Assembly (NCBI RefSeq): GCF_004010195.1
Contig: NC_057718.1
Coordinates: 75,381,300-75,445,299, forward strand
From: Chiloscyllium plagiosum
Lineage: Eukaryota
Reading direction: 5' to 3'
Length of the DNA: 64,000 nt
Made by a program: the position numbers and the translations under genes. This document shows, piece after piece, positions 1 to 64,000 of the stretch. Every line of letters starts with the position of its first letter. Within the stretch, counting starts at the first letter, position 1. The notes below the pieces were generated by a model. The model searched no databases. It saw only the letters and a list, made by a program, of their open reading frames with translations, and was not told the origin of the DNA.

Positions 1-12678: not shown

Positions 12679-13859
12679 CTACTGGAAACAATTTTGAAGG
12701 AGTTAATTAATACCCACTTGAAAAGGCATGGTTTAATTTGGGTAAATCAACATGGCTTTGTCAGAGGGAGGTCATGCCTTAACAAATCTGTTAGAATTTT
12801 TTGAAAGTGCAATGAATTGTATGGATCAGGGAAGTTCAGTTGCTGTCGTTTATATGGATTTTAGCAAAGATTTTGCAAGGTCCAACATGGGAGACTGATA
12901 GAGTAGGTTGAAGCACATAGGATTGAGGGAAACTTGATGAGATGGATCAGAAACTGGTTTAGTAATAGGATGTAAAGGGTAATGGTAGAAGGCTGTTTGA
13001 GTGACTGGAAGACACTGTCCAGCAGTGTACCACAATGATCAGTACTGGGACCCTATCATTTGTTAGATACATAAATGATGTAGATGAAATTGTAAGGGGA
13101 ATGTTAAGCAAATTTTCAGATGAATTTAAGATTGGTAGAGTGGTTAATAGTGAAGAAGATGGTTGTAAGTTATAGGAAGGTACAAATGGGTTAGTCAGGT
13201 AGGCAGACCACTGGAAGATAAGTGTGAGGTGATGCACTTTGGAAGAGGAAACAAGATGCAGGAGTATTTAATTTAGAGGAATAGAGGGATCTTGAGGAAT
13301 TATAGATTCCTGAAGTCGGCAGAGCGCGTAAATAGGCTAGTTAAGGCAGCATATGCGACACTTGTTTTCAGTCGTGGCATCGAGTTTAAGAGCAAGGAAG
13401 TAGTGTTGGAGTTGTATAGCATGTTGGTCAGGCCACAACTGTGCATAGTTCTGGTCACCTCAATACAGGACAGATACGGTAGCACTAGAGGAGATACAGA
13501 GGAGGTTCACCAGATTTGAGCAATAAGGAGACACTGGGTAGGTTTGGATTGTTTTCTTTAGAGTAGAGAAGACTGAGGGGGGACGTGATTGAGATGTATC
13601 AGATTATGAGTGGTATGGACAGGGTGAATAGAGAGCAGCTGTTCCCCTTGGTTGAGGGGTCAGTCACAAAAGGGCACAGTTTGAAGGTAAAGGGCAGAAG
13701 ATCCAGAGAGGATTTGGAAAAATCCTTTTCACTCATTGGATGGTGGTAATCTGGAATGCTCTGTCAGGAAGGTAGGGGAGGCTGGAAAGCTTACAACCTT
13801 TAAAAAATATTTGGATGAGCTCTTCAAAGGTCATAACATTCAAAGGTATGGGACAAGTG

Positions 13860-14150
13860 TGGCATGGTCATTCAATGGTTAACACTGCTGCCTCACAGCG
13901 GCAGGGACCCAGGTTCAATTGCAACCTCAGGCGATTCTCCCTGTGTCTGTGGGTTTCTCCTGGGTGCTCCAGTTTCCTCCCACAGTCCAAAGATGTGCAG
14001 ATTAGGTGAATTGGCCATGCAAAATTGCCCATAGTGTTCAGGGATATGTAGTTTAGGTGCATTAGTCAGGGGAAATATAAAAATGAAGTAGTAGGGTAGG
14101 GGGAATGGGATACCCTTCAGAGGGCCAGTGTGGACATGTTTGGCTTAACT
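13860..14150 (+). mobile_element. HE1-like SINE
   Basis: HE1 head and body. Confidence 0.85.
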
Positions 14151-14151
14151 T

Positions 14152-14465
14152 TTAGATTAGATTCCCTACAGTGTGGAAAAACAGGGCCTTTGGCACAACA
14201 AGTCCACACCGACCCTTCGAAGAGCAACCCACCCCCCTAATTTACCCCTGACTAATGCACCTAACACTACAGGCAATTTAACATGGCTAATTCACCTACC
14301 ATTGTTGTTCACCGAACTGGACATCGTTGGACTGTGGGAGGAAACCCACGCAGACACAGGGAGAATGTGCAAACTCCACACAGACAGTTGCCTGAGGCAG
14401 GAATTGAACCTGGGTCCCTAGCACTGTGAGGCAGCAGCGCTAACCACTGAGCCACTGTGCCACCC
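14152..14465 (-). mobile_element. HE1-like SINE, tail-to-tail with the previous copy
   Basis: Antisense HE1 sequence. Confidence 0.85.
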
Positions 14466-16129
14466 GAGCATTCTACGAATGCAGGAAATTTAGATTAGCA
14501 TACTTTAATGGTAGCTGTGTTGGTACAGACTCAATGAGCCAAAGGGCTTTTTCTGTGATGTATGAATCTATGAATGATTTCAAAAGGAATTTGTATGGCA
14601 TTATGATTCCAGCTCATATTCTTTCTCGATAAGTTAGATCCCAGACTGCATATTTGTTTGAAACAATAAAACAGAAATTCATTAAGCAGACTTTCAATTA
14701 CAACACAAACTTTTAAAAATCTTTGAACATGCATCTCAATAACCCCAAACACTCTTTTACAGATCCCAAAGCACCACTGTATAATATCCAAAAGCGTATT
14801 TTGTACAGTACTCACTCCAGAAATTGCCTTTCTTTAACACCTCAATGAATATATGTTGACATCAAATCCCAGTTTGGAAAATTTGATAAGCTTTTTTCCT
14901 GGAGTTATCATACACATGAGCTGAAGTATACTCAGCTTCAAATTATCTCTTCAGGGTCTTGCAAGCACTAATGGTATGGAATTGTTATTAAATCCTTATT
15001 CTAAGGTAATCCAGTCATAACAAATTTAACTATCTTCACCTTTTCTCAGGAGCAACTTTACACATAAAAACTTCTGCAAAACTGCCCAAAACCAAAAATA
15101 AAATTGCAGAAGGCCTTTCTATCTAAGCTATGTGTATTTCCCCAAAGCTTTTTAAAAATGCCCAGAAATTTCTAACTGAAGCTTTGAGGCACAATTAACT
15201 TGCCAGATCATAAACCCTGCTAAGGTGAATAAGAACCCATTTGTTCTGAAACCAAGCAGATATAAAATGTTTATGATCATCATGGTTACAGAAACACTCA
15301 AATGTTAATTATTAATTCCCACATACACACAGAAAAACTCATATGTCACTTCTTCAAAATCCAAAAATCTAACTTGACACAAATGTAAATACAAACTATA
15401 TATGCAATTCTCAGAGACAACATAATTATGGATATTTGCAGAAAGTAAACTTTTGGACATATAGGGATAAGATACAGGGCTTAGACTTGTTGTCTCACTC
15501 TACAGCGAACCAACACAGACCTCATATACTGAATGCCTTCTTTTGATTCTATAATTATTGCTCCATGATATCCAATTAAGGACAGAAGGGGTCTGAAATC
15601 TGTGACAAAAACTGGTGGTGCAATTGCTATCTCAATCTCCAGAAGGACAACTGGAGGTTGAGACAAATTAAGTTTCTAATTGTCAGCGGGAACTCTGCCA
15701 CAAAGGCTCCTAACTCGATGAAGGGCAATTGAATGCAGGCCTTCCCTCAGTGAGCTGAAATCTCACCTCTGAATGCTGCCTGCATTTCAGAAATCAACAG
15801 GTTCATTACTAGCAGTGTCAATGTGAGTGGGGGTTGCTGTCCAGAATTCATTTGAGTTCCCAGGAATTCCTGGAGTAAGAAAAACAAAGGTGGGATTTTG
15901 GGATTTCATGGAAAGAGTCACTGACAAAAGGTGAGTGGTGTTGGAGAAAAGGGCAGAGGCATTAAATTCTGTCTCTTTTTTTGTTAAATTGCTGACTGTT
16001 TCTTTTTATATCATTTGATAAGTTTATTTTGAGTTTTGAAGTTTCAGACAGAAACTTGACCCATGAGGGAATCAATTCGATTTTCATTGTTCACATAGGA
16101 ATGAGTAATATATGTAGAACCAGGATTTT

Positions 16130-16430
16130 TTAATTCTTTCATGGGACACGGGCATCACTGATTAGCCAGCATTTACTGATTATCCCAAATTACATTTCAG
16201 AAGATGACAGTGAACTGACTTCTTGAATACTGCAGTACCTGGGTAAACCCTCAATACCATTAGAGTGGGAATTCCAAGATTTTAAACCAGTGACAATGAA
16301 GGAACAGGAGCAAATTTCCAAGTCAGGATGTTGAGTGGCCTGGAGAGGTACTTGCAGGTGACGGTGTTCCCATGTATCTGCTGCCCTTGCCCTTCTCGAT
16401 GGAACTGCTTGGGGGTTTGGAAGGTGCTGC
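16130..16430 (-). mobile_element. Old LINE 3' fragment (tail shared with about 10000-10175 and the 28715 SINE)
   Basis: Antisense of the GGGCAATAAATGCTGGC..GCCAG.GA.GCCC-type tail. Confidence 0.5.
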
Positions 16431-17799
16431 GTCAGCAGTACTTAGGAAAGAGGAAGCTATTAGGATGGGCTAAACCTAAATCAGATTGGGACCAGTGTTT
16501 TGTCCAATTATATTACCAGGGTTGTAGACAGAAATCTTGGGGGTTGTGACAGGGTTGGGAGGAGGGCAGGGTTTAATTGAATTGAGATTTAGAAATTCAA
16601 AAAGAAAGATTGAAGCCTTGGGACATTTTTATTGTCTAGATAATGACACACGGAGTGGGACAAAAAGAAACAGAGTTTACATTTATTATGCGTCAGCAAG
16701 TAAAGTCAATGTGTAGAATTGAAGTAAAAGAAAATGAAATTAATTTTTTTTATCTGAATTTGTCATACATATGCAACAAAATTGATGAACTAGTGTCATA
16801 AATGAGTGTAAATAATTTAATTTAATAACCACTACAATAAAATGATTGCAAGCTGATAAAAATTGGAAATATATATTCCAGGGTATACAATATTTCTGTA
16901 AGGCAACACAATGGCAAAGAAAGAGAGATAATGATGACAAAGGAAGACATAAAGACAATGGTGAAAAAGGATGTGGTCTCAAAAGGTCATGATTTAGAGT
17001 CAGGGCAGGTGGACACTGGGTTTGACCAACAATGCTATTGGAAGTAGTTCATAGAAATCCTAAATGTACTTATTATACCATTAGACAGAATATTAAACAA
17101 GAAATTATTGGAGCTTGTAATAAAGACCACCTTAAACACAAACTATTTTATAAAATATAGGAACTATTTGACACTGTTTTTTTACAAACATTAGAAATAA
17201 AAATTTAAACCTTTTACTCTCAACAACAACCTTACACATTCTCAAACCTTAGTGAAGCAACACCCTGTTCTCAAAGTTTCTTATTCATTTGTCAATGGCT
17301 ATATTTGAATTCTTTCCAACAAATCTCTGCATTCGTTTGATGCTATCCTATTTAGTGAATGCCTCTGCATGAGATCTTTAAACAAACTGCTAACACAGCT
17401 TACTTACACCTGAACATATGTTCTTTAAGTTCATTCTTTCAGCAGCTTTGTAGCAGCTTTGTCTTCCTCTCAGATACCTTAAACTTGCTGTTTCTGGAGC
17501 TGTTTACATATTAAATTCTAAGCCACCTAGGGCTTCACTTCTTCTTTGCAGGTTGCTTTGGTGATTGCTAAATGACACTGCTGATATTACAGGACTTTTC
17601 TCTCTGACTGACCTGCATGCAAGTAAATTTCTATACAACCTTGTATGTTTCAAAGAACTAATTTAAAATCAAACTAAACCTGTATCCTTCCCTTCCTAAC
17701 CAAAACAATATAGAAATACAGATTATTGTATCATTCCAAACTCAGACTTCATTCACTATCTACTCCATTCTTATAGCTCTCTTACATCTAATTATATCC

Positions 17800-18430
17800 C
17801 CAGTGTACCACATGCCATTCCCAGATGAATTTGCCACTCAGCTGATATCTGCCAAAATACCAGCAGATATTTGCACCTTTACCATATTTAAAGTACTAGC
17901 AGAGGAGGCTCCATCAACTGACCCAGCAGTCTGGTCCACAGTTGTCATTCAGGTCACTGCTTTCTCAACAGTATGGAGGGACAGCCAGTAGGGTTCTAAG
18001 AAGGTAAATGATCTTCCCTATTCCATCAGGGTAAGTGCTGCACGTTCTCTCTGCTATCTCACATTCACTCTATCTTCGCTACTGCACCCACTAAATATCA
18101 AGACTCACACATCTATGACCATTACCTGAAACATCTTCCTTCTCTTCTTTTTACTCCCCACCCTGTCATACCACTAACTCTACATGGTCTATGCACTCAC
18201 TATCTTGGAACACTTTAATGTCTTTCAACCATTTGTAATAGTACTAACAGCCATGCCACCTACTTTCATCTCACTCGATCCCTCCCTTTCCAATCCTTGA
18301 AAAGGCAGAGCACAATAGGGCAGAAAGGGTAAAGAAGCATGGAGGATTGTCCAACCTTTACCCCCACACTAGCAGACAATCCTGGTTGTCACAGGAGAAG
18401 ACTGGGACAACTCCTGCAGGAATGTTGAGA
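17800..18430 (+). pseudogene. Harbinger Myb/SANT-like accessory gene remnant with intron
   Basis: WSTVVIQVTAFSTVWRDSQ*GSKKVNDL followed by a GTAAGT donor (about 18031); next exon KAEHNRAERVKKHGG (about 18302). Confidence 0.55.
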
Positions 18431-18889
18431 CATCAATGTCTTGTCAACCAAAATGTACCATTCCACATTTTACTGTAACTCTCACACTCACTTTACAAGT
18501 GAGTATCATTCACTTGTAAAGACTTTTTAAAAAAATTTTCTGTATTTTCAATATGGACTGAAATGGGGAAAATAACTGCTTTAAAAGATGTTGACTTTTG
18601 AATGATTACTGCATCATTTAAATAAAAACAAGTTACCTGGCACTCGTTGTAAGTGCTATTTACAAAATCGTTCATTTAAGCAGTGGAAAAGCCTAATTGT
18701 AGATGAGTTGTTGCCAGAGTGCTCAGTATGAATGGAGGTTTCACTGTTATCAAGTTAGATGATTGGTCTGTGGATTAATGACCGGTTATTGATGGCAAAC
18801 ATCTCTTACCTGCCAATACTATCTGATTGACTTCAAATTAACTGAACAACTTGGGATGTGAATGTTTGGGTCAGTAGCCATCAAACATC

Positions 18890-19460
18890 TGTAAGGGAAG
18901 AAGCTGTCTTGTCTCCAAGTTTAAAAGCATCTCAAGTCTGAAGATAGTTTGTTTTCCCTCATTAATTGCTGTAAGCTGTGCCTTTTAATTAATATGTCAG
19001 AAACCTTTGAAAGTGTAAACCAGTCACCCTGTGCCTCCTGAAAACATGTGAAAGTATCTGGAGAAGGAAGATTGAGAAATAGTGTTCTGATCTGCAAAAA
19101 GGTCATCTTTACAAACCCCATGGATAGGGACCATTGAACTGCCTTCCAGTCTTCCCCTCTACCCATAATATTCATTTTATTTTGTTTCTCTACATGTGCA
19201 AAGAAGGGAAGTTTTGTAAGTGGTTAGAGTTTTAACTAGTAGAGCTATATGTCAATAGTTCATAATTTTTGTGTGTTGTTATAATGTATTTATTTGGAAG
19301 ATAGTTAAGTACAGGAACTGGTCCATGGTCTCTATTAACAGGGGCTAAAAGACAGTTAAATTGGGGAATTCTGCATACTTTTAAAAATCTTTAACTTTTA
19401 TGATGACTTCAAGAATAATGGGGACTGATTTCCAGAATGTTACCCCAGAGAAGTGTAACA
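18890..19460 (+). mobile_element. Possible solo LTR
   Basis: TGTAAG...TGTAACA ends, with only an imperfect CATC/CATT flank; no second copy in the window. Confidence 0.25.
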
Positions 19461-20249
19461 CATTACAGATAATTTCTAATAAGTAGCTGCAACATCTTCT
19501 CTTCCTTTTGACTTGCAGATACCACCAACATATCCATTACCACCAGGGAGACAGCACCAACTGCCCCAGAAGCTACCTCGTTAGCCTCTGAGGAGCAGCA
19601 AGCAGGTATGTGGGATATGATGGCCCTCACTGCCCAGGAGCTTCAGCAGTACAGTGAGTCATGCAACTGTCTGGCTGCCTCCAGACACATGTTGGTGATT
19701 GCCATGGAGAGCTGAGGCTAAGACTTCCAGGGGCTGTCAGAGACATGTGCACAATTGCACTCCATCATCCTAGCCATTAGTCCTCAGGACTGAAGACCTG
19801 GTGACAAGCAAACAAGCAAACACAGTGAGCGCCCTTTCCTCACAAGTAGATAGTGCAGTGGCAGGAGACCCACAGCTGGAAGAGCCCCAATAATGATGCC
19901 CACAGGACTCTATCCCCGAGACACTCCATAAGTAGCCATCACCTCTACCCCGCCTGCTCTCCTCATACCCTTACAAGTTGCAGCCACAGAGGATTCACTT
20001 GTCTCTGGCAGTAAGATCCTTGATATAGCTGGTCCAGCCAGACACAAAGACTTCAAGGCCATTGGATTTCACTGCCAAGAGGCTACCTCTACCCCAGCCT
20101 TGGAACCAGGGAGTAGATTAAGATGTGATCAGAAACAGAGGAAGAATAAAGCCTATTCAGGGCATTTTGGTGCATGGGTGGCAATGCACTGTACATGATT
20201 TATGATGTTGCTACAAAATTCTGTTAGGACCTTGCATTCATCTTTGTAA

Positions 20250-20870
20250 TGTTGAGTGTCACTGTGTCGATGTGATGGCTAACTTTATGTCCACACAAAA
20301 TGCACCATGGATCAATGTCTGTAATAAGAGCCTGCTGTAGGGAGAACATTGCAGCTCATCCTTCAGTATTCCTACTCTTTCCCTGACCTTTGTGTCCAAA
20401 CATATTGGTGTGTGCTTAGGAGTGGCAAGTATAGAGTACACAGGGAACCAATGCAATAGCAAAGCCAGGGACGAGGAACCCCACAGGTCTGTGCATGAGT
20501 CTGTGTATAATGCTGCTTCACTTGAAAGTTCCTCAGCCACCTCCTGCACAATTTGAGTCCCTTATACAGTCTACTCTAAGTGTACCCACAATCATTGTCT
20601 TCTACATTGTGCACTTTCAATTTCTAACATAATAGGAATTGTCCATGAGCGTTCTTCAGCCAGTGGCTTCCAGCATCTGCCTCTCTGTTGGTGAGACTCT
20701 GAACATTCCTTTTCTGGTAGCCCTTTATATAAACCCATCAGCTTTGCAGCACCCATACCATGCTGGTCCAAACCCATACAGTCTACATGAACCTGCACCT
20801 GCCCATCTTTACACCCCAATCTCCTGGCATATGAAGTGACCATGGCAGGAGTGGTCACACATTGTCCTCC
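20250..20870 (-). pseudogene. Probable Harbinger DDE transposase remnant (C-terminal part)
   Basis: Weak frameshifted resemblance to the IG.LK.RFRCL region; convergent with the Myb-like remnant; possible N-terminal part at about 25600-25900. Confidence 0.35.
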
Positions 20871-21666
20871 CTCAAAGCCAAGGTGCTCCTGACTGTGGAT
20901 GAATCCTTTTTGTACATGAAACCCGTATCATCCATCCTTTACCATATCCAAACCTCCTCCCCCCCCCCCCACCCCCCCGCGACCCCCAAATCCCCTATAC
21001 AACTTTCATACTGTGATACTGCTGCTCCTTTGAAAAGGTTATGTTGTCCTTGTTTTTTTTTGGCAGGAGGTTGTAAAAACACAGGTTCCGAAAAGTCTGG
21101 ACTTGGATTGGTGTTAGGGCCAATTTAATTATAGCTATTAGATACTTACTTAGTCAAAAAGCTTTCAAGCTTTTTAAAACAAAACACTTGTACAATGAAA
21201 AGAAAGTGTCCATTTCTCCCAGCTCAGCTTTTCTGTGGTTTGATTTGGTTTTTTGGCAGTTTGGCTGTTCACTGAAAGCAGTCAGGCAGTTGTAAAAGCT
21301 ACTGGACCCAAAGAAGCAGGTCCATGCTGATTCACCTCTCTCTCTGACATCTCTCTTGTCAGACCCTGGGTTTAATTTTACCTTTTGTGCCAAGGGATGT
21401 TTATGGGGGTTGTTACAAGTATTTGGAACAGCATCATTAAGTTGGGATGATCTGTTGGGTTTTCAGTTTGGTTAAGTTATTCGGTATTCTGTCCTTTTCT
21501 GTTTATGTTTCATTTGGTAATCTTGTAAGTAAATTCTGTTTTGTTTATAACGAAAGGATTTGACCAGCTGGAATATCCAGGTTACAACTGCTTAAACAAT
21601 CATCAAAATTAGGGTCTGGGCTATTTTTTTGAAATGTTTTGAGGGGGTCTGGCCTGGTCCATAACA

Positions 21667-21694
21667 AATTAGGGGCTCTTTGCGAGATTTGACC
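21667..21694 (+). promoter_or_regulatory. Degenerate primer-binding site, tRNA-Pro-like
   Basis: AATTAGGGGCTCTTTGCGAGATTTGACC immediately after the LTR resembles TGGGGGCTCGTCCGGGATTTGAACC. Confidence 0.5.
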
Positions 21695-23590
21695 TATCAT
21701 TCCAAATTGGGGTTAGGGTTATTGGACTCAAAGGCGGTGAGTGGTAGGTGTTAGTTGTCTTTGGTTCCGGGTGTTGAATTTGGTTGTTTTAAGCAGTGCT
21801 TGGGATAGCGATGGCTCTTTCCATCACCGAGAGATTTGTGGGTGGTGGAAGAAGTGACCTTGAGATTTTGGAAAGTTTTTGATTAAGGCCAAGCTGCTGG
21901 GATTAGCAGACAAATTGGGGTTGGAGCTGTCTCCTTCCTTGCGGAAATGAGAGATAATTGCAGCAATAGCTTGGCATTTAAATTTGCTGGAAACACCATC
22001 AAAATCTTTAGAGATGGCTAAAATTCAACTGAAAATTAAATAGCTTGAGTTAGAGGTAACAGACAAGGAAAAGGCAATAGATAAGGAAAAGGCAAACAGT
22101 TTGAATTATGATTAAGAGCAGAGGAAAAAGAAAAAAAACAAATCACTTTAGCAAAACAGAAAGAAGAAGAAAGAGAAAGAGAGAAAGGAGAGTGAGGAAG
22201 TGAGAGAGAAGAAATTAAGAAAGAGAGGGAGTTTGAATTTCAGAAATTAACATTTAGACAGAAGTTCAAAAATTCATATTTAGAAGTATGAGAACTCATG
22301 TGGAAGAGCAGAGAGTTAAAATGGCCAAATTAGCAGCTGAAATGACTGATGGTTATGAGTTGGTCCAGAATCAAAGTTTGGCTTCCAACATCAATTTCAA
22401 TCTGTGAGGGATAGAAATTGGGGAAAAGAGAAATCCTCATGTGGAAAGGGAAAGGTGGATCTCAGTGAAGATCATAAGGATAACTTACAACAGGGTAAAA
22501 AGGAAACACTTGAAGAGGAAAGAGAAGTTAAAAAACTTCAGTGTTTTCACTGTAATAAAGTAGGCCACATGAAATCACATTATTGATGGGTTAGGAAAAG
22601 CACTGGGAAGCCAGATGTAGGAAAACAGGATAAGCCAGTGAATTTTATTGGAGTGGTAACAGAAAGCACATTGGAGGCTAGAAAACTGCACCAGATTGTA
22701 CAAGTTGTTCAGAGGTTGGTTAAGGAGGAAGTGCCAGATCTTCTTAAACCATTTACCTGCAATGGTAAAGTTAACTTACATAGGTTAGGAGCAGTAGGTA
22801 AAGATGTTACAATATTAAGAGATATGGGATCCTTTCAATTTGTGATGTTGAAAGATGAGGAGATATGCACTTCTGAAGGACTATTGCCAGAAAAGGTGCT
22901 AGCAACGGGAATTCATGGTGAGACGAAAGCGCTCAATTATGTAAAGTGAGGTTAGTGTGTGCAGTGAAGAGTGGAGAAGTTGTGGTAGATGTACTGGACA
23001 AATTCTCAGCTCCAGGGATACAATTTGTCTTTGCTAATGATATAGCTGGATCACAGATGGGAGTGCTGCCTACTGTGGTTGAAAAGCCAGTGGAAACTCA
23101 GGCTTCTAAACTACCACATATCCTGGGATTTTTCCTGACTGTGTGATAATGAGGTCACAAAGTCACCAGTTGAAACAGGAGAGATCAAACAATACAGATA
23201 AGGAAGTTGAAGTGGAATTAATAGAGACCTGTTTGATCAAATATTTGACATAAACCAGGAGCAGATACTTTTAGCTTAGATACATTAACTGAGTTACAGC
23301 AGAAAGATGAAAATTTAAAGCAATTGTATCAAAAGGCTTATACAGCAAAAGAATCCAAATGTATCCCTGAATGTTATTATTTTAAAAATCATATCTTAAT
23401 AAGGAAATAGAGATGATCACATTCTCAAGCAGATGAGAAATGGGCAGAAGTTCATCAAGTCATATTGCCAGTGGGTTATAGAAAGATGTCATGAGTGGCA
23501 TGTGAGCTACCATGAGGGGGTCATTTAGGAGTGAAAAAAACTCAAACTAAAATACAAGAACATTTTTACTGGCCTGGACTACACAAGGAT

Positions 23591-23915
23591 TCTGCCGAGG
23601 ACATGGAGTTCCTGGGCCTCCTTCACCGCCGCTCCCTCACCACCAGACGCCTGGAGGAAGAACGCCTCATCTTCCGCCTCGGAACACTTCAACCCCAGGG
23701 CATCAATATGAACTTCAACAGCTACCACATTTCCCCTTCCCCCACCTCATCCTAGTATCTCTCCACGCTTCAGGCTCACTGCCTTTATTCCTGATGAAGG
23801 GTTTTTGCCCGAAACGTCGATTTCGCTGCTCGTTGGATGCTGCCTGAACTGTTGTGCTCTTCCAGCACCACTGATCCAGATTCTGGTTTCCAGCATCTGC
23901 AGTCATTGTTTTTAC
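23591..23915 (+). mobile_element. 5'-truncated Penelope-like element inserted in the Gypsy integrase
   Basis: RRLEEERLIFRLGTLQPQGIN (GIY-YIG region C-terminus); 12-bp TSD CTACACAAGGAT at 23579-23590 and 23916-23927. Confidence 0.9.
23787..23822 (+). ncRNA. Minimal type-I hammerhead ribozyme motif
   Basis: attc-CTGATGA-a-GGGT-tttt-GCCC-GAAA-CGTC-gatt; catalytic core intact. Confidence 0.75.
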
Positions 23916-26219
23916 CTACACAAGGATGTAGTTGAATTTTGCCAGATGTGTCATCCATGTCAGGTAATTGGAAAACCGCAGGCAGTAATCATACCCGCAT
24001 CTTTAATACATATTACTATATTTGAGGAATTTTTTACAAGAGTCTTAATTGATTGCATTGGACCCCTACCTCAAAAAAAAGTGGGAACCTGTATTTGTTA
24101 ACAATAATGGATTTGTCCACTCGATTTCCAAAGGCCGTTCCATTATGTAATATCACAGCTAAAAGGATTGTATAGGAATTACTCAATTTTCACTAGATAC
24201 AGACTATCCACAGAGATACAATCAGATCAAGGATCAAACTTCACATCAAAATTATTCAAACAAGTTATGGACAGCTTAGGAATAAAACCATTCAAATCTA
24301 CTGTGTACCATCCAGAGTTCAGAGACTACATATTTGAATTATGTATCAGATTTTACCGAACAATTAAATAGTGCTGGGGTGTTGGTTAAACAGTATTTAA
24401 AAATATCACAGCATACAAAGAAACAGGAAGCTGGCAAGAAATCAAAAACTCGCAATTTTACTATCAGGGATATTATTTCCAGTGATAGGTGAACCTTTAG
24501 TAGCAAGGTTTAGTGGACCTTATCAAGTCAAAAGAAAATTGAATGAGGTGAACTATTTGATAAAGACCCCAGACAGAAAGAAAGCTCACAGAGTGTGTCA
24601 TGTGAATATGCTCAAACGATATTTTGACAGGGAAGGAAAGCCAAAGGAGACTGTGCTATTGGTTACAAAACAGATGGAAGAACCAAGTTCAGAGGATTCT
24701 GAATTGGACATTCCTCAAATTAAATTGGACAATGAGGAAGTTGTCAAAAATTGAGATAAATTCTTGTGTACCTTCCAGAGAAAAATCAAAAGGACATGGA
24801 AGAGTAATTATTATCACATGGTGAGATATGTGGAAGTAAGCTGGGAAGTACTAACCTAATTATCCATGATGGAGATAAAGGAGATGTCTGATGGCCTTAA
24901 CCCTCTAAAGTTGACTCAGGTTCAAAAGGAGATTGAACGCATGCTCCAAGACAACATAACCAAAGTGAATAACAGTGACTGGAGCTCACCCGGAGTAATG
25001 ATGCAAAAACCAGATGGTATCCTACAGTTATGTGTGGACTATCGCAAAGTCAATGCAGTTACAAAGATGCATATCAGATTCCGCATTTGTAAGACTGTGT
25101 TGAAAAGGTGGGACAAGCAACTTATATTTTAAGTTGGACTTGCTTGGACAATATTGGCAGGTACCTTTGTAAGAAAGAGTGAAGTCAATTTTGATTTTCA
25201 TAACACCGAATGGACTGTAACAGTTTATTATGAAAAATGCACCCGCCATATTTCAAAGACTAACCAATAAGGTCGTTGCTGGATTATCCAATTGTGTCGT
25301 GTATATTATTCAGTATTCTGTTCTCTTTTGTTTGTGTTTCATTTGATAATCTTGTAAATAAATTTTGTTTTGCTGCATCTCTCCTGGAGTGTCTACATTA
25401 CACCTGCATAAAACAACTAGCAAAGTTAGGATCTGAGCTACTTTCATGAGTTGTTTTGAGGGGGTCCAGCCTGATCCATAATAATACTTCTTTCCTTAGA
25501 GCCTGCAGCTCACAATCCTGAAGAGGTTTCTTGAGTCTTCTTCCCATGGCAGCTGTCCTCCTTGTTCCCTCTCCCCCATTCTCTCTCTCCCTCGTTTTAG
25601 TGGATGAAACTGGCAGAGTGTTGGGTGACGTAACTGGACAGCCTTAGATGAAAAGTGCCCAGATCACTGACTGATGGCTTGCCCTGACCATATTTGCCCT
25701 ACCCTTTGGACAGGTCCTGATGGAGCTTCAGAATTGACCTCGATCCACTCCCTGGACTGCAGAGGCACCAAATCCCTGATAGAGAATATTTGACCGGACG
25801 GCTGACTGTGGCCAATCCTCTAAGCTGACATAGGAGTCTGCTCTTGACTTGCTGTAGCTTAGCCCCCTGACTGATAATTGTCTTCATGGATTTTGGTAAA
25901 AACTACTAAAACTTTGTGACATGGCTACCTGATGCTCCACCTGGTGGATGGACTCCACCTGAACCTATCTGGGACAAATGTCCTACAAGAAAAGCTAGAT
26001 AGGGTGGTCACAAGAACTTTAAATTAGTAGATGGCAAGGCCTCAGGGAAAGTCAATACAACTGCAAAAACAAGTAGCAGTACACAGAATTAAGAAACAGC
26101 CAAGAATCCTACTTCAAGTACAGCAGGTAATGGCAAAACTATCCATACATTGATTAAACCATAATAAACAGGCAATTAAGCCATCAGTACTGATGGACAG
26201 GTTAATGTGGTACATTGAC

Positions 26220-26560
26220 TTAATAAGAGTCATATATATTAATGCACAGATTGGAAGGAATAAATTCAATGAGCTGCAGACACGAATTCAAATTGGAGGT
26301 TATGGTATTACCATTGTTAAGACCTGGCTGTCAGATGATTGGGTCAAGGAACTAAATATATCAGGTTATAAGTTTACAATATGGCTACGGAAAATGGCAA
26401 AGGGGGTAGAGTAGCCATACTGATTAGGTATCCCTTCAAATGGTGAAGGAGGATATAATGAGGGGAAAGTATCCAGTACAAACCTTATATGTGGAATTGA
26501 GGAAAAGTAAAGAACCAAAAACCACAATAAGTGTTGTGTATATATCATTTGTAGCAGCTC
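26220..26560 (+). mobile_element. CR1 endonuclease N-terminal fragment
   Basis: YINAQ..NKFNEL..KTWL..LNISGY. Confidence 0.6.
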
Positions 26561-26614
26561 TTAAGTGTGAGATTGTATACATGCATAGACTAGGCAAGTG
26601 TGTATTAGGCATAC

Positions 26615-26800
26615 AATCCAAAGATGTGCAGGTCAGGTGAATTGGCCATGCTCAATTACCTATAATATTAGGTGCATTAGTCAGGGGTAAATGTATTGTA
26701 GGGGAATGGGTTTGGGTGGGTTACTCTTGGAGGATCAGTGTGGACTGTTGGGCCAAAGGGCCTGTTTCCATACTGTAGGGAATCTAGTCTAAAAAAAAAG
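26615..26800 (+). mobile_element. HE1-like SINE 3' half
   Basis: HE1 body and tail. Confidence 0.8.
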
Positions 26801-26854
26801 TCAATAGGACTCAGAGGGAAAACTCTCTGTTAAACATATCAGTTCCAGGACATC

Positions 26855-27450
26855 TCTCCAGGAGTTCCTCAGGGCAATATCCTTGACCCAAACATCTTCA
26901 GCTGCTTCAGCAATGTCCTTCCTTCCATCATGAGGTCAGAGATGGATGTTCACTGATTATAGCACAATGTTCAGCAGCATTTGCGACTCCTCAGATATTG
27001 GAGCAGTCCACGCTCAAAAACAGCAAAATCTGGACAATATTCAGATTTGTGCTGACAAGTGGGAAGTGATATTTATACTAAAAGATTGCCAGCTATGACC
27101 ACCTCCAAGGAGATCTAGCCATTGCCTTTTCTCATTGTTGAAATCTGGGATATCAACATTATTGACCAGAAACTGAACTGAACTAGCCATATGAAAAGTG
27201 TGGCTGCAAAAGAATGTCAGAGGCTAGGATTGCTACAGTGAGTCACTCCCTGACTCCCAAACCTTGTCCTCCATTCACAAAGCACAAATCAGGGAATAGT
27301 CCCCAGTTGCTTGGATGAGTTAAGTTTCAACAATACTTATGAAGCTTGGTACCATCCAGAACAAAGCAAACAGCTTGATTGGCACCATGTCCAGAAACAT
27401 ACACTTCCTTCACCACCAAAGCATATTACAGCAGTGTACCGTCTATGAAA
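26855..27450 (+). mobile_element. Old CR1/L2-group LINE RT fragment
   Basis: GVPQGNILDP.IFSCF and a decayed FADD-like motif. Confidence 0.65.
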
Positions 27451-28479
27451 TTGCAGAGAGTTGTGAACGCAACTCAATCCTTCCCAAAAACCAGCCTTCC
27501 TTCCATTGACTCTGTTTACGTTTCCTGCTGTTTATGTTTGTAGTCTGTGCCTGTGTCGTGAAGCATTCCCCTGTAAACGTAAGTGAAAAATAAGCCCTCC
27601 TTTTGATTTACCTTTTCCACAGTGTTGTTGCATCCTGCTGAAGTCAGAATCCACAAGTGGAAGAAATGGCGAAACATGCCACTACCTTTTAAGTAATTTT
27701 TAAAAACAAATCACAAGCTGCTTGTGGATGGATAATGAAAAGAGAGGAAGATCTCTTTTAAAATGCACAATCTGTCCATGAACGAAATTGAGCACTCACA
27801 TCTGGAATTGGATCAAAGGATTTCACCAACGGGTACAAAATTTGATCAAAGGATCAGAAACAATCAAAATTACATTGATTTGAAATCAGAAGAGGAAAAG
27901 TAGATTGCTAAATTCAGCTGTAAAGCAAAATAAACAACTGCAACAAAAAACTTTGCTATTTTAACATTTAGAAATGGCACATTTTGATTCAAAGACATTT
28001 ATGCAGCAGGATAGTCTAACTGCTAAAATGTTAGCTAACCTGAGTACAGATCCATTTAAGACTGTAGCTCGGGAAATACAAGTGAAAGTACTCATCAAGG
28101 TAAAATGGAATGAAATCCTTAAAGTAGTGTTTGATAACCTAGGTCATCATCCCATTCCAGAGTAAGGTAGCTGAGGAATCAGCTCCTGAAGTTGACCCAG
28201 CCCTTGTGACCAGTATAGTCATTCAGTTGCTCTGCACATAAGACTGCAATATAAGTGTAACTCAATTCACTAGCAAAGTACACATTCCTCTCACAACGCT
28301 TCCAGGTTAGAGTGATGTCGAATCAATTTACTCCCTTTAGTTTAGTATGAGAGGACATATGATGCTTGATCTGTGAGACCTTTACCTCCAAAGTGCAAAG
28401 GTACATTTGACTTTATGACTCTATTGCTAATGAACAATCTGTAGGATTCTATTTAACAGAGTACTTTGGATCCCTCCCC

Positions 28480-28571
28480 CTTGAAGTAGGGCCTGTGCCC
28501 GAAACGTCGAATCTCCTGTTTCCTGGATGCTGCCTGACCTGCTGTGCTGTTCCAGCAATAAAGTTTCAACT
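28480..28571 (+). mobile_element. Single-arm PLE terminus with a mutated hammerhead core
   Basis: TTGAAGTA-GGGC-CTGT-GCCC-GAAA-CGTC-GAAT; near-identical to the right arm of the 41710 element. Confidence 0.8.
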
Positions 28572-28714
28572 TCGAACTTGCTTATGGTCCCAATTGCTAC
28601 TCCGCAGCAATTTAATGCTGGGAATGTTGTTGATTAACTTAAGATAAGAATTCTGTTCTTATTGCAGGAGAAACTCTGTTTTAGATGGTTAGTCAGCTGA
28701 CTCCATATGTTAAG

Positions 28715-29076
28715 GGAAGGAGGTGGCATTGTGATAATGTCATTAAATTAGCAATCCAAAACCCACACCAATGTTTTGGAGACATGGGTTTGAATCCCAC
28801 CATGAAACATGGTGAAATCTGAATTCAATGAAATCTGGAACGACAAGCTAGTCAAATGGTGACGATGCAACCCGTTCACCGTTTGTTGTTAAAAAACTAA
28901 CCTAACCAGTTCACAAATGTCCTTTTGGGATGGAAATCTGCTATCTTTAACTTGTCTGTCCTATGTGTGACTCCAAACCTGCAGCGATGTGGTTGAATTC
29001 TAAGTGCAGTCTGGGCAGTTAGGGATAAGCAATAAATGCTGGCCAAGCCAGTGATGCCCATATTCTGTGAAAAAAT
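28715..29076 (+). mobile_element. Old tRNA-derived SINE (non-HE1) with a LINE-type tail
   Basis: A/B-box-like head (GGGTTTGAATCCC), tail GCAATAAATGCTGGCCAAGCCAGTGATGCCCA and an A-run. Confidence 0.65.
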
Positions 29077-29681
29077 TAACAGAAAATAAACTACTATATA
29101 AGAGAAAGCTGTAGTGATCATAGTTTTGTCATTTTCTGCAAAGCACAATTTTCTGGCTGGTCAAAAGAGATTTGTTTTACTTACTCGATTATATTAAAGA
29201 TAAATTTAAGTTTCTGAAAATGGACAGAAGTGCATATTGAGAATTCAAAAGTGAACATTTATAAGTCCATTTTGTAGCTGTCGTCTTCACCGTGTGAAGC
29301 CAGTGTCAGACATTATACTGATACATTCACATCAACAGCTTACCGATGTGGAGCTCACACTGTGAGGTGCACTGCCTTGGAAAGGAGATTCCCAATATTG
29401 GATCCTTTGTACTTTGCACAGATTTAAAATATTTTAGAGAAAAGAGGGCATTTGACCCATTAGATTTCAGTTGCTGTTTATGCTCCATCTTTCTCCACTC
29501 TATCTCACCTCATCAACATATTCCTATATTTATTTCTTCCTAATGTGTTTATATGTATTGATTGTTGTCAAGTGGACTCAATTGGTAGCATCTTGTTTTT
29601 GAGTCACAGGAATCTGGGTTCAGGTTCTATTTCAGAAAGTGAGCAGAGAAATTAAGGCTGGCATTTTACCATGAAGATATT

Positions 29682-31846
29682 GGGCTGAATCTTAAGATTT
29701 TTTGACTAATTTTGTTTTGTGTTGAGTTTTTTTGGAGGTTCTTTGCCTCAAGGGTTTCTTCATCCCATCTTATCAAACCTTTCTCATTAACTGCCTACCT
29801 CGCCCATGTGTCCCTCTTGTCCAATTCTAGCTTCATTTTACCACGTGTTGTTCCCGGAACAAGTCACTACTCAACATATACCCCGGAGTTGACTGGCATC
29901 CATTGCACAAGAGCCATCTTTGAAAGGTCATTGTATGTCTGGACAAGCACTGTCAGAATGGAGTTGCCTTGCACGGGCCCTGTTATTTGCCCCAGACATT
30001 ACAGACAAGGGAAACTTGTTGCCTGGCTTTGTGGTCAGAGACCTGGAGGTCCTGTTAAATGGGATTGTGTACAGGTGGGATGTCCTGTTCTTCCAGAAAT
30101 ATAGTCAGCCTAGTGCAAGATTGTCACCCATATCAGTGCATTTTCAACTGTCTGATAGATAGTTATATAAGAAGGACAATCATCTTCTCCATTCTACCAG
30201 AACAAATGGCACATTCTTCTCTCAGCCACCTCAAACTCTCTCTTATTCTGCTATAGTATACACCTCCTAGTGTTCTTCCCTAATTCACTATCATTGACCT
30301 AACCCCCCCCCAACAGTACTGCATGCCCTCTGCGCTGCACACTCATTCTCTTGCATTAAATCCCCACTTACACCAAAGATAACAGCTGTGTTACTTATTT
30401 CCATCTTCTTTAATACCTGCCTTGCTCATTTCAGAAGAAAACAGCCTGCAATAGGGCAAAATGAGTAAAGATGGCTCGTGAGCTGTCTGATATTTGGCTT
30501 TCATAGAATCCCTACAGTGGGGAGGCAGGCCATTTGACCTATTGAGTCTATGCCAACTCTTCAAAGAGCACTCTACTCACACCCACCTCACTATTTTATA
30601 CCTGTAACCTTGCATTGCCCATGGCTAATCCATCTAACCAGCACATCTCTGAACACTATGTGCAATTTACCATGGCCAACTTACATAACCTGCATATCTT
30701 TGGACTGTGGGAGGAAAATGGAGCACTCAGAGGAAACCCACACAGACATGGAGGGAATGTGCAAGCTCACGATAATAACTGAGCCACTGAGCCATCCAAA
30801 GTGTTCAGAATCCTTATTCTGACTGACTGCGTCCAAGCCCCTGGACTGGTATCAAAGGCTGCCCTTGACTTGTGTTGGGCCCCCGAGCAAAGGAATTCTT
30901 CTCTGACTTGACTGAGGACTGCTGACAGACACGATGCTTCCTAACTTTGTGTCTACGCTAAACTGCATAGCAATACAGCAGAACTGTGAACAAGGGTATC
31001 TCTGGCTGAGATGGGAAAGCATAATAAGGTAAGTTAAGATAAGTCAATGATGTTGTGGGCTTCCAAGGTTCAGAATGAGCATTATGACAGCAAACAAACA
31101 GGACAGAGATGCAGCCTGTCCTAGATCATGAGCTGGATGTGTGGTATTAGCATTACAATGATAGTTGCTGAAGTGCAGAAGCATTCTTTAAGTGGATCGA
31201 CTATAACTAATGAAGCATGTCAGTTGTCCTGTGCCTAACATGGAGGTCCTTTGGAGAAAGCAGTAAGCTGAAGTTGCCAGGTGCCTAATCTGAATTCCAG
31301 TTTGAGAATTCTCAATGTCAATTTTGTTTGGTGTATTTAACAAGATAGAAGTTGAATTTTGATGAAGTGAATTGTGGCATTAATTCGGCATTTAACAAAT
31401 TTTATTCCTCTTTAATTAACAACTTGCCATTGTCTGCTGAGAAACCTACCCTTCTGTTTGGCAAATGCCCTAAAAAATATGCTAAACTCAGTCTTCATTG
31501 CGGCACCAGCAAATGGCATGCCTGGAGGTGTAGATGATGAGGAGGTAAAGTAATGGCTGCAGCTATATAAGGGTGAGCAAGCCTGGTACTCCTGTTGTCC
31601 CAAGGTGGCATTGGCTCTAGCAAATGCCCAAAGTGATTAGGCATTGCTCTAGTTCTAGTCCACAGGAGCAGAAGGTTCAGAATACACTGGAGGACATGGA
31701 CGAGTGGCAATATCCTTTTATAGAGCTGGTAGCTGCAAGGGCTTCATTTCAATGTGGACAATGAGGCCAGAGTATGATCTATTAAGGGGGAGTTGTTTGT
31801 AAATTGATAGGGGGAAACCATTAAGAAAAGATGTGAAAATTCACCC
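29682..31846. mobile_element. Harbinger-like DNA transposon remnant
   Basis: Imperfect inverted ends GGGCTGAATCTT / AAAATTCACCC; Myb/SANT-like PGFVVRDLEVLLNGIVYRWDVLF (about 30010-30095); a further exon-like ag|KKTACNRAK (about 30435). Confidence 0.5.
30500..30795 (-). mobile_element. Older HE1-like SINE
   Basis: Antisense HE1 body. Confidence 0.75.
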
Positions 31847-32339
31847 TTCCAAATAGTAGACATCTGTTTGAACTGAAGTTCAGTCTGTGGTTCTGCTATT
31901 TGGCTAACTGAGTGTGCATGATTATTCTGTTTTCTCATCCAAATCAATCACAGGTCAGAAAATTGTCATCTTCAAGCAACATTCTTCACCTTTGAGGTGG
32001 AGAAGGGGTCTATGATAGTCATAAAGTCATACAGCAAGGAAACAGACGCTTTGGTCCAAACATTCATGTCAAACATAATCCCAAACTAAACTAGTCCCAC
32101 CTGCCTGCTCCTGGCCCATATCCCTCCAAACCTTTCCTAACCTTTCATATCCTGAAAGGATATAAAATAACATCTTTGCCTTACAGAAACCAATGAAACC
32201 TTTATTAAAAACACTCTCTGACACAAATAGTAGCATTAGACATCTACTCATGTTGTCCAAGTGCATCAGACGTGTTTTTCTACTAAATGTTCTCCCTTCA
32301 CTGTCAGATGCGGTGGAGGTAGGCTGTTGGTTGTTTTCA

Positions 32340-32685
32340 TAGATTCATAGAATCCCCACAATGTGGAAACAGGCGATTTGGCCCAACAAGTCCACACCGA
32401 TTATTTGAAGACCATCCCACCCGGACCCATCACCCTATCCTATCCGTGTAACCCTGCATTTCTTGTGGCTAATGCACCTAACCTACACATCCTTGAACAC
32501 TGTGGGTAATTTAGCCTGGCCAATCCACCTTACCTGCACATCTTTGGACTGTGGGAGGAGCACCCTGCAGAAACCCATACAAACATGGGGAGAAAGTGCA
32601 AACCCCACACACATACAGTCGCCTGAAGTTGGAATTGAACCCGGGTCTCTGGTGCTGTGAGGTTGTAGTGCTAACCATTGAGCCA
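32340..32685 (-). mobile_element. HE1-like SINE
   Basis: Antisense HE1 head and body. Confidence 0.8.
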
Positions 32686-33132
32686 GTAGCTAACAAGATC
32701 ACAGTAGCCCAGTCAGGCAGTTTCCTGGTGCATAGCTAAACGATTGGCAGTTAACTGCCAGCTAACCTCCTCCGTAAGGTGTTTAAACAATCAAAGGGGA
32801 CCCAATAATCTCACCAGTGTTGATGGGGTGGGAGTGGAATGTGCAAAGACTGTGAAAGGCCCCTCAACACTCTACTCTGACACTAAGGCAAACTCCTCTC
32901 TGTGACCAGCCAGTCAACAGAATTTGCCATGCTCACAGGCTCAGGGAAGGGGGTAAGAACTGAGACTTTAAAATCCTTAAGCACTTCCCAACACCTCCAG
33001 GTCTTGAAGTTGGTTCCCAAGATGAGACAACTGCCCCTTGGTGAGAGATAGGCCCTAACTTTGGTCGCCCTTCTATAGAAAGGATGCGGTTAAGCGTAAG
33101 AGGATTTACAAGAATGTTGTCGGAACTGGAAG

Positions 33133-33632
33133 NNNNNNNNNNNNNNNNNNNNNNNNNNNNNNNNNNNNNNNNNNNNNNNNNNNNNNNNNNNNNNNNNNNN
33201 NNNNNNNNNNNNNNNNNNNNNNNNNNNNNNNNNNNNNNNNNNNNNNNNNNNNNNNNNNNNNNNNNNNNNNNNNNNNNNNNNNNNNNNNNNNNNNNNNNNN
33301 NNNNNNNNNNNNNNNNNNNNNNNNNNNNNNNNNNNNNNNNNNNNNNNNNNNNNNNNNNNNNNNNNNNNNNNNNNNNNNNNNNNNNNNNNNNNNNNNNNNN
33401 NNNNNNNNNNNNNNNNNNNNNNNNNNNNNNNNNNNNNNNNNNNNNNNNNNNNNNNNNNNNNNNNNNNNNNNNNNNNNNNNNNNNNNNNNNNNNNNNNNNN
33501 NNNNNNNNNNNNNNNNNNNNNNNNNNNNNNNNNNNNNNNNNNNNNNNNNNNNNNNNNNNNNNNNNNNNNNNNNNNNNNNNNNNNNNNNNNNNNNNNNNNN
33601 NNNNNNNNNNNNNNNNNNNNNNNNNNNNNNNN
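33133..33632. other. Assembly gap
   Basis: Run of N. Confidence 1.
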
Positions 33633-34517
33633 GATTACTGTATCCACTTCTGGGTGCCATACTTTCAGAACAATGCGAAGGCATATTGCAAAGTTGAAAA
33701 AAATAGAGAAAAGGATCAATTAATACAGGAAATTTCAGGCAGTAGATAGTTACAATTTGCTGCATTACAGTGTGGTGGGGCAGATTCAGTTGAGACATTT
33801 TAAAGAGAATTCTATTGTTATCTGGAACAGAAGAATGTGTCGGTCTAATAGCAAAGACATCAGAGTGGCAGGAGATAAGTTGTTTCTATGAAGAATCAGT
33901 GTAGACACAATGGTAAAACTTCCCACTTCAATGCTGTAACAATTCAATAATTCTGGCTTGTGTTATGAAACACTTTTTTTTCTTTGCAAGTTCAATCTTA
34001 TCCTGCAGGTTGTCTCCATCTTTACCAAAGGCTCCACTAACAATGATTTTCTGCAAACTCAAAGGAAGAATTTTGTTCTTTCCCTCAAGTCCTTTTTTCA
34101 AAACATAAGATTACTCGCAAATTGCAGCAGAAAGATTTCCTCAGCCAATAATTGATAACGAAATTGGAGTTCTGAACATTTCTGTGAAAGAGAGACTTCA
34201 TTCCTCCATTAATTTATCTTTTTGCTGTGTCAATTCTATGTAAGTATTGGCTATCTGTATTGAGTAGTTCTGTTAATAAGCCATAATCTTTTCTTTCTCA
34301 GTCTCCAAGCTTGATTGCATGTGTAATGGCTGGATGGTTAGTTCATTTCTTTCTTTGGCACAGTTAGAGTACATCAAGTCTTATTATACTTTGATTGAAT
34401 GGTTCAAGCTCCTTCTGATCTTAAATTTCCCCAAGGCATTCCTTGACTCTGGAAGTTTTATAACTTGATTGTCTTCCTTATTGATAAGAGATGGCTGGGT
34501 GTTTCCATAGTTTGATG

Positions 34518-34604
34518 GAAATGTGTTGCTGGAAAAGCGCAGCAGGTCAGGCAGCATCTAGGGAACAGGAGAATCGACGTTTCGGGCATTAGCCCTTCTT
34601 CAGG
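34518..34604 (-). mobile_element. PLE terminus with an intact hammerhead core (34573-34603)
   Basis: Reverse complement CTGAAGA-A-GGGC-TAAT-GCCC-GAAA-CGTC-GATT..GATGCTGCCTGACCTGCTGCGC. Confidence 0.8.
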
Positions 34605-35764
34605 TTTGCTGATCAGAGTTCAGTTGAAGGCTTTTGTTAGCTTTCTTGTGCATTGACAATTATGGAGCATAGAACGTAGTCTAATCCAGACATAACTATA
34701 TCCTTTCTCTTGGATAGCTCTCTGTTATCCACTTGCCATTGTTGAACTACCATTTCATTCAAGAATAATGTCTCTCGGATAGCGATAGCACCTATTACTT
34801 GGATAGTTGGAAGTTGTCTGTTTACACACTACCTTGCGACATGTTAAAATCTCTGATTGTTCCTCTGGCCAACCACCTGAAAATGGCTTAACCTATAGCA
34901 TGTGTTGCATTCTGCATTGATAGGGTTAGTGCTGATATCGAGCCGTCCTGTACCAATATGAACAAGAAACTATTCTCTTACGGTTGTCTTACTGACTCAT
35001 TAATATCCCTCAAATCAACTAAGTAGACTGAGTCACTGGGCTAATTCCTGGATGATTCTCTCCTCTCTTGGATAAGATGCTTTTTCTGTTTACAAAGTTT
35101 AGTATAATTGACAAACTGTATTACTTATGGTACTTTTGAAAGGTTTTCTTTAGACTGTAAGAACTCTGACTGGGTTTCTTCTTGTGCTCACAATGCAAAG
35201 TAGTCTCATATGAATACTTCTTGGGAATTATGCTCAAGATTGTGTAAATTATTTGTGGGGGAGTCAAAACAGACATACTAGCTTTTAACCACCCAATATA
35301 GAAGGATTGATTATGTACATGCTTTGGTGATCCAGGAAAGGAAACATATGGTATTCACTGATATATTGGAACCTTTTCACTAACGGTGGGAACTACAGGA
35401 GCTGGTGAGCATTATTCCTGCGCAGAAACAAATTTGAATTTGAATTTGTACTTTATCTTTGTGGCTTTGTGCTGTGTTATAATACTCCTTAAAGAGAAAA
35501 GCATTTGTTAATTTGGTTTAATTTGACTTACTTTGTCTAACAGGTTTTCAAAATATACAAAAGAGTCAATAGTTTCCCCAGTTTCAGCTTTGCTGATGAA
35601 ACTTTGCTGAGTTTATAATGGAGATTTGCTTTAAACTGAAATAGGAGTTAAAAGCTTTAATCACATCATCATATGTTGCAGTTTCTTCTGCTATGCTTTG
35701 TCTGGCAAGAACTAACATTAGCAAGAACAGCATTAGCACTGTTGCTGACATATATTGTAATACA

Positions 35765-36282
35765 CTGACTAGGTAATATCTTCAGTGAGCCTCCGCGTAG
35801 CCCACTTTCTATTTATATGTTTGGGTTTCCTTGGGTTGGTGACACCATTTCCTGTGGTGATGTCATTTCCTATGGTTATGTAATTTCCCTGTCCTTTTTC
35901 TCAGGGGGTGATAAATGGGATCCAAGTCAATGTGTTTGTTGATAGCGTTCCGGTTGGAATGCCATTCTTCTAGGCATTCTCGTGTATGTCTGTTTGGCTT
36001 GTCCTTGGATGGATATGTTGTCCCAGTCGAAGTCGTGGCCTTCCTCATCCATATGTAAGGAGAGTGGGCCATGTTTTTTTGTAGCTAGTTGATGTTCATG
36101 TATCCTGGTGGCTAGTTTTCTGGCCGAAAACAGGGGCTATACCACCTATGCTTCATTCGAAGGCTCACTGAAGATGTTACCTAGTATGGTGACGAAACAC
36201 CTGAAAATGAACCTTCCAGCTCAGCAGGAAAACCTACATCCAGGACCTCAACCTGAGCTACAAATCTTTTCAAAACTCGCTA
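35765..36282. mobile_element. Penelope-like fragment with inversion: minus-strand GIY-YIG tail and plus-strand terminus with a decayed hammerhead
   Basis: RECLEEWHSNRNAINKHIDLDPIY on the minus strand; tca-CTGAAGA-T-GTTACC-TAGTAT-GGTGAC-GAAA-CACC-tga at about 36165-36204; antisense partial copy at about 35768-35792. Confidence 0.7.
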
Positions 36283-36883
36283 ATACACTGACTTTGGACA
36301 TTGTCAAAGCCTGAACCTACACAGTATTTGCTTATTTTTAATGCTATTGTATCCAATAGAGAGTTTAGTCATGCTCAAGAGAGTCTGGTAAAAGCAAGTC
36401 ATTTTCCAACCTCGGTCAGTGTTCTACATGGCAAAAGTGATTAAAATGCTTACTATACTTACATTTTTTTTAGCTTTTACATAGGCTTTCCCTCTTATGA
36501 TCAATTGTGCTAGTTTCCTCTCTTGTGAGGTTATGCATATCTGTCAAGGTTTCTGATTACAGGAATGCATTGCTCATTCGTAGCTGACTGTTCTTTTTTC
36601 TTGGTGCTTACAGCATTGTACTGCAGTTTTTCTCCTATGTTTTCTAGCTTTTATGCCAGCATTTCCTCTTTCTGTGGATGTTGGTGCCGAGGTGGATTTT
36701 GAAATCGAACAATTGGTGCTTGCTGTCTCTGCTGAGCACCTCATCAGGTATTTCAACATTTCTGGGGACAGTTTGCTGAGCTGGCCTTGTAACTTACCTA
36801 TAGCACTGTATAGTCACTGGGTTCTGTGGGTCTAGTCACTGCTGCTACCATGTAGCATTCTGAGCTCTACACACATACAGCCT

Positions 36884-39083
36884 CCAATTTCATCATCCGT
36901 GAATCCCACACCACCTACCTACCTCCTACCGAAGATTTACAAACCTGACTGTCTCGGTCGACCCATTGTCTTAGCCTGTTCCTGTCCCACTGAACTCATC
37001 CCTGCCTACTTTGACACTGTCCTGTTCCCCCTAGTCCAGGAACTCCCCACCTACATTGAGGGCACCACCCACGCCCTACCCCTCCTCCAAGACTCCTGTT
37101 TCCCCGGCCCCCAGTGTCTCATTTTCACCACGGACATCCTGTCCCTGTACATATCCATCCGCCATGACAAAAGCCTCCAAGCCCTGCATTTCTTCCTCTC
37201 GCGCTGTCCCAACAGTACCTTTCCACTGACACCTTCATCCGCCTGGCTGAACTGATCCTCACCCTCAATAACTTCTCCTTCCAATCCTCCCACTTCCTCC
37301 AACCCAAAGGAGTAGCAATGGGCATCCACATGGGACCCAGCTATTCCTGCCTCTTTGTCGGGTACGTGGAACAGTCCATCTTCCGCAGCTACCTCGGCAT
37401 CACTCTCCACTTTTTCCTCCGCTATATCGATGACTATTGGCTCTACCTCATGCTGCAATGAGGAGGTTGAAAAGTTCATCAATTTCAGTAACACCTTTCA
37501 CCCTGGCCTCAAACTCACCTGGATCATCTCAGATACCTCCTAGACTGCTCCATCTCTGGGGCGGGCATGGTGGCTCAGTGGTTAACACTGCTGCCTCACA
37601 ACGCCAGGGACTCGAGTTCAATTCCCACCCAGGGTGACTGTCTGTGTGGAGTTTGCACATTCTCCCTGTGCCTGCATGGGTTTCTTCCCACAATCCAAAG
37701 ATGTGCAGATCAGGTGAATTGGCCATGTTAATTTGCCCATGGTGATAGGCACATTAATCAGGGATAAATGTTGGGGAATGGGTCTGGGTGACTCTTTGGA
37801 GGGTCGGTGTGGACTTGTTGGGCTGAAGAGCCTATTTCCATACTGTAGGGAAACTAATAAAAAAAAATCCACCTCCATCTCCGGCGACCGACTAACCACG
37901 GTCATCTACTACAAGCCCATCGACTCCTGCAGCTACCTGGACTACATCTCCTCCCATCCTGCCTCCTGTAAAATTGCCATCCCTTATTCCCAATTCCTCT
38001 TCTTCTGCCGCATCTGTTCCCAGGATGATCATTTCCACTTTAGAAAATCCCAGATGGCCTCCTTCTTCAAAGGTTGCAATTTCCCTTCCCACGTGGTCAA
38101 CGATGCCCTCCAGCATATCTCCTACACTTCCCACACCTTTGTCTTTGAACCCCACCCCTCCCAATGCAACAAGGACAGGACCCCCCGGTCCTCACCTTCC
38201 ACTCCACCAACTTCCATATATATCGCATCATCCTCCGGCACTTCCACCACCTACAAACGAACCCTACCACCAGAGATATATTTCCCTCCCCACCCCATCA
38301 GCATTCCGGAGAGATCATTCCCTCCACGACTTCCTTGTCAGATCCATGTCCCCCTACCAGCCTATATACCACTCCCAGCACCTTCCTCTGCCACCGCAGG
38401 AAGTGCAAAACATGCACTCACACTTCTCCCCTCACCTCCATCCAAGGCCCCAAAGGATCCTTCCACATCAGACAGAAATTTACTGTACCTCCACCAATGT
38501 CATCTACTGTATCTTTTATACCCGATGTGACCTTCTCTATGTTGGGGAGACAGGACACCAATTTGCAAATCATTTCAGAGAACATCTCTGGGACACCCGC
38601 ACCAACCAACCCCACAGCCTAATGGCTGAACTCTTCAACTCCCGCTCCCACTCCGCCAAGGACTTGCAGATCCTGGGTTCCTCCATCACCAAACCCTTTT
38701 CACCCAACATCTGGAGGAAGAACACCTCATCTTTCACATTGGGACCCTGCCACCACACCCTGCCACACTAGTTTCTTCATTTCCCCTTCCCTCACCTTAT
38801 CCCAGTCCCAAGCCTCCAACTTGGCACCACCCTCTTGACCTGACCATCGCCTTTCCCATCTATCCACACCACCCTCCTCTCCAACCTATCACTTTCACTC
38901 CCATCTTCATCGATCTATTGTACTCTCAGCTACCTTCTCCCCAACCCCACCCCCCTCCCATTTATCTCTCAACCCCCAGGCCCACAAGCCTCATTCCTGA
39001 TGAAGGGCTTATGTTTGAAATGTCGATTCTCCTGCTCTTTGGATGCTGCCTGACCAACTGTGCTTTTCCAGCATCACACTCTC
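36884..39083 (+). mobile_element. Decayed Penelope-like element (RT, GIY-YIG and terminal repeat)
   Basis: YLLPKIYKP..GRPIV, DILSLY.SI, KGVAMG, FLRYIDD, YYKPID, IYCI..LYVGETG..FREH; decayed hammerhead at 38993-39028. Confidence 0.92.
37560..37868 (+). mobile_element. HE1-like SINE inserted in the PLE RT
   Basis: TSD-like CTCCATCTCTGG (37548-37559) / CTCCATCTCCGG (37873-37884). Confidence 0.88.
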
Positions 39084-39358
39084 GCCACATATGAATCAAC
39101 TATACAGGCCTAACTAAGCATAACTATTCACAAAACATGTTAAGAATAAGGACATCCTTCTGGAAGCTTCCAGTTCCAGGCTCCAATTTGGGATGGGAGG
39201 GAAGGGGGGGACAGGCTTTAGAGAGCAGCACAATGCAACCTGGAGTGACGAGAAGGCATTGACACAGTGCCCTGTGTTGGTGATCTTGCAGTTGCTCTCT
39301 ACTCCTCCTGTGGTAAGGTCAGTGCTGCTGCCTGACCCTCATTTTGAACTGAACTGTT

Positions 39359-39812
39359 TTGCTGCTGCTGTCTGGGCCCAGGTTTGACTGGAGCTGTCTA
39401 CTGCTGCTGTCTAGGCCCAGTTCTGACCAGGGCTCTCTACTGCTGCTGTCTGGGACCAGCTCTGACTGGAGCTGTCTACTGCTGCTGTCTGGGACCAGCT
39501 CTGACTGGAGCTGTCTACTGCTGCTGTCTAGGCCCAGCTCTGATCGGGGCTGTCTACTGCTGCTGTCTAGGCCCAGCTCTGATCGGGGCTGTCTACTGCT
39601 GCTGTCTGGGCCCAGTTCTGACCAGGGCTGTCTACTGCCGTTGTCTGGGCCCAGCTGTGACTGGAGCTGTCTATTGCTGCTGTCTAGATCCAGCTCTGAC
39701 CGGGGCTGTCTACTGCCGCTGTCTAGGCCCAACTCTGACCGGGGCTGTCTACTGCCGCTGTCTGGGCCCAGCTGTGACCGGGGCTGTCTACTGCTGCTGT
39801 CTGAGCCCAGTT
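39359..39812. repeat. 39-bp minisatellite, about 11-12 copies
   Basis: Unit approximately GCTGCTGTCTGGGCCCAGCTCTGACTGGAGCTGTCTACT. Confidence 0.95.
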
Positions 39813-41709
39813 GCCTTGTTCTATGTTTCATTGAAAGGTTTGGCAGCTGTCTCAATGCTAACCCTGACACCACAGTCGCCTATGGCAGGGCTGCATTGTT
39901 GGTGTGCTGGAGTGGTTGCTACTGCTGCCTCGGCCCTGTCACCATTCAGTTACCTGACCAAGGGACTGGGAATTAAAGTTTATCTTCACCTAGACATGAC
40001 AACGGAGGCTGACTTGAAGGCGATGGCTAGTGTCGTCCGTATACTGGCCATTGTCACAGCTTCCAAATAAATGGAAAGGCGGTGTTTTTGCTTTGTCCCA
40101 GTTGGCAGTGCATCTGACCTTGGAGAAAGGGATCACTGTGCGGGGGACTTATTTACTTGTTGAACCGATGGAGGCTATGGCTCAAAAAGGTCACAATCTC
40201 TAATATCTCACCCTTCATTGCCAATGAGTTTCTCCTCCCCCATTTGCAGTTGGTGGGGCGGGGTGAGCAGTCAGGAATGGCATCCATCCCACTTGGACTG
40301 ATGGGACCCAGTCTGAAACATGTTGATTTCTTCCAGCGCCAGGTCTTCATTGAAGATCTTGGTCTGGGCGGTGGTGATGGAAGAGATATTTATCATGCTT
40401 CATGAGGGGACAGTCTACTGTGTTTCTGGATGGTGGATAGTGTGCAGTGTCACTAGTATAAGGAGGCAGGGCATGTGAGGAGGAATTGCCCCACCTTGAA
40501 GGTAACCAAAGCTATATCATTAGTTGCTGATGCCACTGCCGCTCCCACTCCCCCTGCCCCAGTGATAACACCTGGAGTGCTGCAAGCAAGGCCTAAGCTG
40601 GAGTTTGCTGTTACACTGGCCTCTGGTGGGGAGGAGTGTGGGTATTTTGCTGGAAAGAAGGTGAGGAGGAAGACAAAGCATCTTTAAACTGACCCCTGAA
40701 TGCGTCCCCTTGCACCCCTGAGCCAGTTGCGTTGAGATTGTGGTCAGAATCTTGGCCTGTCCCACTCTGGTGCAAAATATTCCTCTATGGACATGCCTGA
40801 TCACTCCAGCTTGGGAACCCTGAGCCCGACTCCCATCCTTCATCAGTTGTGCGCAATAATCTCAGCCCCTGACCCCACTCAGCTGAGCCTCGGAATACCG
40901 AGTTCAATCCCCATCTGTCTCCATCTGAGCCTGAGAATTCTCGGCCTGGTTCTGCACATGGGAATCCCGATCCTGTGACCAACCCATAGCCCCACCCTTC
41001 AATCATCTGATGGCGGGGATTCTGGAGCAGGATGGGAAATGATGAAGCTATCTTCCCTTACCTTGCCACACCCCCAGCCTTCCCTCATCCAGTTGTTTTT
41101 ATTGACTTGCTGGTGGGAAGGCACAAAATTCCCAAGAACACCGTGGGGTGTGGTGAGGAAAAAGAGACCACCATCATGACAAAGAAGAGTTGCCACTGCC
41201 TGCAGGGGGAGGACTTCCCTGTCACTAGAGTAAGGTCCTGCTCTTCCCCAGGGGAAAACCTGCAGCACCTCTTGTCCTTTCTTGTGTTGTGATGGGTCTG
41301 GAACCTTGGGGGTTGTAGCTGGTCCTCACACTGCCAAGGTCCCAGTGACCCCTGAAGACGAGCCAGAGATTTGAGAAGGCTGCAGTGCAGGTATTATAAA
41401 CCTTGCTGGGTTATCACCTGTTGGAGAGGAGGAAGGTGTTTCCCTCACTCTACCCTCCCAGACTGTTTTGCTGGGTACCTTGGACCTGAGGTAGGATCTT
41501 TTCCCTGAGAGGTCAGGTGATCTGGTGTCAGGAGAGGAGTGGGTCCCTGAGCCTCCACTAACCCATGACCCTGAACCTGAAGACCCTTCTGATGGAGTCC
41601 ACCAAGGAAGCCCCTGCCTATGACTCTGGGGGTGGTGCCACTGGGGGAGTGGAGCCAGCTGGTGGCACCGGGCCATCTCCCACTCTCACAGTGGGAGAGG
41701 GTACAGTAG

Positions 41710-41938
41710 TTGAAACTTTATTGCTGGAACAGCACAGCAGGTCAGGCAGCATCCAGGGAACAGGAGATTCGATGTTTCGGGCACAGGCCCTTCTTCGGGC
41801 ACAGGCCATTCCTGAAGAAGGGCCTGTGCCCGAAACGTCGAATCTCCTGTTCCCTGGATGCTGCCTGACCTGCTGTGCTGTTCCAGCAATAAAGTTTCAA
41901 CTTTGATCTCCAGCATCTGCAGACCTCACTTTCTCCTC
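41710..41938. mobile_element. Palindromic PLE-terminus element inserted in Tx1 ORF1
   Basis: About 89-nt inverted arms plus a 3' extension; 13-bp TSD GAGGGTACAGTAG at 41697-41709 and 41939-41951. Confidence 0.9.
41808..41843 (+). ncRNA. Minimal type-I hammerhead ribozyme motif
   Basis: Stem I ATTC/GAAT, CTGAAGA, stem II GGGC-CTGT-GCCC, GAAA, self-complementary ACGT stem III, GUC site at 41837-41839. Confidence 0.85.
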
Positions 41939-44900
41939 GAGGGTACAGTAGGCAAGGGCAACCAGCAGGAGTACACAGCCTGAATGGTGGGCACTGGGAA
42001 TGAGGCACAGTCAGTCTCCAGCGAGGTTGTAGATTCCCTGATGCCCTCCACTGAATTTCCCCTCATCCCCATCGAGGAGCTTTGGGACTTTCTCGTGAAG
42101 AGTCTCTACCATTGCAGTAGAGTCCAGCTGACTCTTGACCACTGAACTGATTTTGTGTTGGTCTTCTGGGCAAACCTCAATGTGCACAGAATGACCGGCA
42201 ATGGTTCAGGACATGAGGAAACCAAGGGACCTAAGTGCCCTTCCTTCCTGCACATAGAGTTTTTAACTTTGGTGACGGTGGCACAATGCTGCTGGCATGA
42301 TACTGCCATAGCCAGCCTCAACATCCATGGCAGCAGGAAGTCACAACGCATATTCCAGAACTTCTCAGTCCTCCTGCAAGAAACCCACATTGCATTGGGC
42401 TACAAAGCCATCTGGCTTTTGGATTGGTGAGGGGTCTACATGTGTGACCTCATCACCAATTCTGGGCGCAGCCTATCTTGTTGGCCATGCATTTCCAGCA
42501 GGGGTCAAAGAGCTGGTGCCAGGTCATTTGCCTCACCTGATAATCTGACTAGGGGTCGTGGTACTTAACCTTGTGTACGCATACCCACCACTGGTAGGCT
42601 GATACACATGCATTTCTTTGAAGAACTGTCCATTCACCTCATGTCCATTGACGAAGGCCAGTACATTATCCTCAGGGGGTTTTTAACTGCACCCTCAAAG
42701 AGCGTGACCATTGTGGTATCCAGTCTGGTCTCACAGCAGGAAGAAGGTTGGGGGGCTTGGTCAAGTTCTTTGACCTGATAGACATCTGGCGAAATCTCCA
42801 ACCTGAGCTCATCACTTTCATCTTTGTAAGGCCTGGGGCAGGAGGATTGAGAATTGACCACCTATACATTTCACGGACTAATAGATCCAGTTTTCTGGAG
42901 GCCTCAATGCGGCAGGAGCTGTACATGGATCACCATCTAGTCTGAGCAGAGCTCACTTGGTTCCATGCCCAGCTCGGGTCCACATACTGGCACTTTTACT
43001 GCCACTTGCTGCTGCACGGCATGTTTCATTTTTGCTGGGCCAGCTCGAGAAGGAAGCAGGGGGCTTCCAATCCTTGGGGCTAAATGGTGGGACATAGGCA
43101 AGACTCACGTTGGTGTTTTCTGTCAGGAGTATGCAAAAGGGTTGGCAAAGAGGCAGAAATCCAGGATTGAGGAGTTGGAGAATGAGGTGCTCAACCTCAA
43201 GACAAGCCTTAATCAGCATGATGCAGACCTAGCCCTGCAGGGGTTGTACGAAGAGAGTCAGGGCATGGCTCCGAGACCTCCTACTCATTGGGATTTAGGG
43301 TGTATACGTGAAGTTGGAGATCTGGCTCCTTGAGGATCTGGACTGTGGCTCCCCTTTCTTTGACACACTGGAAAAGAGATGTGGCATTGTCAGAACCGGA
43401 GGGCATTGGTGCCCAAATCAAAACCTATTACATGGTTTTGTTCTCTCCACAACCATCCAGCGAGGACGCTTACAGGGTTCTGTTGGAGGACATGCTGCAG
43501 GTATGTTTGGGGGACAACAGGACCTGACTAACATCCTCACCTGTCTCTTGAGGAGTAAATCCCCAGCGCGGCATGGGATGACCGTGGAGCTTTTCAAGGC
43601 ATGTTCTGAGATGTCCTGGGGGGATGAGTACGTGCTGCTCCTTCCTACTGTCAGGAGTAGTGGCTTTCATCAAACACCCATTGCTCAGGAATCTGCACCT
43701 CCACCATTGGGGATGTGAAAGGCTGGTGGAGGGGAGGGCTGTGGCAGCAGGGATGACCAGAGTTGAGGATGTGCCAGGTGGCAGAAGTCTGGGCTGGATG
43801 ATATGCAGGAATTGGCATGCAGGGTGGCAGCAGACATTCAGAACTTGGCCGATGCTATCCATCGCCTGAAAATGGTGGTGCTCAGACCTGGAATTGTGCA
43901 TTGTTGGAGGGTGCTCAGGTGTGCAGTCTGCTGTTCCCCCTGCTATGATGGCATTTCAAATTGGCTGCAAGATACTGAACCTCCCTCAGGAGCCTATCCC
44001 CCACAACTCAGCTGTCTCCTGAATATGATTCTTTTCATCTCACAAAGAGTCGATTTGTAAACAGGCTGCTGCTGCACGCCATTCACCTCAACTCTTACAT
44101 CTACTGTCCAGACACACCTTGGTGTGCTTATTTGCCACCATTGGCAGTGATCCACAGTAGAGGGTTCTCTACACAGGATCCTCCACCAGGAACTTGGAAT
44201 GGAGGGTGTTGCACGTAGCAGTCTCTTGCAACAGCAGATTGTACCAATTTACAGATTCGCTGTCCACCTGTTTATTTTGCAGCACTGTGGACCATGTATT
44301 TATTGGTTGTGGCTGTTTGCACTCTCTTTTTAGTTATTTGAAAAACCTTCTGTTGTGTTTTTGGTTGCATTTCAGCCCCATGCTCCTTACCTTGGGCAGC
44401 TGGTGTGGAGGGGTGTGGGCAGTTCGGAGGATCAACTCATGGGTCTGCTCCCGGACTTTGCCAGGCTGATTGGAAACAAGTGTAGGCAACGGAACATGAA
44501 AGACTTCATCTCTGCCAAATGCCTGCCCCTCTTCCACGGTCATATTCAAGCCTGGGTGTTATTAGAGAGGAAGCACGTGGTGTACACCAATGCTTCAATG
44601 CCATTTAGGGAGAGGTAAGCACCATAGAGGATGCAGTAAATTTATTTCCCCCTCCAACTCCATTTTGATTTCGTCCCCTCCTTCTCTCCATAACACCACC
44701 TTCACATTTTAATGACAGCATTATCCTTAACAGGCTTTGCTTGTTAATGTTCAATTTGCCACATGGGTGTTTTCCTGATAGTGGAAAAAAAATGATTAAT
44801 AAAGTAATACATAATAATGTCTTTTTAATATGTCACTGTAAACAAAAACAAAGTACACAGCCACGGGTAACTTGGGGAAAAATATTTTTAAATACGATGA

Positions 44901-46120
44901 AATGAGAAAGATCAAGCAAACCCAAATGGATCCTTCTTGTGGTGGAGCAGTAGTGTCCCTGCACTTGGACAGGGAGACGCAGGTTGAAGTCCCAGCTGCT
45001 TCAGAGGTGTGTAATTGGCTTTCCCATGCATTTGTGGCCAAAAATAGAGGTTTCTCATCTTCTGCAGATAAAATGGAAGTTTTCTGCCTTCTTTGGCTAA
45101 AATGGAAAGCAAAATGGATGATTTACCATATTTTGCGTGCTAATGAACAACTCCTGTCCTTTCATCTCAGATATTACCACATACATTTGCTGCCTGCAGC
45201 TTTAAAGATGAATTTCACTAGCTTAATGGTTTTCCCTATTCTATCCAAGGGAAATAAAACTAAGTGCATGGTCTGCTTTTTCCAAAGCCATTGCTAACCT
45301 ATGGTGCAGCATTTAGTGACCCATATATTTGCACAAAGATCCCTTTGTTCCTCTACCCAAGCTAGATTTGCACTTACTAAGTAATAAATGATCACCTTAT
45401 TATTCCTGCAAAATACACCACTAATATCTTAAACTATATTTTTCCATTATTTGTTTACTCTGCAACTTTATTATTGTTCTCCTGTATTTTGTTAACAATT
45501 CTTCTTAGTATTATCACCCAAATGTACTGTTGGCCGCAATTTAGAAAATACCCTTTTGATTCCAAAGTTCAATGATTATTCTAATTGTGAACAGCATTGA
45601 ACCTCTCTCTGATCTGTGTGGAATGTCCACCCACTGACACTCTGAACGTGGGGTTTAGGAGCAGGAATAGGTGATTTAACCCACTTCATTTCCACACTCT
45701 GTCTTGAAACTAACTAGAAATCCAGTCTTCCACTTGTCCTCTGATTAAATTTTATTGGTTATTAATGGCTGGACTTTGAATGTCTGGATAAATTACATGG
45801 GGACTATGTGAATATTTCCCCTTATAAGAAAATGAGGTCTCCTGTTAAAGAATATCTAATATTTTAAGAAGAAGCCCCCCCATGACAGAGGTGAGAAGAA
45901 ATGATTTCTCTCAGAGCACCATCATCATGTGGGATTATCATGCCCAGTAAACAGTGCAGGCTGGGACATTGAAGTTATTCAAGACAGAGTTAGATGGATT
46001 TTTAAGAGACAAACAAGTCAATGGGTTTAATGGGAAAGTGAACTTGTGACCATAATCAGATTAGTCATAGTTAAAAATCACACAACACCAGGTTATAGTC
46101 CAACAGATTTAATTGGAAGC

Positions 46121-46158
46121 ACACTAGCTTTCGGAGCGACGCTCCTTCATCAGGTGAT
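46121..46158 (-). ncRNA. Mirror-image hammerhead motif on the minus strand
   Basis: Exact reverse complement of 46163-46200. Confidence 0.75.
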
Positions 46159-46162
46159 TGTG

Positions 46163-46200
46163 ATCACCTGATGAAGGAGCGTCGCTCCGAAAGCTAGTGT
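46163..46200 (+). ncRNA. Minimal type-I hammerhead ribozyme motif
   Basis: cac-CTGATGA-a-GGAGC-gtc-GCTCC-GAAA-GCTA-gtg; stem I CAC/GTG, AGCT stem III, predicted CUA site. Confidence 0.75.
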
Positions 46201-47022
46201 GCTTCCAATTAAACCTGTTGGACTATAACCTGGTGTTGTGTGATTTTTAACTTTGTACACCCCAGTCCAACACCAGCATCTCCGAATCAGATTAGTCATG
46301 ATCTCATTGAACGGTGGTGCAGGCTCCATGCTTACTCCTATTCCTAAGTTAGATGTTACTACTACAATCTTTCCATTACCACAGTTTGGTTAAGCAAGAT
46401 TTTTTCTTTTGAAACCCAGGCTGATTATTCTTTATCTTTTTTTTCCCATATATCTTCTTACATTTTCTGTTCAGATAAGGATTCCATTATTTTTCTTAAT
46501 GTCGATGTTAAATTGATTGCTGTATAATGAATTGAACATGGTCTGTTCCCCTCCTTAAATGTAGGAGTTATATTTTTCTAATGATTTATTAAATGTTTTA
46601 TAATAACTGTTATATTTTTCCCAGACTATTTCAATGTAAGTGGATGCAATTTATTGAGGCCAGGACGTTTTTCTCTTGGGGTTTGTTTAATCAGTACATG
46701 ACATAAAAAAATCTAATTGCTCAGTTTATCATTCAATACCATGTCCACCAATTTTATCACCTTGATAAATACAAAAACAAAGTAATTATTTAATATCCGT
46801 CATCATCCCATCATTATCTACACTATCAGGTTTATTCCTTCATAGTTTTAGTTTCATCAAAACTTTATAAATTGATGTACTTGAAAAGCATTTCACTATT
46901 TTGTCTTAGGTCCTCTTCTAATTGTTTATTGAATTTTCTCTAAATCTCCTTGAATTCTCTGATCATGCATTCCCTCTATTGAATGTAACCATCTTTTCTA
47001 ACTGGGAGACATGCCTTTATGT

Positions 47023-47292
47023 AGATTAGATTAGATTACATTACATTACAGTGTGGAAACAGGCCCTTCGGCCCAACATGTCCACACCGAACTGCCGAAG
47101 CGCAACCCACCCATACCCCCTACATTTATCCCTTACCTAACACTACGGGCAATTTAGCATGGCCAATTCACCTGACCTGCACATCTTTGGACTGTGGGAG
47201 GAAATCGGAGCACCCGGAGGAAACCCACGCAGACACGGGGAGAATGTGCAAACTCCACACAGTCAGTCGCCTGAGGCGGGAATTGAACCCGG
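47023..47292 (-). mobile_element. HE1-like SINE lacking the 5' head
   Basis: Antisense HE1 sequence with an (AGATT)n tail. Confidence 0.88.
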
Positions 47293-47444
47293 GAATATAT
47301 TCTTTCAGGGAATATATTTTCCTATGTTTCACTAACCACTGTTACAAATTTTCTGATTGGGCTACATCATTGTTAGTCAATATAGTTGGTCAATATTATT
47401 TTCCAAGTTCAATTCTCAGATACCCAATATCACCTTTATCCTAA

Positions 47445-48813
47445 AAACATAAACAAGGTGAAAGGGAAGGCTGGTAGGTATAGGGAATGCTGGATGACTA
47501 AAGAAATCGAGGGCTTGGTTAAGAAAAAGAAGGAAGCATATGTCAAGTATAGACAGGATAGATCGAGTGAATCCTTAGAAGAGTATAAAGAAAGTAGGAG
47601 TATACTTAAGAGGGAAGTCAGGAGGGCAAAACGGGGACATGAGATAGCTTTGGCAAATAGAATTAAGGAGAATCCAAAGGGTTTTTACAAATATATTAAG
47701 GATNNNNNNNNNNNNNNNNNNNNNNNNNNNNNNNNNNNNNNNNNNNNNNNNNNNNNNNNNNNNNNNNNNNNNNNNNNNNNNNNNNNNNNNNNNNNNNNNN
47801 NNNNNNNNNNNNNNNNNNNNNNNNNNNNNNNNNNNNNNNNNNNNNNNNNNNNNNNNNNNNNNNNNNNNNNNNNNNNNNNNNNNNNNNNNNNNNNNNNNNN
47901 NNNNNNNNNNNNNNNNNNNNNNNNNNNNNNNNNNNNNNNNNNNNNNNNNNNNNNNNNNNNNNNNNNNNNNNNNNNNNNNNNNNNNNNNNNNNNNNNNNNN
48001 NNNNNNNNNNNNNNNNNNNNNNNNNNNNNNNNNNNNNNNNNNNNNNNNNNNNNNNNNNNNNNNNNNNNNNNNNNNNNNNNNNNNNNNNNNNNNNNNNNNN
48101 NNNNNNNNNNNNNNNNNNNNNNNNNNNNNNNNNNNNNNNNNNNNNNNNNNNNNNNNNNNNNNNNNNNNNNNNNNNNNNNNNNNNNNNNNNNNNNNNNNNN
48201 NNNNNNNNNNNNNNNNNNNNNNNNNNNNNNNNNNNNNNNNNNNNNNNNNNNNNNNNNNNNNNNNNNNNTGGTGGTGGAGGGTTGTTTTTCAGACTGGAGG
48301 CCTGTGACCAGTGGAGTGCCACAAGGATCGTTGCTGGGCCCTCTACTTTTTGTCATTTACATCAATGATTTGGATGCGAGCATAAGAGGTACAGTTAGTA
48401 AGTTTACAGATGACACCAAAATTGGAGGTGTAGGGGACAGCGAAGAGGGTTACCTCAGATTACAATAGGATCTGGACCAGATGGACTATTGTACTGTTGA
48501 GAAGTGGCAGATGGAGTTTAATTCAGATAAATGCGAGGTGCTGCATTTTGGGAAAGCAAATCTTAGCAGGACTTATACACTTAATGGTAAGGTCCTAGGG
48601 AGTGTTGCTGAACAAAGAGACCTTGGAGTGTAGGTTCATAGCTCCTTAAAAGTGGAGTCGCAGGTAGATAGGATAATGAAGAAGGCGTTTGGTATGCTTT
48701 CCTTTACTGGTCAGAGTATTGAGTACAGGAGTTGGGAGGTCATGTTGTGGCTGTACAGGATATTGGTTGGACCGAAGGGTCTGTTTCCATGCTGTACATC
48801 TCTATGACTCTAT
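47445..48813 (+). mobile_element. Young CR1/HER1-like LINE fragment spanning a gap
   Basis: [57 protein letters not shown]; tail CTCTATGACTCTAT. Confidence 0.9.
47704..48268. other. Assembly gap
   Basis: Run of N. Confidence 1.
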
Positions 48814-49124
48814 AAATAATTTAATACTTGGTTTATACTATTTATATTCTTTTCTATCCTTATCTTAAAGTGTATCATATTATGGTCACTATTTCCTGGA
48901 TGTTATCCAGCTCTTGCTTCTTCAGTCTGGTCTGATTCATTTCTTGCTCGAAATTGTTAATTTCTCTTGTTGGGTTTTCATATATCAAAAAGGAGTACTC
49001 ACTGTCAGAACATCATTCCCTTAACTTCTTTATATAATTTTCTAATTAATACTAGGACAGCTGAAAGTCCTAATAAATTTTTAAAAAATTTTCTAATTTG
49101 TCTGCATATTTCTTCATCAACCTA

Positions 49125-49424
49125 GGGGCAGCACAGTGGTTAGCACTGCTGCTTCACAGCGCCAGGGACCAGGGTTCAATTCTAGCCTCAGGTGGAGTTT
49201 GCACATTCTCCCCGTGTCTGTGTGGGTTTCCTCCGGGTGCTCCGGTTTCCTCCCACAATCCAAAGATGTGCAGGTTAGCTGAATTGGTCATGTTAAATTG
49301 CCCGTAGAGTTAGATGCATTAGTTAGGGGGAATGGGTCTTGGTGGGTTACTGTTCAGAGGGTCGGTGTGACTAGTTGCACCAGAAAGGCCTGTTTTCACA
49401 CTGTAGGGAATCTAATCTAATCTA
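49125..49424 (+). mobile_element. HE1-like SINE
   Basis: Head, body and (AATCT)n tail. Confidence 0.88.
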
Positions 49425-50887
49425 TTCCAATTATATGGTGATCTAATACTGATTAGTATGATTGAAAATTCAGTCCTTTGGTTCATACCTTCTATGTCAA
49501 GTAGTTAAATCTCTTCCATTTCTTCACTTTCCTCATTACACCTGAATCTATTTCCAGTTACAGAATTTCTGTTGATATCACACAGTATATTTAGGTTTTG
49601 TCTACTGTTACCTCTTAGATTCTTGAAAAACTTGATGAATGCTTTTCTCTTTGCTCATTTCAATAATTTCCACATTTTTTTCTTCCTCTTTATGTTATAT
49701 TTTTAATCTCTGGTGTCAGATTAGAATCATCTACCTGACTAGAATTTCTCCACCCAGAGTACTGTGACAGAGTGCTTATCCTGTATCAAGTTGGGCTGCA
49801 GTCTTGCTTCATAATAGCTAACCATAACAGCCTGGGTATACTATTAATGACTCTCTGCTCGTCATCATAGCACTTTCTGCTAATTTAGTTTAATAGGTGG
49901 CAACTTCTTGGGCTATCACTTGCAAACACAGACAAGTCTGGTTGGATGTTTTCCCCCAACTTGTAACCTGCTTAGTGAGATTAGAAAACCAATTTACCAA
50001 AATCCAAGACAAACAATAGGCACAGTTGGAAAATATGAAACAAAACAAATCTTCTGAAATGTGTAGTACCTGTTGTGAACTCAGAAAATTCCAAAACATT
50101 TTACAGCCAATTAATTATGTTTGAATATCTTTTATAAAGGCAGGAATAAAACACGTAATTCTTATTCAATCAACCACATTATTGAGAATAAAATGTCTTC
50201 ATGAAGAGTTTAAAATAATAAATTGGCTAAATATTCTTTGTTGTCCATTGCAGCTTTCAGGCAATATTCTGTTTGTTACCTGTAGCTTAATAAATGATAC
50301 TTGCTGAATTATAATTTATCCTTTACATAGGGAATTATTCTGGCATGGAAAGGCTTGAAAACAGATTCCTGGTGCAACACAGACCAAACTCTCAGTGTAG
50401 ATGACTGATGTGTTAAAATCCACTCCAGTAGTCACATTTTGGGTTCACACAGCTCTTATTATGCTCTGATAGTAGGACGATCAGAATTGCTTGCAGCACT
50501 CCAAAATCAGAGCTGGTTCACGTTTCTGATTTTGTGATTCGTGCTTATCAGAATAAAAATAATTTAAGTTTACTTAAAGATTGCAGTATATGATATATGA
50601 AGTATCACGGGTGCTCAACAATGATATAGTGAGTTTTTTTCTACTGCTCCCATCCAACTTCATTGATCAGAATGCTAGATTCAAGTTGCACATCAGAGAT
50701 CTTTGCTTTTGTTACCCAAATGAGGGAAGAGTCACAAGTAATTTGTGTGAGTTCCATTTCTATGAAGCACTTATGAGTAAAGTACTTGACGTACATTCCC
50801 GTGGAAGGACATACCGAGAATGTTTCTGCCTTTCAAATACTGATTCAGCTGCTCTGCAATTCCAGAATGCTCCAATTTCACTTATCG

Positions 50888-52600
50888 AGTCATTAAGGTC
50901 TACAGCTTGGAAACAGGCTCTTCAGCCTAACATGCCCACGCTGCCCAGTTTTCACAATTAAACTAGTCCTGTTTGCCAACATTTGGTCCATCTCTCTCCA
51001 TACCTGTCCCATCCATGTACATGTCCAAATGTTTCTTAAATGGCAAAATTGTACTTGCTTGCATCACTACCTCTAGTAGGCAGAAGTGGATACTGTAGAT
51101 ACTGGAGATTAGAGTAAGGATTGGAGAGGTGCTGGAGAAGCACAGCAGGTCAGGCAGCATCCGAGGAGCAGGAAAATCGACATTTCGGGCAAAAGCCCAA
51201 AGCCTGATGAAGGGCTTTTGCTCAAAACATCAATTTTCCACTACCTCTGTAGCCTGTTCCAGACACTTAACACCCTCTGAGAAAAAAGTGTCTGCGTGGA
51301 CCCTTTTATATCTCTCCCCTCTCACTTTAAACTATGCCCCCTAGTTTAAACACCCATACCATGGTGAAAACATGTTGGCAATATACCTTATCTATGCCTC
51401 TCATGATTGTATAGACCTCTATAAGGCCATTCCCTCAGTCTCCTATGCTTCAGGAAAATAAGTTCCTGCCCATCCAACCTCTCCTATAACTGAAAACTTC
51501 CGGTTCAGGTGCATCCTAGTAAATCTTTTCTATATTTGTTTCTAATTTAATAGCATTCTTTCTATAGTAGGACGATCAGAATTGCTTGCAGCACTCCAAA
51601 TGTAGCCTCACAAAGGTCTTGTACAGTTGCAACAAGACATACCAACTCCTATACTAAATGCTCTGACTGATGAAAGCAAGCGTGCCAAAAGACTTCTTCA
51701 CAACCTTGTCTACCTGTGACTCCACTTGCAAGGCACTATGAACCTGTACCCTTAGATTTCTTTGCTCAATAACACTCCCAAGGTCCTTTCGTTGACTGTG
51801 TAAGTTCTGCCCCTGGTCTGACTCACTAAAATGCAATACCTTGCATTTATCTAAACTGAACTCCATTTGCCATTCCTCAGCCCAACTGGCCCACTTGAAC
51901 AAGATGTCACCACATTGTCAGATAACCTTTTTTACGTCCACTCTACCACCGATCTTGGTGTCATGCGCAAACTTACTAACCATAACTCTTAAATTCCCAT
52001 CCAAATCATTTGTATAAATGATGAATAACAGTGGACCAGCAGCAATCCCTGTAGTACACTGCTGGTCACAGGCCTTCAGTCTGATAAATAATCCACTACC
52101 ACCACTGTCCATCATCTAATTGTCAAGTCAACTTTGTATCCAATTGGCTTGCTAAGCCTAGATCCCGTGAGATTTAACCTGACTCAGCAACCTATATATG
52201 GTACCTTGCCAAAGGCTTTGTTAAAGTCCATGTAGGCAACAGCTAATTCACTGCTCTCATCTAATCTTTTGGTCATCCTTTTAAAAAATTAGACCTCATG
52301 CATGAGACATAATTTCCCACACACAAAGCAATGCTGACTATCCCAAATGAGTCTTTGCCTCTCTAAATGCTTGTAGATCCTGTCTCTCAGAAGCCCCTCT
52401 AACAACTGACCAGAACAGACATTAGGCTCACTGGTCTGTCATTTCCAGGCATTTCCCTGCAGTTTTTCTCAAATAATGGCACAACATCAGCTACCGTCCA
52501 ACCTTCGGGCACTTCATCTGTGGCTGTCGATGTTACAAATATCTCCGCTAGGGGCCCTGCAATTTCCTCCCTAGCCTCCCATAAGGTTCTGGGATACATT
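50888..52600 (-). mobile_element. 5'-truncated CR1-like LINE
   Basis: YPRTLWEAREEIA, RPVSL, PLLFIIYTNDLD..KFAHDTK, WQMEF. Confidence 0.9.
51080..51238. mobile_element. Partly palindromic PLE-terminus element inserted in the CR1 3' region
   Basis: GGAAAATCGACATTTCGGGCAAAAGCCC versus GGGCTTTTGCTCAAAACATCAATTTTCC, with CTGATGA at 51204; flanking repeat CACTACCTCT(A)GTAG at 51065 and 51239. Confidence 0.8.
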
Positions 52601-53547
52601 TCATGAAGATGGTGCTGTTTCAGAACATGAATACTTTCTGGAGTGAAACTGGTGGTGTGGTTTAGCTACCCGTTCCAGAAACTGCCTGATATCTGCTTCA
52701 ATTTAGATCAACAGCATGAAAATTCAGCAGGTCCTATAAAATTTGAGTGATCAGTGTTTTGCTAGTCTAATTCCAGATGTTAAAAACAATCTCTCCCACC
52801 CCATTGCCAATTTTCTTCTTGTCTCCTTCAAGAGTTGACAATACATGTAAACGATTCTCTTGAATAATGTTGCTGTGGGACAAGTAAGAACACTAAGTAG
52901 AAAAACTGAATATTATAAGAATATACCATAGCGTGTTTCTTCATAAGATAGACATTAGAGTTGATGTGAAACAGTTATTTATGCAGTCTCTTTACTTTCT
53001 ATCTCAAGTTGCAATTAAACTTGATTGAAATTAAATTGCCTTATCAGAGCAGTCAATTCATTCTCTCAGCAGGTGCACCAAGTCAAGAAATATTTAATAA
53101 ATGGCTGTCTGAGACAATACATATCTCCTGCATGATTGGATAAATGTTTATCTTGCATAATAGACAAATATGATAGTGCAGATGAAATAACTTCAAAAAA
53201 TCTCTAGTTGAAAGTTGTTTCTTCCCCATCTGCTTATGTAATACTTTGATATCATTTATAGGTAAATTGCATTTTAGGGCAATTTTTAAAGTAGAGTTTT
53301 TGAATCAGTTGGACAAACTAGAGACACACTAATTGAGGTGTTATAGCACCACCTCTAGCAGTAGGAGACAATTGCACCTGACTATTTTTACCAACAATGT
53401 CCACTCCGTATATGCTTAAAGGAATTTACTTTGGAAAAAGTTGAGTAAAGAAGATTTCTAGATAGAACATAAATACTGCTGTAAATGTGTTTAATACATT
53501 AAGGTGAAGATAAATCTAATTTGCATTGAACTATTATCTGGAATACA

Positions 53548-53865
53548 TTGATTAGATTAGATTAGATTACAGTGTGGAAACAGGCCCTTCGGCCCAACAA
53601 GTCCACACCGACCCGCCGAAGCGAAACCCACCCATACCCCTACATTTACCCCTTACCTAACACTATGGGCAATTTAGTATGGCCAATTCACCTGACACTG
53701 CACATCTTTGAACTGTGGGAGGAAACCGGAGCACCCGGAGGAAACCCACGCAGACACGGGGAGAACGTGCAAACTCCACACAGTCAGTCGCCTGAGGCGG
53801 GAATTGAACCCGGGTCTCTGGCGCTGTGAGGCAGCAGTGCTAACCACTGTGCCACCGTGCCGCCC
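53548..53865 (-). mobile_element. Full-length young HE1-like SINE
   Basis: Complete antisense HE1 with a (GATTA)n tail. Confidence 0.92.
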
Positions 53866-54419
53866 ACTAAAAAGGAAAGTGTAAGCACACACACGTCTGC
53901 GTGCCTTGTTGTTGTATCAAGTGTACATCTCTCTGCACTTGGCAGAATTTACAGGGATCACTACTCTGTTCATTCTCTGTTTTATGCGAGTAAAGTGTAA
54001 AACACAAGGCAGAGGGAAACTATCAGAGGTGTATCTCCAAGGTTTGTGTGGTTGCCAACCACAGAGGAGCAAGCACTTGAGATCATCAACCTCTCTGCCC
54101 ATTGGCTATTGGAGATGGGAAGATGAAGATCTCCCAACTACCTAGAAACCGAATAAAATATACAATACTAGGTTATGTTCACTTGAATACAGCAGCAAGT
54201 GAAAAATGGTCATTACCATTTTGTGAAATTATATTCTTGTTTTCTTTGATTTCCTATTTGGCTTACGTATTGTTCAATTGTTGGTGTGCCTATTGATTTT
54301 TTTATAGTAATCCACCTGGGCCAAATCCTCTACAAACTGTCCTGTAGTTAAATGCTTCTTCTATTTGGTAATTCTTTGATTTTTTTTATCATTATTTTAA
54401 ACCAGAAGATATCACAATC

Positions 54420-54622
54420 CCATTTCTGTTTTCAGCAGCAAGAAGAGCGGGAGCTTGGACCAGGGGCCTGGCAGGAAAGGTCAGTTACTAATTTAAATCT
54501 TTAAAAACTTATCACGAGCATCAGAGCCCTCCATTTCTGTTTTCAGCAGCAGGAAAAGTGGGAGCTTGGACCAGGGGCCTGGCAGGAAAGGTCAGCTACT
54601 AATTTAAATCTTTAAAAACTTA
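54420..54622. repeat. Tandem duplication with a 111-bp period
   Basis: CCATTTCTGTTTTCAGCAGC...TTTAAAAACTTA at 54420-54511 and 54531-54622. Confidence 0.9.
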
Positions 54623-55344
54623 CCTCAGAGAGCAGAGGTTTCTGGGAAAGGATGGACTTTATTTTCCCCTCAGCTGTCTAAACCTGAGACCCTACCCATG
54701 AGCAAAATTAGATGTGATCCTCCTTTCAGATAACATTTACGAATTCTGACTATGCTAAGAGTTATAAGGGAAATCAATTTAAGATCATCAGTCAGTTTGC
54801 AGTGATGTATTTGCATATCCTAGAAATCACAGGATGCTGCTCTGTGAAAGCAAAAGCAAAATTTCCATATGTTGCATCTGTTATTTTGAGAAAAGGACCA
54901 TGGAACCATTTGCCAGTCACTGCTGCATTCCCCATGGAAACAACCAGGCCAATCACTGTCTAGTTACTGGTCTGAATTTTTTTTCAGCTAACTCAGATTG
55001 ACAGTTAACAGTATCTGCTGAATCTCCATGCCAATCAATCAGCACCCTCTTCTCATGCTGTCTCAAATGGTCTTGCCTTTCCAACTTTGGTTTCTCGTTT
55101 GTCAGTCCTGATGAATGCAAGATCAAAAGCTTTGATATCCTGTCTCTTTTTAGAAAGGTTTTATGCTGTGCAAATACATTCAACTATATATATATAATTT
55201 AAATATATATAAATATATATTTATGCACACAACCACAAAAATAAAATTCTGCAGAATTATTTTTTAGAAGAACTTTGGTCGAGGAACAAAGTCCACTGAA
55301 GCTATTGATACTGAAGTTATTCCAAGTAGACAAATTTTCTATTT

Positions 55345-56650
55345 AAGATCATAAGGCCATAAGAAATTGAGCTGAAAAATGTGTCCTTGGCCTCCTCCAT
55401 CGCCAGACCATGGCAACACGGCGCCTGAAGGAAGAGCGCCTCATCTTCCGCCTAGGAACCCTCCAACCACAAGGGATGAATGCAGATTTCTCCATCCCTC
55501 CTCCCTACCTTTTATCTTAGCCTGCTTGGCACACCTTCCTCATTCCTGAAGAAGGGCTCATGCCCGAAACGTCAATTCTCCTGCTCCTTGGATGCAACGG
55601 GGGCAAACTCTGAGCCAGAGACCTGCACCCTAATGCATTCCCCTGGCACATTGTACCCCCAACAGTATGCGCTTTTCTAGCAACACATTTTCAGCTCTGA
55701 TCTCCAGCATCTGCAGTCCTCACTTTCTCCCATAAGAATAGCTAGGACAAATGTTCGGCACAACATCGTGGGCCGAAGGGCCTGTTCTGTGCTGTATTGT
55801 TCTATGTTCTATGTTCTAAATTGAGACAGGAATAGGCTGTTTGGCATCTCGATCCTGCACAATAATCCAATCGGATCATAGCTGATCTGACATTCCTCAC
55901 ATCCACTTTCTTGTCTTTTCCCTGTAACCCTTGATTTCCCTACTGATCAAGAATATACCTATCTCAGCTTTATATATACCCAAGGAATCTTCTCCCACAG
56001 TTCTCTATGGCAAGCAGTTCTAAAGCCTCACAATCCTTAGGAGAAATTCCTCTTCATCTCAGTTTAAATTGGCATCCCTTAACTCTGAGACTATGCCCTC
56101 TGATCCTAGATTCTCCCAGGAAGTGAAACATTCTCTCAGCATTTGTCAAGCCCCTTAAGAATCCCATATGTTTCAATGAGATCACCTCTCATTGTTATAA
56201 ATTCCAATGAGTGCCATACAAACCTATTTGACATTTGCTCATAAGATCATCCCTCCAAATTGGGTATCATCCTAATGAAACTTCTCTGAACTACCTCCAA
56301 TAAAATAATGAAGCAATCTTTAAAAATAAGAGTCCAAAACTGTTCACAGTAATCCAGGTGACGTCCCATCAGCACCTTGTGTAGTTCCAGTAAGACTTCC
56401 CGAAACACATTCTCCAATCCCTGTTAAATAAGGCAACATGTTTCACCAGCCTTTCTAATCATCTGCTGTACCTGTGTGCTAGCTTTCTGTATTTTCTGTA
56501 CAAGTACTCCGAAATCCCTTCCTGTTGCAGCTTTCTGCAGTTTTTCTCCATTTGAATCATATTCGGTTCTTTGTTCTTCCTTCCATAATCAGCAGCTTCA
56601 CATTTTCCTACATTCCACTCCATTTTGCCAACATTTACCTATTAATGCAA
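55345..56650 (-). mobile_element. Old CR1 3' fragment hosting nested insertions
   Basis: Antisense CR1 3' UTR and RT tail, CATAAG-type tail repeats. Confidence 0.7.
55372..55729 (+). mobile_element. 5'-truncated Penelope-like element with hammerhead (55542-55577)
   Basis: RRLKEERLIFRLGTLQPQGMN; attc-CTGAAGA-A-GGGC-TCAT-GCCC-GAAA-CGTC; TSD CCATAAGAAATTGAG, whose right copy is split by a CR1 tail at about 55739-55817. Confidence 0.85.
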
Positions 56651-56659
56651 CAGTCAGTG

Positions 56660-59600
56660 CAGAGATCCCCTGTGGTCGTTTCCCTGTAAAACAAGTGTAC
56701 CATTTTGGATACTGTTGGGGGTACAATGTGCCAGGGGAATGCATTAGGGTGCAGGTCTCTGGCTCAGAGTTTGCCCCTGTTGCATAGAAGGGAAGGGGGG
56801 GAAGGAGGAGAGTGTTAGTCATTGGGGACTCAATAGTTAGAGACTCAGATAGAAGGTTTGTTGGAAATGAAAGAGACTCATGATTGTTGTGTTGCCTCCC
56901 AGGTGCCAGGGTCCGTGATGTCTTGAATCTTGTCTTTCGGGTAGCGAAGTGATAGGGTGACCAGCCTCAAGTTGTGGTCCATGTAGGTACCAATGACATA
57001 GGTAGAAAGAGGGATAGGGAGCATTTCAGGGAGCTATGGTGGAAGCTGAGAGCTAGAACAAACAGAGTTTGTTACCCGTGCCATATGATGGTGAGGTGAG
57101 GAACAGAGAGAGATATCAGCTGAACAAGTAGCTGCAAGGATGGTGCACGAGGGAGGGTACCATGCATATGATCATTGGGGCTCATTCTGGAGAAGGTGGG
57201 ACCTCTACGAACAGGACAGTCTTCACTTTAACCAGAAGGGTAGTAATATGCTGAATGGGAAATTTGCTACTGCTATTTGGTGGGTTTAAACTAGCACAGC
57301 AGGGGGATGAGAATGTGTGGTGTAGTTGCAGTACACAGAAGAATAAGAGTAGGGAGGACATGGACACGATTTCACGGTCACAGGAGTGTGCTAGCAGACA
57401 GCAAGCTGGTTTGACACACCAGGAGTATCCAGAATAAAGCAGGTGAGCTTGCAGCATGGATCGGTACCTGGGACTTCGATGTTGTGGCCATTTTAGAGAC
57501 ATGGATAGAGCAGGGTGAGGAATGGATGTTGCAGGTTCCAGGGTTTAGATCTTTCATTAAGAACAGGCAAGATGATAAAAAGAGGGGGAGGCATGTCTTT
57601 GTTAGTTAAGGACAGTATAATGGTGGCTGAAATAACTTTTGACGAGGTCTCATCTACTGAGGTGGTATGGGCTGAGGTTAAAATCAAGAGAGGAGAGGTC
57701 ACAGTACTGGGAGTTTTTTATAGGCCTCCACAAAGTTCATGGGATGTGGAGGAGAGGATTGGCAAAATGATTCTGGGCAGGAGTGAAAGAAACAGGGTGG
57801 TCATTATGGGGGACTTTAACTTCCCTAATATTGACTAGAAATGCTGTAACTTCTGTATATTAGATGGATCAGATTTTATCCAATGTGTGTAGAAGGGTTT
57901 CCTGACACAGTATGTCGAAGGGCCGACAAGAGGGGAGGCCACACTGGATCTGGTACTTGGCAATGAACCAGGCCAGGTGTTTGATTTAGTGGTAGGTTAG
58001 CACTTTGGAGAGAATGACTTTGATTTGGTTGCATTTAGTTTAGCGATGGAAAGGATAGGTACATGCCGCAGGTCAAGAGTTATAGATGGGGGAAGGGCAA
58101 TTATAATGTGATTAGGCAAGATTTAGGAGGCATAGAATGGGATAGTAAAATGTAGGGGATGGGGACAATCGAAATGTGGAGCTGGTTTAAGGAACAGATA
58201 TTGTGTGTCCTTGATAAATATGTCCCTGTCAGGCAGGGAGAAAATGATAAGGTAGGGGAACCATGGTTTACTAAAGAGATTGTATCTCTTGTTAAGGAGA
58301 AGAGGGAGGTTTATATGTTGTTGAGACAAGATGGTTCAGATGAGGGATGGAGAGTTACAGATTAGCTAGGAAGGATTTAAAGAGAGAGTTAAGAGGAGTA
58401 AGGAGGGGACATGAGCAGTCTTTAGCAGCTAGAGTAAAGGAGAACCCTAAAGCTTTCTGTCAGTAAGTGAGGAATAAAAGGATGACTAGGGTAGGAATAG
58501 GGCCAGTCAAAGACAGAGTGGGAAATTGTGTGTGGACCCTGTGGAGATTGGAGAGGCGCTAAACGAATATTTCTCATCTGTTTTCACTCAGCAAAAGGAG
58601 AATATTGTATTGGAGAAGACTGAGGTACGGGTATTTGGTTTGAAAGGATTGAGGTTAGTAAAGAGGAGGTGTTGTCAATTCTAGAATGTGTGAAAGTAGA
58701 TAAATCCCCTGGGCAGGATGAGATTTATCCGAGGATTCTCTGGGAAGTTAGGAAGGAGATGGCTGAACCTTTGGGCTTGATCTTTGAATTATCATTGTCT
58801 ACAGGTTTAATACTGGAGGACTAGAGGATTGCAAATGTTGTGCCCTTGTTCAAGAAGAGCATCAGAGGTGACCCAGGTAATTATAGACCATTGAGCCTTA
58901 CGTCTGTTATAGGAAAAGTTTTCGAAAGGGTTATAAGAGATAGGATTTATAATCACCTAAAAAGCAACAATTTGATTGTAGATAGTCAACATGGGCAGGT
59001 CGTGTCTCACAAACCTCATTGAGTTTTATGAGAAGGTGACCAAGCATACAGATGAGGGTAGGGCAGTTGACATGGTGTATGTGGACTTCAGTAAAGCCTT
59101 TGATAAGGTTCCACATGGTAGGCTATTGGAGAAAATGTGGAGGCATAGGATTGAGGGTGATTTAGCAGTTTGGATTAGAAACTGGCTTTCTGTAAGGAGG
59201 CAGCGAGTGATGGTTGATTGAAAATATTCAGCCTGGAGTCTGGTTACTAGTGGTGTGCCAAAGGATCTGTTTTGGGACCACTGCTGTTTGTCATTTTTAT
59301 AAATGACTTGAAAGCAAGCATAGGTCGATGGGTTAGTAAGTTTGCAGATGACACTAAAGTCGATTGAGTAATGGACAGTGTGAAAGAATGTTGCAGGTTG
59401 CAGGGGGATTTAGATAAACTGCAGAATTGAACTGAGAGGTGGCAAATGGAGTTCAATGCAAATAAATGTGAGGTGATTTACTTTGGGATGAATAACAGGA
59501 AGGCAAAATATTGAGTCAATAGAAAGATTCTTGGTAGTGTGGATGTGCAGAGAGAGCTTGATGTCCATGTACATAGATCCCTGAAAGGTGCCACACAGAT

Positions 59601-60233
59601 TGGTAGTACTGTTAAGAAGGCATACAGTGTGTTAGATAGAAGGATTGAGTTCCAGAGACATGATGTCATGCTGCAACTGTACAAAACGCTAGTGCGGCCG
59701 CACTTGGAATATTGTGTACAATTCTGTTCGGCCCATTACAGGAAGATGTGGAAGCATTTGAAAAGGTGCAGAGGAGATTTACCAGAATGTTGCCTGGTCT
59801 GGAGTGAAGGTGTTATGAAGAAAGGCTGAGGGACTTGGGTCTGTTCTCATTGGAGAGAAGAAGGCTAAGAGGGGATTTAATAGAGACTTACAAGATGATC
59901 AGAGGATTAGATCGGGTGGACAGTGAAAGTCTTTTTCCCAGGACGATGATGTCGGATTATACGAGGGGGCAGAGTTGCAAATTGAGGGGTGATAGATTTA
60001 AGAGAGACGTCAGAGGCAGGTTCTTTACTTAGCGAGTGGTAAGAGTGTGGAATGCCCTGCCTGCCAATGTAGTTAACTCAGCCACAAGAGGGGCATTCAA
60101 ACAGTCCTTGGATAAGCACATGGATGATGATAGGATGATGTAGGGGATGGACTTAGATTAGTTCACAGGTTGGCGCAACATCGAGGGCCGATGGGCCTGT
60201 TCTGCGCTGTATTGTTCTATGTTCTATGTTCTA
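56660..60233 (+). mobile_element. Near full-length decayed CR1/HER1-like LINE: ORF1 SGNH esterase plus ORF2 APE-RT
   Basis: VLVIGDSIVR, VHVGTNDIG and DSLHFN (ORF1); VFYRPP, MGDFNFP, NYRPLSLTS, YVDFSKAFDKVPH and KFADDTK (ORF2); (TTCTATG)n tail. Confidence 0.92.
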
Positions 60234-60379
60234 ATATTGCTGAAAAGAGATGTAAATTCAAAGCTTTCATGTTTTGTTCTTATCAGCACTGAATGCAAGA
60301 AAGCCAACTTTAAAAGGGAAACAACAATTTATAGATAATGTTTAATCAACCTTGTCAGATATACTATTATATATCTCTG

Positions 60380-60570
60380 AAACAGGTGGGGCTTGAACAT
60401 GGACTTCTTGGACTAGCATTTGAAATACTATCTCTGCACTACAAGAGCCAAAAGGCATTTTTAATTCATCTTTTCAGGTATGTTTTGTTACACATTTGGA
60501 GCAGGTAGGACCTGAACCCAGGCTTCCGGGCTGAGCTGTAGGGACAGTACCACTGCACCACAAGAGCCTA
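60380..60570 (-). mobile_element. Two tandem short tRNA-like SINE heads; a related copy lies at about 44932-45015 on the plus strand
   Basis: Reverse complement GGCTCTTGTGGTGCAGTGGTA..GGGTTCAGGTCC, present twice. Confidence 0.5.
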
Positions 60571-60799
60571 TACAATGAGCCAATGTAATGGTCAAATTAA
60601 ACAATGGTTGGCATGGAACTGTCAATGTTAACTGATTAATTTAGTTTGAAATAAATGAGTTAAATCAGTTGTCTTTCATCGAAATTCTGGTTGAGGAATC
60701 CGTCAATGTGTTTTCTTTTACTATTCACCACAAGCCTATGTTCACTGGTCAATTTGGAATTTCTATGGTTGCACTGTAGGATTGGACTTGGTGGCAATT

Positions 60800-61940
60800 T
60801 GAACTTACATTTGGAAAGACAGGGTTTGACTGGGAATTGTCAGCATGGTTTTGTGCATGGGAGATCATGCCTCACAAAGAGCTCTTTGATGAAGAGACCA
60901 GGAGGGTTGATGAGGGCAGGGTAGTAGATGTAGTCTATCTGGATTTCAGTAATGGCTTTGATACATTTCCACATGGTCGGCTGCTCTGGAAAGTTAGATC
61001 GCGTGGAATCCAGGGGAGTTGGCAAATTGGATACACAATTTGCTTGATGGTAGGAAGCAGAGGGTAATAGTGGAAGGATGCTTATTAGACTGGAGGTGTG
61101 TGACTGGTGGAGTGCCTCAGGAGTCAGTGCTGGCCCATTGTTGTTTGTTATCTATATCAATGATTTGAAAGAGAATGTACAGGCATGATTAGTAAGTTTT
61201 CAGATGACATTAAAATAAATGGTATCATGGTCAATGAGGAACATTCTTAGAAATTGCAGTAGGATCTTGATCACCTGAGGAAATGGGCCAATAAATGGCA
61301 AATGCAGTTTAACTTAGATAAGTGTGAGGTCTTGCATTCTGAAAAGTCAAATCAATGTAGAAGTTTCATGGTGAATGTTAGGGCTTGAGGGAGTATAGTG
61401 AAACAAAGGGATCTTGGAGTTCAGGTGCATGGTTCTCTGAAAGTGGAGTCACAGGTAGACAGGGCAGTGAAAAAAGCTTTTGGCACACTGGCCTTCTTTA
61501 GTCAGGCCATTGAATATACAAGTTGGGAAGTTATGTTGTACAGGCTACACTTGGAATATTGTGTTCAGTTTTAGTCAACTTGTTATAGGAAGGATGTTAT
61601 TAAACTGGAAAGAGTACAGAAGAAATTTACAAGGATGTTGTAAGGACTAGAGGGCATTAGTTTAAGGTGAGAGGGGAAAGAGTAAAGGGGAACCTGAGGG
61701 GCAACTTTTTTTAACACAAAAGGTGATATGAATATGGATTGAGCTGCCAGAGGAAGTAGTTGAAGTGGGTACATTAACAACATTTAAAAGGCATTTGGGC
61801 AAATACATGGATAAGAGAGGTTTAGAAGGATATGGGTCAATTGCAGGGAAATGGGGTTAGCATGGATGGACATTTTGGCCAGCATGGCCCAGTTTGGACT
61901 GAACAGCCTGTCTCTGTGCTGTAGGACTCTATGATTCTAT
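60800..61940 (+). mobile_element. 5'-truncated CR1-like LINE
   Basis: QHGFVHGRSCLT, VYLDFS, GVPQ and KFSDD motifs; tail CTCTATGATTCTAT. Confidence 0.9.
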
Positions 61941-63484
61941 TACAACCTCAAAACTAAGGCCCTAGTCATCAGCTCATTGTATCAGCTTGATGCCAAACTA
62001 AAGGGCATCAAAACTACTCTGCACAATAATGACTACCCTGATCAAGTTTGGTGTTTTGCATTTCTTGCGGTTGCAGGGGACGGTGCCGGGAGTGGAGGTT
62101 GGGTTGGTGGGGGGTGTGGACCTGACGAGGGAGTCACAGAGGGAGTGGTCTTTTTGGAACGCTGATAGGGGAGGGGAGGGAAATATATCCCTGTTGGTGG
62201 GGTCCGTTTGGAGGTGGCGGAAATGACGGCGGATGATACGCTGTATATGGAGGTTGGTGGGGTGGTAGGTGAGGACCAGTGGGGTTCTGTCCTGGTGGCG
62301 GTTGGAGGGGCGGGGCTCAAGGGCGGAGGAGCGGGAAGTGGAGGAGATGCGGTGGAGGGCATCGTCGACCACATCTGGGGGGAAATTGCAGTCTTTGAAG
62401 AAGGAGGCCATCTGGGTTGTACGGTTTTGAAACTGGCCCTCCTGGGAGCAGATGCGGCGGAGACGAAGGAATTGGGAATATGGGATGGCGTTTTTACAGG
62501 GGGCAGTGTGGGAGGAGGTATAGTCTAGGTAGCTGTGGGAGTCGGTCGGTTTATAGTAAATGTCCGTGTTGATTCGGTCACCCGAGATAGGAATGGAAAG
62601 GTCTAGGAAGGGGAGGGAGGAGTCTGAGACGGTCCAGGTGAATTTGAGGTCGGGGTGGAAGGTGTTGGTAAAGTGGATGAATTGTTCAACCTCCTTGTGG
62701 GAGCACGAGGCAGCGCCGATACAGTCATCGATGTAGCGGAGGAAATGGTGGGGGCTGGTGCCAGTATAGCTGCGGAAGATGGACTGTTCCACATATCCTA
62801 CGAAGAGGCAGGCATAGCTGGGGCCCATGCGGGTGCCCATGGCTACTCCTTTGGTTTGGAGGAAGTGGGAGGATTGGAAAGAGAAGTTGTTCAGGGTGAG
62901 GACCAGTTCAGTCAGTCGAAGGAGGGTGTCAGTGGAAGGGTACTGGTTGGTACGGCGGGAAAGGAAGAAGCAGAGGGCTTTGAGTCCTTCGTGATGGGGG
63001 ATGGAGGTGTACAGGGACTGGATGTCCATGGTGAAGATAAGGTCCCCACCACCAGGGATATATTCCCCTCCCCTATCAGCGTTCCGAAAAGACCACTCCC
63101 TCCGTGACTCCCTTGTCAGATCCAAACCCCCCACCAACCCAACCTCCACTCCCGGCACCGTCCCCTGCAACCCCAAGAAATGCAAAACTTGCGCCCACAG
63201 CTCCCCCCTTACTTCCCTCCAAGGCCCCAAGGGATCCTTCCGTATCTGCCACAGATTCACCTGCACCTCCACACACATCTCTATTGCATCCGCTGCACCC
63301 GATGTGGCCTCCTCTATATTGGGGAGACAGGCCGCCTACTTGCAGAACGTTTCAGAGAACACCTCTGGGACACCCGGACCAACCAACCCAACCACCCCGT
63401 GGCTCAACACTTCAACTCCCCCTCCCACTCCACCAAGGACATGCAGGTCCCTGGACTCCTCCATCGCCAGACCATAGCAAAACG

Positions 63485-63556
63485 NNNNNNNNNNNNNNNN
63501 NNNNNNNNNNNNNNNNNNNNNNNNNNNNNNNNNNNNNNNNNNNNNNNNNNNNNNNN
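63485..63556. other. Assembly gap
   Basis: Run of N. Confidence 1.
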
Positions 63557-63693
63557 CCTGACCTCTCCGCCCCCACCCCACTCCGGCCTATCACCCTCAC
63601 CTTGACCTCCTTCCACCTATCGCATTTCCAAGTCCCCTCCCCCAAGTCCCTCCACCCTACCTTTTATCTTAGCCTGCTGGACACACTTTCCTC

Positions 63694-63729
63694 ATTCCTG
63701 AAGAAGGGCTTATGCCCGAAACGTCAATT
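63694..63729 (+). ncRNA. Minimal type-I hammerhead ribozyme motif in the PLE terminus
   Basis: attc-CTGAAGA-A-GGGC-TTAT-GCCC-GAAA-CGTC-aatt. Confidence 0.78.
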
Positions 63730-64000
63730 CTCCTGTTCCTTGGATGCTGCCTGACCTGCTGCGCTTTTCCAGCAACACATTTTCAGCTCTGATCTCCAGC
63801 ATCTGCAGTCCTCACTTTCTCCTCCAAGTTTGGTGTATTCCATGCCAACTAATGGAATGGCCTTATGGTTGTATATTTGACCCTAAAATATACACAGCTG
63901 ATCTCAAACTATGTTGGAAGGCAAAATGTTTCAAAACTTTGGCAATATGTGAAACTGGCTGTTTCAGAATGTTACTTCATGGTATACAAACAAGTGGTAT

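Follow-up and report, generated by a model that had tools for sequence, protein, structure and literature searches.

A palindromic PLE insertion in the shark Chiloscyllium plagiosum stops at the front edge of a minimal hammerhead motif and not at its cut site

Within a 64,000-nt stretch of Chiloscyllium plagiosum DNA (hereafter, the window), a 229-base insertion between target-site duplications (TSDs; 41697-41951 overall) consists of the ribozyme-bearing end of a Penelope-like element (PLE) and a shorter mirror image of that same end (Table 1). As an object the insertion is ordinary, being one of very many PLE stubs in the genome, and its layout has been described before; the open point is that copies stop just before the ribozyme, not at the cut site. 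We consider it probable that the insertion is a one-off, dead-on-arrival product of an endonuclease-bearing Neptune-type PLE, generated by dual internal priming and run-off. On this view it does not belong to a separate palindromic family. Near-identical palindromes in the window (at 46066 and 291) differ in their centres.

Table 1. Features of the insertion and of related PLE copies in the window. Signed positions are relative to core C3 of the hammerhead.
Feature	Position	Strand	Remarks
Left TSD	41697-41709	+	13 bp; last 2 nt are also the first 2 nt of the antisense arm
Antisense arm	41708-41796	-	Inverted PLE terminus, from tail boundary (+90) back to +2, inside the catalytic core
Templated duplication of stem II region	41797-41807	-	11 nt
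Sense PLE terminus (pseudo-LTR end)	41807-41938	+	-5 to +126
Minimal type I hammerhead	41808-41843	+	Stem I, CUGAAGA, extra A, stem II, GAAA, palindromic ACGU
Stem I	41808-41811/41840-41843	+	4-bp helix I
Hammerhead core	41812-41818	+	CUGAAGA; extra A at 41819
Stem II	41820-41823/41828-41831	+	4 bp
GAAA box; GUC	41832-41835; ending at 41839	+	Predicted cut after 41839
27-codon open frame	41858-41938	+	ATG to element end; open in three subfamilies
One-sided tail	41903-41938	+	36 nt; sense arm only
Right TSD	41939-41951	+	13 bp
Closest sibling in window (96%), tail-less stub	28482-28572	+	Starts about +1; TSD not found
Related tail-less stub	34516-34604	-	Starts at -1
Related inverted stub	51065-51248	-	10-bp TSD; sense arm from +8; short antisense arm +36 to -1
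Related non-autonomous PLE copy	62043-63836	mixed	12-bp TSD
Inverted RT part of that copy	62053-63040	-	
GIY-YIG part and terminus of that copy	63041-63824	+	CX4CxxC linker

The 13-mer forming the TSD occurs in the window at these two places only, and a match of at least 13 nt arose in about 0.1% of 1,923 random end pairs. As to the empty site, both flanks read in a host frame that takes in one TSD copy, and no second copy of the host flanks was found within the window. Positions 41708-41796 pair with 41814-41902 over 89 bp with one mismatch, a CpG-type change at 41773; in the repeat search, pairing reaches 92 bp if a second mismatch is allowed. The 11-nt local repeat belongs to an 18-nt direct repeat, and we infer that it fits an 18-nt slip-back on a 3-nt microhomology. 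The anatomy given by the sequence-only reading was borne out by measurement, namely the 13-bp TSD, inverted arms of about 89 nt, an antisense arm breaking inside the catalytic core, and its joining by the 11-nt repeat. The 27-codon frame, which stays open across subfamilies and through an in-frame 3-nt indel, may mark the place where the PLE ORF begins; when the 41-aa frame running through the tail was searched against proteins, one candidate and no match were returned. As a criterion for EN+ PLEs, the terminus overlaps or abuts the ORF start in a partial tandem; the repeat of L007, a distant relative, stops about 70 nt short of its ORF start.

The resemblance of the right arm to the PLE terminus at 63694-63824 proved sound (118 of 131 positions identical for the sense part), supporting derivation of the unit from a PLE terminus, as judged by alignment. 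The supposed autonomous partner at 62053-63824, however, turned out to be a dead copy, broken and inverted, from a sister subfamily with 90% identity. Of the RT it retains the 3′ part alone, which is inverted against the endonuclease part, and it contains a gap of N. In this copy, the terminus is contiguous with RT and C-terminal GIY-YIG coding sequence (RVT_1, E = 1.8e-7; GIY-YIG, E = 3e-4, just under the Pfam cut-off), neither of which is encoded by the insertion itself. Homologues of the copy share both domains, the best RT relative, named Chiloscyllium punctatum, being 82% identical. A search of solved structures with the RT piece gave no match. A CX4CxxC linker lies within 62995-63477, with a motif of the same form in 48 of the 48 listed homologues of 870-1000 aa. 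By this motif the parent element appears to be Neptune-type, a CX2-5CxxC linker between RT and EN being a reported criterion for Neptune, although Nematis also has this linker (PMC8557442). A 33-nt family pattern had no matches in viral contigs and none in metagenome contigs. The similarity of the shark tail to locus L001 fell short of significance, with an equally good result from 23-69 of 500 shuffles, and a splice-acceptor idea that rested on it was dropped.

Direct and inverted pseudo-LTRs, a tail and a TSD are the reported architecture of PLEs, and the insertion has an inverted terminus, a tail at one end and, with its relatives, TSDs of variable length, as do EN+ PLE insertions (Arkhipova et al. 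2013, PMC3846280; Craig et al. 2021, PMC8557442). In both, a shorter terminus is inverted head-to-head with a palindromic junction; it is shorter by about the length of the tail (37 bp published, 36 here), and the tail itself measures 30-40 bp in the published elements and 36 nt here. In contrast, the shark insertion comprises two termini only, without any ORF, its TSD is longer (13 bp versus 8-10 bp), and its junction sits at the hammerhead front edge, a position that the available text of those papers does not mention.

The hammerhead elements lie where the sequence-only reading had placed them, but its description of the motif as well-formed was overstated. Neither a stable helix III, in whose place there is only the palindromic ACGU, nor the covariance-model match of a canonical hammerhead was found: the Rfam hammerhead models gave no match, the 9 and 25 matches returned being hairpin-type chance ones only. 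The 36-mer is not predicted to fold better than its shuffled versions, 45 of 200 of which did equally well (z = -0.8). The motif instead carries the features of the min-HHRs of metazoan PLEs (Cervera and de la Pena 2014, PMC4209133), i.e. CUGANGA, GAAA and NUH boxes, an extra base between positions 9 and 10.1, G10.1-C11.1, palindromic 15.2-16.2 and a 4-bp helix I, its 4-bp helix II differing from the 7-8 bp reported for Schistosoma families. The window holds eight distinct sites of this kind, against 0.05 per shuffle. Within the hammerhead family, stem II is paired in 100% of cells and stem I in 60%, and no covariation beyond that of shuffles was detected. Minimal hammerheads, already published for PLEs, reportedly do not cleave as monomers; they are mostly solitary motifs ascribed to truncated PLEs, and pairs on opposite strands 100-700 bp apart have been noted (PMC4209133), from which the present insertion differs in that its second, antisense copy lacks the core start. 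The available text of that paper makes no reference to sharks. The shark motif is predicted to be of the dimer-dependent kind and unable to fold inside the palindrome; in the predicted fold of the whole palindrome, forcing the hammerhead costs 48 kcal/mol and its stem pair probability is 0.

Examined across window copies, junctions are non-randomly placed relative to the hammerhead, yet the proposed link to the GUC cut was not supported. Sense starts of 7 of the 12 window insertions fall at -5 to +8 from core C3 and none at the cut site (+28), and none of the 19 mapped arm ends (12 sense, 7 antisense) coincides with the first base after the cut; in the 41697-41951 insertion, the start of the sense arm and the end of the antisense arm lie 33 and 26 nt, respectively, upstream of that base. 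The -5 to +8 range was chosen after the data had been seen, and the p-values of the clustering test (7 of 11; 2e-10 to 7e-7, depending on range) are accordingly not relied on. That test omitted the long copy at 36899-39085, whose inclusion gives 7 of 12, and took antisense ends for the copies at 291 and 6943, for which sense ends give an equal count. At the opposite end, five of seven inverted insertions, belonging to three sequence families, have an antisense arm that begins at the tail boundary (41708, 46066, 6943, 291 and 9449; exceptions, 51203 and 62053), and three non-inverted copies end near the same boundary (28482, 34604 and 38993). TSDs of 8-15 bp flank 5 of the 11 other insertions tested, and the outer junctions share 0-2 nt with the target (four examined). 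In the literature searched, largely without subscription papers, we found no statement of 5′-end clustering at the hammerhead front edge.

According to the dual-priming model, the TSD would result from cuts made by a GIY-YIG endonuclease in the two target strands, 13 bp from each other. Each target end would then act as primer at a different internal start site for reverse transcription: the sense arm would be initiated at the tail end (+126) and the antisense arm at the tail start (+90). Both cDNAs would pass through the uncleaved hammerhead and stop at its front edge (-5 and +2), most likely where the template RNA has its 5′ end. Before the two cDNA ends were joined, a slip of 18 nt at stem II would have produced the 11-nt duplication. 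Cutting and extension of two strands, and two internal starts bounding the tail, are borrowed from the biochemistry of a relative, the Poseidon element PAc of Anolis (Frangieh et al. 2024, PMC11167929), for which both are reported in vitro; there, ribozyme mutants insert normally and cleavage is dispensable for insertion. The hammerhead of PAc likewise lies about 120 nt upstream of an RT start site. PAc differs in clade and in its AT-rich target, the shark element being Neptune-type with a GC-rich target; inverted insertions and 5′-end clustering are not dealt with in the available text on PAc. An RNA start at the hammerhead is not general, since in D. virilis a stretch of about 120 nt, made up of 46 nt and a 75-nt intron, is reported to separate the transcription start from helix I downstream (PMC2377424, PMC4209133).

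A related route is known from LINE-1 twin priming, in which the second target strand primes internally to give a 5′ inversion closed by microhomology. In the shark case, by contrast, second-strand priming would have a fixed place, the tail boundary, and nearly all of the sense part recurs in the inverted part.

Raw sequencing data were also examined over the 300-nt terminus. An index of sequencing runs listed no RNA run with the sequence, a result that has no bearing on expression. In run X21, read depth rises about sixfold at the hammerhead, from 259 in bin 63678-63687 to 1,587 in 63708-63717 (2,414 at the peak), without a distinct step at the cut; the rise is inflated by subfamilies that diverge upstream; two of the eight family copies in the window (23787 and 38993) would give a false step. 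The same run, a poly(A) single-cell library of which 2% was read and which is weak evidence either way, showed no place where many molecules start or end that could mark an RNA 5′ end, and had no reads on any of the 15 listed joints, a further 100 lying outside the listing. Among these 15, five of seven strand-switching joints have one side at -5 to +12, four of them being joined to the tail start; a head-to-head hammerhead joint like that of the 41697-41951 insertion is absent. Head-to-tail joints from the tail end to -5/-3, present in all three DNA runs, define a 128-131-nt unit (4-12 contigs for the better-supported joints), and joints from 63693-63710 to 63787 can be read as connecting an antisense body directly to a sense tail. 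The cut nucleotide, 63725, starts three listed joints (one skip in X13 and two of unstated kind in X5); the reference has a private base at 63726, which could cause joints to start there. More than 100,000 contig records per DNA run match the terminus, a figure that is not a copy number, and the 18 of 24 long pieces starting at 63690-63705 are a selected, divergent subset of 308,160 and were not used as evidence.

The sequence-only reading had the palindrome form by fold-back at the ribozyme. In a fuller version of this model, a single cDNA 3′ end would turn near the hammerhead and copy itself, after which the endonuclease would act at the tail boundary to resolve the product. A clustering of ends at the hammerhead is indeed seen, and the near-identity of the arms, with their single CpG change, fits fold-back equally well; a single unbroken bottom strand, turning at 41807 and slipping once, would also account for the junction, and the model is close to a published one in which palindromes at inverted junctions are interpreted as self-priming (PMC3846280). 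Fold-back nevertheless appears unlikely. The predicted fold leaves the first-strand 3′ end unpaired, with only 1 nt of homology at the turn and no fold-back primer, and a separate stop would be needed at the tail boundary, which is also the free 3′ end of non-inverted copies. The joints between antisense body and sense tail, if so read, lack a mirror region, and the two arms of the palindromes at 46066 and 291 differ reciprocally at one same non-CpG site, hinting at two templates (rough chance, 3-6%). Because the mirror arm begins at the tail boundary in most inverted copies, we favour priming of both strands at two internal starts.

More doubtful still is a short non-autonomous RNA, SINE- or retrozyme-like and made of tandem 130-nt units or solo stubs, that is mobilised in trans; its own 5′ end would set the boundary, and the mirror arm would still be built at insertion. 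The head-to-tail joints speak for it, as do the shortness of both window copies of the insertion's own subfamily (41808 and 28482) and its perfect stem I, mismatched in 63694-type copies. Tandem type I hammerhead repeats have been described as PLE-derived retrozymes, including one cartilaginous fish, and non-LTR retrozymes are likewise short and non-coding (10.64898/2026.07.22.740005, PMC7229834). However, retrozymes are head-to-tail tandems, each unit with a hammerhead, processed to circles, whereas the insertion is an inverted monomer with a minimal, non-canonical hammerhead and ends off the cut site, tandem joints occurring elsewhere in the genome. Self-cleaved monomers would start at +28 or be permuted, tandem joints are few, and the 27-codon frame is kept open across subfamilies. 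We give very little weight to an RT stall on a folded or protein-bound hammerhead, or to ribozyme cleavage ending the template, as the source of truncation and inversion. Stem II slips in two elements (the 11-nt duplication and a stem II loop skipped in the 9449 arm) reveal a disturbance of copying by the hairpin, +24 is the start of one arm of 291, and three joints begin at 63725; but the ends expected from a stall are at the structure's 3′ foot (+19 to +31) and those expected from cleavage at +28, the majority of ends are located past the structure, stem II has only 4 bp, and minimal hammerheads reportedly fail to cleave as monomers (PMC4209133). Long inverted arms and a TSD would also suit a MITE-like or self-replicating palindrome moving as a unit, yet this, like an assembly artefact, is scarcely credible: the arms are not terminal, the 36-nt tail is one-sided, TSD lengths vary from 8 to 15 bp and near-identical copies have different centres; against an artefact, in the reference sequence alone, stand the clean TSD, the non-mirror junction and the arm mismatch.

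The literature regards as open both the origin of the inverted repeats of PLEs and the function of the hammerhead (PMC3846280, PMC8557442, PMC11167929). The precise ends of short palindromes make it plain that insertion ends are not determined by the cut site, and comparison of their arms can separate dual priming from fold-back. Extending dual priming to the family, we tentatively propose, at somewhat less than even confidence, that shark PLE transcripts start at the hammerhead front edge, that the internal start sites of the protein in the 5′ copy of the terminal repeat yield run-off cDNAs of 90 and 126 nt, and that an RT-endonuclease dimer initiates synthesis from both target strands, sometimes with a separate RNA template for each, the joined run-off ends giving palindromes. 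If this is true, the stubs would preserve, as fossils across the genome, the positions of the RNA start and of both RT starts, and the inverted-repeat-plus-tail structure of PLEs would be explained without fold-back or ribozyme cleavage.

Pairing of the two inverted arms of the insertion extends over 89 bp with a single, CpG-type mismatch at 41773, and the final 36 nt of the sense unit, its tail, have no mirror counterpart. The 13-mer of the target-site duplication (TSD) occurs only twice in the window, at the two edges of the element, and ~0.1% of 1,923 random end pairs match over such a length. The anatomy proposed from the sequence alone (a 13-bp TSD, inverted arms of ~89 nt, a one-sided tail and an 11-nt local repeat) was located throughout, and so was a break of the antisense arm inside the hammerhead catalytic core: the arm lacks the core start and its inner end lies at +2, counted from core C3.

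Coordinates of the insertion and of related Penelope-like element (PLE) copies; L007 lies outside the window
Feature	Position	Strand	Remarks
Left TSD, 13 bp	start of 41697-41951		left edge of element
Antisense arm	41708-41796	-	inverted relative to sense unit
11-nt duplication	41797-41807		between antisense arm and sense unit
Sense unit	41807-41938	+	36-nt tail at its end
Second TSD copy	right edge of 41697-41951
L007, distant PLE relative, partial tandem	1503-1877 and 4926-5301		U3-A8 core variant; TA-rich run at repeat end
Near-identical palindromes of another PLE family	46054-46299 and 258-400		centres different
Stubs of two further PLE families, older and palindromic	9449-9675 and 6915-7110

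The sense unit matches 63694-63824 at 118 of 131 positions, confirming the suspected likeness of the right arm to a PLE terminus, here that of an element carrying reverse transcriptase (RT; Pfam E 1.8e-7) and GIY-YIG endonuclease (EN; E 3e-4) sequence. Of 248 RT homologues, the top one, named Chiloscyllium punctatum, shares 82% identity, and a CX4CxxC linker points to the Neptune type, a tree-free assignment by the linker criterion in an excerpt of PMC8557442. This element has a 12-bp TSD, an inverted duplication of ~150 nt and, of the RT, the 3′ part alone, in inverted orientation; it is a larger-scale product of the same kind as the 41697-41951 insertion and not the autonomous partner it had been taken for. 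The closest sibling in the window is a tail-less stub at 28482 (96%). With the structural features of an EN+ PLE insertion, and without those of a retrozyme or a MITE, the insertion is a real, young-looking PLE stub, whose architecture is already known (excerpts of PMC3846280 and PMC8557442) and whose hammerhead belongs to a known motif class.

The insertion sits in a decayed L1/Tx1-type element (about 40400-44600), which lies behind a tandem repeat (about 39350-39900) and has a zinc-knuckle-like frame at 40457-40687 and, from about 42300 onwards, endonuclease-like frames. The frame downstream of the insertion weakly resembles LINE-1 endonuclease (E 0.05-0.25), and both flanks are readable in a frame that includes one TSD copy; no empty target site was seen within the window. 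Other repeats comprise a PLE terminus (55358-55738) that has a TSD of 8 bp and is split by 72 nt of foreign sequence, an inverted 83-nt counterpart of which lies 1 kb off (55586-55668 / 56709-56791); a longer, decayed, non-inverted PLE copy with RT, EN and hammerhead but no tail (36899-39085), interrupted at about 37541-37867 by a SINE-like insertion; and a different, SINE-like repeat present as nested inverted copies (4011-5257 and 13859-14463).

The hammerhead had been called well-formed, which overstates it: it shows the minimal-type features described in an excerpt of PMC4209133 (core boxes, extra base after position 9, G10.1-C11.1, palindromic ACGU replacing helix III, 4-bp helix I) but failed the structural test for a canonical hammerhead. 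A relaxed scan of the window returned eight minimal sites, compared with 0.05 per shuffle. In the family alignment, all rows pair stem II and 60% of cells pair stem I; covariation does not exceed that of shuffles. Single minimal motifs gave no cleavage and dimers little (excerpt of PMC4209133); lacking the core start, the antisense arm cannot serve as a dimer partner. In a whole-element transcript, a predicted 200 kcal/mol hairpin buries the ribozyme, and forcing the ribozyme fold costs 48 kcal/mol as compared to 0.4 in the sense unit alone, so that a negative cleavage assay of the present copy would, on this folding model, not test the mechanism.

Twelve sense 5′ ends, taken from three families, were mapped in positions counted from core C3, on which scale the first base past the hammerhead cut is +28. 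They lie at -5 (present element), +1, -1, +8, about -5 (46066, like the following a PLE copy named by coordinate), -5 to +8 (6943, decayed), about -2 (9449), +38 (291), -163, -196 and -657, with one copy extending >2 kb upstream; antisense inner ends lie at +2, -1, about -5, 0, about +2 and +24, and one within the RT. Junctions thus gather near the hammerhead (7/12 sense ends at -5..+8) but not at its GUC site, as none of the 19 arm ends mapped in the window (12 sense, 7 antisense) falls at +28. Our literature search found no published statement of such clustering at the front edge.

That RT stalling on the folded ribozyme, or ribozyme cleavage, sets these ends is highly improbable, since ends would be expected at +19 to +31 after a stall and at +28 after cleavage, whereas most of those observed lie just beyond the structure. 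The hairpin does appear to disturb copying without ending it, given that an 18-nt slip at stem II fits the 11-nt duplication and that the 9449 antisense arm omits the stem II loop. Ends immediately past the structure fit run-off: cDNAs would run off the template RNA's 5′ end near the hammerhead front edge. In partial tandems the terminal module precedes the ORF, and the terminal repeat takes in the first 12-22 codons according to an excerpt of PMC3846280. Among 37 loci surveyed, mostly too short or without ends, the L007 repeat, which includes a variant hammerhead, stops about 70 nt ahead of the ORF, and in three others (L005, L011, L013) the hammerhead lies about 300 nt upstream of the N-terminal motif. 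The shark unit has a 27-codon frame, open through the tail end in three subfamilies and shifted in the 23787 copy, for which a protein search gave no match. The D. virilis RNA starts about 120 nt further upstream (excerpts of PMC2377424 and PMC4209133), and a short non-autonomous RNA is a possible template.

Over the 300-nt terminus, raw-read depth in X21 (a poly(A) single-cell RNA run, 2% read) is 259 at 63678-87, then 587, 1,186 and 1,587 in successive bins, peaking at 2,414; the rise at the cut site (262) is comparable to neighbouring bins (220, 267). The depth step is common to all three DNA runs (two organisms), albeit overstated, since upstream divergence in two of the window's eight family copies would imitate it. 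Seven of the 15 joints listed switch strands: in five of these one side lies at -5..+12, with the tail start as partner in four, and the other two connect the tail start with the tail end. A 128-131-nt unit was found joined head to tail in all three DNA runs. Counting against the front-edge reading, three listed joints start at the cut nucleotide 63725, none of the 15 is a head-to-head joint resembling that of the present element, and X21 yielded neither reads on the listed joints nor a pile-up of molecule ends. The reference carries a private base adjoining 63725. Elsewhere in the genome, joints at 63787-63825 comprise tail-only tandems, tail-to-tail inversions, head-to-tail 128-131-nt units and sense tails directly attached to antisense body. 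At loose ends at 63821-63823, one strongly expressed RNA runs beyond the tail (190 reads, agreement 0.86) into sequence that contains a motif resembling a poly(A) signal, and DNA ends weakly start with AGTT (agreement 0.35).

The mirror arm starts at the tail boundary (+90) in five of seven inverted insertions, and three non-inverted copies terminate near it; in four insertions examined, its start shares 0-2 nt with the target. The sequence-only reading invoked fold-back at the ribozyme, with first-strand cDNA turning back and copying itself. The clustering of ends near the hammerhead agrees with this, but fold-back seems unlikely, as it requires an additional stop at the tail boundary and a hairpin primer is absent at the first-strand end. 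Between fold-back and priming by both target strands, the present element's arms favour neither. Copies 46066 and 291 are nearly identical palindromes whose centres differ, which argues that the mirror is made at insertion; in both, the arms disagree at one common non-CpG site, in a reciprocal manner, a hint of two RNA templates (rough chance 3-6%). For an anole PLE, excerpts of PMC11167929 describe cutting and extension of both target strands, RT starting without homology at two internal sites that bound the tail, and normal insertion with ribozyme mutants. The present element probably works like this Poseidon PLE of Anolis (PAc), each target strand priming RT at one of two internal sites bounding the tail; such priming of both strands would yield exactly the layout seen here.

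Follow-up and report, generated by a model that had tools for sequence, protein, structure and literature searches.

Background

The sequence reported here is closest to the 5'-truncated inverted insertions of endonuclease-positive (EN+) Penelope-like elements (PLEs; Penelope/Poseidon, Neptune), in which pLTRs carrying a hammerhead are placed head to head, with a tail of 30-40 nt at one end and a target duplication, and whose parents have a reverse transcriptase (RT) with C-terminal GIY-YIG-type motifs (PMC3846280, PMC8557442). In the passages devoted to these insertions, the inversion is put down to self-priming or endonuclease resolution, and no class like the present one is described (PMC3846280, PMC8557442). 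For Poseidon_Ac, from the green anole, cutting and extension of both target strands are reported, the tail is bounded by two internal RT start sites, the hammerhead is dispensable for insertion and no RNA ends were seen at the hammerhead cut; the main text assumes multi-copy transcripts, and run-off at the cap and inverted products are not discussed there (Frangieh et al. 2024, PMC11167929).

Three other systems share features with the locus. The minimal hammerheads of metazoan PLEs, as presented by Cervera and de la Pena 2014 (PMC4209133), have the same core, an extra base before stem II, G10.1-C11.1, palindromic 15.2-16.2 and no stable stem III, and opposite-strand pairs of them, 100-700 bp apart, have been ascribed to truncated PLEs (PMC4209133). 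The non-LTR retrozymes, as outlined in a preprint (bioRxiv 10.64898/2026.07.22.740005), are likewise non-coding, derived from pLTRs and provided with a type-I hammerhead, but they are head-to-tail tandems with ribozymes on the same strand. In L1 twin priming, two target ends prime RT and inverted halves are end-joined, with a discrete duplication and an extra G at complete 5' ends; L1, however, initiates both at the poly(A) tail and at an internal position of a single RNA, which gives non-overlapping halves (PMC11702581). Here, both halves copy the same 5' leader.

The layout of inverted pLTRs, tail and duplication is thus already published, as are opposite-strand hammerhead pairs (PMC4209133, PMC3846280, PMC8557442). 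The present copies differ from the EN+ PLE insertions in their number, at least 900 forming one class, and in having minimal halves, of 90 and 130 nt, which end at a single site and bear an extra G there; they differ from the published hammerhead pairs in that the two cores are 14 nt apart within one perfect hairpin, and from the retrozymes in being single head-to-head units with no sign of self-propagation.

Results

Anatomy of the palindrome

The window analysed is a stretch of 64,000 nt of Chiloscyllium plagiosum DNA. Features of the palindrome found in it are given below by window coordinates; positions relative to the parent element are numbered from 0, the putative first base of the transcript, corresponding to 46161 on the minus arm.

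46054..46068, no strand: left copy of the target-site duplication, host DNA within an older repeat remnant
46069..46162, minus strand: short arm, corresponding to the parent pLTR from -1 to +92 (94/97 nt identical to copy L223)
46122..46156, minus strand: minimal type-I hammerhead motif, placed by symmetry with the plus copy; predicted cut 46125/46124
46159..46162, no strand: head-to-head junction at the putative transcript start, in a form shared by just 16 of 905 exact palindromic junctions
46163..46289, plus strand: long arm, corresponding to the parent from +3 to +129 (125/127 nt identical to L223)
46165..46199, plus strand: minimal type-I hammerhead motif; predicted cut 46196/46197
46208..46228, plus strand: poly(A) signal (46208-46213) and poly(A) sites +65/+68 (46225, 46228), mapped at the level of the family, not of this copy
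46253..46289, plus strand: putative PLE tail of about 37 nt between the two end clusters, placed from end-cluster positions and PMC11167929
46285..46299, no strand: right copy of the target-site duplication, whose first 5 nt coincide with the element end

The inverted arms (46069-46158 and 46163-46252) have one mismatch and lie 4 nt apart, as the preliminary description of this DNA had it, and the hairpin folding z-score of the palindrome is -26 against 200 shuffles. The 4 nt, described there as a loop, are element sequence, the left arm running to parent -1 and the right arm starting from +3. The G at 46162 may be either templated, as base -1 of the left arm, or an extra G preceding the right arm. 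An unpaired tail had also been recognised, with a length of 32 nt; its length is about 37 nt, because the element's tail extends over the first 5 nt of the right repeat, the parent match reaching 46289. For the same reason the perfect 15-bp duplication holds as an exact direct repeat, while the true duplication is 10-15 nt with a 5-nt element overlap. The outer end of the short arm falls in a proximal end cluster (+88 to +97), and the long arm, ending in a distal cluster (+124 to +134), reaches the A of the parent ORF start codon. The flank of the palindrome resembles other dispersed repeats.

MITEs have terminal inverted repeats at both ends, fixed ends and a fixed short duplication. The palindrome has an unpaired tail at one end, ends which vary by about 10 nt, a duplication of 10-17 nt among copies and a retroelement parent, and its identification as a MITE was rejected.

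Family census and parent element

A search with the 216-nt unit gave 1,453 candidates in the C. plagiosum genome (3.56 Gb), and all 40 of those scored match over nearly the full length. At least 905 palindromic junctions were detected genome-wide by an exact pattern spanning the centre, and about 1,640 by a looser pattern. The 105 palindromes analysed comprise the 30 best BLAST matches and 75 copies picked by position from the pattern lists.

Longer copies extend upstream, via a TATA-like motif and a 3' UTR, into the remains of an ORF for RT plus a putative endonuclease. For the parent search, 20 long loci were selected from 150 scored RT matches; no intact parent ORF was found among these 150 matches, the 20 long loci being inspected. 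Two copies, L222 and L223, have the arrangement pLTR-ORF-pLTR, the unit measuring about 3.44 kb; the classic inverted layout, with inverted and direct copies, was observed in L224, L215, L225 and others. The parent tail runs straight into the ORF ATG at +129. RVT_1 matches were obtained for four of five parent ORF pieces, and a Pfam search of the same pieces gave no GIY-YIG match. Reading the translations by eye revealed GIY- and YIG-like motifs with two cysteines between them, downstream histidines (CCHH) and an upstream CX4CxxC. By motif alone, under the criteria that Craig et al. give for these elements (PMC8557442), such features point to a parent of Neptune type; the extra Cys-rich linker, also read by eye, distinguishes it from Poseidon_Ac.

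The source of the palindrome is the pLTR of an element which carries a PLE RT ORF, and on these comparisons the palindrome is identified as a non-coding stub of a 3.4-kb Penelope-like retroelement of the C. plagiosum genome. The second of two options offered in the preliminary description, a stereotyped abortive PLE insertion, is supported by the finding of a parent with the same pLTR and with RT and endonuclease-like motifs, and by outer ends common to the copies.

Two further palindromes of this first family were observed in the window, one at 268-400, trimmed beyond both hammerheads, and one at 6924-7114, of an older subfamily. Elsewhere, seven loci on different contigs (L076, L077, L082, L085, L086, L089, L097) have shared sequence about 100% identical, in which the 3' end of the first family is fused to a disrupted ORF from another PLE type; they represent either a very young chimeric non-autonomous subfamily or trans-mobilisation.

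Outer ends, tail and target duplication

In 66 of the 75 pattern-selected palindromes, one arm ends at +85..102 and the other at +123..135, and among 174 arms of other loci the end positions form two peaks at these same places. A target duplication of 10-17 nt, one mismatch being allowed, was found in 90 of 95 copies with canonical ends. Target and element overlap by a mean of 1.6 nt per end (55 copies scorable), a modest microhomology, and the first five repeat bases of the window copy are such an overlap. The inverted head-to-head layout, with a one-sided tail of about 37 nt, lies within the 30-40 nt range of EN+ PLE insertions. In the in vitro reactions reported for Poseidon_Ac (PAc), cutting and extension occur on both strands, and the tail lies between the two internal RT starts (PMC11167929); by analogy with that system, which belongs to a different PLE clade, RT start sites would lie near +90 and +130. 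The Poseidon_Ac starts, in the account of Frangieh et al. (PMC11167929), are 111 nt or more inside the ORF, whereas the distal end lies here at the ATG.

Hammerhead motifs and predicted folding

The preliminary description had reported a hammerhead on each strand, and a motif count bears this out: the motif occurs once per strand in the window, with none expected by chance, the cores starting at 46168 (plus) and 46153 (minus). The plus motif consists of a 3-bp stem I, the core, an extra A, a 5-bp stem II and a palindromic 4-nt stem III, so that the features of a minimal type-I PLE hammerhead are all present (core, stem II, extra base at 9/10.1, palindromic 15.2-16.2, short stem I). An Rfam scan of the palindrome gave no match to a hammerhead family at the gathering threshold or at E<=10, as expected for a form without stem III. 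It returned just generic miRNA-hairpin and snoRNA models below their cut-offs, and a miRNA reading was rejected, these matches being a generic similarity to long hairpins.

It had also been foreseen that a read-through RNA would carry a ribozyme and its own antisense arm. The folding predictions agree and add that the ribozyme stem is then abolished: the predicted probability of hammerhead stem II is 0.985 in a single arm and 0.000 in a transcript of the whole unit, and the long hairpin is thus predicted to lock both hammerhead folds if the stub is read through. Minimum free energy co-folding of two single arms did not produce the hammerhead dimer, a prediction which is no test of the dimer. 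The exact motif occurs 13,810 times genome-wide and is intact in 90 of 149 arms; the hammerheads are probably passengers of the copied 5' leader.

A second PLE family and other features of the window

A palindromic stub of a second PLE family was found in the window at 41708-41937, with the same layout of 92-nt arms, tail, duplication and hammerheads. This family has 859 exact junctions genome-wide and keeps the hammerhead layout with different letters in stems I, II and III; a pair count on the hammerhead alignment of the two families, which are one column out of register, is uninformative. As an uncounted impression, several second-family junctions seem to end in an extra G.

Single arms or a decayed palindrome of the second family with hammerhead motifs were also noticed at 23791, 28482, 34603 (minus), 38997, 51130-51240, 55546 and 63698. 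A 445-codon open frame with an RVT_1 match (E 1.8e-7) lies at 62001-63335 on the minus strand. Inverted repeat pairs at 4620-5153, 9449-9642 and 14003-14298 are probably copies of a common SINE-like repeat in opposite orientations, and a 39-nt tandem array of 11.5 copies with 88% matches occupies 39362-39810.

The palindrome centre and the putative transcript start

Among 30 hammerhead copies taken by position, without selection for shape, 13 start between -6 and +8 of the 3.4-kb element. A TATA-like motif lies at -30, position 0 being 30 nt after it, and two long ORF-bearing copies likewise start at -2 and +1. At -1 the template has a C (5,444 arms), and 5 of 30 examined stop at -1 or -2. A base other than C occurs at -1 in 1,596 arms; by hand count, the first 100 listed contain 78 G, 15 T and 7 A. 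When 30 such non-C loci were inspected, 21 were found to have G, and 20 of these stop precisely at 0; an inverted partner was detected for 17. Six of the seven with T are long copies with a transition.

Over all loci retrieved, an extra G is present in 41 of 49 truncated arms where overlap with the partner cannot account for the base, a count which leaves aside 18 arms with partner overlap, 51 long arms and 48 truncated arms which are ambiguous in having C at -1. Among those of the 49 which follow an insert or host DNA, 24 of 31 have it (binomial p against 50% G, 1e-6 for the whole set and 2e-3 for this part). Some insertions (L037, L177, L178) have it on both arms. A strand jump might leave the extra G inside long copies; there, however, the counts (1 G, 6 T and 44 C) do not rise above noise. 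At complete 5' junctions of L1, the extra G is taken in the passages concerned to reflect the mRNA cap (PMC11702581). Because of the TATA spacing, the truncation peak and the extra G, position 0 is proposed to be a capped transcript start, and both arms would be run-off cDNAs.

One or two cDNAs

Palindromes might also arise if one run-off cDNA folded on itself and was copied back as the second arm. A kindred idea of self-priming, with an antisense template, has already been put forward in the text of Arkhipova et al. 2013 (PMC3846280). The commonest junction classes include perfect small palindromes, and rare variants are common to the arms of one insertion far above chance (13 of 48 twice-seen variants fall within the same insertion). 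At three subfamily sites, the two arms disagree in 13/75, 10/74 and 3/72 cases, against 33.5, 25.2 and 18.5 after shuffling and a background of 4.8% per site. The strong form of an origin from random RNAs of the family was dropped in view of this prevailing concordance. With two cDNAs, the concordance would require that the RNAs come mostly from one source copy, or that conversion occurs from arm to arm, and fold-back fits it equally.

The inner ends of the arms tell otherwise. The short arm extends closer to the centre than the long arm, by 2 nt or more, in 22 of 66 copies and in the window copy. It thus holds bases absent from the long arm, and fold-back of the long arm cannot produce these copies. 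The reverse was found in 14 and the arms are level in 30, and later deletions at the palindrome centre could blur the count of 22 versus 14. Also against fold-back, the commonest asymmetric junction is found equally often (4:4) in the two orientations relative to the tail, +90 is the end of unpaired arms too, both arms bear the extra G in the insertions named above, and in L295 (position 1500), a palindrome of the second family, the arms carry linked variants of two different subfamilies. Fold-back is on balance unlikely, and the simplest fit is a pair of cDNAs for which RNA of a single source copy usually served as template.

Position of the breakpoint

Ordinary random 5' truncation with inversion would need no link to the cap, if the centre were set by RT stalling at the hammerhead, or if long inverted insertions had later collapsed. 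Inverted pairs with their hammerheads 0.25-1.2 kb apart are indeed common, and the second family too breaks just 5' of the hammerhead (859 junctions). Stalling or deletion, however, gives no cause for a non-templated G at one exact position; RT meets the hammerhead before the stop site, not after; and the stop site lies 30 nt beyond the TATA-like motif. This explanation appears very improbable. No truncation peak was found at the hammerhead cut (+36/+37), where 1 of 174 arms starts at +35..+39, in a sample which is anchored on hammerhead-bearing loci and in which partner arms alone are informative. The palindrome centre seems to be tied to the cap, not to the ribozyme cut.

Variety of junctions

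The 75 sampled palindromes have 58 distinct junctions, some types recurring 2-4 times, and no flanks are shared between any two of them. Rare variants are shared by 2 of 80 same-junction pairs and by 126 of 5,380 other pairs. Partner arms are often trimmed to widely differing depths, down to the last tail bases. Because the junctions differ and copies with the same junction show no common descent, the unit is remade each time and is not self-propagating. Comparison of the copies genome-wide, proposed in the preliminary description for both the ends and the loop junction, showed that the outer ends are common to the copies and the junction is not. The breakpoints differ in detail yet cluster at one place, apparently the transcript start, which had not been foreseen.

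The first option of that description, a self-propagating, non-autonomous, retrozyme-like hairpin whose hammerheads cut its own transcript and which PLE proteins re-insert, fails on the breakpoint by which it was to be judged and is largely refuted and highly improbable: the high copy number, the common ends, the intact motifs and the recurrent junctions would suit it, but same-junction pairs show no excess of shared variants, neither a head-to-tail tandem with at least two same-strand hammerheads nor copy-from-copy descent was found, the unit has no promoter region, its ends do not lie at the ribozyme cut, and the hairpin is predicted to block the ribozyme fold.

Poly(A) sites in the pLTR

Poly(A) sites were mapped in one single-cell poly(A) run (X21) from a species with the family, possibly not C. 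plagiosum, the reads stemming from many copies and from host transcripts. Reads turning into poly(T) number 385 at +68 and 293 at +65 (477 and 380 at lower stringency). Both sites are 12-15 nt past an ATTAAA/AATAAA hexamer, in sequence which is not A-rich. At the level of the family, and in this one run, a functional poly(A) site is thus present in the pLTR, upstream of the two end clusters. No accumulation of read ends was reported in X21 at the hammerhead cut, a result which is no test of cleavage, and no pile-up of molecule starts was obtained; contigs X1 and X2, of uncertain kind, were left out of the evidence.

Discussion

Proposed mechanism

The stub is probably a product of twin target-primed reverse transcription: each of the two cDNAs would have run off its template at the capped 5' end, and the two would then have been end-joined. 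This reading draws on what is observed, namely the parent, the shared outer ends, the target duplication, the variable junction at a fixed place, the extra G and the poly(A) site; the start site, the priming and the joining are reconstructed from these. Transcription of the parent would begin 30 nt past the TATA-like motif in the pLTR, and the RT/GIY-YIG protein would make staggered nicks about 11-13 nt apart. Each 3' end would prime on RNA at one of two internal sites near the front (+90, +130), the difference between them being the tail. After 90 or 130 nt each cDNA would reach the cap and run off there, often with a C added opposite it. When synthesis does not continue on a longer template, the cDNA ends would be joined by means of templated inserts or short stretches of microhomology, followed by fill-in. 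Because it is without the TATA region and the ORF-side RNA, the stub is likely a dead end.

Significance

As an element, the stub, probably a minimal twin run-off PLE insertion, is real and abundant and of low interest; as evidence on mechanism it is of moderate interest. Taken as a sequence, it is a commonplace retroelement remnant, one of thousands of hairpins of its kind that will be miscalled in hammerhead screens or by miRNA predictors. The value of the stubs is that of a record of reaction intermediates. In the accounts of Craig et al. 2021 (PMC8557442) and Frangieh et al. 2024 (PMC11167929), the origin of the direct and inverted terminal repeats of PLEs is open and the later steps are unvalidated. 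The stubs would place the transcript start to the base and, together with the poly(A) site, lead to a specific model of twin priming, run-off and an optional jump, which the published anole in vitro system can test directly.

A more general rule can be suggested tentatively, with appreciably less confidence than the origin of the stub itself, by which PLE RT would work like a retrovirus on the chromosome. The pLTR would correspond to U3-R-U5, with the start at 0, the poly(A) site at +65/+68 and RT starts at +90/+130. Since the putative RT starts lie beyond the poly(A) site, RT on a monomeric transcript would start only near its 5' end; the monomer RNA would give a strong-stop cDNA, which would have to jump to the 3' repeat (R, 0 to +65) for the remainder to be copied, independently at both target ends. 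Run-off would then be the usual opening step, and long copies would depend on the jump. Retroviral minus-strand strong-stop DNA is the short cDNA which runs off the 5' end of the RNA; retroviruses prime it with a tRNA and off the chromosome, and in this the stub differs from it. No report linking PLE palindromes to the cap, the transcript start or a strong-stop step was found in a search of the literature. An alternative to the jump is read-through of tandem copies, as assumed by Frangieh et al., and the proposed origin of the stub holds under both. If true, the retrovirus-like rule would explain, in two families, the direct pLTRs, the inverted pLTRs, the one-sided tail and the palindromes, in which neither cDNA jumped.
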